64,000 bases of DNA from an uncultured Gammaproteobacteria bacterium. Lineage in GTDB: Bacteria > Patescibacteriota > Patescibacteriia > Patescibacteriales > UBA12465. The position numbers and the translations under genes were made by a program. Below are positions 1 through 64,000 of the stretch, in pieces (the first letter of the stretch is position 1; the number at the start of each line of letters is the position of its first letter). Below the pieces are notes generated by a model, which worked only from the letters and a program-made list of their open reading frames with translations, searched no databases and was not told where the DNA came from. The stretch spans positions 143,273 to 207,272 of the forward strand of contig CAZXEE010000002.1 of NCBI GenBank assembly GCA_964639785.1. The letters are read 5' to 3'.

Positions 1-1
1 C

Positions 2-184
2 CTTTATTTCCTGTTTTATCTAAGCGCTTTTTTGTCTGATGGAAAATTCTTTTTGTGGCAGGCTAATTTTTGGCAAGGATTGGGATTAGAATTGGCTTGG
101 AACCTGGGGATAGTCTTCTTGTTCTTCTGGGTAATGAATCTGACCACTACCAAACTCAAGCCGGTTTTCTTGGATAAGCGCTAG
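2..184 (+). CDS. 3' end of an unidentified hydrophobic protein that starts upstream of the window
   Basis: Frame 2 is open from the window edge to TAG at 182-184 (...FLWQANFWQGLGLELAWNLGIVFLFFWVMNLTTTKLKPVFLDKR). Hydrophobic, no family recognised. Absent from the ORF track because it has no in-window start. Confidence 0.3.
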   Translation, partial: LYFLFYLSAFLSDGKFFLWQANFWQGLGLELAWNLGIVFLFFWVMNLTTTKLKPVFLDKR

Positions 185-189
185 AATTG

Positions 190-198
190 TGCTATAAT
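190..198 (+). promoter_or_regulatory. Extended -10 promoter element TGCTATAAT upstream of the PfkB kinase gene
   Basis: TTGTGCTATAAT lies 25 nt before ATG 224. The same 12-mer recurs at 25276-25287, and TGCTATAAT recurs on the minus strand at 19369-19377. Confidence 0.5.
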
Positions 199-223
199 TT
201 TAAAGAATTATTTAAATATCTTT

Positions 224-1222
224 ATGAAATACGATGTTATCACTATCGGTGGAGCGACTGAAGATTTTTCTTTCTATACCCATGAAGGCTTGCTTTTGGA
301 AAGCCAGAAGGATGTCTTGCATCAGAAATTGATCGCTTTCGAATATGGCGCCAAGATCGGGATTGATCGGGTCTATTCTACTTTTGGCGGCGGTGCGGCC
401 AATACGGCAGTCAATCTGAGCGGTTTAGGCTTCAAGACGGCGATTATCTCTTGCTTGGGCGGCGATGAACGGGGTCGTGATATTATCCGCAATCTCAAGG
501 ATCGGAAGGTAAATACCAGTTTGGTTAAGATTGCCAGGAAAGATACTAGCGGCTTTTCTTTCATAGTTATTAACAAAGGTAATGAACGGATCATTTTTTC
601 CCATCGGGGTGCTAATGTCGAGCTTCGTCTAGGAGTTAAGGATGTCTCAATGTTGAAACAGGCTAGATGGACTTATATCGCTTCTTTGTCTGGTGATTAT
701 TGGCAGGAAACCTTGGAAAAGATATTCTCGGTTTCTGGAACTAAGAAAATCTGGAATCCGGGAGAATCACAATTGCATGGCGGTGTCCGGAAGATTTCTA
801 AATTTCTGAAGAAGACCGACATTTTCTGTGTTAACCAGGATGAAGCGGTGGAATTAGTGCTCAGCACAGGGAAGTATAAGGCTGATGATTTCAAATTCTT
901 GAACAATATCAAAAACTTACTGTTGACGATTAAGTCTTTCGGTCCGAAGATGGTGGTTATTACTAATGGCAAGAAGGGAGCTGATTTCTATGATGGAGTT
1001 AATTTCTATCACCAGAATATTATCAAGGGCCAGAAGCGTCTGGATACTACCGGTGTCGGTGATGCTTTCCATTCTTCTTTCTTGGCCGGACTGGAAATGT
1101 ATGATGGCGATGTCAAACGGGCAATGCTTTTGGGAGTTCATAATACGGCCGCGGTTGTTTCGGAAATCGGAGCTCAAAATGGCCTGTTGATCAAATCTGA
1201 TTTAAAAAAATGTAAGATATAA
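224..1222 (+). CDS. PfkB-family carbohydrate/nucleoside kinase (ribokinase-like)
   Basis: 332 aa. N-terminal GGGAANTAV and C-terminal DTTGVGDAF match PfkB signatures 1 and 2. Confidence 0.8.
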   Translation: MKYDVITIGGATEDFSFYTHEGLLLESQKDVLHQKLIAFEYGAKIGIDRVYSTFGGGAANTAVNLSGLGFKTAIISCLGGDERGRDIIRNLKDRKVNTSLVKIARKDTSGFSFIVINKGNERIIFSHRGANVELRLGVKDVSMLKQARWTYIASLSGDYWQETLEKIFSVSGTKKIWNPGESQLHGGVRKISKFLKKTDIFCVNQDEAVELVLSTGKYKADDFKFLNNIKNLLLTIKSFGPKMVVITNGKKGADFYDGVNFYHQNIIKGQKRLDTTGVGDAFHSSFLAGLEMYDGDVKRAMLLGVHNTAAVVSEIGAQNGLLIKSDLKKCKI

Positions 1223-1226
1223 TAAT

Positions 1227-1679
1227 ATGATCGAAGGAGTTATTATCAAAGATTTGAAAAAATATAGCGATGATCGAGGCTGGTTAGCCGAAGTCTATCG
1301 CCAGGACGAAGACAAATATCAGCCGGCAATGTCTTACATCAGCTATACCAATAACGGAATTTCTCGCGGTCCGCATGAGCATGTCCATCAGAGTGATCTC
1401 TTCGTCTTTGCCGGACCGGGTGATTTTGAACTTCATTTATGGGATAGAAGAGAAAATTCAGCGACTAATGGCGAATATTTCAAGTCAGTGGTCGGGGAAT
1501 CCAATCCTTGCGCGGTAATCGTTCCTCCGGGAGTGGTTCATGGTTACAAGTGCGTTTCAGCCAATGGCGCTTTTTCTGTCAATTTACCGGACAAATTATA
1601 TAAAGGTGAGAACAAGTCGGAGGAGATCGATGAGATCCGTTGGGAAATCGACCCTAATTCGCCTTATAAAATAGCTTAA
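1227..1679 (+). CDS. Cupin-fold sugar-nucleotide epimerase-like protein (dTDP-4-dehydrorhamnose 3,5-epimerase family, short form)
   Basis: 150 aa. Has DDRGWLAEVYRQ and a PPGVVHGY cupin core. Shorter than canonical RmlC. Confidence 0.55.
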   Translation: MIEGVIIKDLKKYSDDRGWLAEVYRQDEDKYQPAMSYISYTNNGISRGPHEHVHQSDLFVFAGPGDFELHLWDRRENSATNGEYFKSVVGESNPCAVIVPPGVVHGYKCVSANGAFSVNLPDKLYKGENKSEEIDEIRWEIDPNSPYKIA

Positions 1680-1683
1680 ATTT

Positions 1684-2085
1684 ATGGATTGCATATTTTG
1701 CAAGATAATCGCCGGTGAGATTCCGGCTTATAAAGTCTATGAAGATGATGAATCTATCGCCTTCTTGGATGTCAGTCCGGTTAATCCGGGCCATACCTTG
1801 GTAATGCCTAAGAAGCATTTTGCTAACTTCGAAGAAGTTCCGGAGGATGTTTTGGGGGCTGTCCTGAGAACGGTCAAGAAGGTGGGGAAGAGCTTGAAAG
1901 ATAATTTAGGGATTTTGGGTTATAATGTTTACGAGAACAATGATCCGGTTGCTGGCCAGCTTGTCCATCATCTCCATTTCCATGTCATCCCTCGGCATGA
2001 ATCCGATGGTCTGCAGCTTTGGCATGGGGGAAAGTATGAATTGAATCAGGCAGAAGAGGTTGCAGCCAAGATAAAAATCAATTAA
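1684..2085 (+). CDS. HIT (histidine triad) family nucleotide hydrolase/transferase
   Basis: 133 aa. CIFCKI N-terminus and the histidine triad HHLHFHVIPR. Confidence 0.9.
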   Translation: MDCIFCKIIAGEIPAYKVYEDDESIAFLDVSPVNPGHTLVMPKKHFANFEEVPEDVLGAVLRTVKKVGKSLKDNLGILGYNVYENNDPVAGQLVHHLHFHVIPRHESDGLQLWHGGKYELNQAEEVAAKIKIN

Positions 2086-2115
2086 ACAAAATAGATTAAA
2101 ATTAAATCTAAACTT

Positions 2116-2553
2116 ATGTCTAAAAAAGTTTTTATAATCGAGGATGAAGAAAGTATCTTATACGGTTTGCAGGATCATTTTACCTCTGACGGCTATGATG
2201 TCGAAATCAGTGCCGCTGACGAAGAGTTGGAGGATTTGTTAAATCGGATCAAGGCGACTAAGCCGGGATATGTTATCTTGGATTTGGTTTTGCCAAAATT
2301 GGATGGTTTGGAAATCTTGAAGAGAATCAAGAATGATGATGAAACATCTGATGTTCAAGTCCTGATCTTTACTGATTTAAGTGATGAGGATTCCAAGACT
2401 CGCAGCGTCGGTTTGGGGGCTAATTATTATTTCTTGAAGAGTGAATTGGATGTCGATGAATTCGTTTCTCATGTTGAGAAAATCATTGAAAATAAGCAAG
2501 TAGATGATAGTTCAGCTGATGATGCCGAAGAGAATGATTTAGTTTTAGAGTAG
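2116..2553 (+). CDS. Stand-alone response-regulator receiver domain with an acidic C-terminal tail
   Basis: 145 aa. IIEDEE, the phospho-acceptor context ILDLVLPKLDG and LIFTDL match CheY-like receivers. No output domain, and no histidine kinase in the window. Confidence 0.8.
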   Translation: MSKKVFIIEDEESILYGLQDHFTSDGYDVEISAADEELEDLLNRIKATKPGYVILDLVLPKLDGLEILKRIKNDDETSDVQVLIFTDLSDEDSKTRSVGLGANYYFLKSELDVDEFVSHVEKIIENKQVDDSSADDAEENDLVLE

Positions 2554-2566
2554 TTGAATCAAATTA

Positions 2567-2595
2567 TTGACATAATTCAGCCCGCTTGCTATTAT
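2567..2595 (+). promoter_or_regulatory. Sigma70-type promoter of the marR-efflux operon (TTGACA-17-TATTAT)
   Basis: TTGACA at 2567-2572, a 17-nt spacer, then TATTAT at 2590-2595. It lies 35 nt before ATG 2631. Confidence 0.6.
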
Positions 2596-2629
2596 TTAGA
2601 ATATCTAACTATTATAGTTTCTAAATAAT
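2591..2629. promoter_or_regulatory. Perfect 11-bp inverted repeat (candidate MarR operator) overlapping the -10 box
   Basis: ATTATTTAGAA (2591-2601) and TTCTAAATAAT (2619-2629) are exact reverse complements 17 bp apart. The repeat sits between the -10 box and the marR start codon. Confidence 0.55.
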
Positions 2630-2630
2630 T

Positions 2631-3044
2631 ATGACAAGCCGGATTACTAAAGATTTGATCTGTTCCATTTTTAATGCCGGACAAGTCTTGCGAGAAAGAG
2701 TTAGGGAAGAAAGCAATTTGACCGATTGCTCTTTTTTGCATATGCATACTTTGCATTATGTAGAGGAGAACGGTTCGGCCAATATGAAAGAAATCGCTAA
2801 TTTTTTGCATATTTCTCCGCCTTCAGCTACTTCCGTGGTTAATTCTTTGGTAAAGCGGGGTTTTATCATACGAATCGGAGATGAATCTGACCGCCGGGCG
2901 ATAAGGCTGCAGATTACTGAGACTGGGAGAAAACTGTTGCATGATAGCTTCAAAAGGATGACGGGGATAATCGAAAAGCATATAAACCAGTTGAGCGAAT
3001 CGGAAAAGGAGTCATTCTTATCAATCTTACATAAAATTTCTTAA
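2631..3044 (+). CDS. MarR-family transcriptional regulator
   Basis: 137 aa. Winged-helix pattern (MKEIANFLHISPPSATSVVNSLVKRGFIIR...DRRAIRLQITETG) typical of MarR. First gene of the efflux operon. Confidence 0.8.
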   Translation: MTSRITKDLICSIFNAGQVLRERVREESNLTDCSFLHMHTLHYVEENGSANMKEIANFLHISPPSATSVVNSLVKRGFIIRIGDESDRRAIRLQITETGRKLLHDSFKRMTGIIEKHINQLSESEKESFLSILHKIS

Positions 3045-3066
3045 AATATTTAATCAAATAATCAAT

Positions 3067-4869
3067 ATGAAAAAGAAAAAGAAATGGATAATAATCATTA
3101 TCATAGTCATTCTCGCCGGTGCCGGGATTTATTTCTGGTCTAAGAATAGTCAGCCTAAGGCGGAATATACTACCGTCGAATTGAAAAAGGGTAATTTAGT
3201 CCAGACTGTCAGCGAAGTCGGCACGGTTAAGGCCAAGAAAGAATTAGAGCTCAATTTCCCTCAGATGGGGAAGTTGAGTAAAGTCGGGGTCAAAGTGGGA
3301 GACTTGGTCAAAAAAGATCAGGTGTTAGCTGAATTGGATCAGAGTTCTTTGCTGATCAAGCAGCAAGAAGCTATGTCTGCTTTGAATGTCGCTCGAGCCA
3401 ACCTAAGCAAACTTTTGGCCGGTTCGACTCCGAGTGAGATCGCTGTTTATGAATCCCAAGCTAATTCTGCCAAGATTTCTTATCAAGCTGCTTTAGAGGA
3501 CTATAATAAGACCAAGGATAGTGTCGATGAAACCATCGCTCAGGCTCAGAAGAAATTGTCTGATTTGCAATCCAGCGACCCATCTGTAAATTCTTATCAG
3601 CAATCTATTAATAATAATCGGGATAGTTTGATTACCACGATGGATTCCAAGATCGTAGCTGCTGGCGTAGCTTTGGATTACGCTAATCGGATTCTGAGCG
3701 ATAACGATATCAAGAATTTCTTAAGCATCAAGAATACCATCTATCTATTCAATACCGATACCTATTATGACCAGTCTCTAGTCTTGAAATCAACTGCGAT
3801 CAATGATTTGGATTCGGCTAGGAGTAATCCGACCGATGCTAATATCAACAAGGCGGTGAAGAGCTCTTTGAGTTATCTGAATAGCACTTTCCAGACCATG
3901 AATAATCTTTTTAATGTCTTGGAAAATTCGATCACTTCCTCAACCTTCACTCAGACTACTTTGGAAACTTTCAAGACTAATGTTAATTCCCACATCGGTA
4001 TCGTTAATTCCGGTATTTCAGCTGTACAGACAGCTGACCATACTTTGAAGAATTCAACTATATCTTTGGCTGATGCTATTAAGACCGCTCAGAATAGCTT
4101 GAATTCGGCCCAGACCAGCGGTCGCCAGCAATTGGCTTCAGCCCAGTCCCGCATAGATACCAGCCGGGAAGCTTGGGATGTTGCCCAGAAACAATTAGCT
4201 AAGGTAAAGACTTCGGCTCGGATCGAGGATGTCGTCTTGTCTAAGGCTCAAGTGTCTCAAGCTGAAGCTAATCTGGAGTTGATCAAGAAGCAGGTAACCG
4301 ATAATGTTATTTCCGCACCGATGGACGGTCAGATCACTAAGATCAATTATGAAATCGGCGAACAGGTTAATTCTTCCAAGGCGGTAATCGCTATGTTGAC
4401 TGAGAATAATTTTGAAATTGAAGTTGATATTTCTGAGTCAGATATCTTTAAGGTCAAGACTAATGACCAGGTGACTATTACCTTTGATGCTTTCGGTGAG
4501 AGCCGCAAGTTCCAAGGCGTAGTCTATTTCATCGAACCGGCTTCGACTTCCATTCAGGACGTCATTTATTATAAGGTCAAGATCAAGCTGACCGATGATG
4601 GCGAGACAGTAAAGGATATCAAGTCTGGCATGACTGCTAATGTCACTATTACCACTAATAGCAAAGAAAATGTCTTGGCTGTTCCATCCCGCGCTATCTT
4701 GGAAAAAGCCGGGGATGGCAAGTTTACTCGAGTTTTGCGGGCTAATAATCAAGTGGAGGAAATTCCGGTTAGCGTCGGCTTGAGCGGCAATGAAGGCATG
4801 GTAGAAGTAATCTCTGACCAGTTGAAAGAAGGGGATGCTATCATTACTTTCGTTAAGAATGGAAAATAA
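3067..4869 (+). CDS. HlyD/MacA-type periplasmic adaptor (membrane fusion protein) with an unusually long helical hairpin
   Basis: 600 aa. N-terminal TM anchor, lipoyl-like halves (KVGDLVKKDQVLAELD ... ISAPMDGQITKINYEIGEQV), a C-terminal beta-barrel and membrane-proximal region, and about 300 aa of Ala/Ser/Gln-rich helical insert. Confidence 0.75.
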   Translation: MKKKKKWIIIIIIVILAGAGIYFWSKNSQPKAEYTTVELKKGNLVQTVSEVGTVKAKKELELNFPQMGKLSKVGVKVGDLVKKDQVLAELDQSSLLIKQQEAMSALNVARANLSKLLAGSTPSEIAVYESQANSAKISYQAALEDYNKTKDSVDETIAQAQKKLSDLQSSDPSVNSYQQSINNNRDSLITTMDSKIVAAGVALDYANRILSDNDIKNFLSIKNTIYLFNTDTYYDQSLVLKSTAINDLDSARSNPTDANINKAVKSSLSYLNSTFQTMNNLFNVLENSITSSTFTQTTLETFKTNVNSHIGIVNSGISAVQTADHTLKNSTISLADAIKTAQNSLNSAQTSGRQQLASAQSRIDTSREAWDVAQKQLAKVKTSARIEDVVLSKAQVSQAEANLELIKKQVTDNVISAPMDGQITKINYEIGEQVNSSKAVIAMLTENNFEIEVDISESDIFKVKTNDQVTITFDAFGESRKFQGVVYFIEPASTSIQDVIYYKVKIKLTDDGETVKDIKSGMTANVTITTNSKENVLAVPSRAILEKAGDGKFTRVLRANNQVEEIPVSVGLSGNEGMVEVISDQLKEGDAIITFVKNGK

Positions 4870-4873
4870 AAAT

Positions 4874-5587
4874 ATGTTGATTTCTATCCGTGATCTAAAG
4901 AAGGACTATGTTACAGGAGACGTTGTGACCAGCGTTCTCCATGGTTTGTCGTTTAATATTGATAAAGGCGAATTCGTTTCTATCATGGGTCCGTCCGGAT
5001 CGGGCAAGAGTACCTTGATGCATATCTTGGGACTTTTGGACCGGTCGACTTCTGGGCAATATATCTTGGAAGGGAAGGATGTCTCTACATTGAATGATAA
5101 TCAGTTGGCCCAGTTCCGGAATGACAAGATCGGTTTCGTGTTCCAGGCCTTTAATCTATTGCCTCGGACTACGGTTCTGGAAAATGTGAAATTACCTTTA
5201 ATCTATTCTGATCATCGCCATGATTCCGATGCTCGGGCTAAAGAGGTTTTAGAGAGCGTTGGCTTGGGACATCGCTTGGAATATCATACTAACCAGATTT
5301 CTGGCGGTGAGAAACAGCGTGTCGCTATCGCTCGGGCCTTGGTTAACGAGCCGTCGGTGATCTTCGCCGACGAGCCGACCGGCAACTTGGATTCCAAGTC
5401 TGGCACCCAGATCATGGAGATCCTGCAGAAGCTGAATGATGCCGGCAATACTATTATTTTGGTTACTCATGAAACTTATACTGCAGAGCATGCTAAACGT
5501 ATCCTGCGAATCAAGGATGGTCTAATTGTCAGCGATGAGCTGGTGGCTAAACGTCGTTTTGCCAGGGATGGTGAATTGATAAAATAA
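4874..5587 (+). CDS. ABC transporter ATP-binding protein, MacB/LolD/FtsE-like
   Basis: Walker [10 protein letters not shown], signature [15 protein letters not shown] and Walker [13 protein letters not shown]. The track start at 4835 overlaps the adaptor gene; ATG 4874 ([10 protein letters not shown]) is the likely start. Confidence 0.9.
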
Positions 5588-5593
5588 TTTTAT

Positions 5594-6838
5594 ATGGTTT
5601 TTCCGGTCAAAGAATCGATTAGGATTTCAGTCAAAGCGCTCCTGGCCAATAAGGGTCGGAGCTTTTTGACTATGCTCGGCATTATTATCGGTGTTGGAGC
5701 CGTAGTCCTGATTATTTCTTTGGGAGCCGGAGCTCAGAGCTTGATTCTGGATCAGATCAAGAGCACTGGCAGCAATTTGGTCGGAGTTTTGCCGGGCAAG
5801 TCCGAATCCAATGGTCCGCCAGCTACAGCTATGGGCGTGGTCATTACTACTTTGGTTGACGAGGATATGGAGGCTGTTAAAAAATTACCTCACGTTGTTT
5901 CAGCGGCTGGTTATTCCCGGTCTTTAGCCACGGCTACCTGGCGGGATAATAGTTATGAAGCGAATATCAATGGCGCTTCCTCCGGCTATCTGGATACCGA
6001 GGGCGGTGAAGTGGCTCAGGGCCGTTTTTTCACCGATGAAGAAGATAAGAATATGGCTCGGGTGGTGGTCTTGGGATCGACAGTGAAGAAAGAATTATTC
6101 GGTGACTCCGATGCTGTCGGCCGTCAGATAAAGATCAAGAAGCAAGTCTTCGAAGTTGTCGGAGTTATGGCGGAAAGAGGCAAAGTCTTATTTGTCGATT
6201 ATGACGACCAGATTCATGTCCCATTGCGCGCTACTCAGAAATTAATCAGTGGCGTCAATTATTTGAGTTTTTTGCGGGCTAAAGTCGACAGTGAAGAGAA
6301 TGTCGATGAAGTCATTTCTAATATAGAATACTTATTGCGTGATCGTCATGATATAACTGATGATAGCGGAGCCGATGATGATTTTTCTGTTAGGAGCATG
6401 GCTCAAGCTTTGGATATGATAACTACCATTACCAATGCTCTCCGGTATTTCTTGATTGCTATGGCTGCTATATCTTTGATTGTCGGCGGAATCGGTATTA
6501 TGAATATTATGTTGATTAGCGTTAATGAGAGAACTCGAGAAATCGGTTTACGGAAAGCGGTCGGAGCTAATAATAATAATATCATTTCTCAATTCTTGTT
6601 GGAGGCGGTTACCTTAACTTTGATCGGCGGAACTATCGGGGTCATCTTCGGCATATTCTTGTCCTGGCTGGTCTATCTGGTGGTTAATAGTTTGGGTTAT
6701 AATTATAGCTTTGTCGTTACTTTCTCCTCTATCCTCTTAGCTTTATCAGTCTCTACATTTATCGGCTTAATCTTCGGTATCTATCCGGCGCGGAAAGCGA
6801 GCCGTTTGGAGCCGGTTGAAGCTCTAAGTTATGAATAA
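5594..6838 (+). CDS. MacB-type ABC permease (FtsX domain), paralog 1
   Basis: 414 aa. N-terminal TM, a large extracytoplasmic MacB_PCD-like domain, a C-terminal FtsX 3-TM bundle, and ERTREIGLRKAVGA. Confidence 0.85.
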   Translation: MVFPVKESIRISVKALLANKGRSFLTMLGIIIGVGAVVLIISLGAGAQSLILDQIKSTGSNLVGVLPGKSESNGPPATAMGVVITTLVDEDMEAVKKLPHVVSAAGYSRSLATATWRDNSYEANINGASSGYLDTEGGEVAQGRFFTDEEDKNMARVVVLGSTVKKELFGDSDAVGRQIKIKKQVFEVVGVMAERGKVLFVDYDDQIHVPLRATQKLISGVNYLSFLRAKVDSEENVDEVISNIEYLLRDRHDITDDSGADDDFSVRSMAQALDMITTITNALRYFLIAMAAISLIVGGIGIMNIMLISVNERTREIGLRKAVGANNNNIISQFLLEAVTLTLIGGTIGVIFGIFLSWLVYLVVNSLGYNYSFVVTFSSILLALSVSTFIGLIFGIYPARKASRLEPVEALSYE

Positions 6839-8090
6839 TGTTATCACTTCAATCAAGATTTCTTTACGGTCGATGGTGTCCAATAAGTCGCGGACATTAT
6901 TGACTGTTTTAGGTATCGCGATCGGTATTGCTAGTGTCATTATCGTCTATTCAGCGGGTGAGGGAATTCGAGGGTTATTAGTTGACCAGCTGCAATCTTT
7001 CGGCACTAATATTATCCAGACTGAGGTTCGGGTGCCAACCGGGAAGAAGGGCAGTTCCGGAGAAACGGATAGTGCGATGGCTATCGCTTCCGGCGTGCAG
7101 GTTACAACTATGACGCTTGAGGATGTGGATGACGTAAAGAAGTTGAATAATATCAGCGGCGGTTATGGCGCTGTATTGAGCCAAGAAAAAGTCAGCTATG
7201 GCAATGAGTCTCGCAAGTCCTTCATTTTCGGCGTCAGTGCTGATTATGCTCAGATCGACAAGATGGAAATCGCTCAGGGTAATTTTTTCAGCGATGAGGA
7301 GGATAAATCATTGGTTCAGGTGGTGGTTCTGGGTAGTAAGATGAAAGAGAAACTGTTTGGCGATTCTGATCCGATCGGAAAATATATTACTTTGCGCAAA
7401 TCAAAGTTCAAGGTAATCGGAGTGGCTAAGCCTAAGGGCGCGGTGATGAGCATGGACTTTGATGATTACGTTTATGTTCCGATCAGGACTTTGCAGAAGA
7501 AAATCATGGGTATCGATTATCTGATGTATATGGTCCATGAATTCGTCGATGAGAAGGCTGTGGCGGATACGGCGGAAGAGATAAAATATATCTTGCGCGA
7601 GAATCATGATATCAGCGATCCGAGCAAGGATGATTTCCGGGTTTCTACCATGGAAGACATGATGCAGACCTTGAATACGGTTACCGATGCTATCACTTGG
7701 CTGCTTTTGGCTATTGTCATCATCTCTTTGATCGTTGGCGGCGTCGGCATCTTGAATGTGATGTATGTCATAGTGAGTGAGAGAACGGCAGAAATCGGAT
7801 TGAGGAAGGCTATAGGGGCGAATTACAATAATATCATGATCCAGTTCTTGGTGGAGGCAGTGCTGATCACTTTGGTCGGGGCAATATTGGGTATTATCGG
7901 CGGCGTGTTGTTTTCATGGCTAATTAGCGTGGGAGCGAATCTGGCCGGTTTTAATTGGACTTTCTCTGTGCCTTTGAAAGCTTTTGTGATTTCCTTGATT
8001 TTTGCCTTTACTTGTGGTATTTCTTTTGGTGTCTATCCGGCCAAAAGAGCGGCCAGTTTGGATCCGATCGAGGCTTTGCGGAAAGAATAA
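6831..8090 (+). CDS. MacB-type ABC permease (FtsX domain), paralog 2
   Basis: 419 aa. Same architecture (ERTAEIGLRKAIGA). Its start overlaps the previous stop (ATGAATAA), implying translational coupling. Confidence 0.85.
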   Translation: MNNVITSIKISLRSMVSNKSRTLLTVLGIAIGIASVIIVYSAGEGIRGLLVDQLQSFGTNIIQTEVRVPTGKKGSSGETDSAMAIASGVQVTTMTLEDVDDVKKLNNISGGYGAVLSQEKVSYGNESRKSFIFGVSADYAQIDKMEIAQGNFFSDEEDKSLVQVVVLGSKMKEKLFGDSDPIGKYITLRKSKFKVIGVAKPKGAVMSMDFDDYVYVPIRTLQKKIMGIDYLMYMVHEFVDEKAVADTAEEIKYILRENHDISDPSKDDFRVSTMEDMMQTLNTVTDAITWLLLAIVIISLIVGGVGILNVMYVIVSERTAEIGLRKAIGANYNNIMIQFLVEAVLITLVGAILGIIGGVLFSWLISVGANLAGFNWTFSVPLKAFVISLIFAFTCGISFGVYPAKRAASLDPIEALRKE

Positions 8091-8128
8091 TTTTTATAAA
8101 TAAAATATTATAAACTAACTACAAAAAT

Positions 8129-8881
8129 ATGCCGCTATACTGGCTATTAATCGTTTTGATCGTGTTCTTCGTTGTCTGTTTGAAGCAGATCAACCAATAT
8201 GAGCGTGGAGTCAAATTTACCATGGGAAAATTTTCCGGAGTCATGGAGCCAGGCTGGAAGATCTTGATTCCAGTTTTTCAAACCTTTCAGAAAGTCGATA
8301 TGCGTATCAAGGCCGTTGACGTTCCGGACCAGAGAGCTATCACCAAGGATAACGTGCCGGTAACCGTTAATGCCGTTATCTATTACAAGATTGCCGATCC
8401 AGCTAAAGCGATTATCGAAGTGGAAAATTTTTATTACGCCATTTCCCAATATGCTCAGACTACTATGAGAAATATCGTGGGCGAGGTCACTTTAGATGAG
8501 TTATTATCCCAACGCGACAAGATTGCTGACCGTATTCGGGAGATTGTCGATAAGGAAACTGATGAGTGGGGCTTGAAGGTTAATAATGTCGAGTTGAAGG
8601 ATGTCTCTTTGCCGGAATCAATGGAAAGGACTATCGCCAAGCAGGCTGAGGCGGAAAGAGAGAAGAGGGCAGTGATCATCAATTCTGAAGGTGAAGTGGC
8701 TGCCTCCGAGAACATCGCTAAAGCGGCTAATATCTTGTCAGCTTCGACCGGTGCCCTTCATCTGAGAACTTTGCAGTCTATTAATGACTTATCTTCCGAT
8801 CAATCTAATACTGTAGTCTTCGTGACCCCAGTAGAAATCTTGAAAGCTTTTGAGGGTTTTACCAAGAAGATTGAGAAATAA
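8129..8881 (+). CDS. SPFH/band-7 (stomatin/prohibitin-like) membrane protein
   Basis: 250 aa. N-terminal TM, then QYERGVKFTMGKF ... TKDNVPVTVNAVIYYKI ... and a C-terminal AEAEREKRA coiled coil. Confidence 0.85.
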   Translation: MPLYWLLIVLIVFFVVCLKQINQYERGVKFTMGKFSGVMEPGWKILIPVFQTFQKVDMRIKAVDVPDQRAITKDNVPVTVNAVIYYKIADPAKAIIEVENFYYAISQYAQTTMRNIVGEVTLDELLSQRDKIADRIREIVDKETDEWGLKVNNVELKDVSLPESMERTIAKQAEAEREKRAVIINSEGEVAASENIAKAANILSASTGALHLRTLQSINDLSSDQSNTVVFVTPVEILKAFEGFTKKIEK

Positions 8882-8908
8882 TTTTTGCTATTTTTAGATA
8901 TTCAAAAA

Positions 8909-8935
8909 AAGACCAGATTTCACCTGGTCTTTTTT
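8909..8935 (+). terminator. Rho-independent terminator after the SPFH gene
   Basis: AAGACCAG / CTGGTCTT stem with a 7-nt loop, followed by a T-run. Confidence 0.7.
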
Positions 8936-8937
8936 GC

Positions 8938-8966
8938 TTGACTTGGGGCTAATCTTTTGTTAAACT
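8938..8966 (+). promoter_or_regulatory. Candidate promoter of the toxin-antitoxin pair (TTGACT-17-TAAACT)
   Basis: Hexamers at 8938-8943 and 8961-8966 with a 17-nt spacer, directly after the terminator. Confidence 0.4.
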
Positions 8967-8995
8967 AAAGATAACTTTTTATTAACCCAAAAAAT

Positions 8996-9211
8996 ATGGA
9001 AAATCTAATTGCTTTAAAGGACCTGCGTCTTAATATGGAAAAATATGCTACTAAAGTTAAATCCGGGCAGTCTTTTATCGTGCTGAAGCAAAGCAAGCCG
9101 ATATTCAAGATAGCGCCAGTTTCTGAGGAGGCTGAGTGGGAGGAGGTTATTGATTTTACTAAGATAAAAAAGGGCGGTGTCAATATTGACGAATTATTGT
9201 CTCGTCTTTAA
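8996..9211 (+). CDS. Type II antitoxin, Phd/YefM-like
   Basis: 71 aa. The N-terminus (LKDLRLNMEKYATKVKSGQSFIVLKQSKPIFKIAP) resembles Phd/YefM antitoxins. Its stop lies 3 nt before the toxin start. Confidence 0.6.
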   Translation: MENLIALKDLRLNMEKYATKVKSGQSFIVLKQSKPIFKIAPVSEEAEWEEVIDFTKIKKGGVNIDELLSRL

Positions 9212-9214
9212 TCT

Positions 9215-9460
9215 ATGGATAAGATTGTTAAGGCTATTAATAAATTGTCAGCCAAAGAAAAGGCTGAAATTAAAAAAGTTTTAGAGCGGATAAGGAGTAA
9301 TTCTTTATCCGGTTTTGATTTGAAAAAATTAAAGAATAGCCTGGATATCTATCGAATTAGAAGGGGAAAACTTAGAATTATCTTTCAGGTCAAGAAGAGC
9401 GGTGAAATTATGGTTTTGGCGGTTGAAAGGCGATCTGACAATACTTATAATAATTATTAG
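9215..9460 (+). CDS. Type II toxin, RelE/ParE family
   Basis: 81 aa. LKKLKNSLDIYRIRRGKLRIIFQVKKSGEIMVLAVERRSDNTY matches the RelE/ParE core pattern (YRIRvG.yRiiy...i.v..i.hR...Y). Confidence 0.7.
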   Translation: MDKIVKAINKLSAKEKAEIKKVLERIRSNSLSGFDLKKLKNSLDIYRIRRGKLRIIFQVKKSGEIMVLAVERRSDNTYNNY

Positions 9461-9466
9461 TTTTTA

Positions 9467-9495
9467 TTGACTAAACCCTGTTAATGCGTTAATAT
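9467..9495 (+). promoter_or_regulatory. Candidate mreB promoter (TTGACT-17-TAATAT)
   Basis: Hexamers at 9467-9472 and 9490-9495 with a 17-nt spacer, 25 nt before ATG 9521. Confidence 0.5.
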
Positions 9496-9520
9496 TGTCA
9501 TATATTATTAAAGAAATCAT

Positions 9521-10534
9521 ATGTTTATCAAGAGAATCGGTATCGATTTAGGTACAACTTATACGTTGGTTTACTTGCCTAAGAGGGGTGTGGTTATCAA
9601 CGAGCCTAGTGTGGTGGCAGTGTCGGTTGATGACCGGAAGATTTTAGCTGTGGGTAATGAAGCTAAGGATATGTTAGGAAGGACTCCAGACACTATTATC
9701 GCTCTCCGTCCTTTGAAGGATGGAGTGATTGCTGACTACAAGACTACTGAAGCGATGATCCGATATTTTATCAATAAGACTTTGGGCGGTATGCGTATCT
9801 TCCGTCCGGAAGTCATGGTAGCGGTTCCGGCCGGCATCTCTTCGACTGAGAGAAGAGCGGTAATCGAAGCGACTCTGGCGGCTGGTGCAAAGGCAGCTTA
9901 TATCATCAAGGAACCGGTAGCAGCGGCTATTGGAGCTGATATACCGATCAGTTCAGCAGCTGGACATATGATTGTCGATATCGGTGGCGGTACGGCTGAA
10001 ATGGCAGTTATTTCTTTGGGTGGCGTGGTTGCTTCGACTTCTGTCCGTGTCGGCGGAAATAAATTTGATTTGGCTATTCTGGAATATATCAAGAAGAAAC
10101 ATAATCTGGTAATCGGCGAAAGGACAGCAGAAGAGATTAAGATTAAAGTTGGTTCAGCCTTATTCTTATCCGATGAAGAGAAGTTAAGCATGGAAATCAA
10201 TGGCCGCGATTCAGTCAATGGTTTGCCTCGGACTATTATTATTACCAGTGATGATGTGACAGAAGCTATCCAGAGTGAATTGGAAGAAATTTTGAATGCG
10301 ACTAAGAGAATTTTGCAGGAAACTCCTCCAGAGTTGGTGGCTGATATTATCGACAAAGGAATTGTTATTTCTGGTGGTAGTGCTTTGCTTCGGAATATCG
10401 ATCAATTATTTTCTCGAGCTATCGGCGTTTCAGCTTATATTGCCGATGACCCGTTATTATGCGTAGCTAAAGGAACCGGTATTGCCTTGGATAATCTAGA
10501 TTCTTACAAGCGCAGTATCTTGGCGGCCAAGTAA
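9521..10534 (+). CDS. mreB: Rod-shape-determining actin homolog MreB
   Basis: 337 aa. IGIDLGTTYT, DIGGGTAEMAVISLGG and GIVISGGSALLRNID are actin/MreB phosphate and adenosine motifs. Confidence 0.9.
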   Translation: MFIKRIGIDLGTTYTLVYLPKRGVVINEPSVVAVSVDDRKILAVGNEAKDMLGRTPDTIIALRPLKDGVIADYKTTEAMIRYFINKTLGGMRIFRPEVMVAVPAGISSTERRAVIEATLAAGAKAAYIIKEPVAAAIGADIPISSAAGHMIVDIGGGTAEMAVISLGGVVASTSVRVGGNKFDLAILEYIKKKHNLVIGERTAEEIKIKVGSALFLSDEEKLSMEINGRDSVNGLPRTIIITSDDVTEAIQSELEEILNATKRILQETPPELVADIIDKGIVISGGSALLRNIDQLFSRAIGVSAYIADDPLLCVAKGTGIALDNLDSYKRSILAAK

Positions 10535-10535
10535 T

Positions 10536-11753
10536 ATGACTATTGGCATTGATGCCTCCAGAGCCAATCGGACTTACAAGACTGGAACGGAATGGTATTC
10601 GTATTATTTGATTAAGAATTTCGCGGAAATTGATAGCGAAAACAAATATATTCTTTATTCAGACAAGCCTTTTGGCGATGATTTGAAGGAGATTATCGAT
10701 ACTCATCAGAATTTTAGCGGCAAGGTCTTGCGCTGGCCTTGGCAATATTTTTGGACCTTGGGGAGATTGACCATTGAGATGGTCTTTTGCCGACCCAGGG
10801 TTTTATTTGTTCCGGCTCATTCTATCCCGTTATTCCATCCGCGCCGGACGATAACTACTATCCATGATATCGCTTTCAAGAAAGAAGAGGCGGTTTATGC
10901 TGAGCAGACTGTCGATCGCGGCCGGCCATTTTTGCGCAGTTTGATAATCTTCATTGTCAAGCATATTTTGTTCTTGACCGGTAAGGGTTTTAAATATGAT
11001 CCGACGGCTTATTTAGATTGGTCGACTCGTTATGCTTTGCGCCATGCCAAGAGAATCATTACAGTTTCCCATAATAGCCAGAAAGAGATAGTGGAGGTTT
11101 ATAAAACTGATCCGAAGAAGATCGTTGTTATCCATAATGGTTATGATAACTTAGTTTATAAGAAGATTGATAATAAAGATGAAGTTTCTCGAGTACTAGA
11201 TCGATATGGCCTGAATTATCCTTACCTGCTTTCAGTGGGACGGGTTGAAAAGAAAAAGAATATCCCGATGCTGATCGAGGCTCTGGCTCTTTTGAAGGAA
11301 AATCATCCGGAGATCAAGACAAAGCTGGTTTTGATCGGGCATGCCGGTTTCGGTTATGACGAGATTAAATATATCATCGAAGAATATAATCTGAATTCCG
11401 AAGTAGTGATGTTGGGTTGGGTGGCTGAGGCTGATCTGCCTAGCATCTATAACGGGGCAACAGCTTTCGTTTTTCCTTCTCGTTATGAAGGCTTCGGTAT
11501 TCCGGTCATGCAGACTTTAGCTTGCGGCTTGCCGGCAGCCATTTCTGATATTCCGGTATTAAGGGAGGTGGCGGGAGAAGCGGCGATTTATTTTGACAAG
11601 GATCAGAAAGAAGATATAGCTGAGAAATTACGGATTGTCCTGACCGATGAGAAGCTCCGTTTGGGTTTGTCCCAGAAAGGATTGGAACGGGCCAAGGGCT
11701 TCAGCTGGAGAAAATGCGCCGAGGAAACCTTGAGGGAAATCAAGGGTTTATAG
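10536..11753 (+). CDS. Glycosyltransferase family 4 (GT-B, GT1-type)
   Basis: 405 aa. C-terminal VFPSRYEGFGIPVMQTLACGLP matches the E(x7)E GT4 motif. Confidence 0.8.
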   Translation: MTIGIDASRANRTYKTGTEWYSYYLIKNFAEIDSENKYILYSDKPFGDDLKEIIDTHQNFSGKVLRWPWQYFWTLGRLTIEMVFCRPRVLFVPAHSIPLFHPRRTITTIHDIAFKKEEAVYAEQTVDRGRPFLRSLIIFIVKHILFLTGKGFKYDPTAYLDWSTRYALRHAKRIITVSHNSQKEIVEVYKTDPKKIVVIHNGYDNLVYKKIDNKDEVSRVLDRYGLNYPYLLSVGRVEKKKNIPMLIEALALLKENHPEIKTKLVLIGHAGFGYDEIKYIIEEYNLNSEVVMLGWVAEADLPSIYNGATAFVFPSRYEGFGIPVMQTLACGLPAAISDIPVLREVAGEAAIYFDKDQKEDIAEKLRIVLTDEKLRLGLSQKGLERAKGFSWRKCAEETLREIKGL

Positions 11754-11773
11754 AATCTGTGGGTTAGCAGAGG

Positions 11774-11797
11774 AATGCCGGTTTTGCCGGCATTTTT
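11774..11797 (+). terminator. Rho-independent terminator
   Basis: AATGCCGG / CCGGCATT 8-bp stem with a 5-nt loop and a T-run. Confidence 0.7.
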
Positions 11798-11839
11798 AAT
11801 TTGCCTTTATTCGGTCTGATATGTTAGAATAAAAGTAAT

Positions 11840-13918
11840 ATGTTTAAGAAAATTAAGATAATTTCAATATTTTTGTTATTATTAGCCACTCCGATCCAGA
11901 TGGTTGGGGCGGCTTTTTTTCCTGATGATACTTATTATTATAATCAATGGTATTTGGAAAAGATTAGGGCTAATGATGCTTGGGAGAAGATCAATTCTAG
12001 CCCTAATATAGTGATTGCTATCATTGATTCCGGTATCCAGATCAGTCATCCCGATTTATCCGGGAATATTTTTTTTAATAAGAACGAAATTCCGGATAAT
12101 GGTATTGATGATGACCACAATGGCTTTATTGATGATGTTAACGGTTGGGACTTCGTAGCGAATGTCCCTGATCCATCACCAAAGTTTTCTGGCGATTACA
12201 ATGAGTCCGGAATTTCCCATGGAACCATGGTGGCCGGTATCATCGGTGCTAGCGGTAATAATGACTTGGGAGTGGCAGGTGTTACCTGGAAATCTAAGAT
12301 CATGGCTTTGAAAGCTTTAGATGACAGCGGTAGTGGTCGGATGGGGGATGTGATCAGAGCGATAGATTATGCTACTAAGAACGGAGCTGATATAATTAAC
12401 TTGAGTTTTACCGGAACCAGTTACAGTGAAGGCTTGAAAGAAGCTTTGGAGCGCGCTTATCGTGCCGGAGTAATAGTTGTGGCGGCAGCTGGTAATGACC
12501 AGAGCGAGAATCACGGCGTCAATATTGATAAGACTCCGCTTTACCCGGCTTGTTATGAAGGTGATAATGGTGAAAATTTGGTAATTGGCGTCGGAGCTAC
12601 CGATACCATGGACCAGAAAGCCGTTTTCTCCAGTTATGGTGCTAATTGTATTGATATTTCCGCTCCTGGAGTTAGCTTTTTTAGTACTGCGACTTATAAT
12701 CCATATGTCGGGGAAGAATATAATCAGTATTATACCGGCTATTGGTCCGGAACTTCTATGGCTACTCCTTTGGTTTCCGGCACTTTGGCTTTGATCAAGG
12801 AGGCTAATCCGAATCTCAGCCGTGATGAAATCACCAATATTTTGCTTCGAAGTACTGACAATATCAATAATCTGAATCCTGATTATATCGGCCGTTTAGG
12901 GGTAGGACGCTTGAATATGTTCGGAGCGGTCAATTGGGCTAAGGAAAGATTGAATGATCGTGTTGGTCGTTTAGTGGTTTCTCCTTATAATGCCGATTAT
13001 TCTTCTAAATTTAAGAATACTGAGGATCATCAGAATAAGATTCAGATTATGACCGCTTCTGGTAAAATATATAAAGAATTTTTGTCGGATAACAAGAAAT
13101 ATAAAGAAGGTTTGAAGTTTGCCAGCGGCGACGTAACCGGAGATGGCATTAGTGATATCGTTGTCGCTAATGGTTATTCCGGGCAACCGATAGTCCGAGT
13201 CTTCGATGCTAAGGGTAAACTGAAAAGCCAATTCATGGCTTATGATTCCAAGTCTAAATCCGGAGTTAGCGTAGCCGTCGGCGATGTTAACGGCGATAAT
13301 CAGAATGAGATAATCACTTCTTCAGGATTCGGTTCGGAACCCTTGGTAAAGGTTTTTGATTATAAGGGTAAATTAAAAAAGCAGTTTATGGCCTATGACA
13401 AAAGCTTTAAAGGCGGGGTTAGCATAGCCGTCGGCGATGTTAACGGCGATAATCTGTTAGATATAGTCACGGCTCCGGGGTTTGGCGGCGGGCCCCATAT
13501 CAGGATTTGGAGCGGGCAGGGAAAGCTGGCTGGACAATTTATGGCCTATGACAAGAATTTCAAGGGCGGAGTTAATGTGGCAGTGGCCAATATTGATGGA
13601 AGGTTGGAGCATAATAAATTTGAAATCATCGTTTCTCCGATGGAGGCTTCAGCTTCTTTGGTTAAGATTCTGGATAATTACGGCCAGCTAAAGGGAAAAT
13701 TCATGGCTTATGATGAAAAATTCAAAAATGGCATCAGTCTGGCGGCCGGAGATGTCAATAATGACGGTTATGCTGAAATCATTACCGGGGCCGGTCCGGG
13801 TGGAGCTCCTCATGTCCGGGTCTTTTCGCCTCAGGGTGAGATTTTGGAGTCATTTTATGCTTATAAGGACACTTTTAATAAAGGTGTTAGCGTAGGCTTT
13901 ATCTTAATGGATAATTAG
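11840..13918 (+). CDS. Secreted S8 (subtilisin-family) serine peptidase with C-terminal FG-GAP/VCBS-like repeats
   Basis: 692 aa. Signal peptide; catalytic triad contexts IDSGIQISHPDL (Asp), HGTMVAGIIGA (His) and GTSMATPLVSG (Ser); then about five repeats of roughly 57 aa (FMAYD..FKGGVS.AVGDVNGD). Confidence 0.85.
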   Translation: MFKKIKIISIFLLLLATPIQMVGAAFFPDDTYYYNQWYLEKIRANDAWEKINSSPNIVIAIIDSGIQISHPDLSGNIFFNKNEIPDNGIDDDHNGFIDDVNGWDFVANVPDPSPKFSGDYNESGISHGTMVAGIIGASGNNDLGVAGVTWKSKIMALKALDDSGSGRMGDVIRAIDYATKNGADIINLSFTGTSYSEGLKEALERAYRAGVIVVAAAGNDQSENHGVNIDKTPLYPACYEGDNGENLVIGVGATDTMDQKAVFSSYGANCIDISAPGVSFFSTATYNPYVGEEYNQYYTGYWSGTSMATPLVSGTLALIKEANPNLSRDEITNILLRSTDNINNLNPDYIGRLGVGRLNMFGAVNWAKERLNDRVGRLVVSPYNADYSSKFKNTEDHQNKIQIMTASGKIYKEFLSDNKKYKEGLKFASGDVTGDGISDIVVANGYSGQPIVRVFDAKGKLKSQFMAYDSKSKSGVSVAVGDVNGDNQNEIITSSGFGSEPLVKVFDYKGKLKKQFMAYDKSFKGGVSIAVGDVNGDNLLDIVTAPGFGGGPHIRIWSGQGKLAGQFMAYDKNFKGGVNVAVANIDGRLEHNKFEIIVSPMEASASLVKILDNYGQLKGKFMAYDEKFKNGISLAAGDVNNDGYAEIITGAGPGGAPHVRVFSPQGEILESFYAYKDTFNKGVSVGFILMDN
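13118..13915 (+). repeat. Intragenic tandem protein repeats (FG-GAP-like propeller blades) in the S8 peptidase
   Basis: Repeating FMAYD-x-FK-GGVS-AVGDVNGD units. At DNA level, 13265-13300 and 13418-13453 are 35/36 identical. Confidence 0.75.
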
Positions 13919-13951
13919 GCTATAATTACTATATAATACTACATAAAATAT

Positions 13952-14983
13952 ATGCCAAAAGTTATATTTGATAAGCGTAACGTGCTAGTGACTGGAGGGG
14001 CCGGATTCATCGGTTCCCATCTTTGTGATGAATTGGTTAAGGAGTGTAAAGTTATTTGTATTGATAACTTCGTGACCAGTTCGGCTACTAATATCGAACA
14101 TTTGCTGCCCAACCCCGATTTTGTCTTTATCAATCATGACATCAGCCAACCTTTGGATTTAGAAAGCTTGCCAGAGTTAAAGAAGTTTAAGATTCCTTTC
14201 CAGGGAATCCAGGAAATATATCACTTGGCTTGTCCGACTTCGCCGCGCCATTTTGAAGAGAACTGCTATGCCACCTTATTAGCCAATTCTTTGGGGGTTA
14301 AGAACGCCCTGGATTATGCCGTTAAATATGGCGCTAAGTTTTTGCATTTTTCCTCATCGGTTGTTTATGGCCCGAAGAATCTTAATGAGAATATGGACAA
14401 GATCAAGGAAGATTTCTTGGGGCGCCTAGACCATCTTTCAGCTCGTAGCTGTTATGACGAAGGCAAGCGTTTTGCAGAAACCATGGTGGCTGATTATCGC
14501 CGGATGTTCAATATCGATACTAAGATTATGCGCATCTTCCGGACCTATGGCCCGCGCATGCCTTTGAATGATGACCAGATGATTCCAGATTTTATTAATA
14601 ATGCTTTGAACAATGAAGACTTGGTGGTTTTAGGTGATGAAAATTTTTCTTCATCTTTCTGTTATGTGACTGATGCGGTCGACGCTGCTTTCAAATTGAT
14701 GAACTCTCCTTTGTCCGGTCCGATTAATATCGGTTCTGATGAGAATGTCAAAATATCCGATATCTGTCGGACTATTATTGAAGAAACTGGAGCTACTAAT
14801 TCTAAGGTAGTATTCAAAGAGAGGACCCTGTTTATGACCGAACTGCCTTTGCCGGATATCTTCCAGGCCAAGAATGATTTAGGATGGATGCCGGTAGTGA
14901 CTCTCAAGAACGGCTTGAAAAAGACCATCTTTGACCTCCAGGCCAAGAAACAATTGAAAGGATTGGGGTATAACGGGCAATAA
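13952..14983 (+). CDS. NAD-dependent sugar-nucleotide decarboxylase/epimerase, UDP-glucuronate decarboxylase (UXS)-like
   Basis: 343 aa. Rossmann VLVTGGAGFIGSHL and the catalytic YDEGKRFAE typical of UXS-type extended SDRs. Confidence 0.8.
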   Translation: MPKVIFDKRNVLVTGGAGFIGSHLCDELVKECKVICIDNFVTSSATNIEHLLPNPDFVFINHDISQPLDLESLPELKKFKIPFQGIQEIYHLACPTSPRHFEENCYATLLANSLGVKNALDYAVKYGAKFLHFSSSVVYGPKNLNENMDKIKEDFLGRLDHLSARSCYDEGKRFAETMVADYRRMFNIDTKIMRIFRTYGPRMPLNDDQMIPDFINNALNNEDLVVLGDENFSSSFCYVTDAVDAAFKLMNSPLSGPINIGSDENVKISDICRTIIEETGATNSKVVFKERTLFMTELPLPDIFQAKNDLGWMPVVTLKNGLKKTIFDLQAKKQLKGLGYNGQ

Positions 14984-15030
14984 TTTTAGGTTATTATTTT
15001 TTATTTAAACGATCAACGGGGAAATTGATC

Positions 15031-15070
15031 TTGTCCAAGGTATCTCTTGTCCAAGGTATCTCTTGTCTCT
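15031..15070 (+). repeat. 16-bp perfect tandem duplication (TTGTCCAAGGTATCTC x2 plus the partial copy TTGTCTC) immediately 5' of the pilin-like gene
   Basis: 15031-15046 and 15047-15062 are identical. 15063-15069 repeats the first 5 nt. ATG 15071 follows. Confidence 0.9.
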
Positions 15071-16147
15071 ATGTCTTATAGAAAAGCTTTTACTCTTATT
15101 GAACTCTTGGTAGTTATCGCTATCATTGGTATCTTAGCAACTATATCGGTTGTTGCTTTGCAAGATGCTAGAGTTAAATCCCGTGATGCTAAAAGAGCCG
15201 CTGATATTAAACAGCTTCAGGTTGCCCTGGAGCTTTTTTTTAATGATGTAGGGCGATATCCGACCGAAGCAGAATGGAATACGGGTCAGATTTATTCAGT
15301 TGCCTCTTACGGAACGTCTACTTATATGAAAAGCATTCCGGTTTCTCCGACTCCGGCTGATGGTGTTTGCAGCTCGGCTGAAAATTCTTTCGTTTACAGT
15401 CAGACTGAAGATGGCAATTCTTATTCGCTTTCTTTCTGCTTGGGTGGCAATACTGGAACATTGCTTGGCGGCAAGAAATGTGCTGGACCGAGCGGCATTA
15501 TTGATCATAGTTGTTGTATTGGATCGGTGAATCATGGAGGTCAGGATTATAATATGATTGAGATAGGAAGCCAATGTTGGCTTGATAAGAATATGGATAT
15601 TGGAACGATGTTGTGCTCTAGCACTCCTAATAATACTTATTGTTATGAAAACCAATCTAATAATTCCCAGATAGAAAAATATTGTTATTATAATAACGCA
15701 ACCGACACTGGAGCTGGCGGTTGTTCTTCGGCTGGGGCTTTGTATTCTATGGACGAGGCGATGCAATATTCGGTTTCGGAGAAGGCTCAAGATATTTGTC
15801 CTAGCGGATGGCATATACCGAGTGATAATGAGTGGTATGTCTTAGAAGATTATCTTAAAAATTCTGGCGTTTCTTGTGATCCTAACAGGTCAACGGCTTG
15901 GGGTTGTTTCGGTGCTAATACTAGATTGGCAGTCGGCGGTTCATCCGGGTTCAATGCTATAAATGCCGGCGGCCGAGGTTTTGCCGGGACTGGAGCTTTC
16001 AGTTATTGGGGCTCTTATGGAATTTTCTGGTCTTCAACTATTAGCGGCAATAATGCTTGGATGAGGTGGGTGGGCGCGTCTGGAATATTCCGTTATGCTG
16101 ATAGTCGAATTGGGGTATCTGCTTATATTCGATGTATTAAGAATTAA
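15071..16147 (+). CDS. Type IV prepilin-like N-terminus fused to a FISUMP (Fibrobacter succinogenes major paralogous) domain, paralog 1
   Basis: MSYRKA|FTLIELLVVIAIIGILA class III signal, then ARVKSRDAKRAADIKQLQVALELFFND, then IGSQCWLDKNM, CPSGWHIPSDNEWYVL, GFNAINAGGRG and YIRCIKN. The track start (TTG 15047) lies inside the tandem repeat. ATG 15071 gives a normal 6-aa prepilin leader. Confidence 0.8.
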   Translation: MSYRKAFTLIELLVVIAIIGILATISVVALQDARVKSRDAKRAADIKQLQVALELFFNDVGRYPTEAEWNTGQIYSVASYGTSTYMKSIPVSPTPADGVCSSAENSFVYSQTEDGNSYSLSFCLGGNTGTLLGGKKCAGPSGIIDHSCCIGSVNHGGQDYNMIEIGSQCWLDKNMDIGTMLCSSTPNNTYCYENQSNNSQIEKYCYYNNATDTGAGGCSSAGALYSMDEAMQYSVSEKAQDICPSGWHIPSDNEWYVLEDYLKNSGVSCDPNRSTAWGCFGANTRLAVGGSSGFNAINAGGRGFAGTGAFSYWGSYGIFWSSTISGNNAWMRWVGASGIFRYADSRIGVSAYIRCIKN

Positions 16148-16162
16148 TAATTGCTTTAAAAA

Positions 16163-16183
16163 ACACCAGATATTATCTGGTGT
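16163..16183. terminator. Bidirectional terminator between convergent genes
   Basis: ACACCAGAT / ATCTGGTGT 9-bp stem flanked by an A-run and a T-run. It overlaps the last codons of the minus-strand GT4 gene. Confidence 0.7.
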
Positions 16184-17294
16184 TTTTATATAGTTCAATG
16201 ATTTGTTCGGCATAATTGTCAGGTGGAAGCGGTTCTTTGGGGAAGTTCTTGTTCAGCTCGTCGTAGTTGTTGAGGAAATATTCTACTTTTGATATTAAGT
16301 CATCGACATTGTTCGGTTCGAATGATAATTCGCCATAGCGGTCGATCAGTTCGGCGGTTCCAGCCAGATTAGCTCCGATGACCGGTAATTTGGAGCCGAC
16401 GGCTTCATAGATGATGGTCGGGGAATTCTCATAGCAAGGAGAAGCCACGATGAGAGCACTGGCTTTCAGCATCAGTTCTTGTGATTTTTTGTTGTCTAGC
16501 CTTCCCAAGAAAACGATATTCTCTCGGGCTATCTTCTTGGCCTCTTCCAGATAATCGCCATCGCCGACGATAGTCAGCTTCAGGTCAGGTAATTTATTGA
16601 AAGCCTTGATCAGGGTGTCTGATCCTTTATGCTTGGCAACTAATCCGACAGACAAGAATTCTTTCTTGTTCCGGCTATCCGGTCCGGGGAGATAATTAGT
16701 TTTGACCGGATTGAGGATATGCTTCTTGGTTGATTCAGGGAAGAAACCTTTTTTCTCATGCAGCTCTAGTAGCCATTTTGAAGGGCAGATGATGGCCGCC
16801 GGAGAATCCATGAGTTTCCTGGTGACTTTCTGATAGTTCTTAGCCGTGAAAGAATTGATGATACCTTCTTGCTGATAGAACATCAGACCGGACGGATGGA
16901 GCAATTGGATATCATGGATGACATGGAAGTGTTTTATCTTTAGGTCTCTTAACATTTTTGGAACTTGTAAACCTAAGCCCATCAGGTTGTGGGTAATGAC
17001 CAAGTCGGGTTTTTCCTGGTTGATTATCTTCTTTATCTTGTCCTTCTGTTGATAGTCAAAAAGGTTGTTGATATGCCAGAACAATCGGAGGGATGTCGGG
17101 ATCTGCTGGAGATTATAGTACTGGGAATTCAAGTAGTATTTATTATTTTCCTTGTAATCTTCTTTGGGGGAAGTGGATATTACAAAAACCTCATGGCCTA
17201 GTTTTTCCAAGTCAGTAGTCATGATAGAAGCGATGATTTCCGCTCCGCCGCGGTGATAGGGCGGGTAGAGGCTGTTCAATATTCCGATCTTCAT
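16173..17294 (-). CDS. Glycosyltransferase family 4
   Basis: 373 aa. GT-B fold, with the C-terminal SPCYENSPTIIYEAVGSKLPVIG E(x7)E-type motif. Confidence 0.75.
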   Translation of the reverse strand: MKIGILNSLYPPYHRGGAEIIASIMTTDLEKLGHEVFVISTSPKEDYKENNKYYLNSQYYNLQQIPTSLRLFWHINNLFDYQQKDKIKKIINQEKPDLVITHNLMGLGLQVPKMLRDLKIKHFHVIHDIQLLHPSGLMFYQQEGIINSFTAKNYQKVTRKLMDSPAAIICPSKWLLELHEKKGFFPESTKKHILNPVKTNYLPGPDSRNKKEFLSVGLVAKHKGSDTLIKAFNKLPDLKLTIVGDGDYLEEAKKIARENIVFLGRLDNKKSQELMLKASALIVASPCYENSPTIIYEAVGSKLPVIGANLAGTAELIDRYGELSFEPNNVDDLISKVEYFLNNYDELNKNFPKEPLPPDNYAEQIIELYKNTR

Positions 17295-17296
17295 AA

Positions 17297-18355
17297 TTAA
17301 TTGAATAATTGGTTTAGGTTCTTGGAAGTAATAGTGATATCATATTTAGCCTCGGCCAGTTCCCGGGCCTTGAGGCGCATGATTTCTCGAAGGTCGTTAT
17401 CCTTTAATATCCTTTCCAATTTATCTTTTAAGTCGTTAACGTCATTCGGTTCAACCCTTAAGCCTTCTTGTTGATCAGTGAAGACACTCCTGACACCGGG
17501 TAGGTTGGAAGCGATAACCGGAGTGCCGCAGGCTAATGATTCGATCAGGACGATGCCGAAAGCTTCATTGGAGTTGATTGAAGGAAGCACTAGGACGGAA
17601 GCGGATTGATAGGCGGCAATCAATTTTTCTGAGCTTAGCTTTCCCGGGAAGATCGTCTTGTCCTTGATGTTCATTTCTTCAACCAGAGCTTCATAGCTTG
17701 GTTTCAGGTCGCCCTCTCCGGCGATTATTAATTGCCAATCAGGATTGTCTAATTTGGCGCAAGCTTTGACCAGGTTATCAACTCCTTTGAAATAATGGGC
17801 TTTGTCTAAGCCGCCGACGAATAATATTTTTTTAGTCTCGTTGCCGTGAGGATGGGCAGGGAAGAATGTCTGGGTGTCGATACCGAAAGGAATTTCTACA
17901 AACTTGCCCTGGTTGCTTTCGTAGAATTTTTTGATCTGGCTGTTCTTAATATAATCCAGACTGGAACAGACTATCTTGTCGGCTCTTTTCAGCAACCAGG
18001 ATCGGGTTAGGAGTGATGGCCAGCTCAATATTTTGGCTAACGGTTTCAGGCCGTTCACATCCATGTGATAGTAGACAACAAGTTTTTTGTTCGGGTTCCA
18101 ACGCTTGAATAGCCAGACTATTTCAGCGGTACCGAAAAAAGGATAGTGCAGGAAGATAGCATCGAAGTCAGCCAGCTTCTTATATAATTTGGGAATAAAA
18201 GCGCCATGGCCCAGTTTGAAGAGTGGCTTGATATTCTGAGGGTGAAAAGTCTGCACTTCATGCTTCTGGTTTAACAATCCTTCGAATTGCTGGGCACTAT
18301 TGCCGATGCCGCCGGCATATGGCGGGTAGACACAGACTATTTGGGCTATTTTCAT
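17297..18355 (-). CDS. Glycosyltransferase family 4
   Basis: 352 aa. YPPYAGGIGN N-terminus and LPSINSNEAFGIVLIESLACGTPVIAS. Confidence 0.75.
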   Translation of the reverse strand: MKIAQIVCVYPPYAGGIGNSAQQFEGLLNQKHEVQTFHPQNIKPLFKLGHGAFIPKLYKKLADFDAIFLHYPFFGTAEIVWLFKRWNPNKKLVVYYHMDVNGLKPLAKILSWPSLLTRSWLLKRADKIVCSSLDYIKNSQIKKFYESNQGKFVEIPFGIDTQTFFPAHPHGNETKKILFVGGLDKAHYFKGVDNLVKACAKLDNPDWQLIIAGEGDLKPSYEALVEEMNIKDKTIFPGKLSSEKLIAAYQSASVLVLPSINSNEAFGIVLIESLACGTPVIASNLPGVRSVFTDQQEGLRVEPNDVNDLKDKLERILKDNDLREIMRLKARELAEAKYDITITSKNLNQLFN

Positions 18356-18358
18356 ATA

Positions 18359-18679
18359 TTATTTCTTTAAAGCTATTTCTCTGGTGATATCAGTGATATT
18401 CTTTTCTAATTTAACGATCTTGAGACGCAGTTTGAAGATGAGATAGAACAGGATCATGACAGCGATGTAGATCAGGAAGTTGATGCCTGAACCGGAGAAT
18501 CCCATAGCGGCGACGATGCTATCAATAGTCTTGATGAAGATAACTGCCAGAGCGGCCAGTGACCAGAAGACGAGCCAGAGGATAGTTTCGTTTTTGGTAA
18601 TCTGATTCTTTTGTTTCTGGCGGATAATCCTAGTTACGAAGAAGACGATGATGAGCAGGGCGAAGATTTGTTGGAACAT
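18359..18679 (-). CDS. Small multi-pass membrane protein, DUF2304-like (typical GT2 neighbour)
   Basis: 106 aa. Three hydrophobic helices plus a C-terminal amphipathic helix. Size and context resemble DUF2304; this call is from memory and was not checked by search. Confidence 0.45.
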   Translation of the reverse strand: MFQQIFALLIIVFFVTRIIRQKQKNQITKNETILWLVFWSLAALAVIFIKTIDSIVAAMGFSGSGINFLIYIAVMILFYLIFKLRLKIVKLEKNITDITREIALKK

Positions 18680-18683
18680 AATA

Positions 18684-19346
18684 TTATCTAGTTAATTTTT
18701 TATATAGCAAGTCTTTGATGATGCGGATGCCGCCGGAAAACTTCTGGCCGAATTCATGGTAGATAACGGTGATCGGGACTTCTTGGATGCGATATTTTCG
18801 GCGGAAGGATTTGATCAGGATCTCATTGCAATGAGCCATGCCGTCATTTTCGATTCTGATTTCTTTGGCTACTTTGGCGTTCATGGCTCTGAAACCGTTC
18901 TGCGGATCGGACAGGTTGATACCGAAGAATATCTTGTTGATAGCTTTGGCTAAAGGCATGATGATATTTTTTTTCAGTCTAGGCAGGTTGGATTTCTTTC
19001 CCAGGAAACGGGAACCGAAGACGATATCGGCTTGGCCGTCGATAATCGGTTTAGTGATGTCCTTGATCTCTTCTGCCAGGAATTGACCGTCAGCATCAAA
19101 ATGGACGATGATGTCGGCATTATGGAGCAGGGCATAGTCATTGCCGGTTTGGAGAGCGGCGCCTTGGCCGCGATTGACGATGTGGTGTAATACTGTGACC
19201 CCGGTGCTCTTAGCCAAGGCCAAAGTCTGGTCGGCCGAATGATCATCGACTACCACTAATTCATCAACCACCGGCTTGACCCGGTTGATGACAGCTACTA
19301 TGTTTTGAGCCTCGTTGTAGGCTGGAATGACACAGAATATTTTCAT
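18684..19346 (-). CDS. Glycosyltransferase family 2 (polyprenol-phosphate sugar transferase-like)
   Basis: MKIFCVIPAYNEAQNI, VVVDDHSAD and FDADGQ (DXD) are GT2 hallmarks. The track start at 19364 is only 4 nt from the -10 box, so the internal Met at 19346 is preferred. Confidence 0.85.
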   Translation of the reverse strand: MKIFCVIPAYNEAQNIVAVINRVKPVVDELVVVDDHSADQTLALAKSTGVTVLHHIVNRGQGAALQTGNDYALLHNADIIVHFDADGQFLAEEIKDITKPIIDGQADIVFGSRFLGKKSNLPRLKKNIIMPLAKAINKIFFGINLSDPQNGFRAMNAKVAKEIRIENDGMAHCNEILIKSFRRKYRIQEVPITVIYHEFGQKFSGGIRIIKDLLYKKLTR

Positions 19347-19368
19347 TTGGTTTTTGTTTAGCATCTTA

Positions 19369-19377
19369 ATTATAGCA
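19369..19377 (-). promoter_or_regulatory. Extended -10 element TGCTATAAT (minus strand) for the GT2-GT4 operon
   Basis: The reverse complement of ATTATAGCA at 19369-19377 is TGCTATAAT. Confidence 0.5.
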
Positions 19378-19442
19378 TTATTTTATATTATTTTAAAACA
19401 TGCTAAACTGGTAATAGAATTATTAAATAATTTTTATTTTTT

Positions 19443-19859
19443 ATGTTTACGATTGGAAAGATTAGACATAATTTGGCTATTTTTAGGAATAATTTTTCAG
19501 TTTCTTGGAGTGAGGCCTTCAGTTGGCCATTTTTTCGAATTTCTAGCTTGGTGGTTCTGGGTTTAAATCTGCTTAATTGGGGTTTTTCCTTCTTGCTTTA
19601 CAGGTCCCTAGGCGATGAATTAACCGTGCTTCATTACAATGTCGATTTTGGTATTGATTTGGTTGGGCACCGAGGAGAGTTATTTATAAATCCGTCTCTG
19701 GGCTTGATATTAATAGTCTTGAACTTGATTTTGTTGTTGTTTTTCGCTCGCCATAAACACTTTAAGTTTATTTCTTATCTTTTGTGGAATGCTGCCGCTT
19801 TAGCTAATTTCTTTTTGCTATTATCGGTACTTGCAGTCTATTTGATTAATTTTAGTTAA
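19443..19859 (+). CDS. Uncharacterised polytopic membrane protein directly upstream of mraY
   Basis: 138 aa. Three to four hydrophobic helices, a 4-nt gap to mraY, and no family recognised. Confidence 0.5.
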   Translation: MFTIGKIRHNLAIFRNNFSVSWSEAFSWPFFRISSLVVLGLNLLNWGFSFLLYRSLGDELTVLHYNVDFGIDLVGHRGELFINPSLGLILIVLNLILLLFFARHKHFKFISYLLWNAAALANFFLLLSVLAVYLINFS

Positions 19860-19863
19860 AAAT

Positions 19864-20913
19864 ATGATGGATTTTTATCTGATAAAAGTAATCTTTTTAT
19901 CTACTTTGGCTTTTGCTTTCACTATCTTCTGGACCCCGCTTCTAACCAATATTCTATATAAATATAAATTAGGCAAGAAGATCAGAAATAGCGGTGCGAC
20001 GCCTATCTTCAGCGAATTGCATGCTCATAAAGCGGGAACTCCGACTATGGGCGGTATTTTGATTTGGGGCACATTGTTGTCTTTTATCGTTTTCTTTTAT
20101 TTTTTAGGCAAGGTATTGCCAATTGATATCCTGAAGAGTTTGAATTTCTTATCCCAGAAAGAAACCCTATTGCCATTGGGAGCCCTTATAGCCTCGGCTA
20201 TTATCGGCTTATTCGATGATTGGTTGGATGTCCGAGGAAGGGGAATGGCTGGCGGCGGCGGTTTGAAGATGCGCCATCGTTTGCTGATCTATACCGCTAT
20301 CGCTATCATCGGCGCTTTGTGGTTCTATTTCAAATTAGATTGGTCTTTGATCCATATTCCATTCTTCGGTAATTTCGAAATCGGTTGGTGGTATATACCG
20401 ATCTTTGTGATGGTTATCGTTGCCACCTCTTTCTCGGTTAATGAAACGGATGGCTTGGATGGCCTGGCCGGAGGAACCTTGTTGGTGTCTTTTGTGTCTT
20501 ATAGCATTATCGCTTTCTCTATGGGTCGTTATGACTTGGCTGCCTTCTGTGGCGTCTTGATCGGTGCTTTGCTGGCTTTCTTATGGTTCAATATCGCTCC
20601 GGCTCGGTTCTATATGGGCGATACCGGTTCGATGAGTTTAGGGATAACTCTGGGCATTATTGCTCTAATGACTAACAATATCTTCATTTTGCCTTTTATC
20701 GGTTTTATCTTTGTCTTGGAATCGGCTTCGGTCATCATCCAGCTTCTGTCAAAGAAATTACGTCACAAAAAAGTTTTTCTGTCCTCTCCCATCCATCATC
20801 ATTATCAGGCTATCGGTTGGCCTGAGACTAAGATCGTCATGCGTTTCTGGCTGATAGCGGGAGTTATGGCGGCTATCGGCTTGATGATCTTCTTGCTTGA
20901 TAAAAATATCTAA
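19864..20913 (+). CDS. mraY: Phospho-N-acetylmuramoyl-pentapeptide transferase
   Basis: 349 aa. NETDGLDGLAGG, DTGSMSLG and PIHHHY motifs. Confidence 0.9.
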   Translation: MMDFYLIKVIFLSTLAFAFTIFWTPLLTNILYKYKLGKKIRNSGATPIFSELHAHKAGTPTMGGILIWGTLLSFIVFFYFLGKVLPIDILKSLNFLSQKETLLPLGALIASAIIGLFDDWLDVRGRGMAGGGGLKMRHRLLIYTAIAIIGALWFYFKLDWSLIHIPFFGNFEIGWWYIPIFVMVIVATSFSVNETDGLDGLAGGTLLVSFVSYSIIAFSMGRYDLAAFCGVLIGALLAFLWFNIAPARFYMGDTGSMSLGITLGIIALMTNNIFILPFIGFIFVLESASVIIQLLSKKLRHKKVFLSSPIHHHYQAIGWPETKIVMRFWLIAGVMAAIGLMIFLLDKNI

Positions 20914-20923
20914 TTAAGGCTCC

Positions 20924-22087
20924 ATGTTTTTCAAGGATTTATTAGCGCTTAAGAAGGGGTATCATGCGCCTGATCGGAAATTGATTGCGGTGACTTTTAT
21001 TTTGATAATCTTTGGATTAGTTATGCTTTTTAGCGCTTCATTAGTGGCTGGTTATCTGCGTTCAGGCAATAGCTTATATTTTATTAATCATCAGTTGGTC
21101 GGGCTCTTGTTGGGCATCCCAGCTTTCATTATCTGCTCCCGGATTGATTATCATCTTTGGCGTAAGTATGCCTTTCATTTTTTATTGATTTCAATCGGCT
21201 TATTACTCCTTGTTTTTGTTCCGGGCTTGTCAGCTAATTATGGCAAGGCTCATAATTGGATTAATATTTTTGGATTTTCTCTGCAGCCTTCAGAGTTAGT
21301 AAAGATTTCTTTCTTATTATATCTAGCGGCCTGGTTAGAGGTTAAACAAAATAAGCTGGAAGATTTTCATCACGGCATGGGACCGTTATTGGCTATTCTG
21401 GCGGTGATCGGTGTTTTGATGCTGATGCAGCCTGATCTTGGCACCTTGTCGATTATCTTTGCCAGTTCGGTTATCGTTTACTTCGTGGCCGGTGGAAAAT
21501 GGCGGCATGTTTTCCTGGTCTTGTTGATAGCGGCTATCGGGTTTATAGCCTTGGTTAATATCAAGTCTAACAAGATGGACCGTATCGAATGTTTCAAGCA
21601 TCCTGAAATCAGTGCGGATGATAAATGTTATCAGACCAACCAAGCTTTGATTGCTATCGGTTCTGGCGGTTTCTGGGGAAGAGGATTGGGGGAAAGCCGG
21701 CAGAAATTTATGTATCTGCCTGAGGTCTGGAGCGATTCGATCTTTGCGGTGGTAGCGGAAGAGATCGGTTTTGTCGGTTCAATATTTCTTTTATTCTTAT
21801 ATTTCTATCTTTTTTACCGCGGCTGGAAGATAGCCAAGATGGCCCCGGACCTCTATGGCCGGATATTAGCTATAGGAACGGTTTCCTGGATAATAATCCA
21901 GACTATCTTGAACGTCGGCGGTATCATGAATTTTATTCCGATGACTGGAGTGCCATTGCCTTTCGTTTCTTCCGGCGGTTCATCGTTGTTATCAGCTTTA
22001 ATCGGTATCGGCATCTTGTTAAATATCAGTCGCCAGACACGGTCAGCGGTTCCTAGAAGCTTGCTTAAATATGAAACCAGGAGATAA
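20924..22087 (+). CDS. ftsW: SEDS-family peptidoglycan polymerase FtsW/RodA
   Basis: 387 aa. QPSELVKI, QKFMYLPEVWSDSIFAVVAEEIGFVG and PLPFVSSGGSS. Confidence 0.85.
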   Translation: MFFKDLLALKKGYHAPDRKLIAVTFILIIFGLVMLFSASLVAGYLRSGNSLYFINHQLVGLLLGIPAFIICSRIDYHLWRKYAFHFLLISIGLLLLVFVPGLSANYGKAHNWINIFGFSLQPSELVKISFLLYLAAWLEVKQNKLEDFHHGMGPLLAILAVIGVLMLMQPDLGTLSIIFASSVIVYFVAGGKWRHVFLVLLIAAIGFIALVNIKSNKMDRIECFKHPEISADDKCYQTNQALIAIGSGGFWGRGLGESRQKFMYLPEVWSDSIFAVVAEEIGFVGSIFLLFLYFYLFYRGWKIAKMAPDLYGRILAIGTVSWIIIQTILNVGGIMNFIPMTGVPLPFVSSGGSSLLSALIGIGILLNISRQTRSAVPRSLLKYETRR

Positions 22088-23144
22088 GAAAAAATTGATC
22101 ATGTTGTCAGGGGGCGGTACCGGAGGATCCGTTACGCCGCTTTTAGCTTTGGCTCAATATCTGGAACAAGCTGAGCTTGATAGATATGATTTTATATTTG
22201 TCGGCACCGCTTTTGGTCCGGAAAAGAATTTAGTTGAATCGGCTCAGATTCCTTTCAAGAAGATTGCTAGCGGCAAATGGCGTCGTTATTTTTCATTAAA
22301 GAATTTGACGGATATCTTCAAGATCGGATTTGCTTTTTTCCAATCGCTTTTTTTACTGAGAAAGTATCGGCCTAGCTTAGTTATTTCAGCCGGAGGCTTC
22401 GTCAGCGTTCCTTTGGCTTATGCCGCTTATTGTTATCGGATTCCGGTGCTTATCCACCAGCAGGATATCCGGGCTGGTTTAGCTAACAAACTGATGGCCA
22501 AAGTGGCTGCCAAAGTGACGGTTACTTTTGAGAAATCTATCGCTGATTATGGTTCCAAGGCTTTGTGGACTGGTAATCCGATCATGGAAGGGAAGGTTGA
22601 GAATCTTAATTTATGGCAGAAATATAATTTAGATCAGGCCAAACCGTTATTATTGGTATCTGGCGGCGGAACCGGGTCGGTCTTTATCAACCAATTGGTT
22701 GAAAACAGCCTGGACCGTCTCTTGCCTTTTTGCCAAGCAGTCCATATCACTGGAGCCGGAAAGGGTAGCTTGAAACTGGAAAAAGACGGCTATTTACAGT
22801 TAGAATTTATCGATCACCAGGAGCTTTTATGGTTGATGGATAAGGCTCAGGTGTTAGTTTCACGTTGCGGTTTAGGAGCTCTGACAGAGATCTCTTATCT
22901 AGGCAAGCCTTCCATTTTGATCCCGATGCCAGATTCCCATCAGGAAGATAATGCGGCCATCTTTGCCGAGCAGAAAGCGGCGATAGTATTATCGGAGAAA
23001 GATCTGACAATCGATGTTTTTGTTTCTCGGGTCAAGGAATTGATGGAAAATAAAAAGCTGCGCGATGATTTGCGCAGCTTAGCGAAGAATGTCATCAAAC
23101 CGGCTAATGCCGATATGAAGAAAGTTATTGACGGTCTGATTTAG
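22071..23144 (+). CDS. murG: Undecaprenyldiphospho-muramoylpentapeptide beta-N-acetylglucosaminyltransferase
   Basis: 357 aa. SGGGTGGSVTPLLALA N-terminus and the C-terminal SRCGLGALTEISYLGKPSILIP. It overlaps the ftsW end by 17 nt. Confidence 0.85.
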   Translation: MKPGDKKKLIMLSGGGTGGSVTPLLALAQYLEQAELDRYDFIFVGTAFGPEKNLVESAQIPFKKIASGKWRRYFSLKNLTDIFKIGFAFFQSLFLLRKYRPSLVISAGGFVSVPLAYAAYCYRIPVLIHQQDIRAGLANKLMAKVAAKVTVTFEKSIADYGSKALWTGNPIMEGKVENLNLWQKYNLDQAKPLLLVSGGGTGSVFINQLVENSLDRLLPFCQAVHITGAGKGSLKLEKDGYLQLEFIDHQELLWLMDKAQVLVSRCGLGALTEISYLGKPSILIPMPDSHQEDNAAIFAEQKAAIVLSEKDLTIDVFVSRVKELMENKKLRDDLRSLAKNVIKPANADMKKVIDGLI

Positions 23145-23347
23145 TTTTTTCCATAAATCTCATCAGCCATCTCTTCCGCCTCTTCCTGAGAAGATCCGGA
23201 TGAGCGCATAAATTGATCTATGAAATCTTCTCTGGGAAGATTTTTTTTGTCTTTCTCATATTCTTCTTGCGAGATTGGCGGTACCGGAATTTTTCCGGTG
23301 TCGTCGCCGTTGTTGTTCGTGTCCATGGTTGCGTTATTTGAATTCAT
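23141..23347 (-). CDS. Small acidic hypothetical protein (last gene of the minus-strand island)
   Basis: 68 aa, Asp/Glu-rich, no family recognised. Its stop codon overlaps the murG stop on the other strand (TTAG, 23141-23144). Confidence 0.45.
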   Translation of the reverse strand: MNSNNATMDTNNNGDDTGKIPVPPISQEEYEKDKKNLPREDFIDQFMRSSGSSQEEAEEMADEIYGKN

Positions 23348-23356
23348 ATTTTTATT

Positions 23357-24961
23357 TTATTTTTTTTCTAATTTTTTCCGGTTGTTCATCAGCTTGGTGA
23401 TTACCGGCAGGATAAATTGGTTTCGGAGCTGGGGCATAGCGGCATAGACGCAGAAATCATTCTTGTCAGCGCTGTTGACGTTGTTGATATAGCTTTTGTA
23501 TTTCAATCCAGTATTTGAAAGATTTTTTACTTCTTGATCGATAGCGGCAATGATTTCTTGGTCTTTTTCTGGAGATCTGTCAGGACTATTTAGGTATGCT
23601 TGATATTTATTTTCTAAGGATTGATAGCGATCAGAAATCTCGATCATGTCCTTCTTCGTTTCAGCGGTAATGAGGTCAACGGCTTTTTCGGTGGATAAGA
23701 TTTTCTTTTCATGTTCATTGTCGGATGGGATTTCAATCCGGTGGCTCTCCATCAGGTGGTTAACCAAGCCATTGCCTTTCTCTGGTAATCCTTTGAATTG
23801 TAACCAGAGTTCTTTCAGCGATTCTTGGGCTTTTTTGGCTTCGGTGGTTGGAGGGTCGATTTGAGCGATTTTTTCAATCATCTGGTCGATAGAGTCTTCG
23901 AATTTCTGATTATCTAGATTGATGACATTAAAGATTCGCTGTAAGGCTTTGGCATTCAAGAATCCTTTGTTTTCCCAGCCTTTTAGGGTATACAAAGCGA
24001 ATTCATTGACGGTATTCTTGAGGTATAACTCTTCGGCGGTCTTTTCGCTGCCGATATTAGCTTTAACTCCATTTATATCGACTACTTCTAAATCTTGCGG
24101 TTCAGCGCCTAGGTTTATGATGCCATTTTTGTTCTTGCCTTGTCGGTTGATTTCGTCGTCCATATTCTGAGCGAAGGCCTCCATTTCCTTCCAGCCCTCT
24201 CCAGCTTTAATGAAGCAATGGATTTTGACGCAGCCATTTTTTTCTTGGCCGAATTTACGCAATTCTTCTACGGATAAATCTTTGACCAATCCTTGTTCTT
24301 GGAGTTTGAGAAGACGGGAATAAGCACCGTCGGTATATTTAGCCACTTTGTTTTTAGTCCGGCCTTCAGGATTTTTTTCTTCAACAATATCCTTGATATC
24401 GATTCCTAGATCTTTAATACCAAAAATGACATCCAGGTCATCTGGAATCTTTTCGGAATGTTCGGTGTGTGGGATATAACAGTTAGAACCGATGAGGGCA
24501 TAAGGGTATTTTCCTTGGTTGAATACCTGGCCGCAGATAATGGCGATAGCTTCTTTCATTTCCGGAGAAATCTTTTCGTTGAAACGTTTCTGGATTTTTT
24601 CGCTGGCTTCAGTCATCCTAGTCATCTTAGCTTCATTGGTTTCAGTTTGATAGTTGGGCAGATGTTCTATGGCCGATTCTTTGGTTTCTTGGTCTATCTT
24701 GTTTTCAGTTTCAGCTGTTAGCTCTTCGATGATGCCTTCTAGATTGACGATGGTATCCTGAGTCATGTTAAAATTAGCATCCTTGGTGGTGGATAATTTT
24801 TTAGCCTTTTCAGCTAGCGATTTGACGACTTCATGCCCGATAATATAGTCGTGGTTTATTTCCGCTTTCTTCTCATCAGCCTTTTCTTGGAGAATTTTTT
24901 GGTCGGCTTCTCTAGCTTCGATGGATTCTTTTTTGTTTTCTAGTTTTTTTTCTTTATCCAT
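23357..24961 (-). CDS. Large Lys/Glu-rich hypothetical protein with a possible minimal nucleotidyltransferase-fold core
   Basis: 534 aa uninterrupted ORF. The central segment YALIGSNCYIPHTEHSEKIPDDLDVIFGI fits hG[GS]-x(n)-[DE]h[DE]h. The rest is predicted helical and unassigned. Confidence 0.6.
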   Translation of the reverse strand: MDKEKKLENKKESIEAREADQKILQEKADEKKAEINHDYIIGHEVVKSLAEKAKKLSTTKDANFNMTQDTIVNLEGIIEELTAETENKIDQETKESAIEHLPNYQTETNEAKMTRMTEASEKIQKRFNEKISPEMKEAIAIICGQVFNQGKYPYALIGSNCYIPHTEHSEKIPDDLDVIFGIKDLGIDIKDIVEEKNPEGRTKNKVAKYTDGAYSRLLKLQEQGLVKDLSVEELRKFGQEKNGCVKIHCFIKAGEGWKEMEAFAQNMDDEINRQGKNKNGIINLGAEPQDLEVVDINGVKANIGSEKTAEELYLKNTVNEFALYTLKGWENKGFLNAKALQRIFNVINLDNQKFEDSIDQMIEKIAQIDPPTTEAKKAQESLKELWLQFKGLPEKGNGLVNHLMESHRIEIPSDNEHEKKILSTEKAVDLITAETKKDMIEISDRYQSLENKYQAYLNSPDRSPEKDQEIIAAIDQEVKNLSNTGLKYKSYINNVNSADKNDFCVYAAMPQLRNQFILPVITKLMNNRKKLEKK

Positions 24962-24968
24962 ATTGATG

Positions 24969-25163
24969 TTATTTATATTCTTGTCGGATTGATTGCCGAA
25001 CTTCGGTTAATTTTTGTTCGTTTATCTTTTTGATAAAGGCTGAAAGGGCGTTTCTTTCCTTACTTCTGATTCTCTCAATTTTTTTAGTATAATCTTGATA
25101 GATAGCGTCGATATTATGAAGGCGTTTTTGGATTTCGGCGGGTTTAAGTTTGGCGGCGCTCAT
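24969..25163 (-). CDS. Small basic helical hypothetical protein (first gene of the minus-strand island)
   Basis: 64 aa, Lys/Arg-rich with a coiled-coil-like heptad character. Lies 7 nt upstream of the 534-aa ORF. Confidence 0.45.
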   Translation of the reverse strand: MSAAKLKPAEIQKRLHNIDAIYQDYTKKIERIRSKERNALSAFIKKINEQKLTEVRQSIRQEYK

Positions 25164-25202
25164 ACGGAATAATATTTTTGAATAGGTTTATTTTACCTAA
25201 AA

Positions 25203-25231
25203 ATAATAACACAAAATTTGAAATAAATCAA
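25203..25231 (-). promoter_or_regulatory. Minus-strand promoter of the three-gene island (TTGATT-17-TATTAT with upstream TGTGT)
   Basis: The reverse complement reads TTGATT(25231-25226)-17 nt-TATTAT(25208-25203), preceded by TGTGT (extended -10). Confidence 0.55.
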
Positions 25232-25278
25232 TAGTATTGATGGCTCTTTTGGTTATTTTTGAGCATTTTACGGCTTTG

Positions 25279-25287
25279 TGCTATAAT
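25279..25287 (+). promoter_or_regulatory. Extended -10 (TGCTATAAT) 7 nt upstream of the murC ATG (leaderless geometry)
   Basis: TTGTGCTATAAT ends at 25287. The ATG is at 25295. Confidence 0.55.
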
Positions 25288-25294
25288 AAATAAT

Positions 25295-26698
25295 ATGAAT
25301 ATCAAAGGGAAAAATATTAAAACCGCTTATTTTATCGGGGTAAAGGGGGTCGGCATGACTATGTTGGCTCAGTTTTTGGTGGAAAGCGGCGTTCAGGTTT
25401 CCGGGTCGGACAATCCGGATGATTTTATGACCACCAAAGTGTTACTGAAGGAAGGGGTTAACATTAAGGCGCCATTCGCAGTCAAGAATATTCCGGCTAA
25501 AGTGGACCTGATTGTCCATTCTAGCGCTTTCAATGCCAAGAACAATGTTGAATTGCAATATCTTTTGGATAAGAGCCAAAAGAAGGCTGGCCGTTTGATC
25601 TTGGTCTATGCTGAAGCTTTGGGAGAAATTTTTAGCCAGTATGAGGGAATTGCAGTTTGTGGTAGTCATGGTAAGACGACAACCTCGGCTTGGTTGGGAT
25701 ACGTGCTTCACAAAGGCGGTTTGTCCCCGAATGTTTTAGTGGGAGCCCCGGTGCCGCAATTTAAAGGCAGCACTCTCAAAGGGAAGAGTCGGTATTTTGT
25801 GGCTGAGACCGATGAGTATCAGAACAAGCTGCAATATTTTTTTCCTCAAGGCATCCTACTGAACAATATTGATTACGACCATCCAGATTTTTTCAAGACT
25901 GAAAAGGATTATGTCAAAGTCTTTGCTGATTTTGTGAAGAAGGTTCCGGCAAATGGATTCTTAGTTTTTAATGCCGATGACCGGAAGGCTTTGAAGTTGT
26001 CGGAAAAATGTTTAGGACAATCCATGTCATATGCTTTGGATAATATGGCAGCTGATTATGTCGCGATGGATTTATCAGTCAAGAATGGCCGGCAATATTT
26101 TTCCGTCATCGAGAAGGGAAAGGATCTGGGTCGTTGGTCAATCTCGCTTTCTGGCCGGCATAATGTCTACAATGCTTTGGCAGTAATTGCTGCTTCCAAG
26201 AAATTGGGTATGAATTATTTTGATATCAAGAAAGCGATCTTATCTTTTTCAGGAACTGAAAGGCGCTTGCAGCTTTTAGGTAAATATCAGGGCGCTTTGA
26301 TTATCGATGATTATGCCCATCATCCGACTGAGATTAAGGCTACTTTGGCTGGGGTCAAGAAGATGTATGCCAATCGGAGAATCATTACGGTTTTTCATCC
26401 TCATACTTTTACCCGCACTAAAGCCTTGCTGGGTGATTTTTCTAAGAGTTTTGCAGATACTGACGAATTGGTGCTGCTCGATATCTATGGTTCGGCTCGG
26501 GAAAAACAGGGCGGAGTATCCAGTGCTGATCTGTTTCAGAGAATCAAAAAATATTCTCCGAATCTAGCCATTAACCATATTCCTACACTGGATAAGGTGG
26601 TTGAATATTTGAAATCCAGGGCCGGTAAGGATGATCTGATTCTCTTGATGGGGGCTGGCGATGTCTTTAGAGTCGGAAAAGAATTGTTGAAAAAATAA
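25295..26698 (+). CDS. murC: UDP-N-acetylmuramate--L-alanine ligase
   Basis: FIGVKGVGMTMLAQ and the P-loop GSHGKTTTSA, with a Mur ligase C-terminal domain. The track start TTG 25259 is replaced by ATG 25295. Confidence 0.9.
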   Translation: MNIKGKNIKTAYFIGVKGVGMTMLAQFLVESGVQVSGSDNPDDFMTTKVLLKEGVNIKAPFAVKNIPAKVDLIVHSSAFNAKNNVELQYLLDKSQKKAGRLILVYAEALGEIFSQYEGIAVCGSHGKTTTSAWLGYVLHKGGLSPNVLVGAPVPQFKGSTLKGKSRYFVAETDEYQNKLQYFFPQGILLNNIDYDHPDFFKTEKDYVKVFADFVKKVPANGFLVFNADDRKALKLSEKCLGQSMSYALDNMAADYVAMDLSVKNGRQYFSVIEKGKDLGRWSISLSGRHNVYNALAVIAASKKLGMNYFDIKKAILSFSGTERRLQLLGKYQGALIIDDYAHHPTEIKATLAGVKKMYANRRIITVFHPHTFTRTKALLGDFSKSFADTDELVLLDIYGSAREKQGGVSSADLFQRIKKYSPNLAINHIPTLDKVVEYLKSRAGKDDLILLMGAGDVFRVGKELLKK

Positions 26699-26708
26699 TT
26701 TATTAAAT

Positions 26709-27731
26709 ATGATCAATATCCAAAAGAAAATCAGATTGGATCAATATACGACTTTCAAGATCGGCGGTATCGCTGATTTTTTCGTGATTATCAAAAGCTT
26801 GGATGAATTGTTGGAAGCTTTAGCTTGGGCCAAGAAGAACAAACAGAAGCTGTTGTTTTTAGGTGGAGGTTCCAATACTTTGATTAATGACAAAGGATTC
26901 AGAGGGTTAGTAATCAAGAATGAGATCAAGGGGATGGAACGAGCCAAAGAAACCGAGAAATTCGTCTGGCTCAAGGCTCTAAGCGGAGAATGGTGGTCAT
27001 CCTTGGTTAATTTTGCCGTTGTTAATGATTGCTACGGCGCTGAGAACCTATTCTTGATTCCTGGTACGGTCGGAGCCGCTCCGATGCAGAACATCGGCGC
27101 TTATGGCGTGGAACTCAAGGATGTATTCGATAGCTTGGAAGCGGTGGAGCTCAAGACCGGGAAGATCAAGAAATTCAAAAAGGCGGAATGCTGTTTCGCT
27201 TATCGCCAGAGCGTTTTCAAAGGCAAGTTGAAGGGTAAGTATTTTATTTACAGCTTAACCTTGAAATTGAGCAAGACTCCAAAATTCAAATTGGATTATG
27301 GTGATATAAGGAAGACTTTAAATGACAAAAATATCACCAAACCCCAAGCCAAAGATGTTGTGGCTGCTATTATGGAAATCAGGAATAGCAAATTGCCTAA
27401 TCCGTCCATCCTGCCTAATGCCGGTTCTTTCTTCAAGAATCCGGAGATAAGCTCGGTGGCTTTTAAGAGGTTGCAAAAGAAGTTTCCAGATATCAAATCA
27501 TTCCCGACTGAGAAGGGGGTTAAGGTCCCGGCCGGTTGGCTGATCGAGCAATGCGGTTTCAAAGGCAAAGTTATCGGCAAGGTGGGGGCTCATGATAAGC
27601 AAGCTCTGGTTTTAGTTAATTATGGCGGAGCTCGGGCTCAGGATGTTATGAAATTGTCGGAGCGGATTATCAAGGCAGTCAAGGATAAGTATGGAATAAA
27701 ATTGGAAAGAGAAATCAATTATATTGAATAA
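26709..27731 (+). CDS. murB: UDP-N-acetylenolpyruvoylglucosamine reductase
   Basis: 340 aa. FAD-binding FKIGG...LGGGSN and AGSFFKNP, plus the MurB C-terminal domain. Confidence 0.9.
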   Translation: MINIQKKIRLDQYTTFKIGGIADFFVIIKSLDELLEALAWAKKNKQKLLFLGGGSNTLINDKGFRGLVIKNEIKGMERAKETEKFVWLKALSGEWWSSLVNFAVVNDCYGAENLFLIPGTVGAAPMQNIGAYGVELKDVFDSLEAVELKTGKIKKFKKAECCFAYRQSVFKGKLKGKYFIYSLTLKLSKTPKFKLDYGDIRKTLNDKNITKPQAKDVVAAIMEIRNSKLPNPSILPNAGSFFKNPEISSVAFKRLQKKFPDIKSFPTEKGVKVPAGWLIEQCGFKGKVIGKVGAHDKQALVLVNYGGARAQDVMKLSERIIKAVKDKYGIKLEREINYIE

Positions 27732-27744
27732 TAAATAAAATAAT

Positions 27745-28515
27745 ATGATAGTAAAAAAATCTTCATTAGAACCGCATCTTTTGTGCCGAAAAGGTGATGT
27801 CGCTCCCTATGTCTTGCTTCCGGGTGATCCGGGCCGGGTACTGAGAATGGCTAAGCTTTTGGACTCTGCTCGCGAGATTTCCTTCAATCGGGAATATCGG
27901 GTGGTAACCGGAAAATATCATGGGTTGCCGGTAACTATCTGTTCTACCGGTATTGGCGGTCCTTCGACAGCTATCGCTATGGAAGAATTGATCAATCTAG
28001 GTGCCCACACCTTTATCCGGGTCGGTTCTTGCGGCGGTTGCCAGAAGAATATCAAGATTGGCGATATAGTTATCCCAGACAGCGTTATTCGGGAGGATCA
28101 TACCTGTCTGGATTATGTCCCGCTCCAATTTCCGGCAGTGGCTGACAGGCATGTCCTTCGAGCCTTGGAAGACTCTGTCTCGGAGAATAAATTCAGATAC
28201 CATATTGGTCCGAGCCTTAGTTCTGATGCTTTATATTCCAAGGCTAACAAGGACCGGAAGACTATTTGGAACCAGTTCGGGGCCTTGGCTCAGGATATGG
28301 AAGCAGGCACTGTCTTGACTTTGGCTCGAGTCAGACAGGTTAGAGCTGGGACGATTTTGTTGGTGGTTGATGCCGAGGGCGAGAAGAATATCAAGGCAAA
28401 GATCGCCTTGTATTCTAGTGAAGCTAAGAGCGGCAAGGGCCAGTTAGTAGAGATGGAAAAGAGAGCGGTTATTGTTGCTTTGGAGGCTTTATTAAAAATA
28501 TCTAAGATAAAGTAA
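27745..28515 (+). CDS. Nucleoside phosphorylase, PNP/UDP-1 family (uridine / purine / 5'-deoxynucleoside phosphorylase-like)
   Basis: 256 aa. LPGDPGRV, STGIGGPS, RVGSCGG and DMEAGT motifs of hexameric-type nucleoside phosphorylases. Confidence 0.8.
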   Translation: MIVKKSSLEPHLLCRKGDVAPYVLLPGDPGRVLRMAKLLDSAREISFNREYRVVTGKYHGLPVTICSTGIGGPSTAIAMEELINLGAHTFIRVGSCGGCQKNIKIGDIVIPDSVIREDHTCLDYVPLQFPAVADRHVLRALEDSVSENKFRYHIGPSLSSDALYSKANKDRKTIWNQFGALAQDMEAGTVLTLARVRQVRAGTILLVVDAEGEKNIKAKIALYSSEAKSGKGQLVEMEKRAVIVALEALLKISKIK

Positions 28516-28516
28516 T

Positions 28517-29098
28517 ATGAGTAAGGAAAAATATATCGGGACTAAATTCAATATCGTCTTCGTCGGTAATTTCAAGCCGACCTTGAAAGAGAAGGCTATG
28601 ATCAAGGAAATGATCAAGGCTGGGAAACAGACTGGAAAAATGGGCATGAAGGACAAGAATGGCGGTAATATCAGTATTAGAACTAAGGAGGGGCTAATTA
28701 TCAAGCGGACCGGCGCTCATCCATATGAACTGAAGATTTCCGATTTTGTGTTAGTGGTTAAGGCTGACAAGGATACGGTTTGGGTCAAGGGTAATTATGA
28801 ACCGAGTTCTGAATCCCGTCTGCATCATTTAGTCTATCAGGCTCGTCCGGATGTTAATTGTGTCTTCCATGCTCATGACTTTTTGGTTTTGGAGAGCCAG
28901 AAAAAGCTTAAAGAAGCGGCCTGTCTCAAGCCTTATTCTTATGGCACCATCGAATCGGCCAGAGCAGTGGCTCGGGCAGCCAAGAAACATGATTATATTA
29001 TCCAGGAGAATCATGGCGTTATCGCTTTAGGCAAAAATATTAAGGATTCTTTAGATATAATGACTAAATACCATGAAAAGTTTAAATTACTTGCGTAA
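28517..29098 (+). CDS. Class II aldolase/adducin-family protein (MtnB / Ald2 / DrdA-like)
   Basis: 193 aa. GNISIR, SSESRLHHLVY, VFHAHD and QENHGVIALG match the metal-binding His pattern of class II aldolases. Confidence 0.75.
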   Translation: MSKEKYIGTKFNIVFVGNFKPTLKEKAMIKEMIKAGKQTGKMGMKDKNGGNISIRTKEGLIIKRTGAHPYELKISDFVLVVKADKDTVWVKGNYEPSSESRLHHLVYQARPDVNCVFHAHDFLVLESQKKLKEAACLKPYSYGTIESARAVARAAKKHDYIIQENHGVIALGKNIKDSLDIMTKYHEKFKLLA

Positions 29099-30134
29099 GA
29101 AGTTGCCTTTAACGGTGGAGTTAAAAGATGATCATGTCTTGATTATCGATCAGACTAAGCTGCCAGGAAGATTGAAATTTTTGAAATTAAAGAAATATAC
29201 TGATGCCATTTCAGCTATCAAGGAGATGCATGTTAGAGGCGCCCAGGCTATAGGCGCAGTCGGTGCCGGCGGGGTCTTTTTGGCTAGTTATAATTATAAA
29301 GGTAATGATTCTAAGAAATTTTATATTGATCTTAAGAGGATGGGGCGAGAAATTATAAAAGCCAGGCCAACTGCGGTTAATTTGGCTTGGGGCGTAAATG
29401 TCATATTGGATGATTTGGAAATTTTGCCTGTTATGAAAATGAAGACAATTATTAGAGATCGTTATCGGGATTTATTAAAGAGGGAAGTTGATAATAATCT
29501 AAAGATCGGTAAATATGGTAGCGTTTTGATTAAGAATGGCATGACTATCCTGACTCATTGCAACGCCGGTTCTTTGTCGGCTATCTGGTTTGGAACAGCT
29601 ACGGCTCCTATTTTCCATTCCATCTTGGAGGGAAAAGATGTTAGGGTTAGGTTGGATGAAACTCGGCCTTGGCTCCAAGGTGCCCGTTTAACCGCTTGGG
29701 AGATGGATAAAGCAGGAATTGATTATACTGTTAATATCGATTCTGCTTCCGGCTATCTAATGAGTCATGGTTTGGTTGATTTGGTTATCGTGGGGGCAGA
29801 CAGGATCACGGCTAATGGCGACACAGCTAACAAGATCGGTACTTACCCTCTAGCTCTAATGGCCCATAAACATCATATCCCTTTTTATGTAGCGGCAGTT
29901 TCAGCTACCATTGACCAGTCTCTCAGGGATGGTTCGGAAATCAAGATTGAAGAAAGGAGCGGAGAAGAGATTTTGCGTGATATCCGCTATAAATATGAGA
30001 AGATAGCGCCTAAGAGAGCTAAGTCTTTCAATCCGGTCTTTGACGTTACTCCTCACGAGTTGATTACAGGAATTATTACTGAATATGGGATATTGAAACC
30101 GGCTGATTTGAAAAGGTTGAAAAAGAAGGCCTAA
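29073..30134 (+). CDS. mtnA: S-methyl-5-thioribose-1-phosphate / 5-deoxyribose-1-phosphate isomerase (eIF-2B-related, MtnA family)
   Basis: 353 aa. THCNAGSLS, ETRPWLQGARLTAWEM and VGADRITANGDTANKIGTYPLALMAHKHHIPFYVAA. Confidence 0.85.
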   Translation: MKSLNYLRKKLPLTVELKDDHVLIIDQTKLPGRLKFLKLKKYTDAISAIKEMHVRGAQAIGAVGAGGVFLASYNYKGNDSKKFYIDLKRMGREIIKARPTAVNLAWGVNVILDDLEILPVMKMKTIIRDRYRDLLKREVDNNLKIGKYGSVLIKNGMTILTHCNAGSLSAIWFGTATAPIFHSILEGKDVRVRLDETRPWLQGARLTAWEMDKAGIDYTVNIDSASGYLMSHGLVDLVIVGADRITANGDTANKIGTYPLALMAHKHHIPFYVAAVSATIDQSLRDGSEIKIEERSGEEILRDIRYKYEKIAPKRAKSFNPVFDVTPHELITGIITEYGILKPADLKRLKKKA

Positions 30135-30193
30135 GGCATTAGGTAATATTTTTTAATATTTGTCAATATAAAGCTAATTTTGTAATTATCCCC

Positions 30194-30222
30194 TTGACAA
30201 AGGGGCCAGACGTGGTTATAAT
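30194..30222 (+). promoter_or_regulatory. Perfect consensus sigma70 promoter TTGACA-17-TATAAT
   Basis: TTGACA at 30194-30199, a 17-nt spacer, then TATAAT at 30217-30222. It is the closest match to consensus seen in the window. Confidence 0.7.
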
Positions 30223-30287
30223 AAGGTCATTATTAGATTTAGAAAATATTAATAATTTTTTAGGAAATAAACTTTGATAAGGTAGGG

Positions 30288-30309
30288 GCGTATCAGCCAT
30301 ACGCTTTTT
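30288..30309 (+). terminator. Short hairpin plus U5, about 70-80 nt downstream of the consensus promoter and 27 nt before infA
   Basis: GCGTAT / ATACGC 6-bp stem, CAGCC loop, TTTTT tail. Confidence 0.4.
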
Positions 30310-30336
30310 AAGTCTTTATCAATTTTTTTTGCGTTA

Positions 30337-30576
30337 ATGTCAAACAAAGAAAATCCGGTTTTAGATTCAAAAGAATTTATTGAAACCGAAGGAGAGGTCC
30401 TAGAATTAATGCCGTCAGCCACTTTCAAGGTGGCCCTGGCTAATGGGCACGAGATCTTAGCCCATTTGTCCGGTAAGATGCGCATGAATAAGATCAAGAT
30501 TCTTCCTGGCGATCGTGTTAGAATCCAGATCAGTCCTTATGACTTATCGAAGGGAAGAGTAACTTATCGTTTATAA
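30337..30576 (+). CDS. infA: Translation initiation factor IF-1
   Basis: 79 aa. [31 protein letters not shown]...[14 protein letters not shown] aligns along the S1-like fold of E. coli IF1. Confidence 0.9.
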
Positions 30577-30650
30577 ACACATTGAAATAATTTAAAATCG
30601 CATGTAGCTTCGGCAACCTATACGTGTTATGTGCGGATTATAATTTGATT

Positions 30651-30764
30651 ATGAAAGTTAGAGCCAGCGCTAAGCCAATTTGTAAAGATTGTAAAGTCGT
30701 CCGTCGCAAGGGCCGAGTTTATGTTATCTGCAAGACCCCTAAACATAAACAAAGACAAGGTTAA
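30651..30764 (+). CDS. rpmJ: 50S ribosomal protein L36 (zinc-binding form)
   Basis: Hand-translated as [37 protein letters not shown] (37 aa). Too short for the ORF track. Sits in the canonical infA-rpmJ-rpsM position. Confidence 0.9.
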
Positions 30765-30802
30765 TTGGGGATAATTAATAATTTTAATTTTTTTTAAACT
30801 TT

Positions 30803-31195
30803 ATGGCAGTAAGAATAGCCGGCGTGACCATCCCTACCGAAAAAAGAGTGGTAATCGCCTTAACCTATATCTATGGCATCGGCAATACTAAGGCCGCTTC
30901 GATCTTAGCCAAAGCTAAAATCGATCCGTCGGCTCGGGTTAACACCTTGAGTGATGATGAAGTCAATAGAATCAGAGAAATAATCGAAAAGAATAACTTG
31001 GTCGAAGGTGATTTGCGTCGCGATGTTGCTAGCAACATCAAACGTTTGAAAGAAATAGGATCTCTGCGCGGTTCTCGCCATGCCAAGAATTTACCAGCTC
31101 GTGGTCAAAGAACTAAGACTAATAGTCGTACCGTTCGTGGTAATAAGCGTGTTACCATGGGTTCAGGCCGAGCTAAAGCTGCTCAGAAAACCTAA
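30803..31195 (+). CDS. rpsM: 30S ribosomal protein S13
   Basis: RIAGVTIP...ALTYIYGIG...EGDLRR...[20 protein letters not shown]. Confidence 0.95.
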
Positions 31196-31226
31196 TAATT
31201 TGAATTAATAAAATAAGAATTTAAAT

Positions 31227-31844
31227 ATGGCAGAAGAAAAGAAACAACAGGATGAAGAAGCTACTATCGTAGCTGCTCCTGAAATCAATGAAGATGATGC
31301 TTTGGATGCAGATTTTGCTCCAGAGAGTCTTGATGATTTGGAAGATGACGATGACGAGGTAGAGGAAAGCGTTACTCAGATCATGTCCGCTGATGAAGAA
31401 TTACCGGAAGAAATCAAGCAAAAATTAGAAAAGAATAAACAGGCTAGAGCTAAGAAGAAATTAGTCAAGAAAAAGAAGCGGAAAGTAGCCAAAACCGTTA
31501 AATCCGGCAAGGCTTTCATTAACGCTACTTACAACAATACCATCTTATCTTTGACTGATAATAATGGTGATGTCATTTCTTGGGCCAGTGCCGGTTTAGC
31601 TGGCTTTAAGGGTGCTAAGAAAGCTACTCCTTATGCTGCTCAGATCATCACTAAGATTGCTGTCCAGAAGGCCAAGGAAGAATACGGCTTGGAAGAAGTT
31701 AAGGTTTTTGTTTCTGGTGTCGGTACCGGCCGTGAAGCAGCTATCCGCGCTTTGAATGCTAATGGTTTGAACGTGACCGTTATCAAGGATGTTACTCCAA
31801 TTCCACACAATGGTTGCCGTCCAAAGAAACCAAGACGTGTTTAG
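31227..31844 (+). CDS. rpsK: 30S ribosomal protein S11 with an N-terminal acidic/basic extension of about 85 aa
   Basis: The C-terminal 120 aa is canonical S11 ([14 protein letters not shown]...[15 protein letters not shown]). At 205 aa it is well above the roughly 130 aa typical length. Confidence 0.95.
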
Positions 31845-31868
31845 TTAATCATTAAATAAAATCATTAT

Positions 31869-32498
31869 ATGGGAAAAAATTTAGCGCCAAAATGTAAGCA
31901 GTGCCGCCGCCTCGGAGAAAAATTACTCTTGAAAGGCGATCGTTGCGCTACTCCAAAATGCGCCATGGTAACACGTAATTATGTTCCTGGTATCCATGGT
32001 CCGAAAGGCAAGAAGCGTTCTAGCGACTACGGTTTGCAGTTAGCTGAAAAGCAGAAAGCTAGAAAGATTTATGGCCTGATGGAAAAACAATTCCGTTTAA
32101 CTTTTGATAAGGCTCGTCATCACGCTGGTGATACCGGTAAGAATTTCTTGAAATTCTTGGAAATGCGCTTGGATAATGTTGTCCATCGTGCTGGCTTCGG
32201 TGCTTCCCAGACCCAGGCTAGACAATTGGTTAACCACGGCCATTTTACAGTTAACAATCGCAAGGTTGATGTCCCGTCATTTGTTGTTAAGACTGGCGAT
32301 GTTATCAAAATCAAGAAAGCTAGTTCTAAAAATCGTTATTTTAGAGATTTAGGTGAAAAGATGAAGAAAGTCGAGCTTCCAAGCTGGTTGCATTTCGATG
32401 CTTCCGATCTTTCTATCAAGGTTTTGCATGAACCGGGAGAAAATGACATGCCAAAAAATGTGAACGTTCAGATGATCATCGAGTTCTACTCCAAATAA
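31869..32498 (+). CDS. rpsD: 30S ribosomal protein S4
   Basis: 209 aa. Has the N-terminal Cys cluster KCKQCRR...CATPKC and an S4 RNA-binding domain. Confidence 0.95.
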   Translation: MGKNLAPKCKQCRRLGEKLLLKGDRCATPKCAMVTRNYVPGIHGPKGKKRSSDYGLQLAEKQKARKIYGLMEKQFRLTFDKARHHAGDTGKNFLKFLEMRLDNVVHRAGFGASQTQARQLVNHGHFTVNNRKVDVPSFVVKTGDVIKIKKASSKNRYFRDLGEKMKKVELPSWLHFDASDLSIKVLHEPGENDMPKNVNVQMIIEFYSK

Positions 32499-32525
32499 TC
32501 ATTTGTTTCACTAAATTAATTAATT

Positions 32526-32585
32526 AATTGTTAAATTGCTAAATTGTTTTTTAAAAATAATTTAACATTCAACAATTTAACAATT
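32526..32585. repeat. 60-nt AT-rich imperfect palindrome (13-bp perfect outer arms) immediately upstream of rpoA
   Basis: AATTGTTAAATTG (32526-32538) is the exact reverse complement of CAATTTAACAATT (32573-32585). Inner arms TAAATTGTTTT / AAAATAATTTA also pair. TAAATTG and AATTTAACA are each duplicated. Confidence 0.7.
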
Positions 32586-32590
32586 TGTTT

Positions 32591-33376
32591 ATGGAAAAAA
32601 TTTCTCTACCTAAAAAAATTGAATTTAAGAATGGTGAACAGCCTCACGAAGGCGTAGTGACCGTTGAACCTTTATATCCTGGTTACGGCATGACTTTGGG
32701 TAATTCCTTACGTCGCGTCTTATTATCTTCTTTGTCTGGCGCTGCCGTTGTTGGCGTCAAGATCAAAGGTGCTAGCCATGAATTTATGGCTATTCCTAAC
32801 GTTAAAGAAGATGTTTTGGAAATCGTTTTGAATTTGAAACAATTGCGTTTCAAGATGCACAGCGAGGAAGAAATCAAATTAGAATTGTCCGTTTCTGGTA
32901 AGAAGGCTGTAAAGGCTTCAGATATCACCAAGAATAGCCAGGTAGAAATTATCAATCCAGATTTAGTTTTAGCTAACATCACTGATCCAGCTGGAAATTT
33001 GAATATGGAAATCTATATCCGTCCAGGACGTGGTTATCAGTTGACTGAAAGCGACAAGAAAGCTAGCAATGAGATCGGTTATATTGAAGTTGACGCTATT
33101 TTTTCCCCAATTTTGGCAGTTTCTAGCAATGTGGAGAATGTCCGTGTTGGTAAGATGACTAACTGGGACAAGCTGATTATTAATATCAAGACTGATGGCA
33201 CTATCACTTATGAGGAAGCTTTCAAGGAATCCGCTCAGATCTTAATTGATCAATTCAACGCTTTGTTGTCTGGTCCGGAAAAGGAAGAGGCTGAAGAAGC
33301 GGAAGAGGAAGAAGTTGAAACAGAAGAAGCGGAAGAGGAAGTAAAGGAAAAGAAAGCTAAAAAAGCTAAAAAATAA
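32591..33376 (+). CDS. rpoA: DNA-directed RNA polymerase alpha subunit, N-terminal domain only, with an acidic/lysine tail
   Basis: The alpha-NTD motifs are clear (GYGMTLGNSLRRVLLSSLSGAAV, IYIRPGRGY). The ORF ends after about 225 aa of NTD plus EKEEAEEAEEEEVETEEAEEEVKEKKAKKAKK. No alpha-CTD helix-hairpin-helix sequence is present. ATG 32591 is preferred to TTG 32585. Confidence 0.9.
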   Translation: MEKISLPKKIEFKNGEQPHEGVVTVEPLYPGYGMTLGNSLRRVLLSSLSGAAVVGVKIKGASHEFMAIPNVKEDVLEIVLNLKQLRFKMHSEEEIKLELSVSGKKAVKASDITKNSQVEIINPDLVLANITDPAGNLNMEIYIRPGRGYQLTESDKKASNEIGYIEVDAIFSPILAVSSNVENVRVGKMTNWDKLIINIKTDGTITYEEAFKESAQILIDQFNALLSGPEKEEAEEAEEEEVETEEAEEEVKEKKAKKAKK

Positions 33377-33404
33377 TTTTATATAATAATAATTCCTGAA
33401 AGGT

Positions 33405-33755
33405 ATGCGACATAACAATAAGGTAAAAACCCTGGATCGACCCAAAGAAGCTCGCGAGTTAATGCTCCGTAATCTGGCTTCCAGCGTTTTACTGTACGAA
33501 AAAGTAGTAACTACTGAAGCTAAGGCTAAAGTGGTCAAGCCATTAGTGGAGAGACTGATTACCATCGCTAAGACCGGTGATCTTAATTCTCGCCGTAAAT
33601 TAATCCAGGTTCTTCTCCAGAAGAACGCGGTTAAGAAATCGATGGAAGTTTTAGGGGAAAGATATAAAACCAGAAACGGTGGCTATACTCGTATCGTGAG
33701 ATTAGGTAATCGCCAAGGCGATGGAGCTCAGATGGTACAGTTAGAGTTGGTCTAA
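33405..33755 (+). CDS. rplQ: 50S ribosomal protein L17
   Basis: MRHNNKVKTLDRPKEARELMLRNLA... canonical L17 N-terminus. Confidence 0.95.
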   Translation: MRHNNKVKTLDRPKEARELMLRNLASSVLLYEKVVTTEAKAKVVKPLVERLITIAKTGDLNSRRKLIQVLLQKNAVKKSMEVLGERYKTRNGGYTRIVRLGNRQGDGAQMVQLELV

Positions 33756-33768
33756 TAATTTTAATACT

Positions 33769-34128
33769 ATGAAAAATATCATTGAACGAAAACTTCATAA
33801 AATCGATGCCACCGATCAAACCATCGGTCGTATGGCTACCAGAATCGCTACCTTATTGCGCGGTAAGAATAAGTCTACTTATCAGCCTCATTTGGATGAA
33901 GGTGATATCGTAGAAGTTTCTAATATCAAATTTGCTAAGTTTACTGGCAAGAAATTGAATCAGAAATTGTATTATCGCTTTACCGGTTATCCAGGCGGTC
34001 TTCGGACCAAGAAGATGTCTGATGTCATGAAGACTAAGCCGGAAGTCGTTTTGCAGAAGGCTGTCAGAGAGATGCTTCCTCCGACCAGATTACGTCCAGC
34101 GATGATGAAAAGATTAATTATTAAATAA
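33769..34128 (+). CDS. rplM: 50S ribosomal protein L13
   Basis: IDATDQTIGRMATRIATLLRGK...YYRFTGYPGG. Confidence 0.9.
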   Translation: MKNIIERKLHKIDATDQTIGRMATRIATLLRGKNKSTYQPHLDEGDIVEVSNIKFAKFTGKKLNQKLYYRFTGYPGGLRTKKMSDVMKTKPEVVLQKAVREMLPPTRLRPAMMKRLIIK

Positions 34129-34144
34129 AATTACGACTAATAAT

Positions 34145-34621
34145 ATGGCAGAAAAAAAGACTGTAAAAAAAGTCGCTAAGCCAGTTGCCAAGGAAAAGGA
34201 AGTAGAAAAGAAAAGCGAGGCTGCTGATTTTTCCGGCAAATACATCCAGGCTATCGGCCGCCGCAAGACTGCTGTCGCCCAGGTTCGTCTTTATGAAGAT
34301 GGCAAGGGTTCGATGGTCGTTAATGGCATCAAATTAAGCAAATATTTTCCTGGCGATCTAGCTTCTAATGCTGTTCAGGCTTTGAAATTAACCAGCCATT
34401 TGCGCGATTTCAACGTTTCAGTTATCGTTCGTGGCGGTGGAAAATCAGGTCAGGTAGAGGCTGTTAGACATGGCATTTCCCACGCTTTATTGAAATTCGA
34501 TGAGAAATTACGCGAGGTCTTGAGCACTTCCGGATTATTGACCCGCGATAAGCGTGAAGTTGAAAGAAAGAAACCAGGTTTACGCAAGGCTCGCAAGGCC
34601 CCACAGTGGTCAAAACGTTAA
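34145..34621 (+). CDS. rpsI: 30S ribosomal protein S9 (Lys-rich N-terminal extension)
   Basis: GRRKTAVAQVRL...RGGGKSGQVEAVRHGISHAL...KAPQWSKR. Confidence 0.95.
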   Translation: MAEKKTVKKVAKPVAKEKEVEKKSEAADFSGKYIQAIGRRKTAVAQVRLYEDGKGSMVVNGIKLSKYFPGDLASNAVQALKLTSHLRDFNVSVIVRGGGKSGQVEAVRHGISHALLKFDEKLREVLSTSGLLTRDKREVERKKPGLRKARKAPQWSKR

Positions 34622-34641
34622 TCTATTCCGTTTTACATATC

Positions 34642-34671
34642 AAAAAACATCCTGTTCACAGGATGTTTTTT
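34642..34671. terminator. Rho-independent (bidirectional-type) terminator after rpsI
   Basis: ACATCCTG / CAGGATGT stem with a TTCA loop, flanked by an A-run and a T-run. Confidence 0.75.
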
Positions 34672-34724
34672 GTTTTTATGACCAAGCTAGCGTAAAATTG
34701 TAAATTCATTGGTATTTTTTATCA

Positions 34725-34753
34725 TTTGACGGTATTAATAGGAGGCCTATAAT
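34725..34753 (+). promoter_or_regulatory. Promoter TTGACG-16-TATAAT placed 6 nt before an ATG (leaderless geometry)
   Basis: The -35 is at 34726-34731, the -10 at 34748-34753 and the ATG at 34760. Confidence 0.55.
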
Positions 34754-34759
34754 ATAGTT

Positions 34760-35002
34760 ATGATATCATTAAGCGCCCAACAATTTAATAAACTGGCTTT
34801 GAGAGAGGATATTTTAGAGCTGAAAAGACAGATTGATTCAATAAATGAAAGGATTGATCGAACTTTTGATTTGTTGGACGGATTGGCATATAAGACTAAT
34901 AATTTAGAGTGTGATTTTGCTGCCAATCAATCGGCACATGATCGTTTTGAGGGTAGAATTGGACGGATAGAAAAGAGTCTGAATGTTGAGTTGTTAAGAT
35001 AG
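34760..35002 (+). CDS. Small coiled-coil hypothetical protein
   Basis: 80 aa. It has its own promoter and terminator, and no family was recognised. Confidence 0.45.
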   Translation: MISLSAQQFNKLALREDILELKRQIDSINERIDRTFDLLDGLAYKTNNLECDFAANQSAHDRFEGRIGRIEKSLNVELLR

Positions 35003-35014
35003 GTTGTTTGTAAA

Positions 35015-35048
35015 AAGTAAGCATATTTATGCTTGCTTTTTTGTTTTT
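35015..35048 (+). terminator. Rho-independent terminator
   Basis: AAGTAAGCAT / ATGCTTGCTT stem followed by a long T-run. Confidence 0.7.
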
Positions 35049-35064
35049 TTGTTTATAAATTTTG

Positions 35065-35086
35065 TGTTATAATTGATTAGTATAAT
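35065..35086 (+). promoter_or_regulatory. Candidate promoter(s) of pilin-FISUMP paralog 2 (TGTTATAAT and a second TATAAT)
   Basis: Extended -10 TGTTATAAT at 35065-35073 and TATAAT at 35081-35086. The ATG is at 35099. Confidence 0.45.
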
Positions 35087-35098
35087 ATTAGTGTGGTT

Positions 35099-36253
35099 AT
35101 GAATAAGCCTAATAAAAGAACAGCTTTTACCCTTATTGAGCTTTTAGTTGTAATAGCTATTATTGGTCTTTTGGCGACTATTTCTGTTTTGGCCCTGCAG
35201 AATGCTCGAGCTAAATCTCGTGATGCCAAGCGGGTGGCTGACATGAAGCAGGTCCAGACTGCTTTGGAGATGTTTTTTAATGATAATAATCGATATCCGA
35301 CTGCTGAAGAATGGAATGCCGGCAGGCTTTATTCCACTACTACCGGTGTCACTTCTACCTATATACAGATCATTCCTAATGCTCCAACTCCGGCTGATGG
35401 ATCTTGTACTGGAAATCAGAATTCTTTCGAGTATATTCCTGGTTCAGATAATTCTTCTTATTCCATCTCTTTTTGTTTAGGTGGTGTTATCGGATCATTA
35501 GCTTCCGGCCCGAAATGTTTGGATCCGGGAGGAATAATGGACCGGCCTTGCTTTTTATGCGGTACTGATCAGATGGTTATTGCTTCAGTTGGAAATCGTG
35601 CTTGTGATACGGCAGCCCCTTATTATGATAAATGTGTTTATGATACCGTACAGATAGGTGACCAATGCTGGATGAATCAGAATATGAACATTGGTAATAT
35701 GACTAATGGCGTAAATAATCAGGGTGATTATTCCAGCGGGGTAGAGAAGTATTGTTTTGAAAATAATCAGATTAACCCTAATCCTACAGATTATGTTAGT
35801 TCTGGTGGTTGTGATACTGATGGCGGCTTATATCAATGGCATACTGTAATGGGGCTTCCTCAGATTTGTGATAATCATGATGGTACCGCTCCTTGCGTAG
35901 TCAATATTAATCATCAAGGTATTTGTCCGAGTGGTTGGCATATTCCGACAGATGAGGAGTGGGCTGCTCTTAAAACCTATTTGGGGGGTAGTGGCGTAGC
36001 TGCTAAAATTGAAGCCCAGGCCCCAGTTTGGAATGGTACTAATTCTTCTGGATTTAATGCGCTTCGAACAGGTGTCAGAGGGACAGATGGTATTTTTGGC
36101 AGTCATTATGCTGTCACTTTTTTTCGGTCCACTCACATGGATTCATTAAATTATGGCTGGAATCACTGGCTTTATAATGGTGATCCAGATATTAATCGAG
36201 GCAACTATTCAAGATATTCTGGTTACTCACTCCGTTGTTTAAAGAATAATTAA
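35099..36253 (+). CDS. Type IV prepilin-like N-terminus fused to a FISUMP domain, paralog 2
   Basis: MNKPNKRTA|FTLIELLVVIAIIGLLA, then ARAKSRDAKRVADMKQVQTALEMFFND, then IGDQCWMNQNMNIG, GGLYQW, CPSGWHIPTDEEWAAL, GFNALRTGVRG and YSLRCLKN. The track start is GTG 35093. Confidence 0.85.
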   Translation: MNKPNKRTAFTLIELLVVIAIIGLLATISVLALQNARAKSRDAKRVADMKQVQTALEMFFNDNNRYPTAEEWNAGRLYSTTTGVTSTYIQIIPNAPTPADGSCTGNQNSFEYIPGSDNSSYSISFCLGGVIGSLASGPKCLDPGGIMDRPCFLCGTDQMVIASVGNRACDTAAPYYDKCVYDTVQIGDQCWMNQNMNIGNMTNGVNNQGDYSSGVEKYCFENNQINPNPTDYVSSGGCDTDGGLYQWHTVMGLPQICDNHDGTAPCVVNINHQGICPSGWHIPTDEEWAALKTYLGGSGVAAKIEAQAPVWNGTNSSGFNALRTGVRGTDGIFGSHYAVTFFRSTHMDSLNYGWNHWLYNGDPDINRGNYSRYSGYSLRCLKNN

Positions 36254-36254
36254 T

Positions 36255-37349
36255 ATGGAAAACCTATTAAAGAAAATTGAAGACTTACGTGAGCGTTTCC
36301 TGCGAATCAGGCAGCTTTTAGATATTGATGGGCAGATTACCGAAAGTCGGGAAAAGAAGCGCCTGATGGCCGATCCTGGCTTCTGGAACGATCGTGAGAA
36401 GGCGGTCTCTATCGGAAAAAGGGTGGAGGAATTGGATAGTGAGATTCGGCAATGGGAAGACGTTGAACGGGATATCAATGACCTGGAATCGATAGTCGCT
36501 TTAGCCCAGGAAGAAGGTGATAATTCTTTGTATGAAGATTCGGTTGAAAGATATGATGAATTATTGAAGAAATTTAATGATCTGGAATTCCTAGCTTTAT
36601 TTTCAGAAAAATATGATGTCGACAGCGCCATATTATCAATCCACGCCGGAACGGGCGGGGTAGATGCTCAAGATTGGGCCAATATGCTGGAACGGATGTA
36701 TTTGCGTTTCGCTGAGCAAAAAAAGTATACGGTGGAGGTATTAGATCGAACTGTTGGAGCTGAAGCTGGGATAAAGAGCGTTTCAATGCGTATTTCCGGC
36801 CGTTATGCCTATGGCTATCTGAAGAGTGAGAATGGCATGCATCGTTTAGTCAGAATTTCGCCTTTTGATGCTGAATCTATGCGCCATACTTCTTTTGCTT
36901 TAGTAGAGGTGATTCCAGAACTACCCGACATGGAAGATATTATCGTTAAAGATGAAGACTTGCGAATGGATTTCTATCATTCTTCCGGTCCCGGAGGACA
37001 AAATGTGAACAAGACTTCTTCAGCCGTACGTCTAGTTCATATTCCTACCAATATCACGGTTACTTGCCAGAGCGAGCGTTCCCAGCACCAGAATCGGGAA
37101 ATTGCCATGAGAGTTCTCAAGGCAAAATTGCATCACCTGGAAGACGAGAAACGGGATCAGCAAGAACGACAGCTAAAAGGCGAAGTCCAGAAAGCCGGTT
37201 GGGGAAAACAAATCCGGTCTTATGTCCTGCAGCCTTACCAGCTGGTTAAAGACCATCGAACCGATTATGAGACGAACGAGGTCGACAAGGTTTTAGATGG
37301 GGAATTATCCGGGTTCATGGAAACTTATCTGAGGTGGTTGAAAAAGTAA
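36255..37349 (+). CDS. prfB: Peptide chain release factor 2 (single ORF, no programmed frameshift)
   Basis: 364 aa. Has the SPF tripeptide (RISPFDA) specific to RF2 and the GGQ motif (SSGPGGQNVNK). Confidence 0.9.
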   Translation: MENLLKKIEDLRERFLRIRQLLDIDGQITESREKKRLMADPGFWNDREKAVSIGKRVEELDSEIRQWEDVERDINDLESIVALAQEEGDNSLYEDSVERYDELLKKFNDLEFLALFSEKYDVDSAILSIHAGTGGVDAQDWANMLERMYLRFAEQKKYTVEVLDRTVGAEAGIKSVSMRISGRYAYGYLKSENGMHRLVRISPFDAESMRHTSFALVEVIPELPDMEDIIVKDEDLRMDFYHSSGPGGQNVNKTSSAVRLVHIPTNITVTCQSERSQHQNREIAMRVLKAKLHHLEDEKRDQQERQLKGEVQKAGWGKQIRSYVLQPYQLVKDHRTDYETNEVDKVLDGELSGFMETYLRWLKK

Positions 37350-37373
37350 TTTAATGATAATTAGATAAAAAAG

Positions 37374-37401
37374 AAGGACCCTGTTTTTGGGGTCCTTTTT
37401 T
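37374..37401 (+). terminator. Rho-independent terminator after prfB
   Basis: AAGGACCC / GGGTCCTT stem with an 8-nt loop and a T-run. Confidence 0.75.
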
Positions 37402-37618
37402 CGGCTCGATTTTATAAGTATGTTTGATATGGAATCATCGTCGCTTTTTCATGGCAGACAGATTTTTGTGGTTTGACATAATCCCATTTTGGGCAGCTGA
37501 TTTTCAGCTTTATTATGTTGTCTATAATATCATCTTTTTATATATTTGTCAATAGCATGATGAAATGACCTGTTTTTGGCTTTTATTTATCATATATTGA
37601 TTTTTGTTTAATATTCTC

Positions 37619-37629
37619 TGTGCTAGTTT
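37619..37629 (+). promoter_or_regulatory. TGTGCTAGTTT extended -10-like element 6 nt before the comEC ATG
   Basis: It shares the TGTGCTA core with the promoters at 186 and 25276. The -10 hexamer itself (TAGTTT) is weak. Confidence 0.35.
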
Positions 37630-37635
37630 AGATGG

Positions 37636-39087
37636 ATGAGAAAGATAATTATTTATTCTGGCATTAGTTTCGTGATTGGGGTCTTATTGGCTCCATTGGT
37701 TGATTTTGGGGTATTTAATCTATATTTATTGGCTTCATCACTTATCCTGTTTCTTTTGTTTGTACGTTTCAGGAATTTTCGTTCGTTTTGTTTATGTCTA
37801 TTATTTTTCTTCTTGGCTCTCTGGCGTTATAATTTATCAGCCTTGCCTAATTTGGCTACTTACAATGGGCAGAAAGTGGAATTGGTAGGGACGGTTTGCG
37901 AGGAACCGGACAGGCGGGGTGATAGCCAAAAGATATTATTGTGCGCGGCGGGAGGGAAGCTTTTGGTTAGTACCAGCTTATATCCGGAATATTATTATGG
38001 GGATAACTTGAGCTTCAAAGGTACATTGAAAGCTCCAGGCCCAATTGAGGATTTCCGTTATGACCTTTATTTAGCTCGTTATGGAATCTATTCCGTCAGT
38101 TATCAGCCAGCTTTAAAGAAGATCGGCGAGAGCGGGGAATTAGGCGATTTATTATTCAGATTCTTATTTGATTTAAAAAAGAAACTTTTTGAAATCATTA
38201 ATCAAGCCATGCCGGAGCCGGAAGCGGGTTTGGGTAATGCCTTGATTTTGGGTTACAAACGGACTGTGAGCGATGTTAATTTAGATAAGTTTTCGATCAT
38301 TGGCATTTCTCATATGATCGCTATTTCCGGCACTCATATCACGATGTTGTCGGCTATGGTGATGAAATTTCTTCTGCTATTTCATTTCAGGAAAAAGAAA
38401 GCTTTCTATCTATCGATTATCTTACTGTTTTTCTATGTCTTGTTGACTGGTTGGCAAGCCTCAGCAGTCCGGTCATTGATTATGGGCGGTATGGCTTTGT
38501 GGGCGGCTTGTTTCGGAAGGGATATGAAGATAGAGCTGGCACTGGTAATCAGCGCATTTGTGATGTTATTATTCAATCCTTTATTGTTAAGGGATGACCT
38601 GGGTTTCCAGTTGTCATTTTTAGCGATGATCGCGTTGATTTATATCTATCCGATTGGGGATTATTTTGGGCAAAAATTTTTAGGGAAGAGGAAGAATCTG
38701 AAGTTGCTGTGGGATGTGCTTAATGTCACTATCGCTTCGCAATTAGTGACGGCTCCTATATCGCTGATTAATTTCCATCGTTTTTCGATCATTGCGCCGT
38801 TAGCGAACATCTTAGTTTTATGGACCTTTTCTTTCCTGATGGGCGCTCTGATCGGAGGATTATTTTTATCTATTATCTTCCCGTGGTTTGATTGGTTGTG
38901 GTTTTGGCCGTCTTATTGCTTATTGCGTTATGAGTTTATGATGACTGACATTCTAGCCGCTATTCCCGGGGCAGCAGTTGATAGTTCTAGTTGGGATTGG
39001 TTTGCGGGTTTCTGGTATTATCTTGTCTTGTTCTTATTAGTCTGGTTGTTATACAGGAAATTGGTGGAAATAAAAAAACCGGCTTAG
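37636..39087 (+). CDS. comEC: ComEC/Rec2-family DNA internalisation channel (DUF4131 plus competence domain; no metallo-beta-lactamase domain)
   Basis: 483 aa polytopic protein. GISHMIAISGTHITML matches the ComEC competence-domain core. The protein ends after the membrane domain. Confidence 0.8.
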   Translation: MRKIIIYSGISFVIGVLLAPLVDFGVFNLYLLASSLILFLLFVRFRNFRSFCLCLLFFFLALWRYNLSALPNLATYNGQKVELVGTVCEEPDRRGDSQKILLCAAGGKLLVSTSLYPEYYYGDNLSFKGTLKAPGPIEDFRYDLYLARYGIYSVSYQPALKKIGESGELGDLLFRFLFDLKKKLFEIINQAMPEPEAGLGNALILGYKRTVSDVNLDKFSIIGISHMIAISGTHITMLSAMVMKFLLLFHFRKKKAFYLSIILLFFYVLLTGWQASAVRSLIMGGMALWAACFGRDMKIELALVISAFVMLLFNPLLLRDDLGFQLSFLAMIALIYIYPIGDYFGQKFLGKRKNLKLLWDVLNVTIASQLVTAPISLINFHRFSIIAPLANILVLWTFSFLMGALIGGLFLSIIFPWFDWLWFWPSYCLLRYEFMMTDILAAIPGAAVDSSSWDWFAGFWYYLVLFLLVWLLYRKLVEIKKPA

Positions 39088-39100
39088 AGCCGGTTCTTTT
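39077..39100. terminator. Bidirectional terminator shared by convergent comEC and rpmB
   Basis: AACCGGCT / AGCCGGTT stem. The 3-nt loop is the comEC TAG stop codon. An A-run and a T-run flank the stem. Confidence 0.75.
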
Positions 39101-39101
39101 A

Positions 39102-39314
39102 TTATGCTGATTTCTTTGTTGCTTTTCTTGGGGTTTTAACTCTCGGTTCTTTTTCCATAGTACGCATGCAAGAAGTACATAGCTTTACTTTGATACCGCC
39201 AACATTTCTGATCTGTAGATTGATATTCTGACGTTTCAGAGTCTGACGTTTGGAGTGGGAACGCATAGCGCCTTTAGTTGATCCACGTCCGCATAAATCG
39301 CATTTTTTTGCCAT
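39102..39314 (-). CDS. rpmB: 50S ribosomal protein L28 (Cys-containing zinc-ribbon form)
   Basis: MAKKCDLCGRGSTKGAMRSHSKRQTLKRQNINLQ...CTSC resembles L28 (C+ form). The track start at 39386 adds 24 non-homologous residues, so ATG 39314 is preferred. Confidence 0.8.
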   Translation of the reverse strand: MAKKCDLCGRGSTKGAMRSHSKRQTLKRQNINLQIRNVGGIKVKLCTSCMRTMEKEPRVKTPRKATKKSA

Positions 39315-39409
39315 AGGATTATAAAAGCACAGGCTAGCTGCGCTATCTCTTAATTTATTTTTGTTGATCTTTTGGTATATTAACACCCTTTGATAAAAAT
39401 ATCAAGATG

Positions 39410-39418
39410 TGCTAATAT
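39410..39418 (+). promoter_or_regulatory. Extended -10 TGCTAATAT upstream of the S2P protease gene
   Basis: TGTGCTAATAT, 27 nt before ATG 39446. Confidence 0.4.
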
Positions 39419-39445
39419 AGACCTCAGTTTGATTAAGAAAATCTT

Positions 39446-40054
39446 ATGATTTATATTTTTGAGATTATAATCTTGGTTTTTTCGGCTATTATCCATGAAT
39501 ACATGCATGGCTTTATGGCTGACCGTTTAGGTGACAGTACCGCCAAGGATATGGGCCGCTTGACTTTGAATCCGATTCCACACATTGATATCCTGGGTTC
39601 TATCATCTTGCCGCTCCTCATGGTCTTCTCGGGAACAGGGGTGGTTTTTGGTTGGGCAAAGCCGGTTCCTTTTAATCCTTATCGTTTGCGCGACCAGAAA
39701 TATGGTCCGGCTAAGGTGGCGATTGCTGGTCCTTTGGGAAACTTGATCCTGGCGGTAATGTTTGCTTTGGTACTTCGCTTTTTCCCTGGGCTGGACATTA
39801 CTTTAGCCTCCTTCTTGGGATTGATCGTCTATATCAATTTGATGCTGATGATTTTTAACTTATTGCCGATTCCGCCCTTGGATGGTTCCAAGGTTTTGGC
39901 TGCTTTCTTGCCGCCTAAATGGCAGTTTAAATTCTTTGAGATTGAACGTTATGGATTGTTGTTGGTATTATTCTTTGTTTTATTCGCTTCTAATTTTATC
40001 AGCCCGATAATTGCTTGGCTCTTCCAGCTATTGACCGGGTACAATTTATTCTAA
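39446..40054 (+). CDS. Site-2 protease family (peptidase M50) intramembrane metalloprotease
   Basis: 202 aa. HEYMHGFMA (HExxH) in TM1 and NLLPIPPLDGSKV (NxxPxxxLDG). Confidence 0.85.
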   Translation: MIYIFEIIILVFSAIIHEYMHGFMADRLGDSTAKDMGRLTLNPIPHIDILGSIILPLLMVFSGTGVVFGWAKPVPFNPYRLRDQKYGPAKVAIAGPLGNLILAVMFALVLRFFPGLDITLASFLGLIVYINLMLMIFNLLPIPPLDGSKVLAAFLPPKWQFKFFEIERYGLLLVLFFVLFASNFISPIIAWLFQLLTGYNLF

Positions 40055-40058
40055 TCAT

Positions 40059-40490
40059 ATGTACTCAACCGCTCATCTAGCCGCTGGTTTGATAGTAGGT
40101 AAATTAACAGGGGACTATCCGACGGCCATCATTAGTGCTGTGGCTATCGATTTAGACCATCTGATTCCGCACGTCAAGAATAAAATCATCTTCAATGTCA
40201 AAGAGATGCTGCGGGTGGCCAAAAGTACCCATGAAAGTTCCCGTAGCTACTTGCATAACTTTATCGCTTTAATTGTTTTAACTGTGGTTGTTTGCTTATT
40301 TAATCTGAGGACAGGATTAGTTTTTGGCTTGGGATACCTGAGCCATTTTCTGTTGGATGCTATTGATGATGATGATTTTTACCCTTTGTTCCCATGGAAG
40401 AAATTCAATACCAGGGGATTCATCGGTTATTATTCCAAAGCGGAATTTGTCTTTACGATCATCCTATTTGGGGTCTATTTCGTGATCTAA
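40059..40490 (+). CDS. Membrane-bound metal-dependent hydrolase-like protein (YdjM/DUF457-like)
   Basis: 143 aa. N-terminal HLAAGLIVG, then DLDHLIPH and SHFLLDAIDD. Identified from memory of the family pattern only. Confidence 0.45.
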   Translation: MYSTAHLAAGLIVGKLTGDYPTAIISAVAIDLDHLIPHVKNKIIFNVKEMLRVAKSTHESSRSYLHNFIALIVLTVVVCLFNLRTGLVFGLGYLSHFLLDAIDDDDFYPLFPWKKFNTRGFIGYYSKAEFVFTIILFGVYFVI

Positions 40491-40559
40491 CCGCAGCTGA
40501 TTCTATTTTCCACCCTTGACTTTATCTTTAGTTTTTGATAAATTTGATGAAGTAATAAA

Positions 40560-40585
40560 AAATATCCTGATTATTCAGGATATTT
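40560..40585. terminator. 11-bp perfect hairpin (terminator of the upstream unit, or a leader structure of the str operon)
   Basis: AAATATCCTGA / TCAGGATATTT stem, TTAT loop, A-run before and T-rich tail after. Confidence 0.6.
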
Positions 40586-40653
40586 ATTTAATTTATCAAT
40601 AAATTAGAGCGGATTTTGATAATTCGCAGTTTTTAATTCGCAATTAGAATATT

Positions 40654-41073
40654 ATGCCAACAATGAATCAATTGGTTCGCAAGGGCCGTGTCATCAAAAG
40701 CAAAAGAACTAAAACTTTGGCTTTGCATACTCGTCTTGACTCCCTCCATCGCAAGAAGAAGGTTGATGCTAAAGGCGCTCCATTCAAACAGGGTGTCTGT
40801 TTGAAAGTTACTACCATGACTCCTAAGAAACCGAACTCAGCTTTACGTAAGATCGCTCGTGTCCGTTTGTCTAACGGTATGGAAGTTACTGCTTACATCC
40901 CAGGTATGGGCCACAACTTACAGGAACACTCTATCGTTCTGGTAAAGGGTGGAAAGACTAAAGATTTACCGGGTGTCCGTTATAAGGTTATCCGCGGTGT
41001 CTTTGATGCTCAGGGTGTTGAAGCTCGCCGTCAGGGAAGAAGCCGTTATGGTAACAAGAAACCAAAAAAGTAA
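40654..41073 (+). CDS. rpsL: 30S ribosomal protein S12
   Basis: [12 protein letters not shown]...[10 protein letters not shown]...[27 protein letters not shown]. Confidence 0.95.
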
Positions 41074-41146
41074 TTAATAAAAATTTATAATATTTAGAAC
41101 TTCTATAAATTACTTATAGCTGAGTAAAATAGAGAGAAATAAAATT

Positions 41147-41614
41147 ATGCGTGGAAAACCAGCGCCAAAGAGAAAAATCGAAGGCGACCTAAAATACAAC
41201 GATAAGAGTATTTCCAAGTTCATCAATTACTTGATGATCGACGGAAAGAAGAGTGTTTCTCAAAAGATTGTCTATGAAGCTTTCAATATCATTAAGGACA
41301 AGACCAAACAGGATCCTCGTCACGTCTTTAATAAGGCTTTGAAAAAAGTATCTCCGCTCGTCGAAGTTCGCGGTAAGCGCGTCGGCGGTGCTAACTATCA
41401 AGTTCCAGTCCAGGTTCGAGGTGAACGTCGTTTTTATTTGGGCTGCCATTGGATGATCAATTCCGCTAACGACCGTCGCGGTCATTCTATGGAAGAAAAA
41501 TTAGCTGCTGAAATCTTGGATGCTTCCAATGGTGAAGGCGCTGCTATCAAGAAACGTGAAGCTGTTCACAAGATGGCTGAAGCTAACAAGGCTTTTGCTC
41601 ATTTTTCACGATAA
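41147..41614 (+). CDS. rpsG: 30S ribosomal protein S7
   Basis: VEVRGKRVGGANYQVPVQVRGERR and the C-terminal AHFSR-like tail. Confidence 0.95.
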   Translation: MRGKPAPKRKIEGDLKYNDKSISKFINYLMIDGKKSVSQKIVYEAFNIIKDKTKQDPRHVFNKALKKVSPLVEVRGKRVGGANYQVPVQVRGERRFYLGCHWMINSANDRRGHSMEEKLAAEILDASNGEGAAIKKREAVHKMAEANKAFAHFSR

Positions 41615-41625
41615 TTTTAAATAGA

Positions 41626-41657
41626 TTTTAGCCGCTTTGGCTAAAATTTATTTTTTA
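41626..41657 (+). terminator. Terminator-like hairpin plus T-run between rpsG and fusA
   Basis: ATTTTAGCC / GGCTAAAAT 9-bp stem, 5-nt loop, then TTATTTTTT. Confidence 0.55.
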
Positions 41658-41696
41658 TAATAAGTTAAAATATAAATAACCATAAATATAAAATTT

Positions 41697-43781
41697 ATGC
41701 CCAGGGATTATTCATTAGATAAAATCAGAAATATCGGTATCATGGCCCACATCGATGCCGGTAAGACCACTTTTACTGAGCGTGTTTTATTCTATACCGG
41801 AAAAAAACATAAGATCGGTGAAGTGCATGAAGGTGCCGCTGAAATGGACTGGATGGAGCAGGAAAAAGAAAGAGGTATTACTATTACTTCAGCTGCCACC
41901 ACTTGTTTTTGGAGAGATAATAAGATCAATATCATCGATACTCCTGGACACGTTGACTTTACCGTTGAAGTGGAGCGCTCTTTACGCGTTTTAGACGGTG
42001 CTATTGCTGTGTTTGATGGTCAGGCGGGTGTTGAACCTCAGTCTGAAACCGTTTGGCGCCAGGCTGATAAATATCAGGTTCCACGCTTATGCTTCATCAA
42101 TAAGATGGATAAGATGGGAGCTGATTTCTATATGAGCTTGGAATCCATCCAGACCAGGCTTAACTCTAAGGCTTTTGCTATCCAATTGCCGATTGGCGCT
42201 GATAGCAGCTTTGCCGGTTTGATCGACTTGTTGGAAGAAAAGGCTTATAGATTCGAAGGTAACTTTGGCGAGAAGATCATCGAAATTCCAATTCCGGAAG
42301 ACATGAAGGCTGATGTTGAAAAATATCGCTCTTTAGCAGTTGAAAGAATTGCAGAATTCAATGATGCTTTGACTGAAAAATATTTGAACGGTGAAGAGAT
42401 TACCGTTGAAGAATTGAAAGTCGCTTTGAGAAAGGGTGTTATTGCAAATAGCGCTTATCCGGTTTTGTGCGGTACTGCTTTGCAGAATATCGGCGTTCAG
42501 ATGGCTTTAGATGCTGTTTGTGATTATTTGCCATCCCCATTAGATGTTCCAGAATTAGAAGCTACTGAAGTTCGTGATGAAACCAAGAAGGTTGTTGTCA
42601 AATCTAATGATGATGCTCCGTTTGTTGGTTTGGCCTTTAAGATCGCTACTGATCCGTTTATTGGAAAATTATGTTTTGTCCGCGTTTATCAGGGTATCTT
42701 GGCTTCTGGTTCATATATCGTCAATTCGACTACTGGAAATAAGGAAAGAGTCGGACGTATCGTTCGCATGCACGCTAATCACAGAGAAGAAGTTAAGGAA
42801 GTTTATGCCGGTGATATCGCCGCAGTTATCGGTTTGAAGGATACTACTACTGGAAATACCTTATGTGCTGAAGAATTGCCGGTCTTATTGGAATCTATTA
42901 AATTCCCGGAACCGGTTATCAAGATTGCGGTTGAACCTAAAACTAAGGTTGATCAGGAAAAGATGGGTGTCGCTTTAGCTCGCTTAGCTGAAGAAGATCC
43001 AACTTTCAGAGTGGAAACCGATGAAGAAACCAGCCAGACTTTGATTTCTGGTATGGGAGAACTTCATTTGGAAATCATCGTTGACCGTATGAAGAGGGAA
43101 TTCGGCGTTGAAGCTAACGTCGGCAAGCCTCAGGTATCATATCGTGAAACTATTAGAGAAAAAGCTGAAGCTCAGGGTAAATACGTTAAGCAGTCTGGTG
43201 GTCGCGGTCAATATGGTGATTGTTGGTTGCGGGTTGAGCCTTTCCAGGAAGAAGGCAAGTTATTTGAATTTGCTGATGAAGTTAAAGGCGGTGCTATCCC
43301 AAGAGAATATATTCCAGCTATTGAAAAGGGTGTCAAAGAAGCTTTAAATTCCGGTGTTTTAGCCGGTTATCCGATGGTTGATTTAAAAGTAACCGTTTTC
43401 GATGGTAGTTATCATGAGGTTGATTCTTCTGAATTAGCCTTTAAGATGGCTGCTATCTTCGGTTTCAAAGATGCTGTCCAGAAAGCTAAACCGGTGTTAT
43501 TAGAACCTATGATGAAAGTTGAGGTTACTACCCCGGAAGAATATATGGGTAACATTATCGGTGATTTGAACGCTAAGCGCGGTCAGATCGATGAAATGAC
43601 TGATCGTCCTAATGGTATCAAATTGGTTCGTGCTAAAGTGCCTTTGGCTGAAATGTTCGGCTATTCCACTTCATTACGCTCTATGAGTCAAGGCCGAGCT
43701 AATTACGCTATGGAATTCCTGAAATATGCTGAAGTTCCAAGAAATGTCTTAGAACAGATCAAGGAAAAAGCCGGCAAATAA
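41697..43781 (+). CDS. fusA: Elongation factor G
   Basis: 694 aa. [17 protein letters not shown] and NKMD GTPase motifs, with EF-G domains II-V. Confidence 0.95.
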
Positions 43782-43826
43782 AGGGAATATCTAATTTAGT
43801 TCAGTGGCAATTAACTTTTTACCAAT

Positions 43827-44189
43827 ATGTCAAACAAATTGCAGAAAGTAATGAGATTAGCCAGAAAAACAGGGGATCGGATTGTCGTTTTTGACAATAG
43901 CGAACCGGACAATTCCTTTGTGGTTATGCCCTTAGAAGAATATGAAGATTTTTTGGGCTTATCTGACAAAAATGGGGAAAACTCTGGCTTGACAGAGGAG
44001 AAAATAACTGATACTATGAGCAATAGCGGTCAGAACAAAATGTTGCAGAATGACCACGATTTTCACAAGGAAAATATTTATTCCAGTGGTCAGATTTTAA
44101 AAAACCGCTATAAAGGCAATAATAACTGGAGCATCCCTAAATCCGTCAAGGAGGCGGCAGTTGATGTTGAGGATGAACCCCAGGAATAA
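43827..44189 (+). CDS. Hypothetical protein inserted between fusA and tuf (N-terminus faintly Phd/YefM-like, the rest disordered)
   Basis: 120 aa. RLARKTGDRIVVFDNSEPDNSFVVMPLEEYEDFLG resembles the beta-alpha N-terminus of Phd/YefM-type antitoxins. No partner toxin is adjacent. Confidence 0.4.
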   Translation: MSNKLQKVMRLARKTGDRIVVFDNSEPDNSFVVMPLEEYEDFLGLSDKNGENSGLTEEKITDTMSNSGQNKMLQNDHDFHKENIYSSGQILKNRYKGNNNWSIPKSVKEAAVDVEDEPQE

Positions 44190-44298
44190 GTCAATAAATT
44201 ATAGTTAATAATTTAATTAATAAAAAAAGAATTAATTAAACGACTGGTTGTCGTCAGACAAATAACCTCTCTTTCAGAGGGGGTCGTGAAGAAAAAAC

Positions 44299-45486
44299 AT
44301 GGCAGAAGTATTTCAACGAACCAAACCCCATGTCAACGTCGGTACTATCGGACACGTTGACCATGGAAAGACTACCTTAACCGCTGCGATCTTAGCTGTT
44401 GCTAATGCTCAGGGTATGAAGGCTAGCATTAAAGGCGTTAACGATATTGATAATGCCCCAGAAGAAAAAGCTCGTGGTATTACCATCGCTACCTCTCATC
44501 AGGAATATGAGACTGAGTCTAGACACTATGCTCACGTCGATTGTCCAGGTCATGCTGATTATGTTAAGAACATGATCACTGGTGCTGCTCAAATGGATGG
44601 TTCTATCTTGGTGGTAGCTGCAACTGACGGCCCTATGCCTCAGACCAGAGAACATATCTTGTTAGCTAAACAGGTCGGTGTTCCTTATATTATCGTTTTC
44701 TTGAACAAATGCGATATGGTTGAAGATAAGGAATTGATCGATTTAGTTGAAGAAGAAGTTCGTGATTTATTGAAAAAATACGAATTCCCAGGCGATACTA
44801 CTCCAATTATCCGTGGTTCAGCTTTAAAGGCTTTGGAAAACCCAACAGGCCCAGACGCTCAACCGGTAATGGATTTGTTGAAAGCTTTGGATGAATATAT
44901 TCCAGAACCAAAACGTGATGTTGACGAAGCATTCTTAATGCCAATCGAAGACATCTTCTCAATCGAAGGTCGCGGTACTGTTGTGACCGGTAGAATTGAA
45001 AAGGGCCAGATCAAGATTGGTGACGAAGTTGAAATCGTCGGTTTGATGGATACCAAAAAAACCACTGTTACTGGTGTTGAAATGTTCAACAAGCAGTTGA
45101 CAGAAGGTATGGCTGGCGATAATGCTGGTTTACTTTTACGTGGTACCAAGAAAGATGAAGTTGAGCGTGGTCAGGTTTTGGCTAAGCCGGGAACTATCAC
45201 TCCTCACACTGAATTTGAATCTGAGGTTTTCGTTTTGAGTAAAGACGAAGGTGGTCGCCACAAACCTTTCTTCAATGGTTACAAACCACAATTCTATATC
45301 CGCACTACCGATGTTACTGGTGATATTACATTACCAGCTGGTACTGAAATGGTTATGCCTGGAGATACCGTTAATTTGAACATCAAATTAATCGCTCCTG
45401 TTGCCTTACAAGAAAAGCAGAGATTTGCTATTCGCGAAGGTGGCCGTACTGTTGGTGCTGGTGTTGTTACTAAGATTATCAAGTAG
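44299..45486 (+). CDS. tuf: Elongation factor Tu
   Basis: 395 aa. [17 protein letters not shown] and NKCD. Confidence 0.97.
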
Positions 45487-45494
45487 TCACTTAG

Positions 45495-45520
45495 GCTCGC
45501 TCTTAATTCTAAGAGCGAGC
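45495..45520 (+). terminator. Strong hairpin terminator after tuf
   Basis: GCTCGCTCTTA / TAAGAGCGAGC 11-bp perfect stem, ATTC loop, T-rich tail. Confidence 0.75.
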
Positions 45521-45581
45521 TTGTAGTGTTTATTTAATTATTATAAATAATAAACAAAAAGATAAAATAAAAACGTACATT

Positions 45582-45926
45582 ATGCCGGAGAAAAAAATCA
45601 AAAAAGAAGAATCTGATTCTAAGCAGAGAATCCGTATCAAGATCAAAGCTTTCGATCACAAGATCATTGATCAGTCTACCAAGACTATCATCGAGACCGC
45701 TCAGCGCACTGACGCTACTATTTTTGGTCCTATTCCACTTCCAACTGAGAAGCGCAAATACACCATTAATCGTTCCACTTTCGTGCATAAGAATGCTCGA
45801 GATCAGTATGAGATGCGTATCCACAAGCGCTTGATCGACATTGTTGATCCAACTGCTAAGACTATTGAAGACCTGACTAACCTAAGTTTGCCAGCAGGGG
45901 TTGACGTAGAGATAAAAATGCAGTAA
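45582..45926 (+). CDS. rpsJ: 30S ribosomal protein S10
   Basis: [29 protein letters not shown]...RLIDIV. Confidence 0.95.
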
Positions 45927-46091
45927 AATTGTTTTGTATATTACACATCTATTTCGTAGCCGAAGTTTGAGTAACTCTAGTTGTTAGAAAGTGCCCAAAA
46001 TCAAAGCCTCGAAATCAGGAGAAAAACCACCAAGCAAAAAATTAAACAATAATTTTTGAAGTCCGTTAATTATTATTAATTATGGCTTTGG

Positions 46092-46122
46092 CTGGTTTAA
46101 ATTATTTGAGACCAGTTTTTTT
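46092..46122 (+). terminator. Terminator/attenuator-like hairpin plus T7 directly upstream of rplC
   Basis: CTGGTTTAAA / TTTGAGACCAG: 9 of 10 positions paired (one of them a G-U), 1 mismatch, TTAT loop, then TTTTTTT. rplC ATG is at 46134. Confidence 0.5.
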
Positions 46123-46133
46123 ATTTTAAACGT

Positions 46134-46928
46134 ATGAAATTCATTTTAGGAAAAAAGTTAAATATGACCCAGATTTGGGAAGGCGACAAAGTCGTGCCAG
46201 TTACTCCAGTAGCAGCCGGTCCTTGTTTCGTGACTCAAGTCAAGGATGAGAAGAAGGATGGTTATTTTGCTCTTCAGGTTGGTTTTGATACCAAGAAAGA
46301 GAAGAACATAAAGAAACCACAAAGAAATCATTTGGCCAAATCCGGTCATAATAATTTGAGATATGTTAAGGAGCTTCGCTTAACCAGCCCGATTGAAGCT
46401 AAGATTGGTGATATCATTACCACTGAAACTTTCGCTAAGGGTGATTTGGTTGATGTTACCGGTACTTCCAAGGGTAAAGGTTTTCAGGGTGTCATGAAGC
46501 GTCATGGTTTTCATGGTCATAGCATTACCCATGGTAATAAAGATCAACAGAGACATTCTGGTTCTGTCGGTCCAAAGGGTCCAGCTCACGTTTTTAAAGG
46601 AACTCGGATGGGCGGTCAGACTGGCAACGAACAGGTTACTACTTCTAATTTGGAAATAGTTGATATTGATGCCGTTAATAATATTATCTTCGTCAAAGGC
46701 TCAGTCCCAGGTTCTGTTAACTCTTTGGTAATCATCAAAGGTAAGGGGGATTTGAAATTTAGCGTTTCAGCTGCTCCAGTAGTTGAAGAAGCTAAGGAAG
46801 AAGAGACTAAGATTGAAGCCGAAGAAACTCCAGTGGTTGAAGCAGAAACTCCAGTTGAGGAAGTTAAGGAAGAAGAAACTGCTCCAGTTGAAGCCGAGGA
46901 AGAGAAGAAGGCAGAAGATAAAGAATAG
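46134..46928 (+). CDS. rplC: 50S ribosomal protein L3 with an acidic C-terminal extension
   Basis: Canonical L3 core (GKGFQGVMKRHGF..., GQTGNEQVT) plus about 55 aa of E/K/P/V-rich tail. Confidence 0.95.
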   Translation: MKFILGKKLNMTQIWEGDKVVPVTPVAAGPCFVTQVKDEKKDGYFALQVGFDTKKEKNIKKPQRNHLAKSGHNNLRYVKELRLTSPIEAKIGDIITTETFAKGDLVDVTGTSKGKGFQGVMKRHGFHGHSITHGNKDQQRHSGSVGPKGPAHVFKGTRMGGQTGNEQVTTSNLEIVDIDAVNNIIFVKGSVPGSVNSLVIIKGKGDLKFSVSAAPVVEEAKEEETKIEAEETPVVEAETPVEEVKEEETAPVEAEEEKKAEDKE

Positions 46929-46959
46929 TTTATTTATTAATTATTAATTCGTATATAGT

Positions 46960-47607
46960 ATGTCAGTGAAAATCAACGTATACAACCAAAAAGCTGAAAA
47001 TGTCGGCACACTGGATCTGAGCGAAAAAGTCTTCAAGGTGGCTTTAAACAATGATTTATTGCACCAAGCAGTGACTGCTCAGATGGCTAATGAGCGCCAA
47101 GTTTTAGCTCATACTAAGACCAAGGCCGAAGTTTCTGGAGGCGGTAAGAAGCCTTGGAAACAGAAAGGTACTGGTCGCGCTCGTGTCGGTTCTAGCCGTT
47201 CACCTATCTGGCGTGGCGGTGGTATCATTTTTGGTCCTAGAAATGAACGTAATTTCAAGAAGCAATTACCTCAGAAGATGAAGCAGAAAGCAATGATGAT
47301 GGCTTTGTCAGATAAGGTTGAAAACAACTCCTTAGTCGTTTTAGAAAAATTAGAGATGCCAGAGTTCAAGACCAAGACTTTCAATGAGATGTTGACCAAC
47401 TTGGAAAAGAAGGTTCTGAACAATGATCGCCGTAACGTTTTAGTGATCAATGACCAGAAGGATGAAAAGGTCAAATATTCCGGCCGCAACTTAAAAGGCG
47501 TCGAATTGATCAATTTAGAGAATCTTAATATCGTTGACGTCTTGAAATATAAGAATCTGATCTTGACTAGCGAAGCAGTAAAAAAATTAGAAGAAAGATA
47601 TAAATAA
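46960..47607 (+). CDS. rplD: 50S ribosomal protein L4
   Basis: GGGKKPWKQKGTGRARVGSSRSPIWRGGG. Confidence 0.95.
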   Translation: MSVKINVYNQKAENVGTLDLSEKVFKVALNNDLLHQAVTAQMANERQVLAHTKTKAEVSGGGKKPWKQKGTGRARVGSSRSPIWRGGGIIFGPRNERNFKKQLPQKMKQKAMMMALSDKVENNSLVVLEKLEMPEFKTKTFNEMLTNLEKKVLNNDRRNVLVINDQKDEKVKYSGRNLKGVELINLENLNIVDVLKYKNLILTSEAVKKLEERYK

Positions 47608-47612
47608 ATCAT

Positions 47613-48068
47613 ATGGCAATATTTAACAAGAAAACTAGTGACGATTCACAGGCTCAGCCAGTGAAGAAAGAGGCTAAGGCTAAAGTCGCCGCAGATAAGA
47701 AGGTTGAAGCGCCGACTATGAAAGATTTGTATGCTGCTGAAGCTAAGAAAGAGAAGGTAGCTGCTAAAGGCAAGAAGATCGCCGGTTCAGCTTATCGCAT
47801 CTTAGTCAAACCGCTTATTACTGAAAAGGCTACTAATTTAGTTGGTCAGAATAAATATGCTTTCGTAGTTGATATCAATGCTAATAAGATTGAGGTTGCT
47901 AAGGCCATTGAAGAAGTTTATGGCGTTAAACCGAGCAATGTTAATGTTATCAAGATGAAAGGTAAGCAGGTTTCTCGCGGCCGTATCGTTGGTCGCCGTA
48001 AAGATTTTAAAAAGGCCATTGTTACCCTGAAGAAAGGGGAAGCAATTAAGGTTTACGAAGGAGTCTAA
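47613..48068 (+). CDS. rplW: 50S ribosomal protein L23 with a Lys/Ala-rich N-terminal extension
   Basis: The L23 core starts near YRILVKPLITEKATNL. About 55 aa of K/A/E-rich sequence precede it. Confidence 0.9.
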   Translation: MAIFNKKTSDDSQAQPVKKEAKAKVAADKKVEAPTMKDLYAAEAKKEKVAAKGKKIAGSAYRILVKPLITEKATNLVGQNKYAFVVDINANKIEVAKAIEEVYGVKPSNVNVIKMKGKQVSRGRIVGRRKDFKKAIVTLKKGEAIKVYEGV

Positions 48069-48082
48069 TTAATTTTAAAACT

Positions 48083-48919
48083 ATGGGAATCAAAAAAGTA
48101 AAACCGATTACTCCAGGCAGACGCGAAGCGACTTTTGATGACTTTTCTGATATTACTAAGTCAGTGCCAGAGAAAGGTTTGATAAAATTTAGAAAACAGA
48201 ATAGCGGCCGCAATGCTCAGGGTAAGATTACTGTTCGTCATCGTGGCGGCGGTGCTAAGAGACATATCCGTATCGTTGATTTTAAACGTGAAAAATACGG
48301 TGTTCCAGCTGTCGTTAAGGCTATTGAATATGATCCAGGACGCGGGGCTCGTATTGCTTTATTATATTACGTTGACGGTGAAAAACGATATATCGTAGCT
48401 CCGGTTGGTATCAAGGTTGGAGATCAGATTGTCAGCTCCAAGGAATTGATTGAAATCAAGGCTGGTAATGCTATGCCTATCAAATTCGTTCCGGCTGGCG
48501 TTGCTGTTAGCTGTATTGAATTGATGCCAGGAGAAGGAGCTAAGATTGCTCGTGGCGCTGGTAATGTCGCTTTTGTGATGGGTGTCGAAGGTAAATATGC
48601 TCAGATCAAAATGCCATCAGGTGAAATCCGCTTGATTAAGAAAGACAGTTTATGCACCATCGGCCAAGTCAGCAATCCGGATAAGATGCATGTTATTATC
48701 GGCAGTGCTGGTCGCAACCGCCATTTAGGTTGGAGACCTACTGTTCGTGGTACTGCTATGAATCCTAATGCTCATCCACATGGTGGTGGTGAAGGTAACC
48801 AGTCTATTGGTTTGAAATCTCCTAAGACTAAGTGGGGCAAACCGGCTTTCGGTGTTCGAACTAGAAGAAAGAGTAGTTCTAGCCGTTTGATCATTAAACG
48901 TCGCGGTAAAAAGAAATAA
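48083..48919 (+). CDS. rplB: 50S ribosomal protein L2
   Basis: RHRGGGAKR...GTAMNPNAHPHGGGEG. Confidence 0.97.
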   Translation: MGIKKVKPITPGRREATFDDFSDITKSVPEKGLIKFRKQNSGRNAQGKITVRHRGGGAKRHIRIVDFKREKYGVPAVVKAIEYDPGRGARIALLYYVDGEKRYIVAPVGIKVGDQIVSSKELIEIKAGNAMPIKFVPAGVAVSCIELMPGEGAKIARGAGNVAFVMGVEGKYAQIKMPSGEIRLIKKDSLCTIGQVSNPDKMHVIIGSAGRNRHLGWRPTVRGTAMNPNAHPHGGGEGNQSIGLKSPKTKWGKPAFGVRTRRKSSSSRLIIKRRGKKK

Positions 48920-48938
48920 TCTAAATATATAAAAATAT

Positions 48939-49223
48939 ATGGCAAGAAGTCTAAAAAAAGGACCATACATCAATGAACGGCTCCTAAAAAAGATCCAAGC
49001 TTTGAAACCGGGTGAAAAATCCGATATCAAGACTTGGGACCGCGCTTCAGTAATTACTCCAGAAATGGTTGGTTTTACTATCGGCGTTCACAATGGCAAA
49101 CAGCACACTCCAGTTTATGTTGTTGAAAACATGATTGGCCATCGTTTGGGAGAATTTGCTCCGACTAAGAAATTCTTGGGACATGGTGGAAAGATGGCTA
49201 AAGATCAGGCTGCTAAAAAATAA
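48939..49223 (+). CDS. rpsS: 30S ribosomal protein S19
   Basis: [10 protein letters not shown]...[17 protein letters not shown]. Confidence 0.95.
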
Positions 49224-49244
49224 ATTTTTTATTAATTCAATCAT

Positions 49245-49826
49245 ATGGAAATTAAGGCCAGTTTAAATCAATTGCGCATGTCTCCCAGAAAAGCTCGTCT
49301 GGTGGCTGATGTCGTGCGAAAAATGAAGACCGATAAAGCTTTGGACCAATTACGCTTTGGCGACAAGAAAGCAGCTTTGCCAATATTAAAATTGGTAGAG
49401 TCAGCTGTAGCCAATGCTGTTAATAACTATGATTTAGATAAGGATAACTTATATATCAAATCTATCATGGTCAACGAAGGAGCAACTTTGAAGCGTTGGA
49501 CCCCAAAGGCCCATGGTCGCGCTACTACCGTTAGAAAACGTTCTTGCCATATCCATTTAACTTTGGATGAAATCAAGGAAAGCGGCAAGAAGACTGCCAA
49601 GAATGTTAAGGCTGAGGCTCCGATCAAGTTAGAGGATCTGGTTAAGGCTAGCGATGAACAGACCCCGAAAAAGGTTAAGGTCGCTAAGAAGATTACTAAA
49701 GATAGCGAGGATGTTACTTCTGAAATTATCGATCCTAGAATGGAAGGCCGACATGGCCACGCCAAGATCGAGGGCGGTAGCTCTAAGGGTTTTGCTGGCA
49801 AGATCTTTAGACGCAAAAGCGGTTAA
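49245..49826 (+). CDS. rplV: 50S ribosomal protein L22 with a C-terminal extension of about 80 aa
   Basis: The L22 core (RMSPRKARLVADVVR...KRWTPKAHGRATTVRKRSCHIHL) is followed by a K/E-rich tail. Total length 193 aa. Confidence 0.9.
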   Translation: MEIKASLNQLRMSPRKARLVADVVRKMKTDKALDQLRFGDKKAALPILKLVESAVANAVNNYDLDKDNLYIKSIMVNEGATLKRWTPKAHGRATTVRKRSCHIHLTLDEIKESGKKTAKNVKAEAPIKLEDLVKASDEQTPKKVKVAKKITKDSEDVTSEIIDPRMEGRHGHAKIEGGSSKGFAGKIFRRKSG

Positions 49827-49852
49827 TATTTTAAATTGTAATATTTTATAAT

Positions 49853-50524
49853 ATGGGCAAAAAAATAAATCCAAAAGTTTTACGCATCGGCGTTATCAAG
49901 AGCTGGCCTTCAATCTGGTTCAGTCGAGGTGATAAATACATCCAGAATGTCAAGCAAGATGTTTTGATCAGAAAATTTTTGATCAAGACTCAGAAAGAAG
50001 CTGGCATTGATAAGGTGGAAATCGCTCGCGATGCTAAAAAGATCAATATCGATGTTTATACCGGCAAGCCAGGTGTCTTGATCGGACGTGGCGGTAATGG
50101 TATTGAAGAATTGAAAAAATCTTTACATCGTAAATTCTTGAGCAATCCGGCTGGAATCCGTTTGTCTGATATCAATTTGAATATCAAGGAGGTTGCACAG
50201 CCTAATTTAAGCGCTCAGATTGTCGTTCAACAGATGATTTTAGATATTGAAAAGCGTATGCCTTTCAGAAAGGTGATGAAGCAGACTATTGGTAAGATCG
50301 AAAGAGCTGGAGCTTTAGGTGTTAAAGTGGCTATCGGCGGCCGTTTGAACGGTGCTGAAATCGCTCGAACTGAGAAATTGGTTTCTGGCAAAGTTCCGCT
50401 AAACACTTTGCGAGCCGATATCGATTATGCTCGTGGTACCGCTCACACTGCTTATGGCTGTATCGGTATCAAGGTTTGGATCTATCGTGGAGAAATTTTT
50501 GATAAAAAAGATATTAAGAAATAA
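49853..50524 (+). CDS. rpsC: 30S ribosomal protein S3
   Basis: MGKKINPKVLRIG..., the KH domain and GRLNGAEIARTE. Confidence 0.95.
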   Translation: MGKKINPKVLRIGVIKSWPSIWFSRGDKYIQNVKQDVLIRKFLIKTQKEAGIDKVEIARDAKKINIDVYTGKPGVLIGRGGNGIEELKKSLHRKFLSNPAGIRLSDINLNIKEVAQPNLSAQIVVQQMILDIEKRMPFRKVMKQTIGKIERAGALGVKVAIGGRLNGAEIARTEKLVSGKVPLNTLRADIDYARGTAHTAYGCIGIKVWIYRGEIFDKKDIKK

Positions 50525-50536
50525 GAAGCAAAATAT

Positions 50537-50941
50537 ATGTTGATGCCCAAGAAAAGCAAATATAGAAAGAGTCACAAAGGGCGCCGCGGCGGCAAAGCCA
50601 CCGCTAAGCTCAGCGTCAGTTTCGGTAGCTTCGGTCTAAAGAGCTTAGGTGCTCATTGGATCACAGCTCGCCAGATTGAAGCTGCTCGTCGCGCTTTGAC
50701 TAAATATACTAAAAAGACCGGTAAGGTTTGGATTCGTATTTTCCCGGATAAGCCAGTAACTAAAAAAGGTGGCGAAATCCCAATGGGTAAAGGTAAGGGT
50801 TCTGTCGACCATTACGTTTGTGTCATCAAACCGGGTACCGTGATGTTTGAAATGGATGGCGTTAGCGAAGAAATCGCTAAACAGGCTATGAGTTCTGCTG
50901 CTTATAAATTGCCGATTAAATGTCAGTTTGTTAAGAAATAA
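50537..50941 (+). CDS. rplP: 50S ribosomal protein L16
   Basis: [16 protein letters not shown] aligns with the E. coli MLQPKRTKFRKMHKGR. Confidence 0.95.
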
Positions 50942-50952
50942 TTATTATTCAT

Positions 50953-51183
50953 ATGGATTTTAAAGAATTAAAAAGCAAAACCGAACACGAATTACATACC
51001 ACTTTGGCTGAATCACGGGAAAAATTACGTGAATTACGTTTCAAGGACTCTAACCGTCAATTGAAGAATGTCCGTGAAATCCGTTCCGTAAAACAGGCTA
51101 TTGCCCGGGTTTTGACTTTATTGCACAAAAAGAAGAGCGAGCCAGCTATCGTGCCGGCTGAAACTAAAGATTTAAATAAGTAA
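50953..51183 (+). CDS. rpmC: 50S ribosomal protein L29
   Basis: 76 aa. LRELRFK...QLKNVREIRSVKQAIARV, in the canonical position. Confidence 0.9.
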   Translation: MDFKELKSKTEHELHTTLAESREKLRELRFKDSNRQLKNVREIRSVKQAIARVLTLLHKKKSEPAIVPAETKDLNK

Positions 51184-51203
51184 TTTTATTTTATATTAAT
51201 CAT

Positions 51204-51473
51204 ATGGCCGAGAAAAAAACTGCCCCAGCGACTGCTATCAAGAAATTAATCCGCAAGAGATTCAGCGGAGTAGTAATTTCTGATAAGAGCGATAAGACTA
51301 TCGTTGTCAAAGTGGATCGCGTTAAAGTCCATCCTAAATATCTGAAAAGATATAAGGTTAGCCGCAAATACAAAGTTCATGATGAAAACAACGAATACCA
51401 TGTGGGTGACAAGGTGACTTTCGTGGAGTGCCGGCCGTTAAGCCGAGACAAGCGTTGGCGCGTGGCAAAATAG
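51204..51473 (+). CDS. rpsQ: 30S ribosomal protein S17
   Basis: GVVISDKSDKTIVVKVDR...YKVHDENNEYHVGDKVTFVECRPLS. Confidence 0.95.
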   Translation: MAEKKTAPATAIKKLIRKRFSGVVISDKSDKTIVVKVDRVKVHPKYLKRYKVSRKYKVHDENNEYHVGDKVTFVECRPLSRDKRWRVAK

Positions 51474-51502
51474 CCTATTAGCTTTATAAATTACCAAATT
51501 AT

Positions 51503-51874
51503 ATGATTCAAGTTCAATCCATATTAAAAGTAGCCGATAATTCCGGTGCCAAATCAATCATGTGCATCAGAGTCTTAGGCGGATATCGGAAGCGTTACGC
51601 TCGTATCGGTGACGTCATTGTCGGCGCTGTTAAATCAGCTACCCCTCACAGTGCTGTTAAGAAAGGTGATGTGATTTATGCCGTTATCGTCCGCACTAAG
51701 AAGGAAATTCGCCGCCCAGACGGTTCTTATCTGCGTTTTGATGACAATGCTTGCGTAGTTATCGATAAGGAAAAGAAAGATCCTAAGGGAAGCAGAATCT
51801 TCGGCCCAGTAGCTCGTGAATTACGTGCCGGCGGTTATATGAAGATTATTTCCTTAGCTCCTGAGGTTTTGTAA
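51503..51874 (+). CDS. rplN: 50S ribosomal protein L14
   Basis: [17 protein letters not shown]... Confidence 0.97.
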
Positions 51875-51899
51875 TTAAACCAGATTAATTATCAAATTT

Positions 51900-52226
51900 A
51901 TGAATATTAAGAAAGAAGACAAAGTAAAAATCTTAACCGGCAAAGACAAAGGCAAGAGCGGTAAGGTTTTGCAGGTATTACCGGCTCGCGGAAAGGTTAG
52001 CGTTGAAGGTTTGAACTTATTGATCAAGCACATGCGTCCTTCCAAACGAGGTGAAAAGGGGCAGCGGATTGAATTCCCATCTTTCGTGGATGCTTCCAAT
52101 TTAGCTGTAATCTGCCCGAAATGTGGCAAAGCTACCAGAGTGGCTTATAAGGTGGCTAAAGGCGAAGGAGCTGGTAAGAGCAAGAAATATAGGGTTTGTA
52201 AAAAATGCCAAGAGGCCTTAGATTAA
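51900..52226 (+). CDS. rplX: 50S ribosomal protein L24 carrying a CxxC...CxxC pair in its C-terminal part
   Basis: KOW motif (KVKILTGKDKGKSGKV). The C-terminal half contains CPKC (aa 72-75) and CKKC (aa 100-103). Confidence 0.9.
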   Translation: MNIKKEDKVKILTGKDKGKSGKVLQVLPARGKVSVEGLNLLIKHMRPSKRGEKGQRIEFPSFVDASNLAVICPKCGKATRVAYKVAKGEGAGKSKKYRVCKKCQEALD

Positions 52227-52240
52227 AACTTTTAAACAAT

Positions 52241-52780
52241 ATGAGACTAAAAGAAAAATATAAAAAAGAAATATTGCCAGCTTTGAAGAAGGACTTTGGT
52301 TTAAAGAATGATTATTTAGCTCCAAAGATCGAAAAAGTCGTCTTAAACGTCGGTTTTGGTAAGCACACCAAGGAGAAGGAATATGCCGAGAATGTCGTTA
52401 AGACACTGACTAAGATTACTGGCCAAAAACCGGTTTTGACTAAGGCTAAGAAATCTATTTCCGCCTTCAAGATCAGAGAAGGTATGGTTATCGGAGCTAT
52501 GGTCACTTTACGCGGCGATCGGATGTATGATTTTATCGAGCGTTTAGTGAATGTTACCTTTCCTCGCGTTCGTGATTTCCGCGGTATTTCTGAAAGTATT
52601 ATTGATAAGGATGGCAATATGACTATCGGTTTCAAAGAACACTTAGCTTTCCCAGAAATTAAGCAGGAAGATATTGATAATATCCATGGTTTGGAAATCG
52701 TTGTCGTTACCAGCACTCAGAATCGCGCCGCCGCTCTAGATTTATTCCGCTTATTAGGTTTTCCTTTTAAGAAAAATTAA
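52241..52780 (+). CDS. rplE: 50S ribosomal protein L5
   Basis: MRLKEKYKKEILPAL...PKIEKVVLNVGFG aligns with L5 N-termini. The track start at 52205 overlaps rplX. Confidence 0.95.
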   Translation: MRLKEKYKKEILPALKKDFGLKNDYLAPKIEKVVLNVGFGKHTKEKEYAENVVKTLTKITGQKPVLTKAKKSISAFKIREGMVIGAMVTLRGDRMYDFIERLVNVTFPRVRDFRGISESIIDKDGNMTIGFKEHLAFPEIKQEDIDNIHGLEIVVVTSTQNRAAALDLFRLLGFPFKKN

Positions 52781-52792
52781 TTATTAAAATAT

Positions 52793-52978
52793 ATGGCGAG
52801 AACCGCATTAATCGTTAAAGCAAAAAGAAAACCGAAATTTTCCACCCGGAAAATCAATCGTTGCTGGCGCTGTGGCCGTATTCATGGCTACATGCGTGAT
52901 TTCAACCTATGTCGTATCTGTTTCCGGGAACTAGCCGATAATGGTGATTTACCAGGAATCAAGAAATCTAGTTGGTAA
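52793..52978 (+). CDS. rpsN: 30S ribosomal protein S14, zinc-binding type Z
   Basis: 61 aa. CWRCGR...CRIC. Confidence 0.95.
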
Positions 52979-53023
52979 TTTCCAACCTATAAATAAATTA
53001 TATATTATTTTAATTATAAAATT

Positions 53024-53443
53024 ATGATGACAGATCCAATCGCAGACATGCTGACCAGAATCCGAAATGCCTCCATGGTCAAAAAAGCGGAGATCGTCCT
53101 GCCTTTAAGCAAATTAAAATTGGAAATAGCCAAGATCATGGAAAAAGAAGGCTGGGTGGGCAAAATCGAGGTCATAAAAGGCGATAATCAATCAAAAAAT
53201 AAGAGTGCAGCGTTTGATCGCTTGCGCATAGCTTTGAAATACAACGAAGAACGTCAGCCTCGTATCTCTTCTTTGAAGAGAATTTCTAAACCGGGTGCTA
53301 GAATCTATGTTGGTAAGGATGAATTACCGAAAGTGTTGAACAATCTAGGTATTGCTATCATTTCCACCCCAAAAGGATTAATGACTAATCGTGATGCTCG
53401 GAAGAACCAGTTGGGCGGGGAAGTAATTTGCGAAATTTACTAG
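53024..53443 (+). CDS. rpsH: 30S ribosomal protein S8
   Basis: MMTDPIADMLTRIRNA. Confidence 0.95.
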   Translation: MMTDPIADMLTRIRNASMVKKAEIVLPLSKLKLEIAKIMEKEGWVGKIEVIKGDNQSKNKSAAFDRLRIALKYNEERQPRISSLKRISKPGARIYVGKDELPKVLNNLGIAIISTPKGLMTNRDARKNQLGGEVICEIY

Positions 53444-53469
53444 TTTTATAAATTTTATATTCAATATAT

Positions 53470-54012
53470 ATGTCAAGAGTAGGAAAACTTCCAATTAAAT
53501 TAGCCGCCAATACTCAAGTCAAAATTGAGAATGGGCAGATTGTGGTCAAGGGTCCGAAAGGCGAATTGAAACAGGCGACACATCCTCATGTTGATGTTAA
53601 CATTACCCCGGAAGAGGTTACCGTTACCATTAAGGATACTAGCAACAAGAAGCAATGCGCTTTGTGGGGCTTATATCGCAATTTGATTAATAATATGGTG
53701 ATTGGCGTTAATGAAGGCTTCAGCAAGAAATTAGAATTCAAAGGTGTTGGTTATAAAGCTCAGGTGGCTGGCAATAAGTTGGTTATGAACCTGGGTTATT
53801 CCCATCCGATTGATTTCATGCTGCCGGCTGGTATCACTGCTGTTGTTGAAGGAAATTTCATTACTCTTTCTGGTATTGATAAGCAATTGGTCGGAGAAAA
53901 GGCCGCTCAATTACGCGGTTTGAGATTACCAGAACCATACAAGGGTAAGGGTATTAAATATGATGATGAGGTTATCAGACGTAAGGCTGGTAAGACCGCT
54001 GCTAGTAAATAA
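53470..54012 (+). CDS. rplF: 50S ribosomal protein L6
   Basis: MSRVGKLPIKL...GVGYKA...PEPYKGKGIKY. Confidence 0.95.
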   Translation: MSRVGKLPIKLAANTQVKIENGQIVVKGPKGELKQATHPHVDVNITPEEVTVTIKDTSNKKQCALWGLYRNLINNMVIGVNEGFSKKLEFKGVGYKAQVAGNKLVMNLGYSHPIDFMLPAGITAVVEGNFITLSGIDKQLVGEKAAQLRGLRLPEPYKGKGIKYDDEVIRRKAGKTAASK

Positions 54013-54020
54013 ATAAATAT

Positions 54021-54377
54021 ATGAATAAACAAATCGCTAAAAATGCTAAGATGGCTAGACGTCATGGCCGCGTCCGCTCCAAGATCAGCGGTACTGCTTT
54101 ACGTCCAAGATTGAGTGTTTTTAAATCTAATGCCGGTTTATACTTGCAATTGATCGATGATGAAAAGGGTTTGACCTTGGTCAGCGCTCATAGCCGTGAA
54201 ATCAAGGCTGATAATAAGAAAAAGACTGATATTTCCTTGGAATTAGGTAAGCTTTTAGCTAAGAAAGCTGTAGAAAAGAAAATTCAGGGCGTAGTTTTCG
54301 ATCGTGGCAGCTATCGCTATCATGGCCGCGTTAAGGCTGTGGCCGATGGTGCCAGAGAAGGCGGACTGCAATTTTAA
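54021..54377 (+). CDS. rplR: 50S ribosomal protein L18
   Basis: RRHGRVRSKISGTALRPRLSVFKSN...FDRGSYRYHGRVKAVADGAREGGLQF. Confidence 0.95.
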   Translation: MNKQIAKNAKMARRHGRVRSKISGTALRPRLSVFKSNAGLYLQLIDDEKGLTLVSAHSREIKADNKKKTDISLELGKLLAKKAVEKKIQGVVFDRGSYRYHGRVKAVADGAREGGLQF

Positions 54378-54400
54378 TTAATATAAATAACGATTAAAAT

Positions 54401-55075
54401 ATGTCAGAAGAAAAAAAACAAACCAATGAAGCCAGAGAAGGCGCTGTTTCTGAAGCGGTTGCCAAGACCATCTACGGCGGCAATACTAAACAGAACCCTA
54501 ATTTCCGTGGCGGCCAAGGTGGACGGGGCGGAAGAGCAGAGAGACGTGGCGACAAGAGATTTGAGAAGAAGGACGATATGGAACAGAGAATCTTGGATAT
54601 CGCTCGCGTAACTCGTGTGATGAAAGGCGGAAAACGTATGAGCTTCAGGGCTTGCGTAGTTTTAGGCGACAAGAAGGGAAATATCGGTATCGGCTTAGGC
54701 AAGGGTGCTGATGTGACTATGGCCGTCAATAAAGCTGTTAACCAGGCAAAGAAGCATATGATCGTTGTTAACACCATTAATGATACTATTCCTCATGAAA
54801 TCAGAAAGACTATCGGTGCTGCTTCAATCATGTTCAAGCCAGCCCAAAAGGGTAGAGGTGTTATCGCTGGCGGAGTGGTTCGCGTTATCTTGGAATTAGC
54901 CGGTGTCAAGAATGTTACCAGCAAGATCTTAGGTACCAACAACAAGATCAATAATGCTAATTGCACTATCCAAGCTTTAGCTAGTTTGAGAAAAGTAGAA
55001 AAGAAAGTTAAGGCAGTTAAGGTGGAAGAAAAGGTGGCCAAGGTAGAAAAGAAGGAAAAGAAAGCCGCTAAATAG
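54401..55075 (+). CDS. rpsE: 30S ribosomal protein S5 with an RGG-rich N-terminal and a Lys-rich C-terminal extension
   Basis: S5 core (RVTRVMKGGKRMSFRACVVLGD...). The N-terminal roughly 58 aa include FRGGQGGRGGRAERRGDKR. The tail is VEKKVKAVKVEEKVAKVEKKEKKAAK. Confidence 0.95.
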   Translation: MSEEKKQTNEAREGAVSEAVAKTIYGGNTKQNPNFRGGQGGRGGRAERRGDKRFEKKDDMEQRILDIARVTRVMKGGKRMSFRACVVLGDKKGNIGIGLGKGADVTMAVNKAVNQAKKHMIVVNTINDTIPHEIRKTIGAASIMFKPAQKGRGVIAGGVVRVILELAGVKNVTSKILGTNNKINNANCTIQALASLRKVEKKVKAVKVEEKVAKVEKKEKKAAK

Positions 55076-55104
55076 TTCTAAGATATATAATTAATTCGAA
55101 TACT

Positions 55105-55524
55105 ATGTCATTAGCTTTGAATATCATTAAAAAATCTAAAGGCGCCAGCCAGAAGAAGAAACGCGTCGGTCGCGGTAATGCTTCCGGTCATGGTACTTAT
55201 AGTACCCGTGGTCTTAAGGGTCAGAAATCTCGTTCCGGCGTTTCTGGTTTGAAACGTTTAGGTATGAGAAAGCAATTGCTCCAGCTTCCTAAGAATCGCG
55301 GTTTCAGATCACTCCAGCCTAAGAATCAGGTTATTTCTATCAAGACTATCAATGAAAATTATAAGGATAACGAGATTGTCAGCCCAGCTACTCTATTGGA
55401 AAAGGATTTGATTAAGAGTGTTGATTTGCCAGTTAAAATCTTGGGCAAGGAATCTTTAACCGTCAAAGGTTTGAAATTTGAAAAGGTAAAGATGAGCGGT
55501 TCAGTCAAAGAAACTATCAAATAA
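55105..55524 (+). CDS. rplO: 50S ribosomal protein L15
   Basis: KKKRVGRGNASGHGTYSTRGLKGQKSRSG. It starts 29 nt after rpsE, leaving no room for rpmD. Confidence 0.95.
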   Translation: MSLALNIIKKSKGASQKKKRVGRGNASGHGTYSTRGLKGQKSRSGVSGLKRLGMRKQLLQLPKNRGFRSLQPKNQVISIKTINENYKDNEIVSPATLLEKDLIKSVDLPVKILGKESLTVKGLKFEKVKMSGSVKETIK

Positions 55525-55531
55525 TTTTTTT

Positions 55532-55555
55532 AGACGAGGAATTATTTCCTCGTCT
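55532..55555 (+). terminator. 10-bp perfect hairpin between rplO and secY (attenuator or processing-site candidate; weak U-tract)
   Basis: AGACGAGGAA / TTCCTCGTCT stem, TTAT loop, followed by CTTTG. Confidence 0.45.
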
Positions 55556-55572
55556 CTTTGAATAATAATCAT

Positions 55573-56847
55573 ATGGTCATAGAAAAAATCAGACAAATTT
55601 GGAAGGCACGTGATGTACGTAACAAGATATTGTTTGTTTTGGGCATGTTAGTTATTTTTCGTTTAATTGCTCACATTCCAGTTCCAGGCGTTAATACTCA
55701 GGCCTTGAAACAGCTGTTCAGTTCTAACCAGGTTTTGGGCTTAATGGATCTGTTTTCCGGAGGTGGCATGAAGAATTTCTCCGTCGTGATGATGGGTGTC
55801 GGTCCTTATATAACTTCTTCTATTATTTTCCAGCTCTTAGGTATGATCGTCCCGAAATTAGAAGAGATGCAGAAAGAAGAATCAGGACGCCAGAAGATCA
55901 ATATGTGGACCCGTTGGGCTACTGTTCCTTTGGCTATCATGCAAGCTTATGCGATGATTAACCTTTTGCAGCGTTCTTCTCGCAATATCATTACCAGTAC
56001 CAGCAGTTTCGATCTCTTTATGATGGTTATGACAGTTACTGTCGGTACTATGTTCTTGATGTGGTTGGGTGAATTGATTTCTGAGAAGAAGATCGGTAAT
56101 GGTATTTCTTTACTTATCTTTGCCGGTATCATTTCAGCTTTACCTCAGACTTTATCCCAGCTTTTCTTGACTTTTGACCAGTCTCAATTATTTACTCTGA
56201 TTGGTTTTGCTGTAATTGCCGTTGTTACTGTCGTCGGCGTGGTTATCATTAATGAAGGCCAGAGAAATATTCCAGTCCAATATGCTCGTCAGATTAGAGG
56301 CAGCCGGACTTCCGGTGGAACCTCTACCCATTTGCCTCTCAGAGTCAATATGGCTGGCGTGATTCCGATTATCTTCGCTATCTCAATCATTATGTTCCCG
56401 TCAATGGTAGCCCAGTTCTTCGTTAGTGCGAAGACTGCCTGGATTGCTAATTTTTCCCAGTGGACCATCGATCTTTTCCAGAACCAGCTTTTTTATGGCA
56501 TTATCTATTTCTTGTTAGTATTTGCTTTCACTTATTTCTATACCGAAATCGTTTTCCATCCGGAACAGATTGCCGAAAATTTGCAGAAACAAGGCGGATT
56601 TATTCCTGGTATCAGACCGGGACGCCACACTGCCGAATACTTGGGTAATACTACCCACAAGATCATCTTGATCGGCGCTTTGTTCTTGGGCTTGATTGCC
56701 GTCTTGCCGTTAATCATGCGCTATTTTACCGGCATCCAGTCATTGGCTATCGGAGGTACCAGCTTGCTGATCGTCGTTTCAGTGGTTATCGATACTGTCA
56801 AGCAGATTAAATCCCAGTTGACTATGCGGGAGTATGATGGAATATAG
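55573..56847 (+). CDS. secY: Preprotein translocase subunit SecY
   Basis: 10-TM protein. ILFVLGMLVIFRLIAHIPVPGV and GGTSLLIVVSV. The track start TTG 55558 abuts the hairpin, so ATG 55573 is preferred. Confidence 0.95.
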   Translation: MVIEKIRQIWKARDVRNKILFVLGMLVIFRLIAHIPVPGVNTQALKQLFSSNQVLGLMDLFSGGGMKNFSVVMMGVGPYITSSIIFQLLGMIVPKLEEMQKEESGRQKINMWTRWATVPLAIMQAYAMINLLQRSSRNIITSTSSFDLFMMVMTVTVGTMFLMWLGELISEKKIGNGISLLIFAGIISALPQTLSQLFLTFDQSQLFTLIGFAVIAVVTVVGVVIINEGQRNIPVQYARQIRGSRTSGGTSTHLPLRVNMAGVIPIIFAISIIMFPSMVAQFFVSAKTAWIANFSQWTIDLFQNQLFYGIIYFLLVFAFTYFYTEIVFHPEQIAENLQKQGGFIPGIRPGRHTAEYLGNTTHKIILIGALFLGLIAVLPLIMRYFTGIQSLAIGGTSLLIVVSVVIDTVKQIKSQLTMREYDGI

Positions 56848-56876
56848 TCGTTAGGTAATTATTTTGAATATACAGG

Positions 56877-56905
56877 AAGAGGCTCGATATCGAGCCTCTT
56901 TTTTG
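56877..56905 (+). terminator. Strong Rho-independent terminator after secY
   Basis: AAGAGGCTCGA / TCGAGCCTCTT stem followed by TTTTTT. Confidence 0.8.
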
Positions 56906-56916
56906 TTGCCGTTAAA

Positions 56917-56945
56917 TTGATTTCCATCTGATTATATGGTATAAA
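56917..56945 (+). promoter_or_regulatory. Candidate promoter (TTGATT-17-TATAAA) of the 751-aa ORF / map unit
   Basis: Hexamers at 56917-56922 and 56940-56945, with a 38-nt leader to ATG 56984. Confidence 0.45.
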
Positions 56946-56983
56946 TAAGGTATCAATATTTATCATTAATTATTATCAAGCAT

Positions 56984-59239
56984 ATGTCTCTGTCAGAAAA
57001 ATTAGAGACTGGAAGATTAGATTTGGATATGAAGCGTTTAGAGGAGGCGATAGCGTCCAATCTTTCTAAAGGTCAAAAAATATTTGGACTGACTAATTTA
57101 TTGATTAATAAGTCTAACAGTAATTTGGCTGATATTAAGCAAAAAAATGAGAAAATAGCTGAACATTTCGCTGGTTATGAAGAGCTTGACGGTCGTCCGG
57201 CAAGTGTTAAGGATCAATTGAAACAAGAGCTATCTTATTTGGATTTGAAGTTTTCCGGAGGCAAGAAAGGCGGTAAATCTAATCAAGAGCTAGCCCTGGA
57301 AAAGATCATGTCCCATCTGGAGTCTTTGCGGGAAGAAATTGATAGCTTAAAGAAGGAACATCATGATAAATATCGACAGACCCCTGAAGGACTGGCTGAG
57401 GCTGCTCGAGAGGCGGAGTATAGGGCGGAATGCAGCCGAGAGGTGTTGTCTAGTTTGTCTCGTCCTGATGATTTTGAAAAGATTAGCCATCTCAAGATTT
57501 CACCACGGCATTTGGAAATCGCCGGATCGTATGGCGTTGAGCTGACCCAAGAGATGATCTTGGAAGAATGGAAGCGGATGGTAGAGGAATTATTATTGCA
57601 TCAGAAGTTTGCGGCCCACAAGGATCGGATTCAGAATTTCCAGAAGCACAAACCATTTATTGATAATTTTTCTGACTACAACAAGAAGTTTGAGCAGATT
57701 AAGGATTGGGTGGCCAGCTTAAAGGGATTGCGGGACCAAGCCGTCTTGGCTTTAGCCAATATCATTTCTGATAGCGAGGAGATAAAGCGGAGATTCCATC
57801 ATTATGGAATCAGCGGAGCCAGCCTTAATCCGGCGGTCAGACGGATGCTGACTAATTATGATGATTTATCTGAGAACCAAGTATATGATAGCCCGGCAGC
57901 TCTGGCCTATGAATACATCAATCATCTTTTGGCGGCCAGTATCGGTTCCGGTGATAGCCGGAACAATGCTTTTGATGATTTCGTGAAGCTTTGTAATTTC
58001 CGGTACTATTCGGATAGCCAATGTCCGGGAGCGGATGCTTTCGGTCAGAAGTATAGTCCGGAAGATTTTGCTTTCTTCGACCGGCAGGATTATAACCCCG
58101 AAACATTGCTTTGTTTCTGTGCCAATTGGGGCCGTTTGATTTCTAATCTGCGCGATGAGATCAAAGCAGAGGGCCGGAATATCAGTCCTCGGGGCTTTAT
58201 CGCCAGCTTTGGCCAGAAGAACTATGATTTGATTAAGAGGTTGCCGAAACTATCGGTTCCGGAAGCAAAAATAGCTGATTTTCCGAAGGAATATGTCGAG
58301 CCTCATGGTTCTTGGAGCCAGAAATACTTTGAAGATGAAAATTGGTATAACCAATTTACAGCCTTGATTAAGCAGTCGGCACAAAAGTTAGAAAAGCTTT
58401 TGCCAATCCGTTGGCTGGAGGAAGAATTGGATCGGAAGAAACGGCAGAATCCTGAAATCTGGGAAGTCTTGGAGCGCAAGATCAAGCTAGCTGAATACCT
58501 GAAATTCTTGGAAAAGAACCATGACTATCATCGCCGCCGCCCAATTGGTATCAGAGTTGATGCTGACGGGAAGATAATGCTCTTGGATAATCGAGGACGT
58601 CAGGATGAAGCTGACAAGAAAGTGGAGTATAACTTGCTTGAGGAATCATATAAGGAATATCTGAAGAAGGAGATTGCGGCTATCATCTTTGAAATCAGAC
58701 AAACAGAGAATAAGATTTTTGTTCGGAAGAACGAATTAAAAGTCCTCAATGATCGTCTCGGAACTTATCAGATATTGAGCAGTTATAGCTTGGCGGACAG
58801 GATCTATGGCCGGGTTCATTCAGAGTCATATAAAGAATCGTCTTTAGCTTCGGAAGAGTTACAGGAGATCGATCATTTCTGTAAATTAGGTTATAAGAAT
58901 TTGAAACAACAACAGGAAATCAAGCAGCGATATGAAGCAGTTGAAAAAGACCTGAACCGCCATCCGGAAAAGCTTGAAGCTCGTTTGTTATCTGAGTATC
59001 CGGACTTAGTTCGGAATATCTCGGTCTACGAACAATTGATTTCCGGATTAAAGTTGATAAATACCGCTTTATCTAGTTTGATCCGAGAAAAACATACTGC
59101 TTTGATTAGGAATTTTAGTGCGAAGAATAAGAAATATAAAGAGCTGATCAATGACTATAACCGCATCTACCATCGTGAAGGAGCTTATCCTTTAACCCCG
59201 GCAATCGATTCTAGGGAAGATCTGGTCGCTTATCTATAA
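56984..59239 (+). CDS. Large cytoplasmic hypothetical protein of unknown family, in the position normally held by adk
   Basis: 751-aa uninterrupted ORF with no TM or signal peptide. Charged and predicted helical. Only one weak motif (GGKKGGKS, aa 92-99, fits GxxxxGK[ST]). Confidence 0.6.
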   Translation: MSLSEKLETGRLDLDMKRLEEAIASNLSKGQKIFGLTNLLINKSNSNLADIKQKNEKIAEHFAGYEELDGRPASVKDQLKQELSYLDLKFSGGKKGGKSNQELALEKIMSHLESLREEIDSLKKEHHDKYRQTPEGLAEAAREAEYRAECSREVLSSLSRPDDFEKISHLKISPRHLEIAGSYGVELTQEMILEEWKRMVEELLLHQKFAAHKDRIQNFQKHKPFIDNFSDYNKKFEQIKDWVASLKGLRDQAVLALANIISDSEEIKRRFHHYGISGASLNPAVRRMLTNYDDLSENQVYDSPAALAYEYINHLLAASIGSGDSRNNAFDDFVKLCNFRYYSDSQCPGADAFGQKYSPEDFAFFDRQDYNPETLLCFCANWGRLISNLRDEIKAEGRNISPRGFIASFGQKNYDLIKRLPKLSVPEAKIADFPKEYVEPHGSWSQKYFEDENWYNQFTALIKQSAQKLEKLLPIRWLEEELDRKKRQNPEIWEVLERKIKLAEYLKFLEKNHDYHRRRPIGIRVDADGKIMLLDNRGRQDEADKKVEYNLLEESYKEYLKKEIAAIIFEIRQTENKIFVRKNELKVLNDRLGTYQILSSYSLADRIYGRVHSESYKESSLASEELQEIDHFCKLGYKNLKQQQEIKQRYEAVEKDLNRHPEKLEARLLSEYPDLVRNISVYEQLISGLKLINTALSSLIREKHTALIRNFSAKNKKYKELINDYNRIYHREGAYPLTPAIDSREDLVAYL

Positions 59240-59249
59240 TTTTAAATTT

Positions 59250-60020
59250 ATGGTAACGATAAAAACAGCCAAAGAAATCAATATTATCCGCCAAGGCGGA
59301 CATAAGCTAGCCCTTATCCTGCAGGCTTTAGCTAAGGCTTGCAAGCCGGGTGTAGACACTGGCTATCTGGAACAGATGACTAATGATCTGATTATCAAAG
59401 CCGGTGGCCGTCCCGCTTTCAAGGGTTACGATATGGGCGATGGCATCTATTTTCCGACAGCTTTATGCGCTTCTATTAATAATGAAGTGGTCCATGGCGC
59501 AGCTCTTCCAGCTCGCGTTTTAAAGTCAGGGGATATTATTGATTTGGATATCGGTATGGAGTGGCAGGGTCTTTATACTGACACTTGCTTGACGGTCGGG
59601 GTGGGGAAGATTAGTAAGGAAGCCAAGCAATTGATCCGAGTTACTAAGGAAGCTTTGGAAATCGGCATCAGACAGGTTAAGCCAGGCAATACTTTGAATG
59701 ATATCGGATCAGCTATCGAGAATTTCGTAGACCAATATGGTTATGGAGTGGTTCGCGATTTAGTCGGCCATGGAGTGGGTTATCAAGCTCATGAAGATCC
59801 GAATGTTTTCAATTATGCTATTCCGAAGAATTCCCGCGAGAATATCACCTTGAAAGAAGGAATGGTGATCTGTATCGAACCGATGATCAATTTGGGAACT
59901 TGGGAGGTCAAGACGGCCAAGAATGGTTATACCATCCTGACGGATGATAATTCTTTGAGCGCTCATTTTGAACATACCATAGCAGTGACTAAAAAAGGTT
60001 ATGAGATATTGACCAAATAA
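59250..60020 (+). CDS. map: Methionine aminopeptidase, type I
   Basis: 256 aa. NNEVVHG, DIIDLDIG, GHGVG and the EHTIAVT metal-ligand contexts. Confidence 0.92.
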   Translation: MVTIKTAKEINIIRQGGHKLALILQALAKACKPGVDTGYLEQMTNDLIIKAGGRPAFKGYDMGDGIYFPTALCASINNEVVHGAALPARVLKSGDIIDLDIGMEWQGLYTDTCLTVGVGKISKEAKQLIRVTKEALEIGIRQVKPGNTLNDIGSAIENFVDQYGYGVVRDLVGHGVGYQAHEDPNVFNYAIPKNSRENITLKEGMVICIEPMINLGTWEVKTAKNGYTILTDDNSLSAHFEHTIAVTKKGYEILTK

Positions 60021-60023
60021 AAA

Positions 60024-60055
60024 AGGCGGACGTTTTGTCCACCTCTTTATTTTTG
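60024..60055. terminator. Bidirectional terminator between map and the convergent small ORF
   Basis: AGGCGGAC / GTCCACCT stem (7 of 8 pairs) flanked by an A-run and a T-run. Confidence 0.6.
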
Positions 60056-60064
60056 TCTTTTTTA

Positions 60065-60316
60065 TTATTCGGTTTTTCCTTCCTTGGAAGTTTCAACTTC
60101 TTTTCCGTCATCTTTGAAGCAGCCCCATTCTTTCATTTCGAACGGGTATGATTCCAGTTCTTTGGGGTTACTGGGAACCGGGTCTTCGTAGATGGTTTCC
60201 ATCTCAATTTCCATCAAATACTTGTAATATATTCCGGATCCGGTTGTGGGTCTGGTCTGAGAGAATCCCAGAGTGGCGGCAAGTGCCAGAGCAAGGGTAA
60301 GCAGGGCAGTTTTCAT
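60065..60316 (-). CDS. Small secreted hypothetical protein
   Basis: 83 aa. Signal-peptide-like N-terminus MKTALLTLALALAATLGFSQ, then an acidic mature part. No family recognised. Confidence 0.45.
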   Translation of the reverse strand: MKTALLTLALALAATLGFSQTRPTTGSGIYYKYLMEIEMETIYEDPVPSNPKELESYPFEMKEWGCFKDDGKEVETSKEGKTE

Positions 60317-60378
60317 GATTCTACGATTTAGGGTTTGAGGCTATAATATCACATATTTCTATTTTTGTCAATGAGTGT

Positions 60379-60387
60379 TGATAATAT
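60379..60387 (+). promoter_or_regulatory. Extended -10 TGATAATAT 7 nt before the ruvX ATG (leaderless geometry)
   Basis: The -10 TAATAT is at 60382-60387 and the ATG at 60395. Confidence 0.4.
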
Positions 60388-60394
60388 TAAATAA

Positions 60395-60799
60395 ATGACT
60401 GAAAAACAGGATAAAATTATCAGATTAATGGGCGTCGATTGGGGTGAAAAACGCCTGGGAATCGCTTTGGCGGACACTGAAGTCCGTTTGGCGACGCCTT
60501 TTATGGTGGCTGGGGGATTAAGCGAATTGCTTAAGATCATCGAGTCGGAGGAAGTGGATATGATCATCCTGGGAGAACCGCAGAAGATGAGAGGTAAGAC
60601 TAATGATATTAATCCGCGCTTCAAGGAATTTTTACGATTGTTATCAACAAAAACTGACCTGCCAATCGAACTGGTTGATGAACGTCTATCTAGTAAGAAT
60701 GCCGACGCTCTAGCTGGAAGCAAGAAGACTAAGGCTCCTCGGGATGCTATCGCTGCTATGATTATCTTGCAGACTTATCTGGATCAAAAATATGGCTGA
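60395..60799 (+). CDS. ruvX: Putative pre-16S rRNA nuclease / Holliday junction resolvase-like YqgF
   Basis: 134 aa. LMGVDWGEKRLGIALAD N-terminus and DERLSS. Confidence 0.85.
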   Translation: MTEKQDKIIRLMGVDWGEKRLGIALADTEVRLATPFMVAGGLSELLKIIESEEVDMIILGEPQKMRGKTNDINPRFKEFLRLLSTKTDLPIELVDERLSSKNADALAGSKKTKAPRDAIAAMIILQTYLDQKYG

Positions 60800-61505
60800 G
60801 ACTTTTAATACCAAAGCTTTTGTTTTAAATCGCTCGGCTTATCGGGAATATGATAGCCGGGTGACTTTATATACGGCTCTATTCGGCAAGATTGACTTGT
60901 TAGCTCGAGGAACCCAGAGATCGGGTTCTAAGCTGGCGGCCCATGTCGAGCCTTTGAGTTTGGTGGACTTGATGATTATCAAGGGCAAGAATATGGATTA
61001 TATTGGAAGCTCCATCATTAGCGATGCCTATGGCAGCATCAAGGATAGCTTAGACAAGCTGCCGGTCGCTGGTTCGGCCTTATTCGCTTTTAATCGTTTG
61101 GTCAAGTATGAAGAGAAGGATGAGGAGCTTCTAGCTTTGCTATTGGAATTCCTAAGTATCTTGGATGAACGTCCGGATCGAGCTGATTGGCTGTTGTCTT
61201 CCTGGTCTTTGAAATTCTTGTCGGCCTTGGGTTATCAGCCGGAGCTATATCATTGCTTGCATTGCCGGAAGCGGCTGGAGCCTAGCGGCAATCAATTCAG
61301 CGTCATGAAGGGCGGGATATTTTGTGCAGATTGTGCTCGCCGAGAGGCCGGACTGGACCAGATTGACGAGAACGGTATCAAGACTCTGCGCTTGGTCTTA
61401 TCTCATTCTTTGTCTGACTTGGCCAACCTGCGGGCCGAGGCCAAGGTCTTTGATCGGGCTAATAATATCATCCGGAATCTCATGAATTTCTACGTCAAAA
61501 ACTAG
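60792..61505 (+). CDS. recO: DNA repair protein RecO
   Basis: 237 aa. OB-fold N-terminus and the zinc motif CLHCRK...CADC. Its start overlaps the ruvX stop (ATGGCTGA). Confidence 0.85.
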   Translation: MAETFNTKAFVLNRSAYREYDSRVTLYTALFGKIDLLARGTQRSGSKLAAHVEPLSLVDLMIIKGKNMDYIGSSIISDAYGSIKDSLDKLPVAGSALFAFNRLVKYEEKDEELLALLLEFLSILDERPDRADWLLSSWSLKFLSALGYQPELYHCLHCRKRLEPSGNQFSVMKGGIFCADCARREAGLDQIDENGIKTLRLVLSHSLSDLANLRAEAKVFDRANNIIRNLMNFYVKN

Positions 61506-61537
61506 CTTTATTTGGTTATTGGCTAAGGTTTGACAAA

Positions 61538-61559
61538 AGTCGGGAAACCGGCTTTTTTT
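61538..61559 (+). terminator. Rho-independent terminator after recO
   Basis: AGTCGG / CCGGCT stem, GAAA loop, T7 tail. Confidence 0.65.
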
Positions 61560-61560
61560 C

Positions 61561-61589
61561 TTGATAAAAATATGGAAATAGGTTAGAAT
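61561..61589 (+). promoter_or_regulatory. Candidate asnS promoter (TTGATA-17-TAGAAT)
   Basis: Hexamers at 61561-61566 and 61584-61589, with a 65-nt leader. Confidence 0.5.
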
Positions 61590-61654
61590 TAAGAGGTATT
61601 TATTAACCATTTTTAAAGCCTAAAAGACCCCTAAATAGGCTTAATTTTAATTAT

Positions 61655-63049
61655 ATGAGCATTATCAGCATCAAAGATATCCATCGTCACTATTCTGATT
61701 ATCTGAATCAGGAAATCAATGTCGTCGGTTGGGTCCGGACAGTTCGCAGTTCGAAAGATTTTGGTTTTATTGAGCTCAACGACGGCACCTTCTTCAAGGG
61801 GTTGCAAATTGTTTTCGATGGCCAATTGGCTAATTTTTCTGAGATTGAAAAGACGACCATCGGTTCAGCCTTGGAAATCAGCGGCGTATTGGTGGAATCT
61901 CCAGCAGCCGGACAACCTTTTGAGCTTAAAGCTTCCAGTATCAACGTCCTTGGTTTGGCTGAGGCTGATTATCCGCTTCAGAAGAAAAAGCATAGCTTTG
62001 AATTCTTGCGTACCATCGCCCATTTGCGCCCGAGAAGCAATACTTTCTCAGCGGTTTTCAGATTAAGATCGGTTTTGAGTTTTGCAATCCATAAATTTTT
62101 CCAAGAGAAAGGATTTGTCTATGTCCACTCTCCTATCATTACCACTTCTGATTGTGAGGGCGCCGGTGAAATGTTCAATGTTACTACTCTCGATCTGAAT
62201 CGGGAGATTCCAAAGAATGAGAAGGGTGAAGTCGATTATAGTTCAGACTTTTTTGGCAAGAGAGCTGGCCTTACTGTCAGTGGCCAATTGAATGCCGAGG
62301 CGATGGCTTTAGCTTTCAAGAATGTCTATACTTTCGGTCCGACTTTTCGAGCGGAGAATTCCAATACCACTAGGCATGCTTCTGAATTCTGGATGTTGGA
62401 ACCGGAAATATTTTTTGCTGAGCTAAAAGACGACATGGAGTTGGCGGAGGAGATGATTAAATACGTCATCGCTTATGTCCTTAAGGAACTGCCAGAGGAA
62501 ATGGAATTCTTCAATAAGTTTATCGATCCGACATTATTAGAACGTTTGAATAGTTTGGTTAACTCTGAGTTCAAGCGGATGACTTATACTGAGGCTGTCG
62601 ACATCTTGTTAGCCTCGGGTCAGAAATTCGAATATCCGGTGAAGTGGGGAATTGATTTGCAGACCGAACATGAGCGATATTTAACCGATCAGGTAGTTAA
62701 GGGCCCGGTCTTCTTGATTGATTATCCTAAGGATATCAAGGCTTTTTATATGCGTTTGAATGATGATGGTAAGACTGTAGCTGCTATGGATCTGCTGGTT
62801 CCTGGAATCGGTGAGATTATCGGTGGCAGTCAAAGGGAAGAACGTTTGGATCTGTTGACAGCTCGGATGAAAGAATTGAATCTTAATCCGGAGGATTATG
62901 CGTGGTATCTCGATCTGCGCCGCTTTGGCGGCACGAAGCATGCCGGTTTCGGCCTGGGCTTCGAACGGGCTATCATGTACTTATCCGGAATGGTCAATAT
63001 CCGAGATGTGATTCCTTTCCCGAGAACTCCGAAGAATGCTGAGTTTTAA
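61655..63049 (+). CDS. asnS: Asparagine--tRNA ligase
   Basis: 464 aa. Class IIb motifs, with [21 protein letters not shown] diagnostic of AsnRS, and GFGLGFER. Confidence 0.92.
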
Positions 63050-63064
63050 TTAGTTTTTATTTAT

Positions 63065-64000
63065 ATGAAGAGCAAGAATGCTTTTACACTTATTGAGCTT
63101 TTGGTGGTTATTGCAATCATCGGTGTTCTAGCAACCATTTCAGTGATAGCTCTTCAAAATGTTAGGTCTAAGGCTCGTGATGCCAAGAGAGTGGGGGATG
63201 TTAAACAGATTAGAACCGCTTTAGAAATGTTCTTTAATGATAATGGCCGTTATCCATTAACGTCTGAATTTGAATCCGGGTCATTAGCTACGGGAACTGA
63301 TATTTATTTGTCTAGGATTCCAGAATCTTCAACTCCGGCTGATGGTGATTGTACAGTTACTGAAAATTCTTTTTCTTATTTTTCGGATGATGGATCGGAT
63401 TATCAATTATTTTTTTGTCTAGGCAGTAATTCTGGTTCATTAGAGCCTGGTGTCAACATCGCCTCTCCTTCCAGTATCGTTAGTTGGGCTTGCGGTGATG
63501 ATCTGATAATTTCTAGTTTGGCTGGCCATTATTGCAATAGCAATGCTCCATATTTTGATAAATGCAGTTATCGGACAATCAAGATTGGCAATCAATGTTG
63601 GATGCAGGAAAATTTAAATGTCGGGTCTATTATTACCGCTTCATCCAATTCTGTTGATAATGGCGTTTTAGAAAAATATTGTTATGCGAATAATTCAAGT
63701 TATTGTTTAGATAGTGGTTCATTTTATCAATGGAACGAAGCTATGAATTATTCCACTACTACCGGGGCTCGGGGCGTCTGTCCAGTTGGCTGGCATGTCC
63801 CGACGCATGATGAATTTACTACCTTAGAAAGGGCTGTCTGTACCTCTGGAACTTGCAATACGGATTTCCCTTATGACTCTACTACTGCGGCTTGGCGTGG
63901 TACTGACGAGGGAACGAAACTTAGCCCTGGAGGATCATCCGGTTTCGGTTCAATTTGGGCGGGATATCGGGATTATGATGGAGCTACCAATTATCGAGGA
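63065..64000 (+). CDS. Type IV prepilin-like N-terminus fused to a FISUMP domain, paralog 3 (3' end beyond the window)
   Basis: Hand-translated; open for 312 codons to the window edge and absent from the ORF track. MKSKNA|FTLIELLVVIAIIGVLA, VRSKARDAKRVGDVKQIRTALEMFFND, IGNQCWMQENLNVG, FYQWNEA, CPVGWHVPTHDEF. Confidence 0.8.
   Translation, partial: MKSKNAFTLIELLVVIAIIGVLATISVIALQNVRSKARDAKRVGDVKQIRTALEMFFNDNGRYPLTSEFESGSLATGTDIYLSRIPESSTPADGDCTVTENSFSYFSDDGSDYQLFFCLGSNSGSLEPGVNIASPSSIVSWACGDDLIISSLAGHYCNSNAPYFDKCSYRTIKIGNQCWMQENLNVGSIITASSNSVDNGVLEKYCYANNSSYCLDSGSFYQWNEAMNYSTTTGARGVCPVGWHVPTHDEFTTLERAVCTSGTCNTDFPYDSTTAAWRGTDEGTKLSPGGSSGFGSIWAGYRDYDGATNYRG

Follow-up and report, generated by a model that had tools for sequence, protein, structure and literature searches.

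A long-helical protein gene probably inserted between the map promoter and map in one Falkowbacteria clade

In the usual bacterial gene order, adenylate kinase (adk) is encoded between secY and map. In the window, the 64,000-nt stretch of DNA analysed here, this interval holds an open reading frame (ORF) for a large protein, raising the question of whether it has taken the place of adk, whether it works together with Map, or whether it entered the site in a single lineage. The ORF between its two Pfam-identified neighbours, the measured distance to map and the position of the Gly/Lys-rich patch GGKKGGKS all proved to be as originally predicted (Table 1). In relatives, the secY start is annotated five codons further downstream, resulting in a protein of 424 residues. 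Scans of the window for tRNAs and Rfam families gave no matches.

Table 1 Features of the secY–map interval (window coordinates).
Feature	Coordinates	Strand	Details
secY	55558..56847	+	Pfam SecY, E=1.6e-106; final gene of the S10/spc ribosomal-protein cluster
Intrinsic terminator ending the spc/secY transcript (predicted)	56877..56905	+	Hairpin 56877–56900, then U-run UUUUUUGUU
Promoter of the ORF–map unit (predicted)	56917..56945	+	−35 TTGATT 56917–56922; 17-nt spacer; −10 TATAAA 56940–56945
Orphan ORF	56984..59239	+	ATG start; 751 aa; 88-kDa product, predicted soluble and all-alpha
Family signature region, aa 88–137	57245..57394	+	LKFSGGKK..SN(R/Q)E, long helix, TPEG turn; includes the supposed Walker A
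Supposed Walker A, GGKKGGKS	57257..57280	+	aa 92–99
Spacer between ORF stop and map start	59240..59249	+	10 nt, AT-rich
map, type I methionine aminopeptidase	59250..60020	+	Second gene of the unit; Pfam Peptidase_M24, E=2.5e-44
Hairpin with U-rich tail after map	60024..60058	+	−11.4 kcal/mol, z=−3.7; scanner also calls a minus-strand terminator

The composition and codon usage of the ORF are native (CAI 0.555, GC3 0.458; 0.576 ± 0.051 for the other non-ribosomal genes of the window), and a recent horizontal acquisition was rejected accordingly. A profile search of 1.84 billion representative proteins yielded 18 family members. Eleven full-length homologues with 44–98% identity carry no frame disruption, and 12 of the 18 members are distant, with about 20% identity and homology extending over almost the full length. 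Aligning the close with the distant set by hhalign gave a probability of 100% (E=3e-38, 637 columns). Comparison with the closest homologue, at L017, yielded a dN/dS of 0.127, indicating purifying selection. A spurious ORF is excluded by this ratio together with the conservation among homologues, which mark the ORF as a genuine protein-coding gene. Its product shares the traits of the family, namely a length of about 730–810 residues, an N-terminal MSL, the motif [LI]x[FL]xF[ST]GGKK..SNRE, a long helix and a TPEG turn. In the alignment of close and distant members the MSL amino terminus is invariant family-wide, as are F90, T133 and G136, with K95 and R101 nearly so; G92 and N100 are also listed as invariant in the motif region, beside F90. 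No D, E, H or K occurs among the 12 columns that are identical in every family member. Strongly conserved polar clusters are found within the close clade (YDDL, DSPAALAYEY, FGQKY, FPKEY, RWLEEEL and LEKNxDYH), and may represent an active or binding site specific to that clade. The family is small and appears to be restricted to the Patescibacteria (CPR). Of the five genomic contexts seen for distant members, none places the gene close to map, secY or genes for ribosomal proteins. In four of them Metallophos and radical-SAM genes lie upstream of the gene, and in three SOD and His_Phos genes follow it; a corresponding Metallophos–radical SAM–NUDIX–SOD neighbourhood is absent from the window. The L016 neighbour of a distant member, considered as a paralogue, is an unrelated 748-residue protein with a hydrophobic segment.

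We analysed the protein with structure prediction and annotation searches. The AF2 model (pLDDT 84.9) is almost wholly helical, comprising eight helices of 28–51 residues and helical termini, with only small hairpins, a few strands or bridges of 3–6 residues and no parallel β-sheet; as its pTM is only 0.53, the arrangement of the domains is uncertain. Consistent with the original prediction, there is no transmembrane segment (highest Kyte–Doolittle 19-residue mean 1.04), no signal peptide and no recognisable domain. Pfam, NCBIfam, PHROGs and PADLOC gave no match for the ORF protein, PADLOC returning zero families at E ≤ 1, and Pfam and NCBIfam searches with 16 family members gave no consistent one. 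PDB sequence searches, whether started from the protein itself or from the family profile, returned coiled-coil noise only (tubulin chaperone A, E=0.008; keratin, E=0.024). Foldseek searches with the full model against PDB and BFVD found nothing below E=0.05, only generic long-helix matches with TM ≤ 0.26 and no positive fold match. The middle domain (residues 158–445), modelled separately with a pLDDT of 75, likewise found nothing below E=0.05 in the PDB (TM ≤ 0.26), and hhalign comparison of four segments of the protein revealed no internal repeats. We rejected a coiled-coil ATPase of the SMC/Rad50/RecN type, given the absence of Pfam SMC_N or AAA matches and Foldseek probabilities of at most 0.02 for MukB and cohesin. 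A known ribosome or nascent-chain factor (trigger factor, SRP/FtsY, PDF, Map) was rejected as well, with no Pfam, NCBIfam, PDB sequence or fold match.

The transcription signals around the ORF could be followed across related loci. The strong terminator predicted after secY was confirmed by RNA folding, its hairpin and U-run reaching −19.9 kcal/mol (z=−5.3, equalled by 0 of 200 shuffles), and the hairpin is preserved in seven related loci despite sequence changes in both arms. Sister genomes without the ORF likewise carry a terminator after secY. The promoter-like element that follows is present as described, and its −10 hexamer is preceded by TGG, forming an extended −10. A consensus promoter scan made no call at this position, as it accepts only −10 hexamers that end in T, and this one ends in A. 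The promoter blocks AAATTGAT and TTAT.TG.TATAA show no variation in eight related loci, an invariance that is stronger evidence for a promoter than a consensus match. These eight include L007 and L018, where a different gene separates secY from the promoter and the promoter stays with the ORF. Behind this promoter, the ORF adjoins map in all nine distinct lineages whose context was seen, with a spacer of 4–12 nt in the seven measured, and in two of the nine the promoter–ORF–map unit is cut off from secY by other genes. Between the ORF and map, no terminator or promoter was found in the lineages compared, and the spacer of the window contains no significant hairpin (z=−1.9). Together, the adjacency, the shared promoter and the uninterrupted spacer support the proposed co-transcription, and the ORF and map are very probably on one transcript. 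The spacer also lacks a Shine–Dalgarno motif; as this motif occurs in only 2 of 64 genes of the window and the genome is essentially devoid of it, we dropped its absence as an argument for translational coupling. In the source lineage the transcript likely ends at the hairpin after map. This end would be lineage-specific, because the gene immediately after map is ruvX in other lineages.

The history of the site bears directly on the proposal that the ORF replaces adk. Searching the window by tblastn with the E. coli and B. subtilis Adk sequences yielded a best E of 0.29, away from the ORF, in agreement with the original report of no adk in the window. A search of the literature on adk in Falkowbacteria, or on secY, map and adk in CPR, returned nothing relevant. 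Two sister Falkowbacteria whose Map is 66–68% identical (L010, L011) carry secY, the terminator, a TGTGTTATAAT promoter and map, and have neither adk nor the ORF, and at L009 (Map 71% identical) terminator and promoter lie immediately upstream of map. The ORF keeps its position only inside a narrow clade with at least 81% Map identity and is missing from the site in the next relatives (Map 66–71%), so the description as a conserved-position orphan does not hold beyond this clade, the distant members residing in unrelated neighbourhoods. Absence from close relatives was one of the observations that the original prediction had named as counting against it. Because the sister Falkowbacteria carry neither gene at the site, the ORF is best read as a lineage-specific insertion, which had been the fallback reading of the original prediction. 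This distribution argues that adk had gone from the site before the ORF came and that the ORF is not its replacement.

A divergent P-loop kinase or NTPase standing in for the missing adenylate kinase is on these grounds highly improbable. The ORF protein shares with Adk the chromosomal position and, in the source sequence only, a Gly/Lys patch that formally fits the Walker A pattern GxxxxGK[ST], as which it had been proposed. It differs from Adk in length (751 compared with about 215 residues for the E. coli and B. subtilis queries) and shows no similarity to it by tblastn or Pfam ADK (PF00406, no match at E ≤ 1). Within the patch, G97 is replaced by A, S or T in close homologues and by A, S, T, D or E across homologues, S99 varies among S, A, P and T, and distant members read ...GGKKDEEEMSN... 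or ...SAVTKKDADLSN... at this position, lacking the motif altogether. The all-alpha model furthermore has no three-layer α/β core as expected for P-loop NTPases, and with the ORF-less sisters also devoid of adk at the site there is nothing needing replacement. Alternatively, the protein might have a functional link to Map, the ribosome or the translocon, as a lineage-specific nascent-chain factor co-expressed with Map in stoichiometric amounts. The persistent ORF–map adjacency behind one conserved promoter, even where the link to secY is broken, agrees with such a role, and the constant linkage in all close members could be functional. The invariant MSL terminus would moreover be a substrate of Map, as serine at position 2 permits removal of the methionine. 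We nevertheless consider this coupling quite unlikely, since all five distant contexts lie away from the genes concerned, sister Falkowbacteria with the same secY–map–ruvX–recO layout lack the ORF at the site, and there is no similarity to trigger factor, SRP or known ribosome-associated factors. For the nascent-chain role of the original prediction, adjacency is all that speaks in favour, and a dN 7–12 times that of SecY, Map and RecO, a rate seldom expected of proteins that work with such conserved machinery, makes a partnership unlikely.

The evolutionary rate raises a further alternative, a role in biological conflict or host interaction, either anti-phage or episymbiotic, in which the divergence would reflect diversifying selection and allele exchange. 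Divergence is sharply limited to the ORF, with nucleotide identities of 52–68% within it compared with 83–92% in the flanks. Between L001 and L002, dN amounts to 0.35 in the ORF and 0.03–0.055 in the flanking genes. Divergence at four-fold sites is also raised (54/104 vs 140/401 in the neighbours), and the L002 allele departs from the phylogeny of its flanks, showing distances of 0.61–0.72 in the ORF against 0.07 in the flanks and a basal position in the ORF tree. Genes for pilin-like and small secreted proteins are among further lineage-specific insertions that the region has accepted. Against a conflict role stands the low dN/dS of the closest pair, and the protein distance of the ORF, about 3.5 times that of Map, RuvX and RecO combined in most pairs, is a uniform ratio that fits steady weak constraint in most lineages. 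The ORF is furthermore a single gene at a fixed chromosomal position behind a housekeeping-type promoter, with no nuclease, NTPase or sensor domain, no signal peptide or transmembrane segment, and no PADLOC or PHROG matches. A profile scan with the close-set alignment found no relatives on viral contigs. We thus regard a conflict role as unlikely.

The explanation we favour, with moderate confidence for the reading as a whole, is that a native gene for a helical protein was inserted between the map promoter and map in one Falkowbacteria clade and encodes a scaffold or adaptor. The ORF would be a vertically inherited member of the small CPR family that came to lie, in the ancestor of a single genus-level Candidatus Falkowbacteria clade, between the promoter and leader of map and the map start codon, downstream of a terminator that already closed the secY transcript. 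Promoter, ORF and map would have formed one transcription unit ever since. The two genes are probably linked because the ORF uses a constitutive housekeeping promoter, not because they have a common function. The product may be a cytoplasmic, non-enzymatic helical scaffold or adaptor, an assignment that follows from the helical architecture and the absence of enzyme-like features, with no positive structural match. Constraint would then act on overall length, the helix pattern, hydrophobic core positions and the N-terminal signature (MSL, LKFSGGKK..SNRE and the TPEG turn), a probable contact site for a partner.

Long-helix scaffolds are known from bacteria, among them the spectrin-like EzrA and coiled-coil cytoskeletal proteins. 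The ORF protein resembles them as a large soluble protein with long helices, whose length and helix pattern outlast its sequence. It differs in having no sequence or fold match to them (best PDB Foldseek E ≥ 0.4, TM ≤ 0.26), no internal repeats and no transmembrane anchor, and we do not claim membership. Phage tail tape-measure proteins, the top BFVD Foldseek matches, share the long helical architecture; these matches are not meaningful (E ≥ 0.05, TM ≤ 0.13, rmsd >30 Å), and the ORF differs further in its lack of a PHROG match or viral relatives and in its chromosomal housekeeping context.

The apparent anomaly of adk replaced by a Map-coupled orphan is hereby removed, leaving a well-delimited CPR family that is confidently modelled yet resists annotation. 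Much of the CPR 'dark matter' consists of families of this kind, and in ultra-small genomes each retained gene of 2.3 kb is presumably useful. The ORF could become a test case: its insertion can be dated to one clade, its promoter is conserved, its evolutionary rate has been measured and one of its alleles is incongruent. No result to date indicates a new mechanism. There is a slim chance that the protein represents a Patescibacteria component of new fold, either a cytoskeleton-like or organising scaffold or, in the Falkowbacteria clade, a Map-operon partner of co-translational N-terminal processing; if so, MSL and LKFSGGKK..SNRE..TPEG would mark the binding site of a conserved partner.

Inspection of the secY–map junction in the window bore out the sequence features listed in the original prediction for the orphan gene (ORF) located there, i.e. 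terminator, promoter, 10-nt spacer, GGKKGGKS motif and no adk in the window. None of 200 shuffles reached the stability of the secY terminator, the ORF promoter carries an extended −10 element (TGG directly 5′ of TATAAA), and the 10 nt separating the stop codon of the ORF from the start codon of map were without significant structure in RNA folding. With the listed TTG start (55558), secY encodes 429 aa; in relatives it is called from an ATG five codons downstream, which is probably the true start (424 aa).

Features of the ORF locus, of other window regions and of related loci (window coordinates unless a locus or the ORF protein is named)
Feature	Position	Strand	Description
secY	55558-56847		5′ of ORF; Pfam E=1.6e-106
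Terminator after secY	56877-56900		hairpin with U-run; fold −19.9 kcal/mol, z=−5.3
ORF promoter	56917-22; 56940-45		−35 TTGATT; 17-nt spacer; TATAAA
ORF	56984-59239	+	751 aa
map	59250-60020		3′ of ORF; Pfam Peptidase_M24, E=2.5e-44
Hairpin 3′ of map			U-rich tail; z=−3.7
83-aa ORF	60065-60316	−	between map and ruvX; signal-peptide-like N-terminus (MKTALLTLALALAATLGFSQ)
Second large ORF	23357-24961	−	534 aa
Alpha-operon genes	30803-34621	+	S13-S11-S4-rpoA-L17, then L13-S9
rpoA	32585-33376	+	263 aa; matches N-terminal Pfam domains only (RNA_pol_L, RNA_pol_A_bac)
N_methyl + Fib_succ_major protein	35093-36253
S5	54401-55075		RGG-rich N-terminus, Lys-rich tail
Pilin-like gene	L007 260-1585		441 aa; between secY and ORF promoter
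Membrane-anchored protein gene	L018 2799-3233		144 aa; between secY and ORF promoter
ORF allele P0009	L002 7710-10052
N-terminal region	ORF protein, aa 1-157		long helical hairpins, small beta element at GGKK motif (AF2)
Middle region	ORF protein, aa 158-445		shorter helices (AF2)
C-terminal region	ORF protein, aa 446-751		long helices, one beta hairpin (AF2)

A tblastn search with two Adk queries found no adk in the 64-kb window. Relatives were located with Map as the anchor, and the ORF was present at all loci with upstream context where Map was at least 81% identical. Two ORF-less loci with Map at 66–68% identity, L010 on a Falkowbacteria contig of 569 kb and L011, show the order secY-map-ruvX-recO-DUF5671-scpA-scpB, their secY–map gap of ~105 nt holding a terminator hairpin, a TGTGTTATAAT promoter and nothing else. 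At a third, L009 (Map 71% identical), terminator and promoter lie directly 5′ of map, and all frames of the sequence 5′ of map are broken by stop codons. These layouts indicate that in this lineage the secY transcript was already terminated, the map promoter already present, and adk already elsewhere or lost; in a later step, the ORF was inserted between the pre-existing promoter region and map. On synteny, the ORF can be identified as a lineage-specific insertion. The claim that it replaces adk was not borne out, since L010 and L011 have the secY–map order without adk, and together with the negative tblastn search this led us to reject the ORF itself as adk. The eye-catching part of the original prediction has an ordinary explanation.

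Nine ORF-bearing lineages offered context (window/L017, L001-type, L020, L002-type, L005-type, L018, L007, L013/L024, L023), and map lies directly 3′ of the ORF in all nine, with a spacer of 4–12 nt in the seven measured. In the alignment of the upstream regions, the terminator hairpin 5′ of the ORF is retained despite changes on both arms, and no change occurs in the promoter blocks AAATTGAT and TTAT.TG.TATAA. The same promoter still adjoins the ORF at L007 and L018 despite the intervening gene. Promoter, ORF and map can be described as a conserved unit, and the predicted co-transcription of ORF and map is well supported by the invariant promoter, the 9/9 adjacency and the short spacer. In this clade, the secY–map junction seems to act as a hotspot for insertions. 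The 441-aa protein of L007 is type-IV-pilin-like by its N-terminal FTLIELLVV motif and resembles the N_methyl + Fib_succ_major protein of the window. Shine–Dalgarno (SD)-like motifs were present in the 25 nt upstream of 2 of all 64 plus-strand window genes, so that the lack of one 5′ of map is uninformative; the leaders are AT-rich (...AAAT ATG), and translation initiation in this genome appears to be essentially SD-independent. In other lineages ruvX and recO adjoin map without a gap. The 83-aa ORF, without Pfam match, was seen in the window/L017 lineage only, L001 and L002 having ruvX directly after map.

A word-indexed search of 5.8e9 proteins retrieved 11 homologues of the ORF protein at 44–98% identity, 10 full-length (749–807 aa) and one partial (532 aa), all without any Pfam domain and one labelled Candidatus Falkowbacteria. 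The gene is carried by four GTDB species representatives, by label three Falkowbacteria and one 'Patescibacteria group'. Comparison with the 98%-identical L017 allele gave a dN/dS of 0.127 (dS 0.08), codon usage and GC3 match those of ordinary window genes, and GC content over the ORF showed no anomaly. The ORF is a real native gene under purifying selection. Among 1.84e9 cluster representatives, a profile search identified a family of 18 proteins, six close and twelve distant (full-length ones 733–789 aa; E from 4e-17 to 9e-5). The two sets matched in profile–profile comparison with a probability of 100% (E=3.3e-38, 637 columns) and, judged by this alignment, are homologous over almost their full length at ~20% identity, sharing an MSL N-terminus, [LI]x[FL]xF[ST]GGKK..SNRE and a TPEG helix–helix turn. 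This small, fast-evolving family is restricted to CPR bacteria. Annotation of the protein is impossible with current libraries, and what remains of the finding is a clear-cut case of CPR 'dark matter'. The 534-aa ORF elsewhere in the window had no Pfam match at E ≤ 0.001.

The neighbourhoods seen for five distant members contain no map, secY or ribosomal-protein genes. At L012, L014, L015 and L025, Metallophos and radical-SAM genes precede the family member, followed at L012 and L015 by YgjP and NUDIX; SOD and His_Phos (His_Phos_1) lie downstream at L012, L014 and L015, and L016 has glycan-related genes. This placement indicates that the map linkage is a derived trait of one clade, not a family-wide one. 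Between L015 and L012 the family protein is 33% identical and its neighbours 56–73%, the former diverging far faster.

At ORF-bearing loci, identity to the window proteins was 88–92% for SecY and AsnS, 87–90% for Map, 73–81% for RuvX and 74–77% for RecO, and just 47–55% for the ORF protein, whose Kimura distance is ~3.2–4.8 times that of Map+RuvX+RecO in most pairs. Between L001 and L002, nucleotide identity shifts at the gene borders from 83–92% in the flanks to 52–68% in the ORF, with dN of 0.03–0.055 versus 0.35 and four-fold-site differences of 140/401 versus 54/104. Compared with L001, L020 and L023, L002 had a flank distance of 0.07 and an ORF distance of 0.61–0.72, a ratio of ~9 against ~3.5 elsewhere, and an NJ tree of the ORF places its allele at the base. 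The L002 pattern suggests that the allele was either replaced once by recombination or went through a burst of change; otherwise, ORF and flank trees broadly agree.

The ORF protein (pI 6.6) contains no hydrophobic segment by KD19 (maximum 1.04) and no internal repeats. The AF2 model, obtained from 12 sequences, comprises three regions (mean pLDDT 84.9, pTM 0.53). Foldseek against PDB and BFVD returned generic long-helix matches only (E ≥ 0.05, TM ≤ 0.19), among them microtubule inner proteins and tape-measure proteins, and the middle region modelled alone (pLDDT 75) had no structural match either. We infer a cytoplasmic helical scaffold or adaptor, whose linkage to map would reflect expression, not mechanism. 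Functional coupling to Map or the ribosome, to be weighed between the conserved unit and the distant members lying away from map, appears quite improbable. A role in biological conflict or host interaction, set beside rapid divergence on the one hand and purifying selection on the other, is unlikely.

A cryptic NTPase is scarcely credible. Its starting point, the proposed reading of GGKKGGKS (aa 92–99) as Walker A, is refuted by variation at G97 and S99 among homologues. The 12 family-wide invariant columns hold M, S, L, F, T, G, P and Y residues and no D, E, H or K, which argues against a conserved catalytic centre. The ORF protein is neither an adk product nor a P-loop protein.

Elsewhere in the window, the alpha-operon genes are not located after map but precede the S10/spc cluster by ~22 kb. 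Pfam detected no alpha-CTD in rpoA. S11 (205 aa) and S9 carry N-terminal extensions of ~93 and ~37 aa, respectively.
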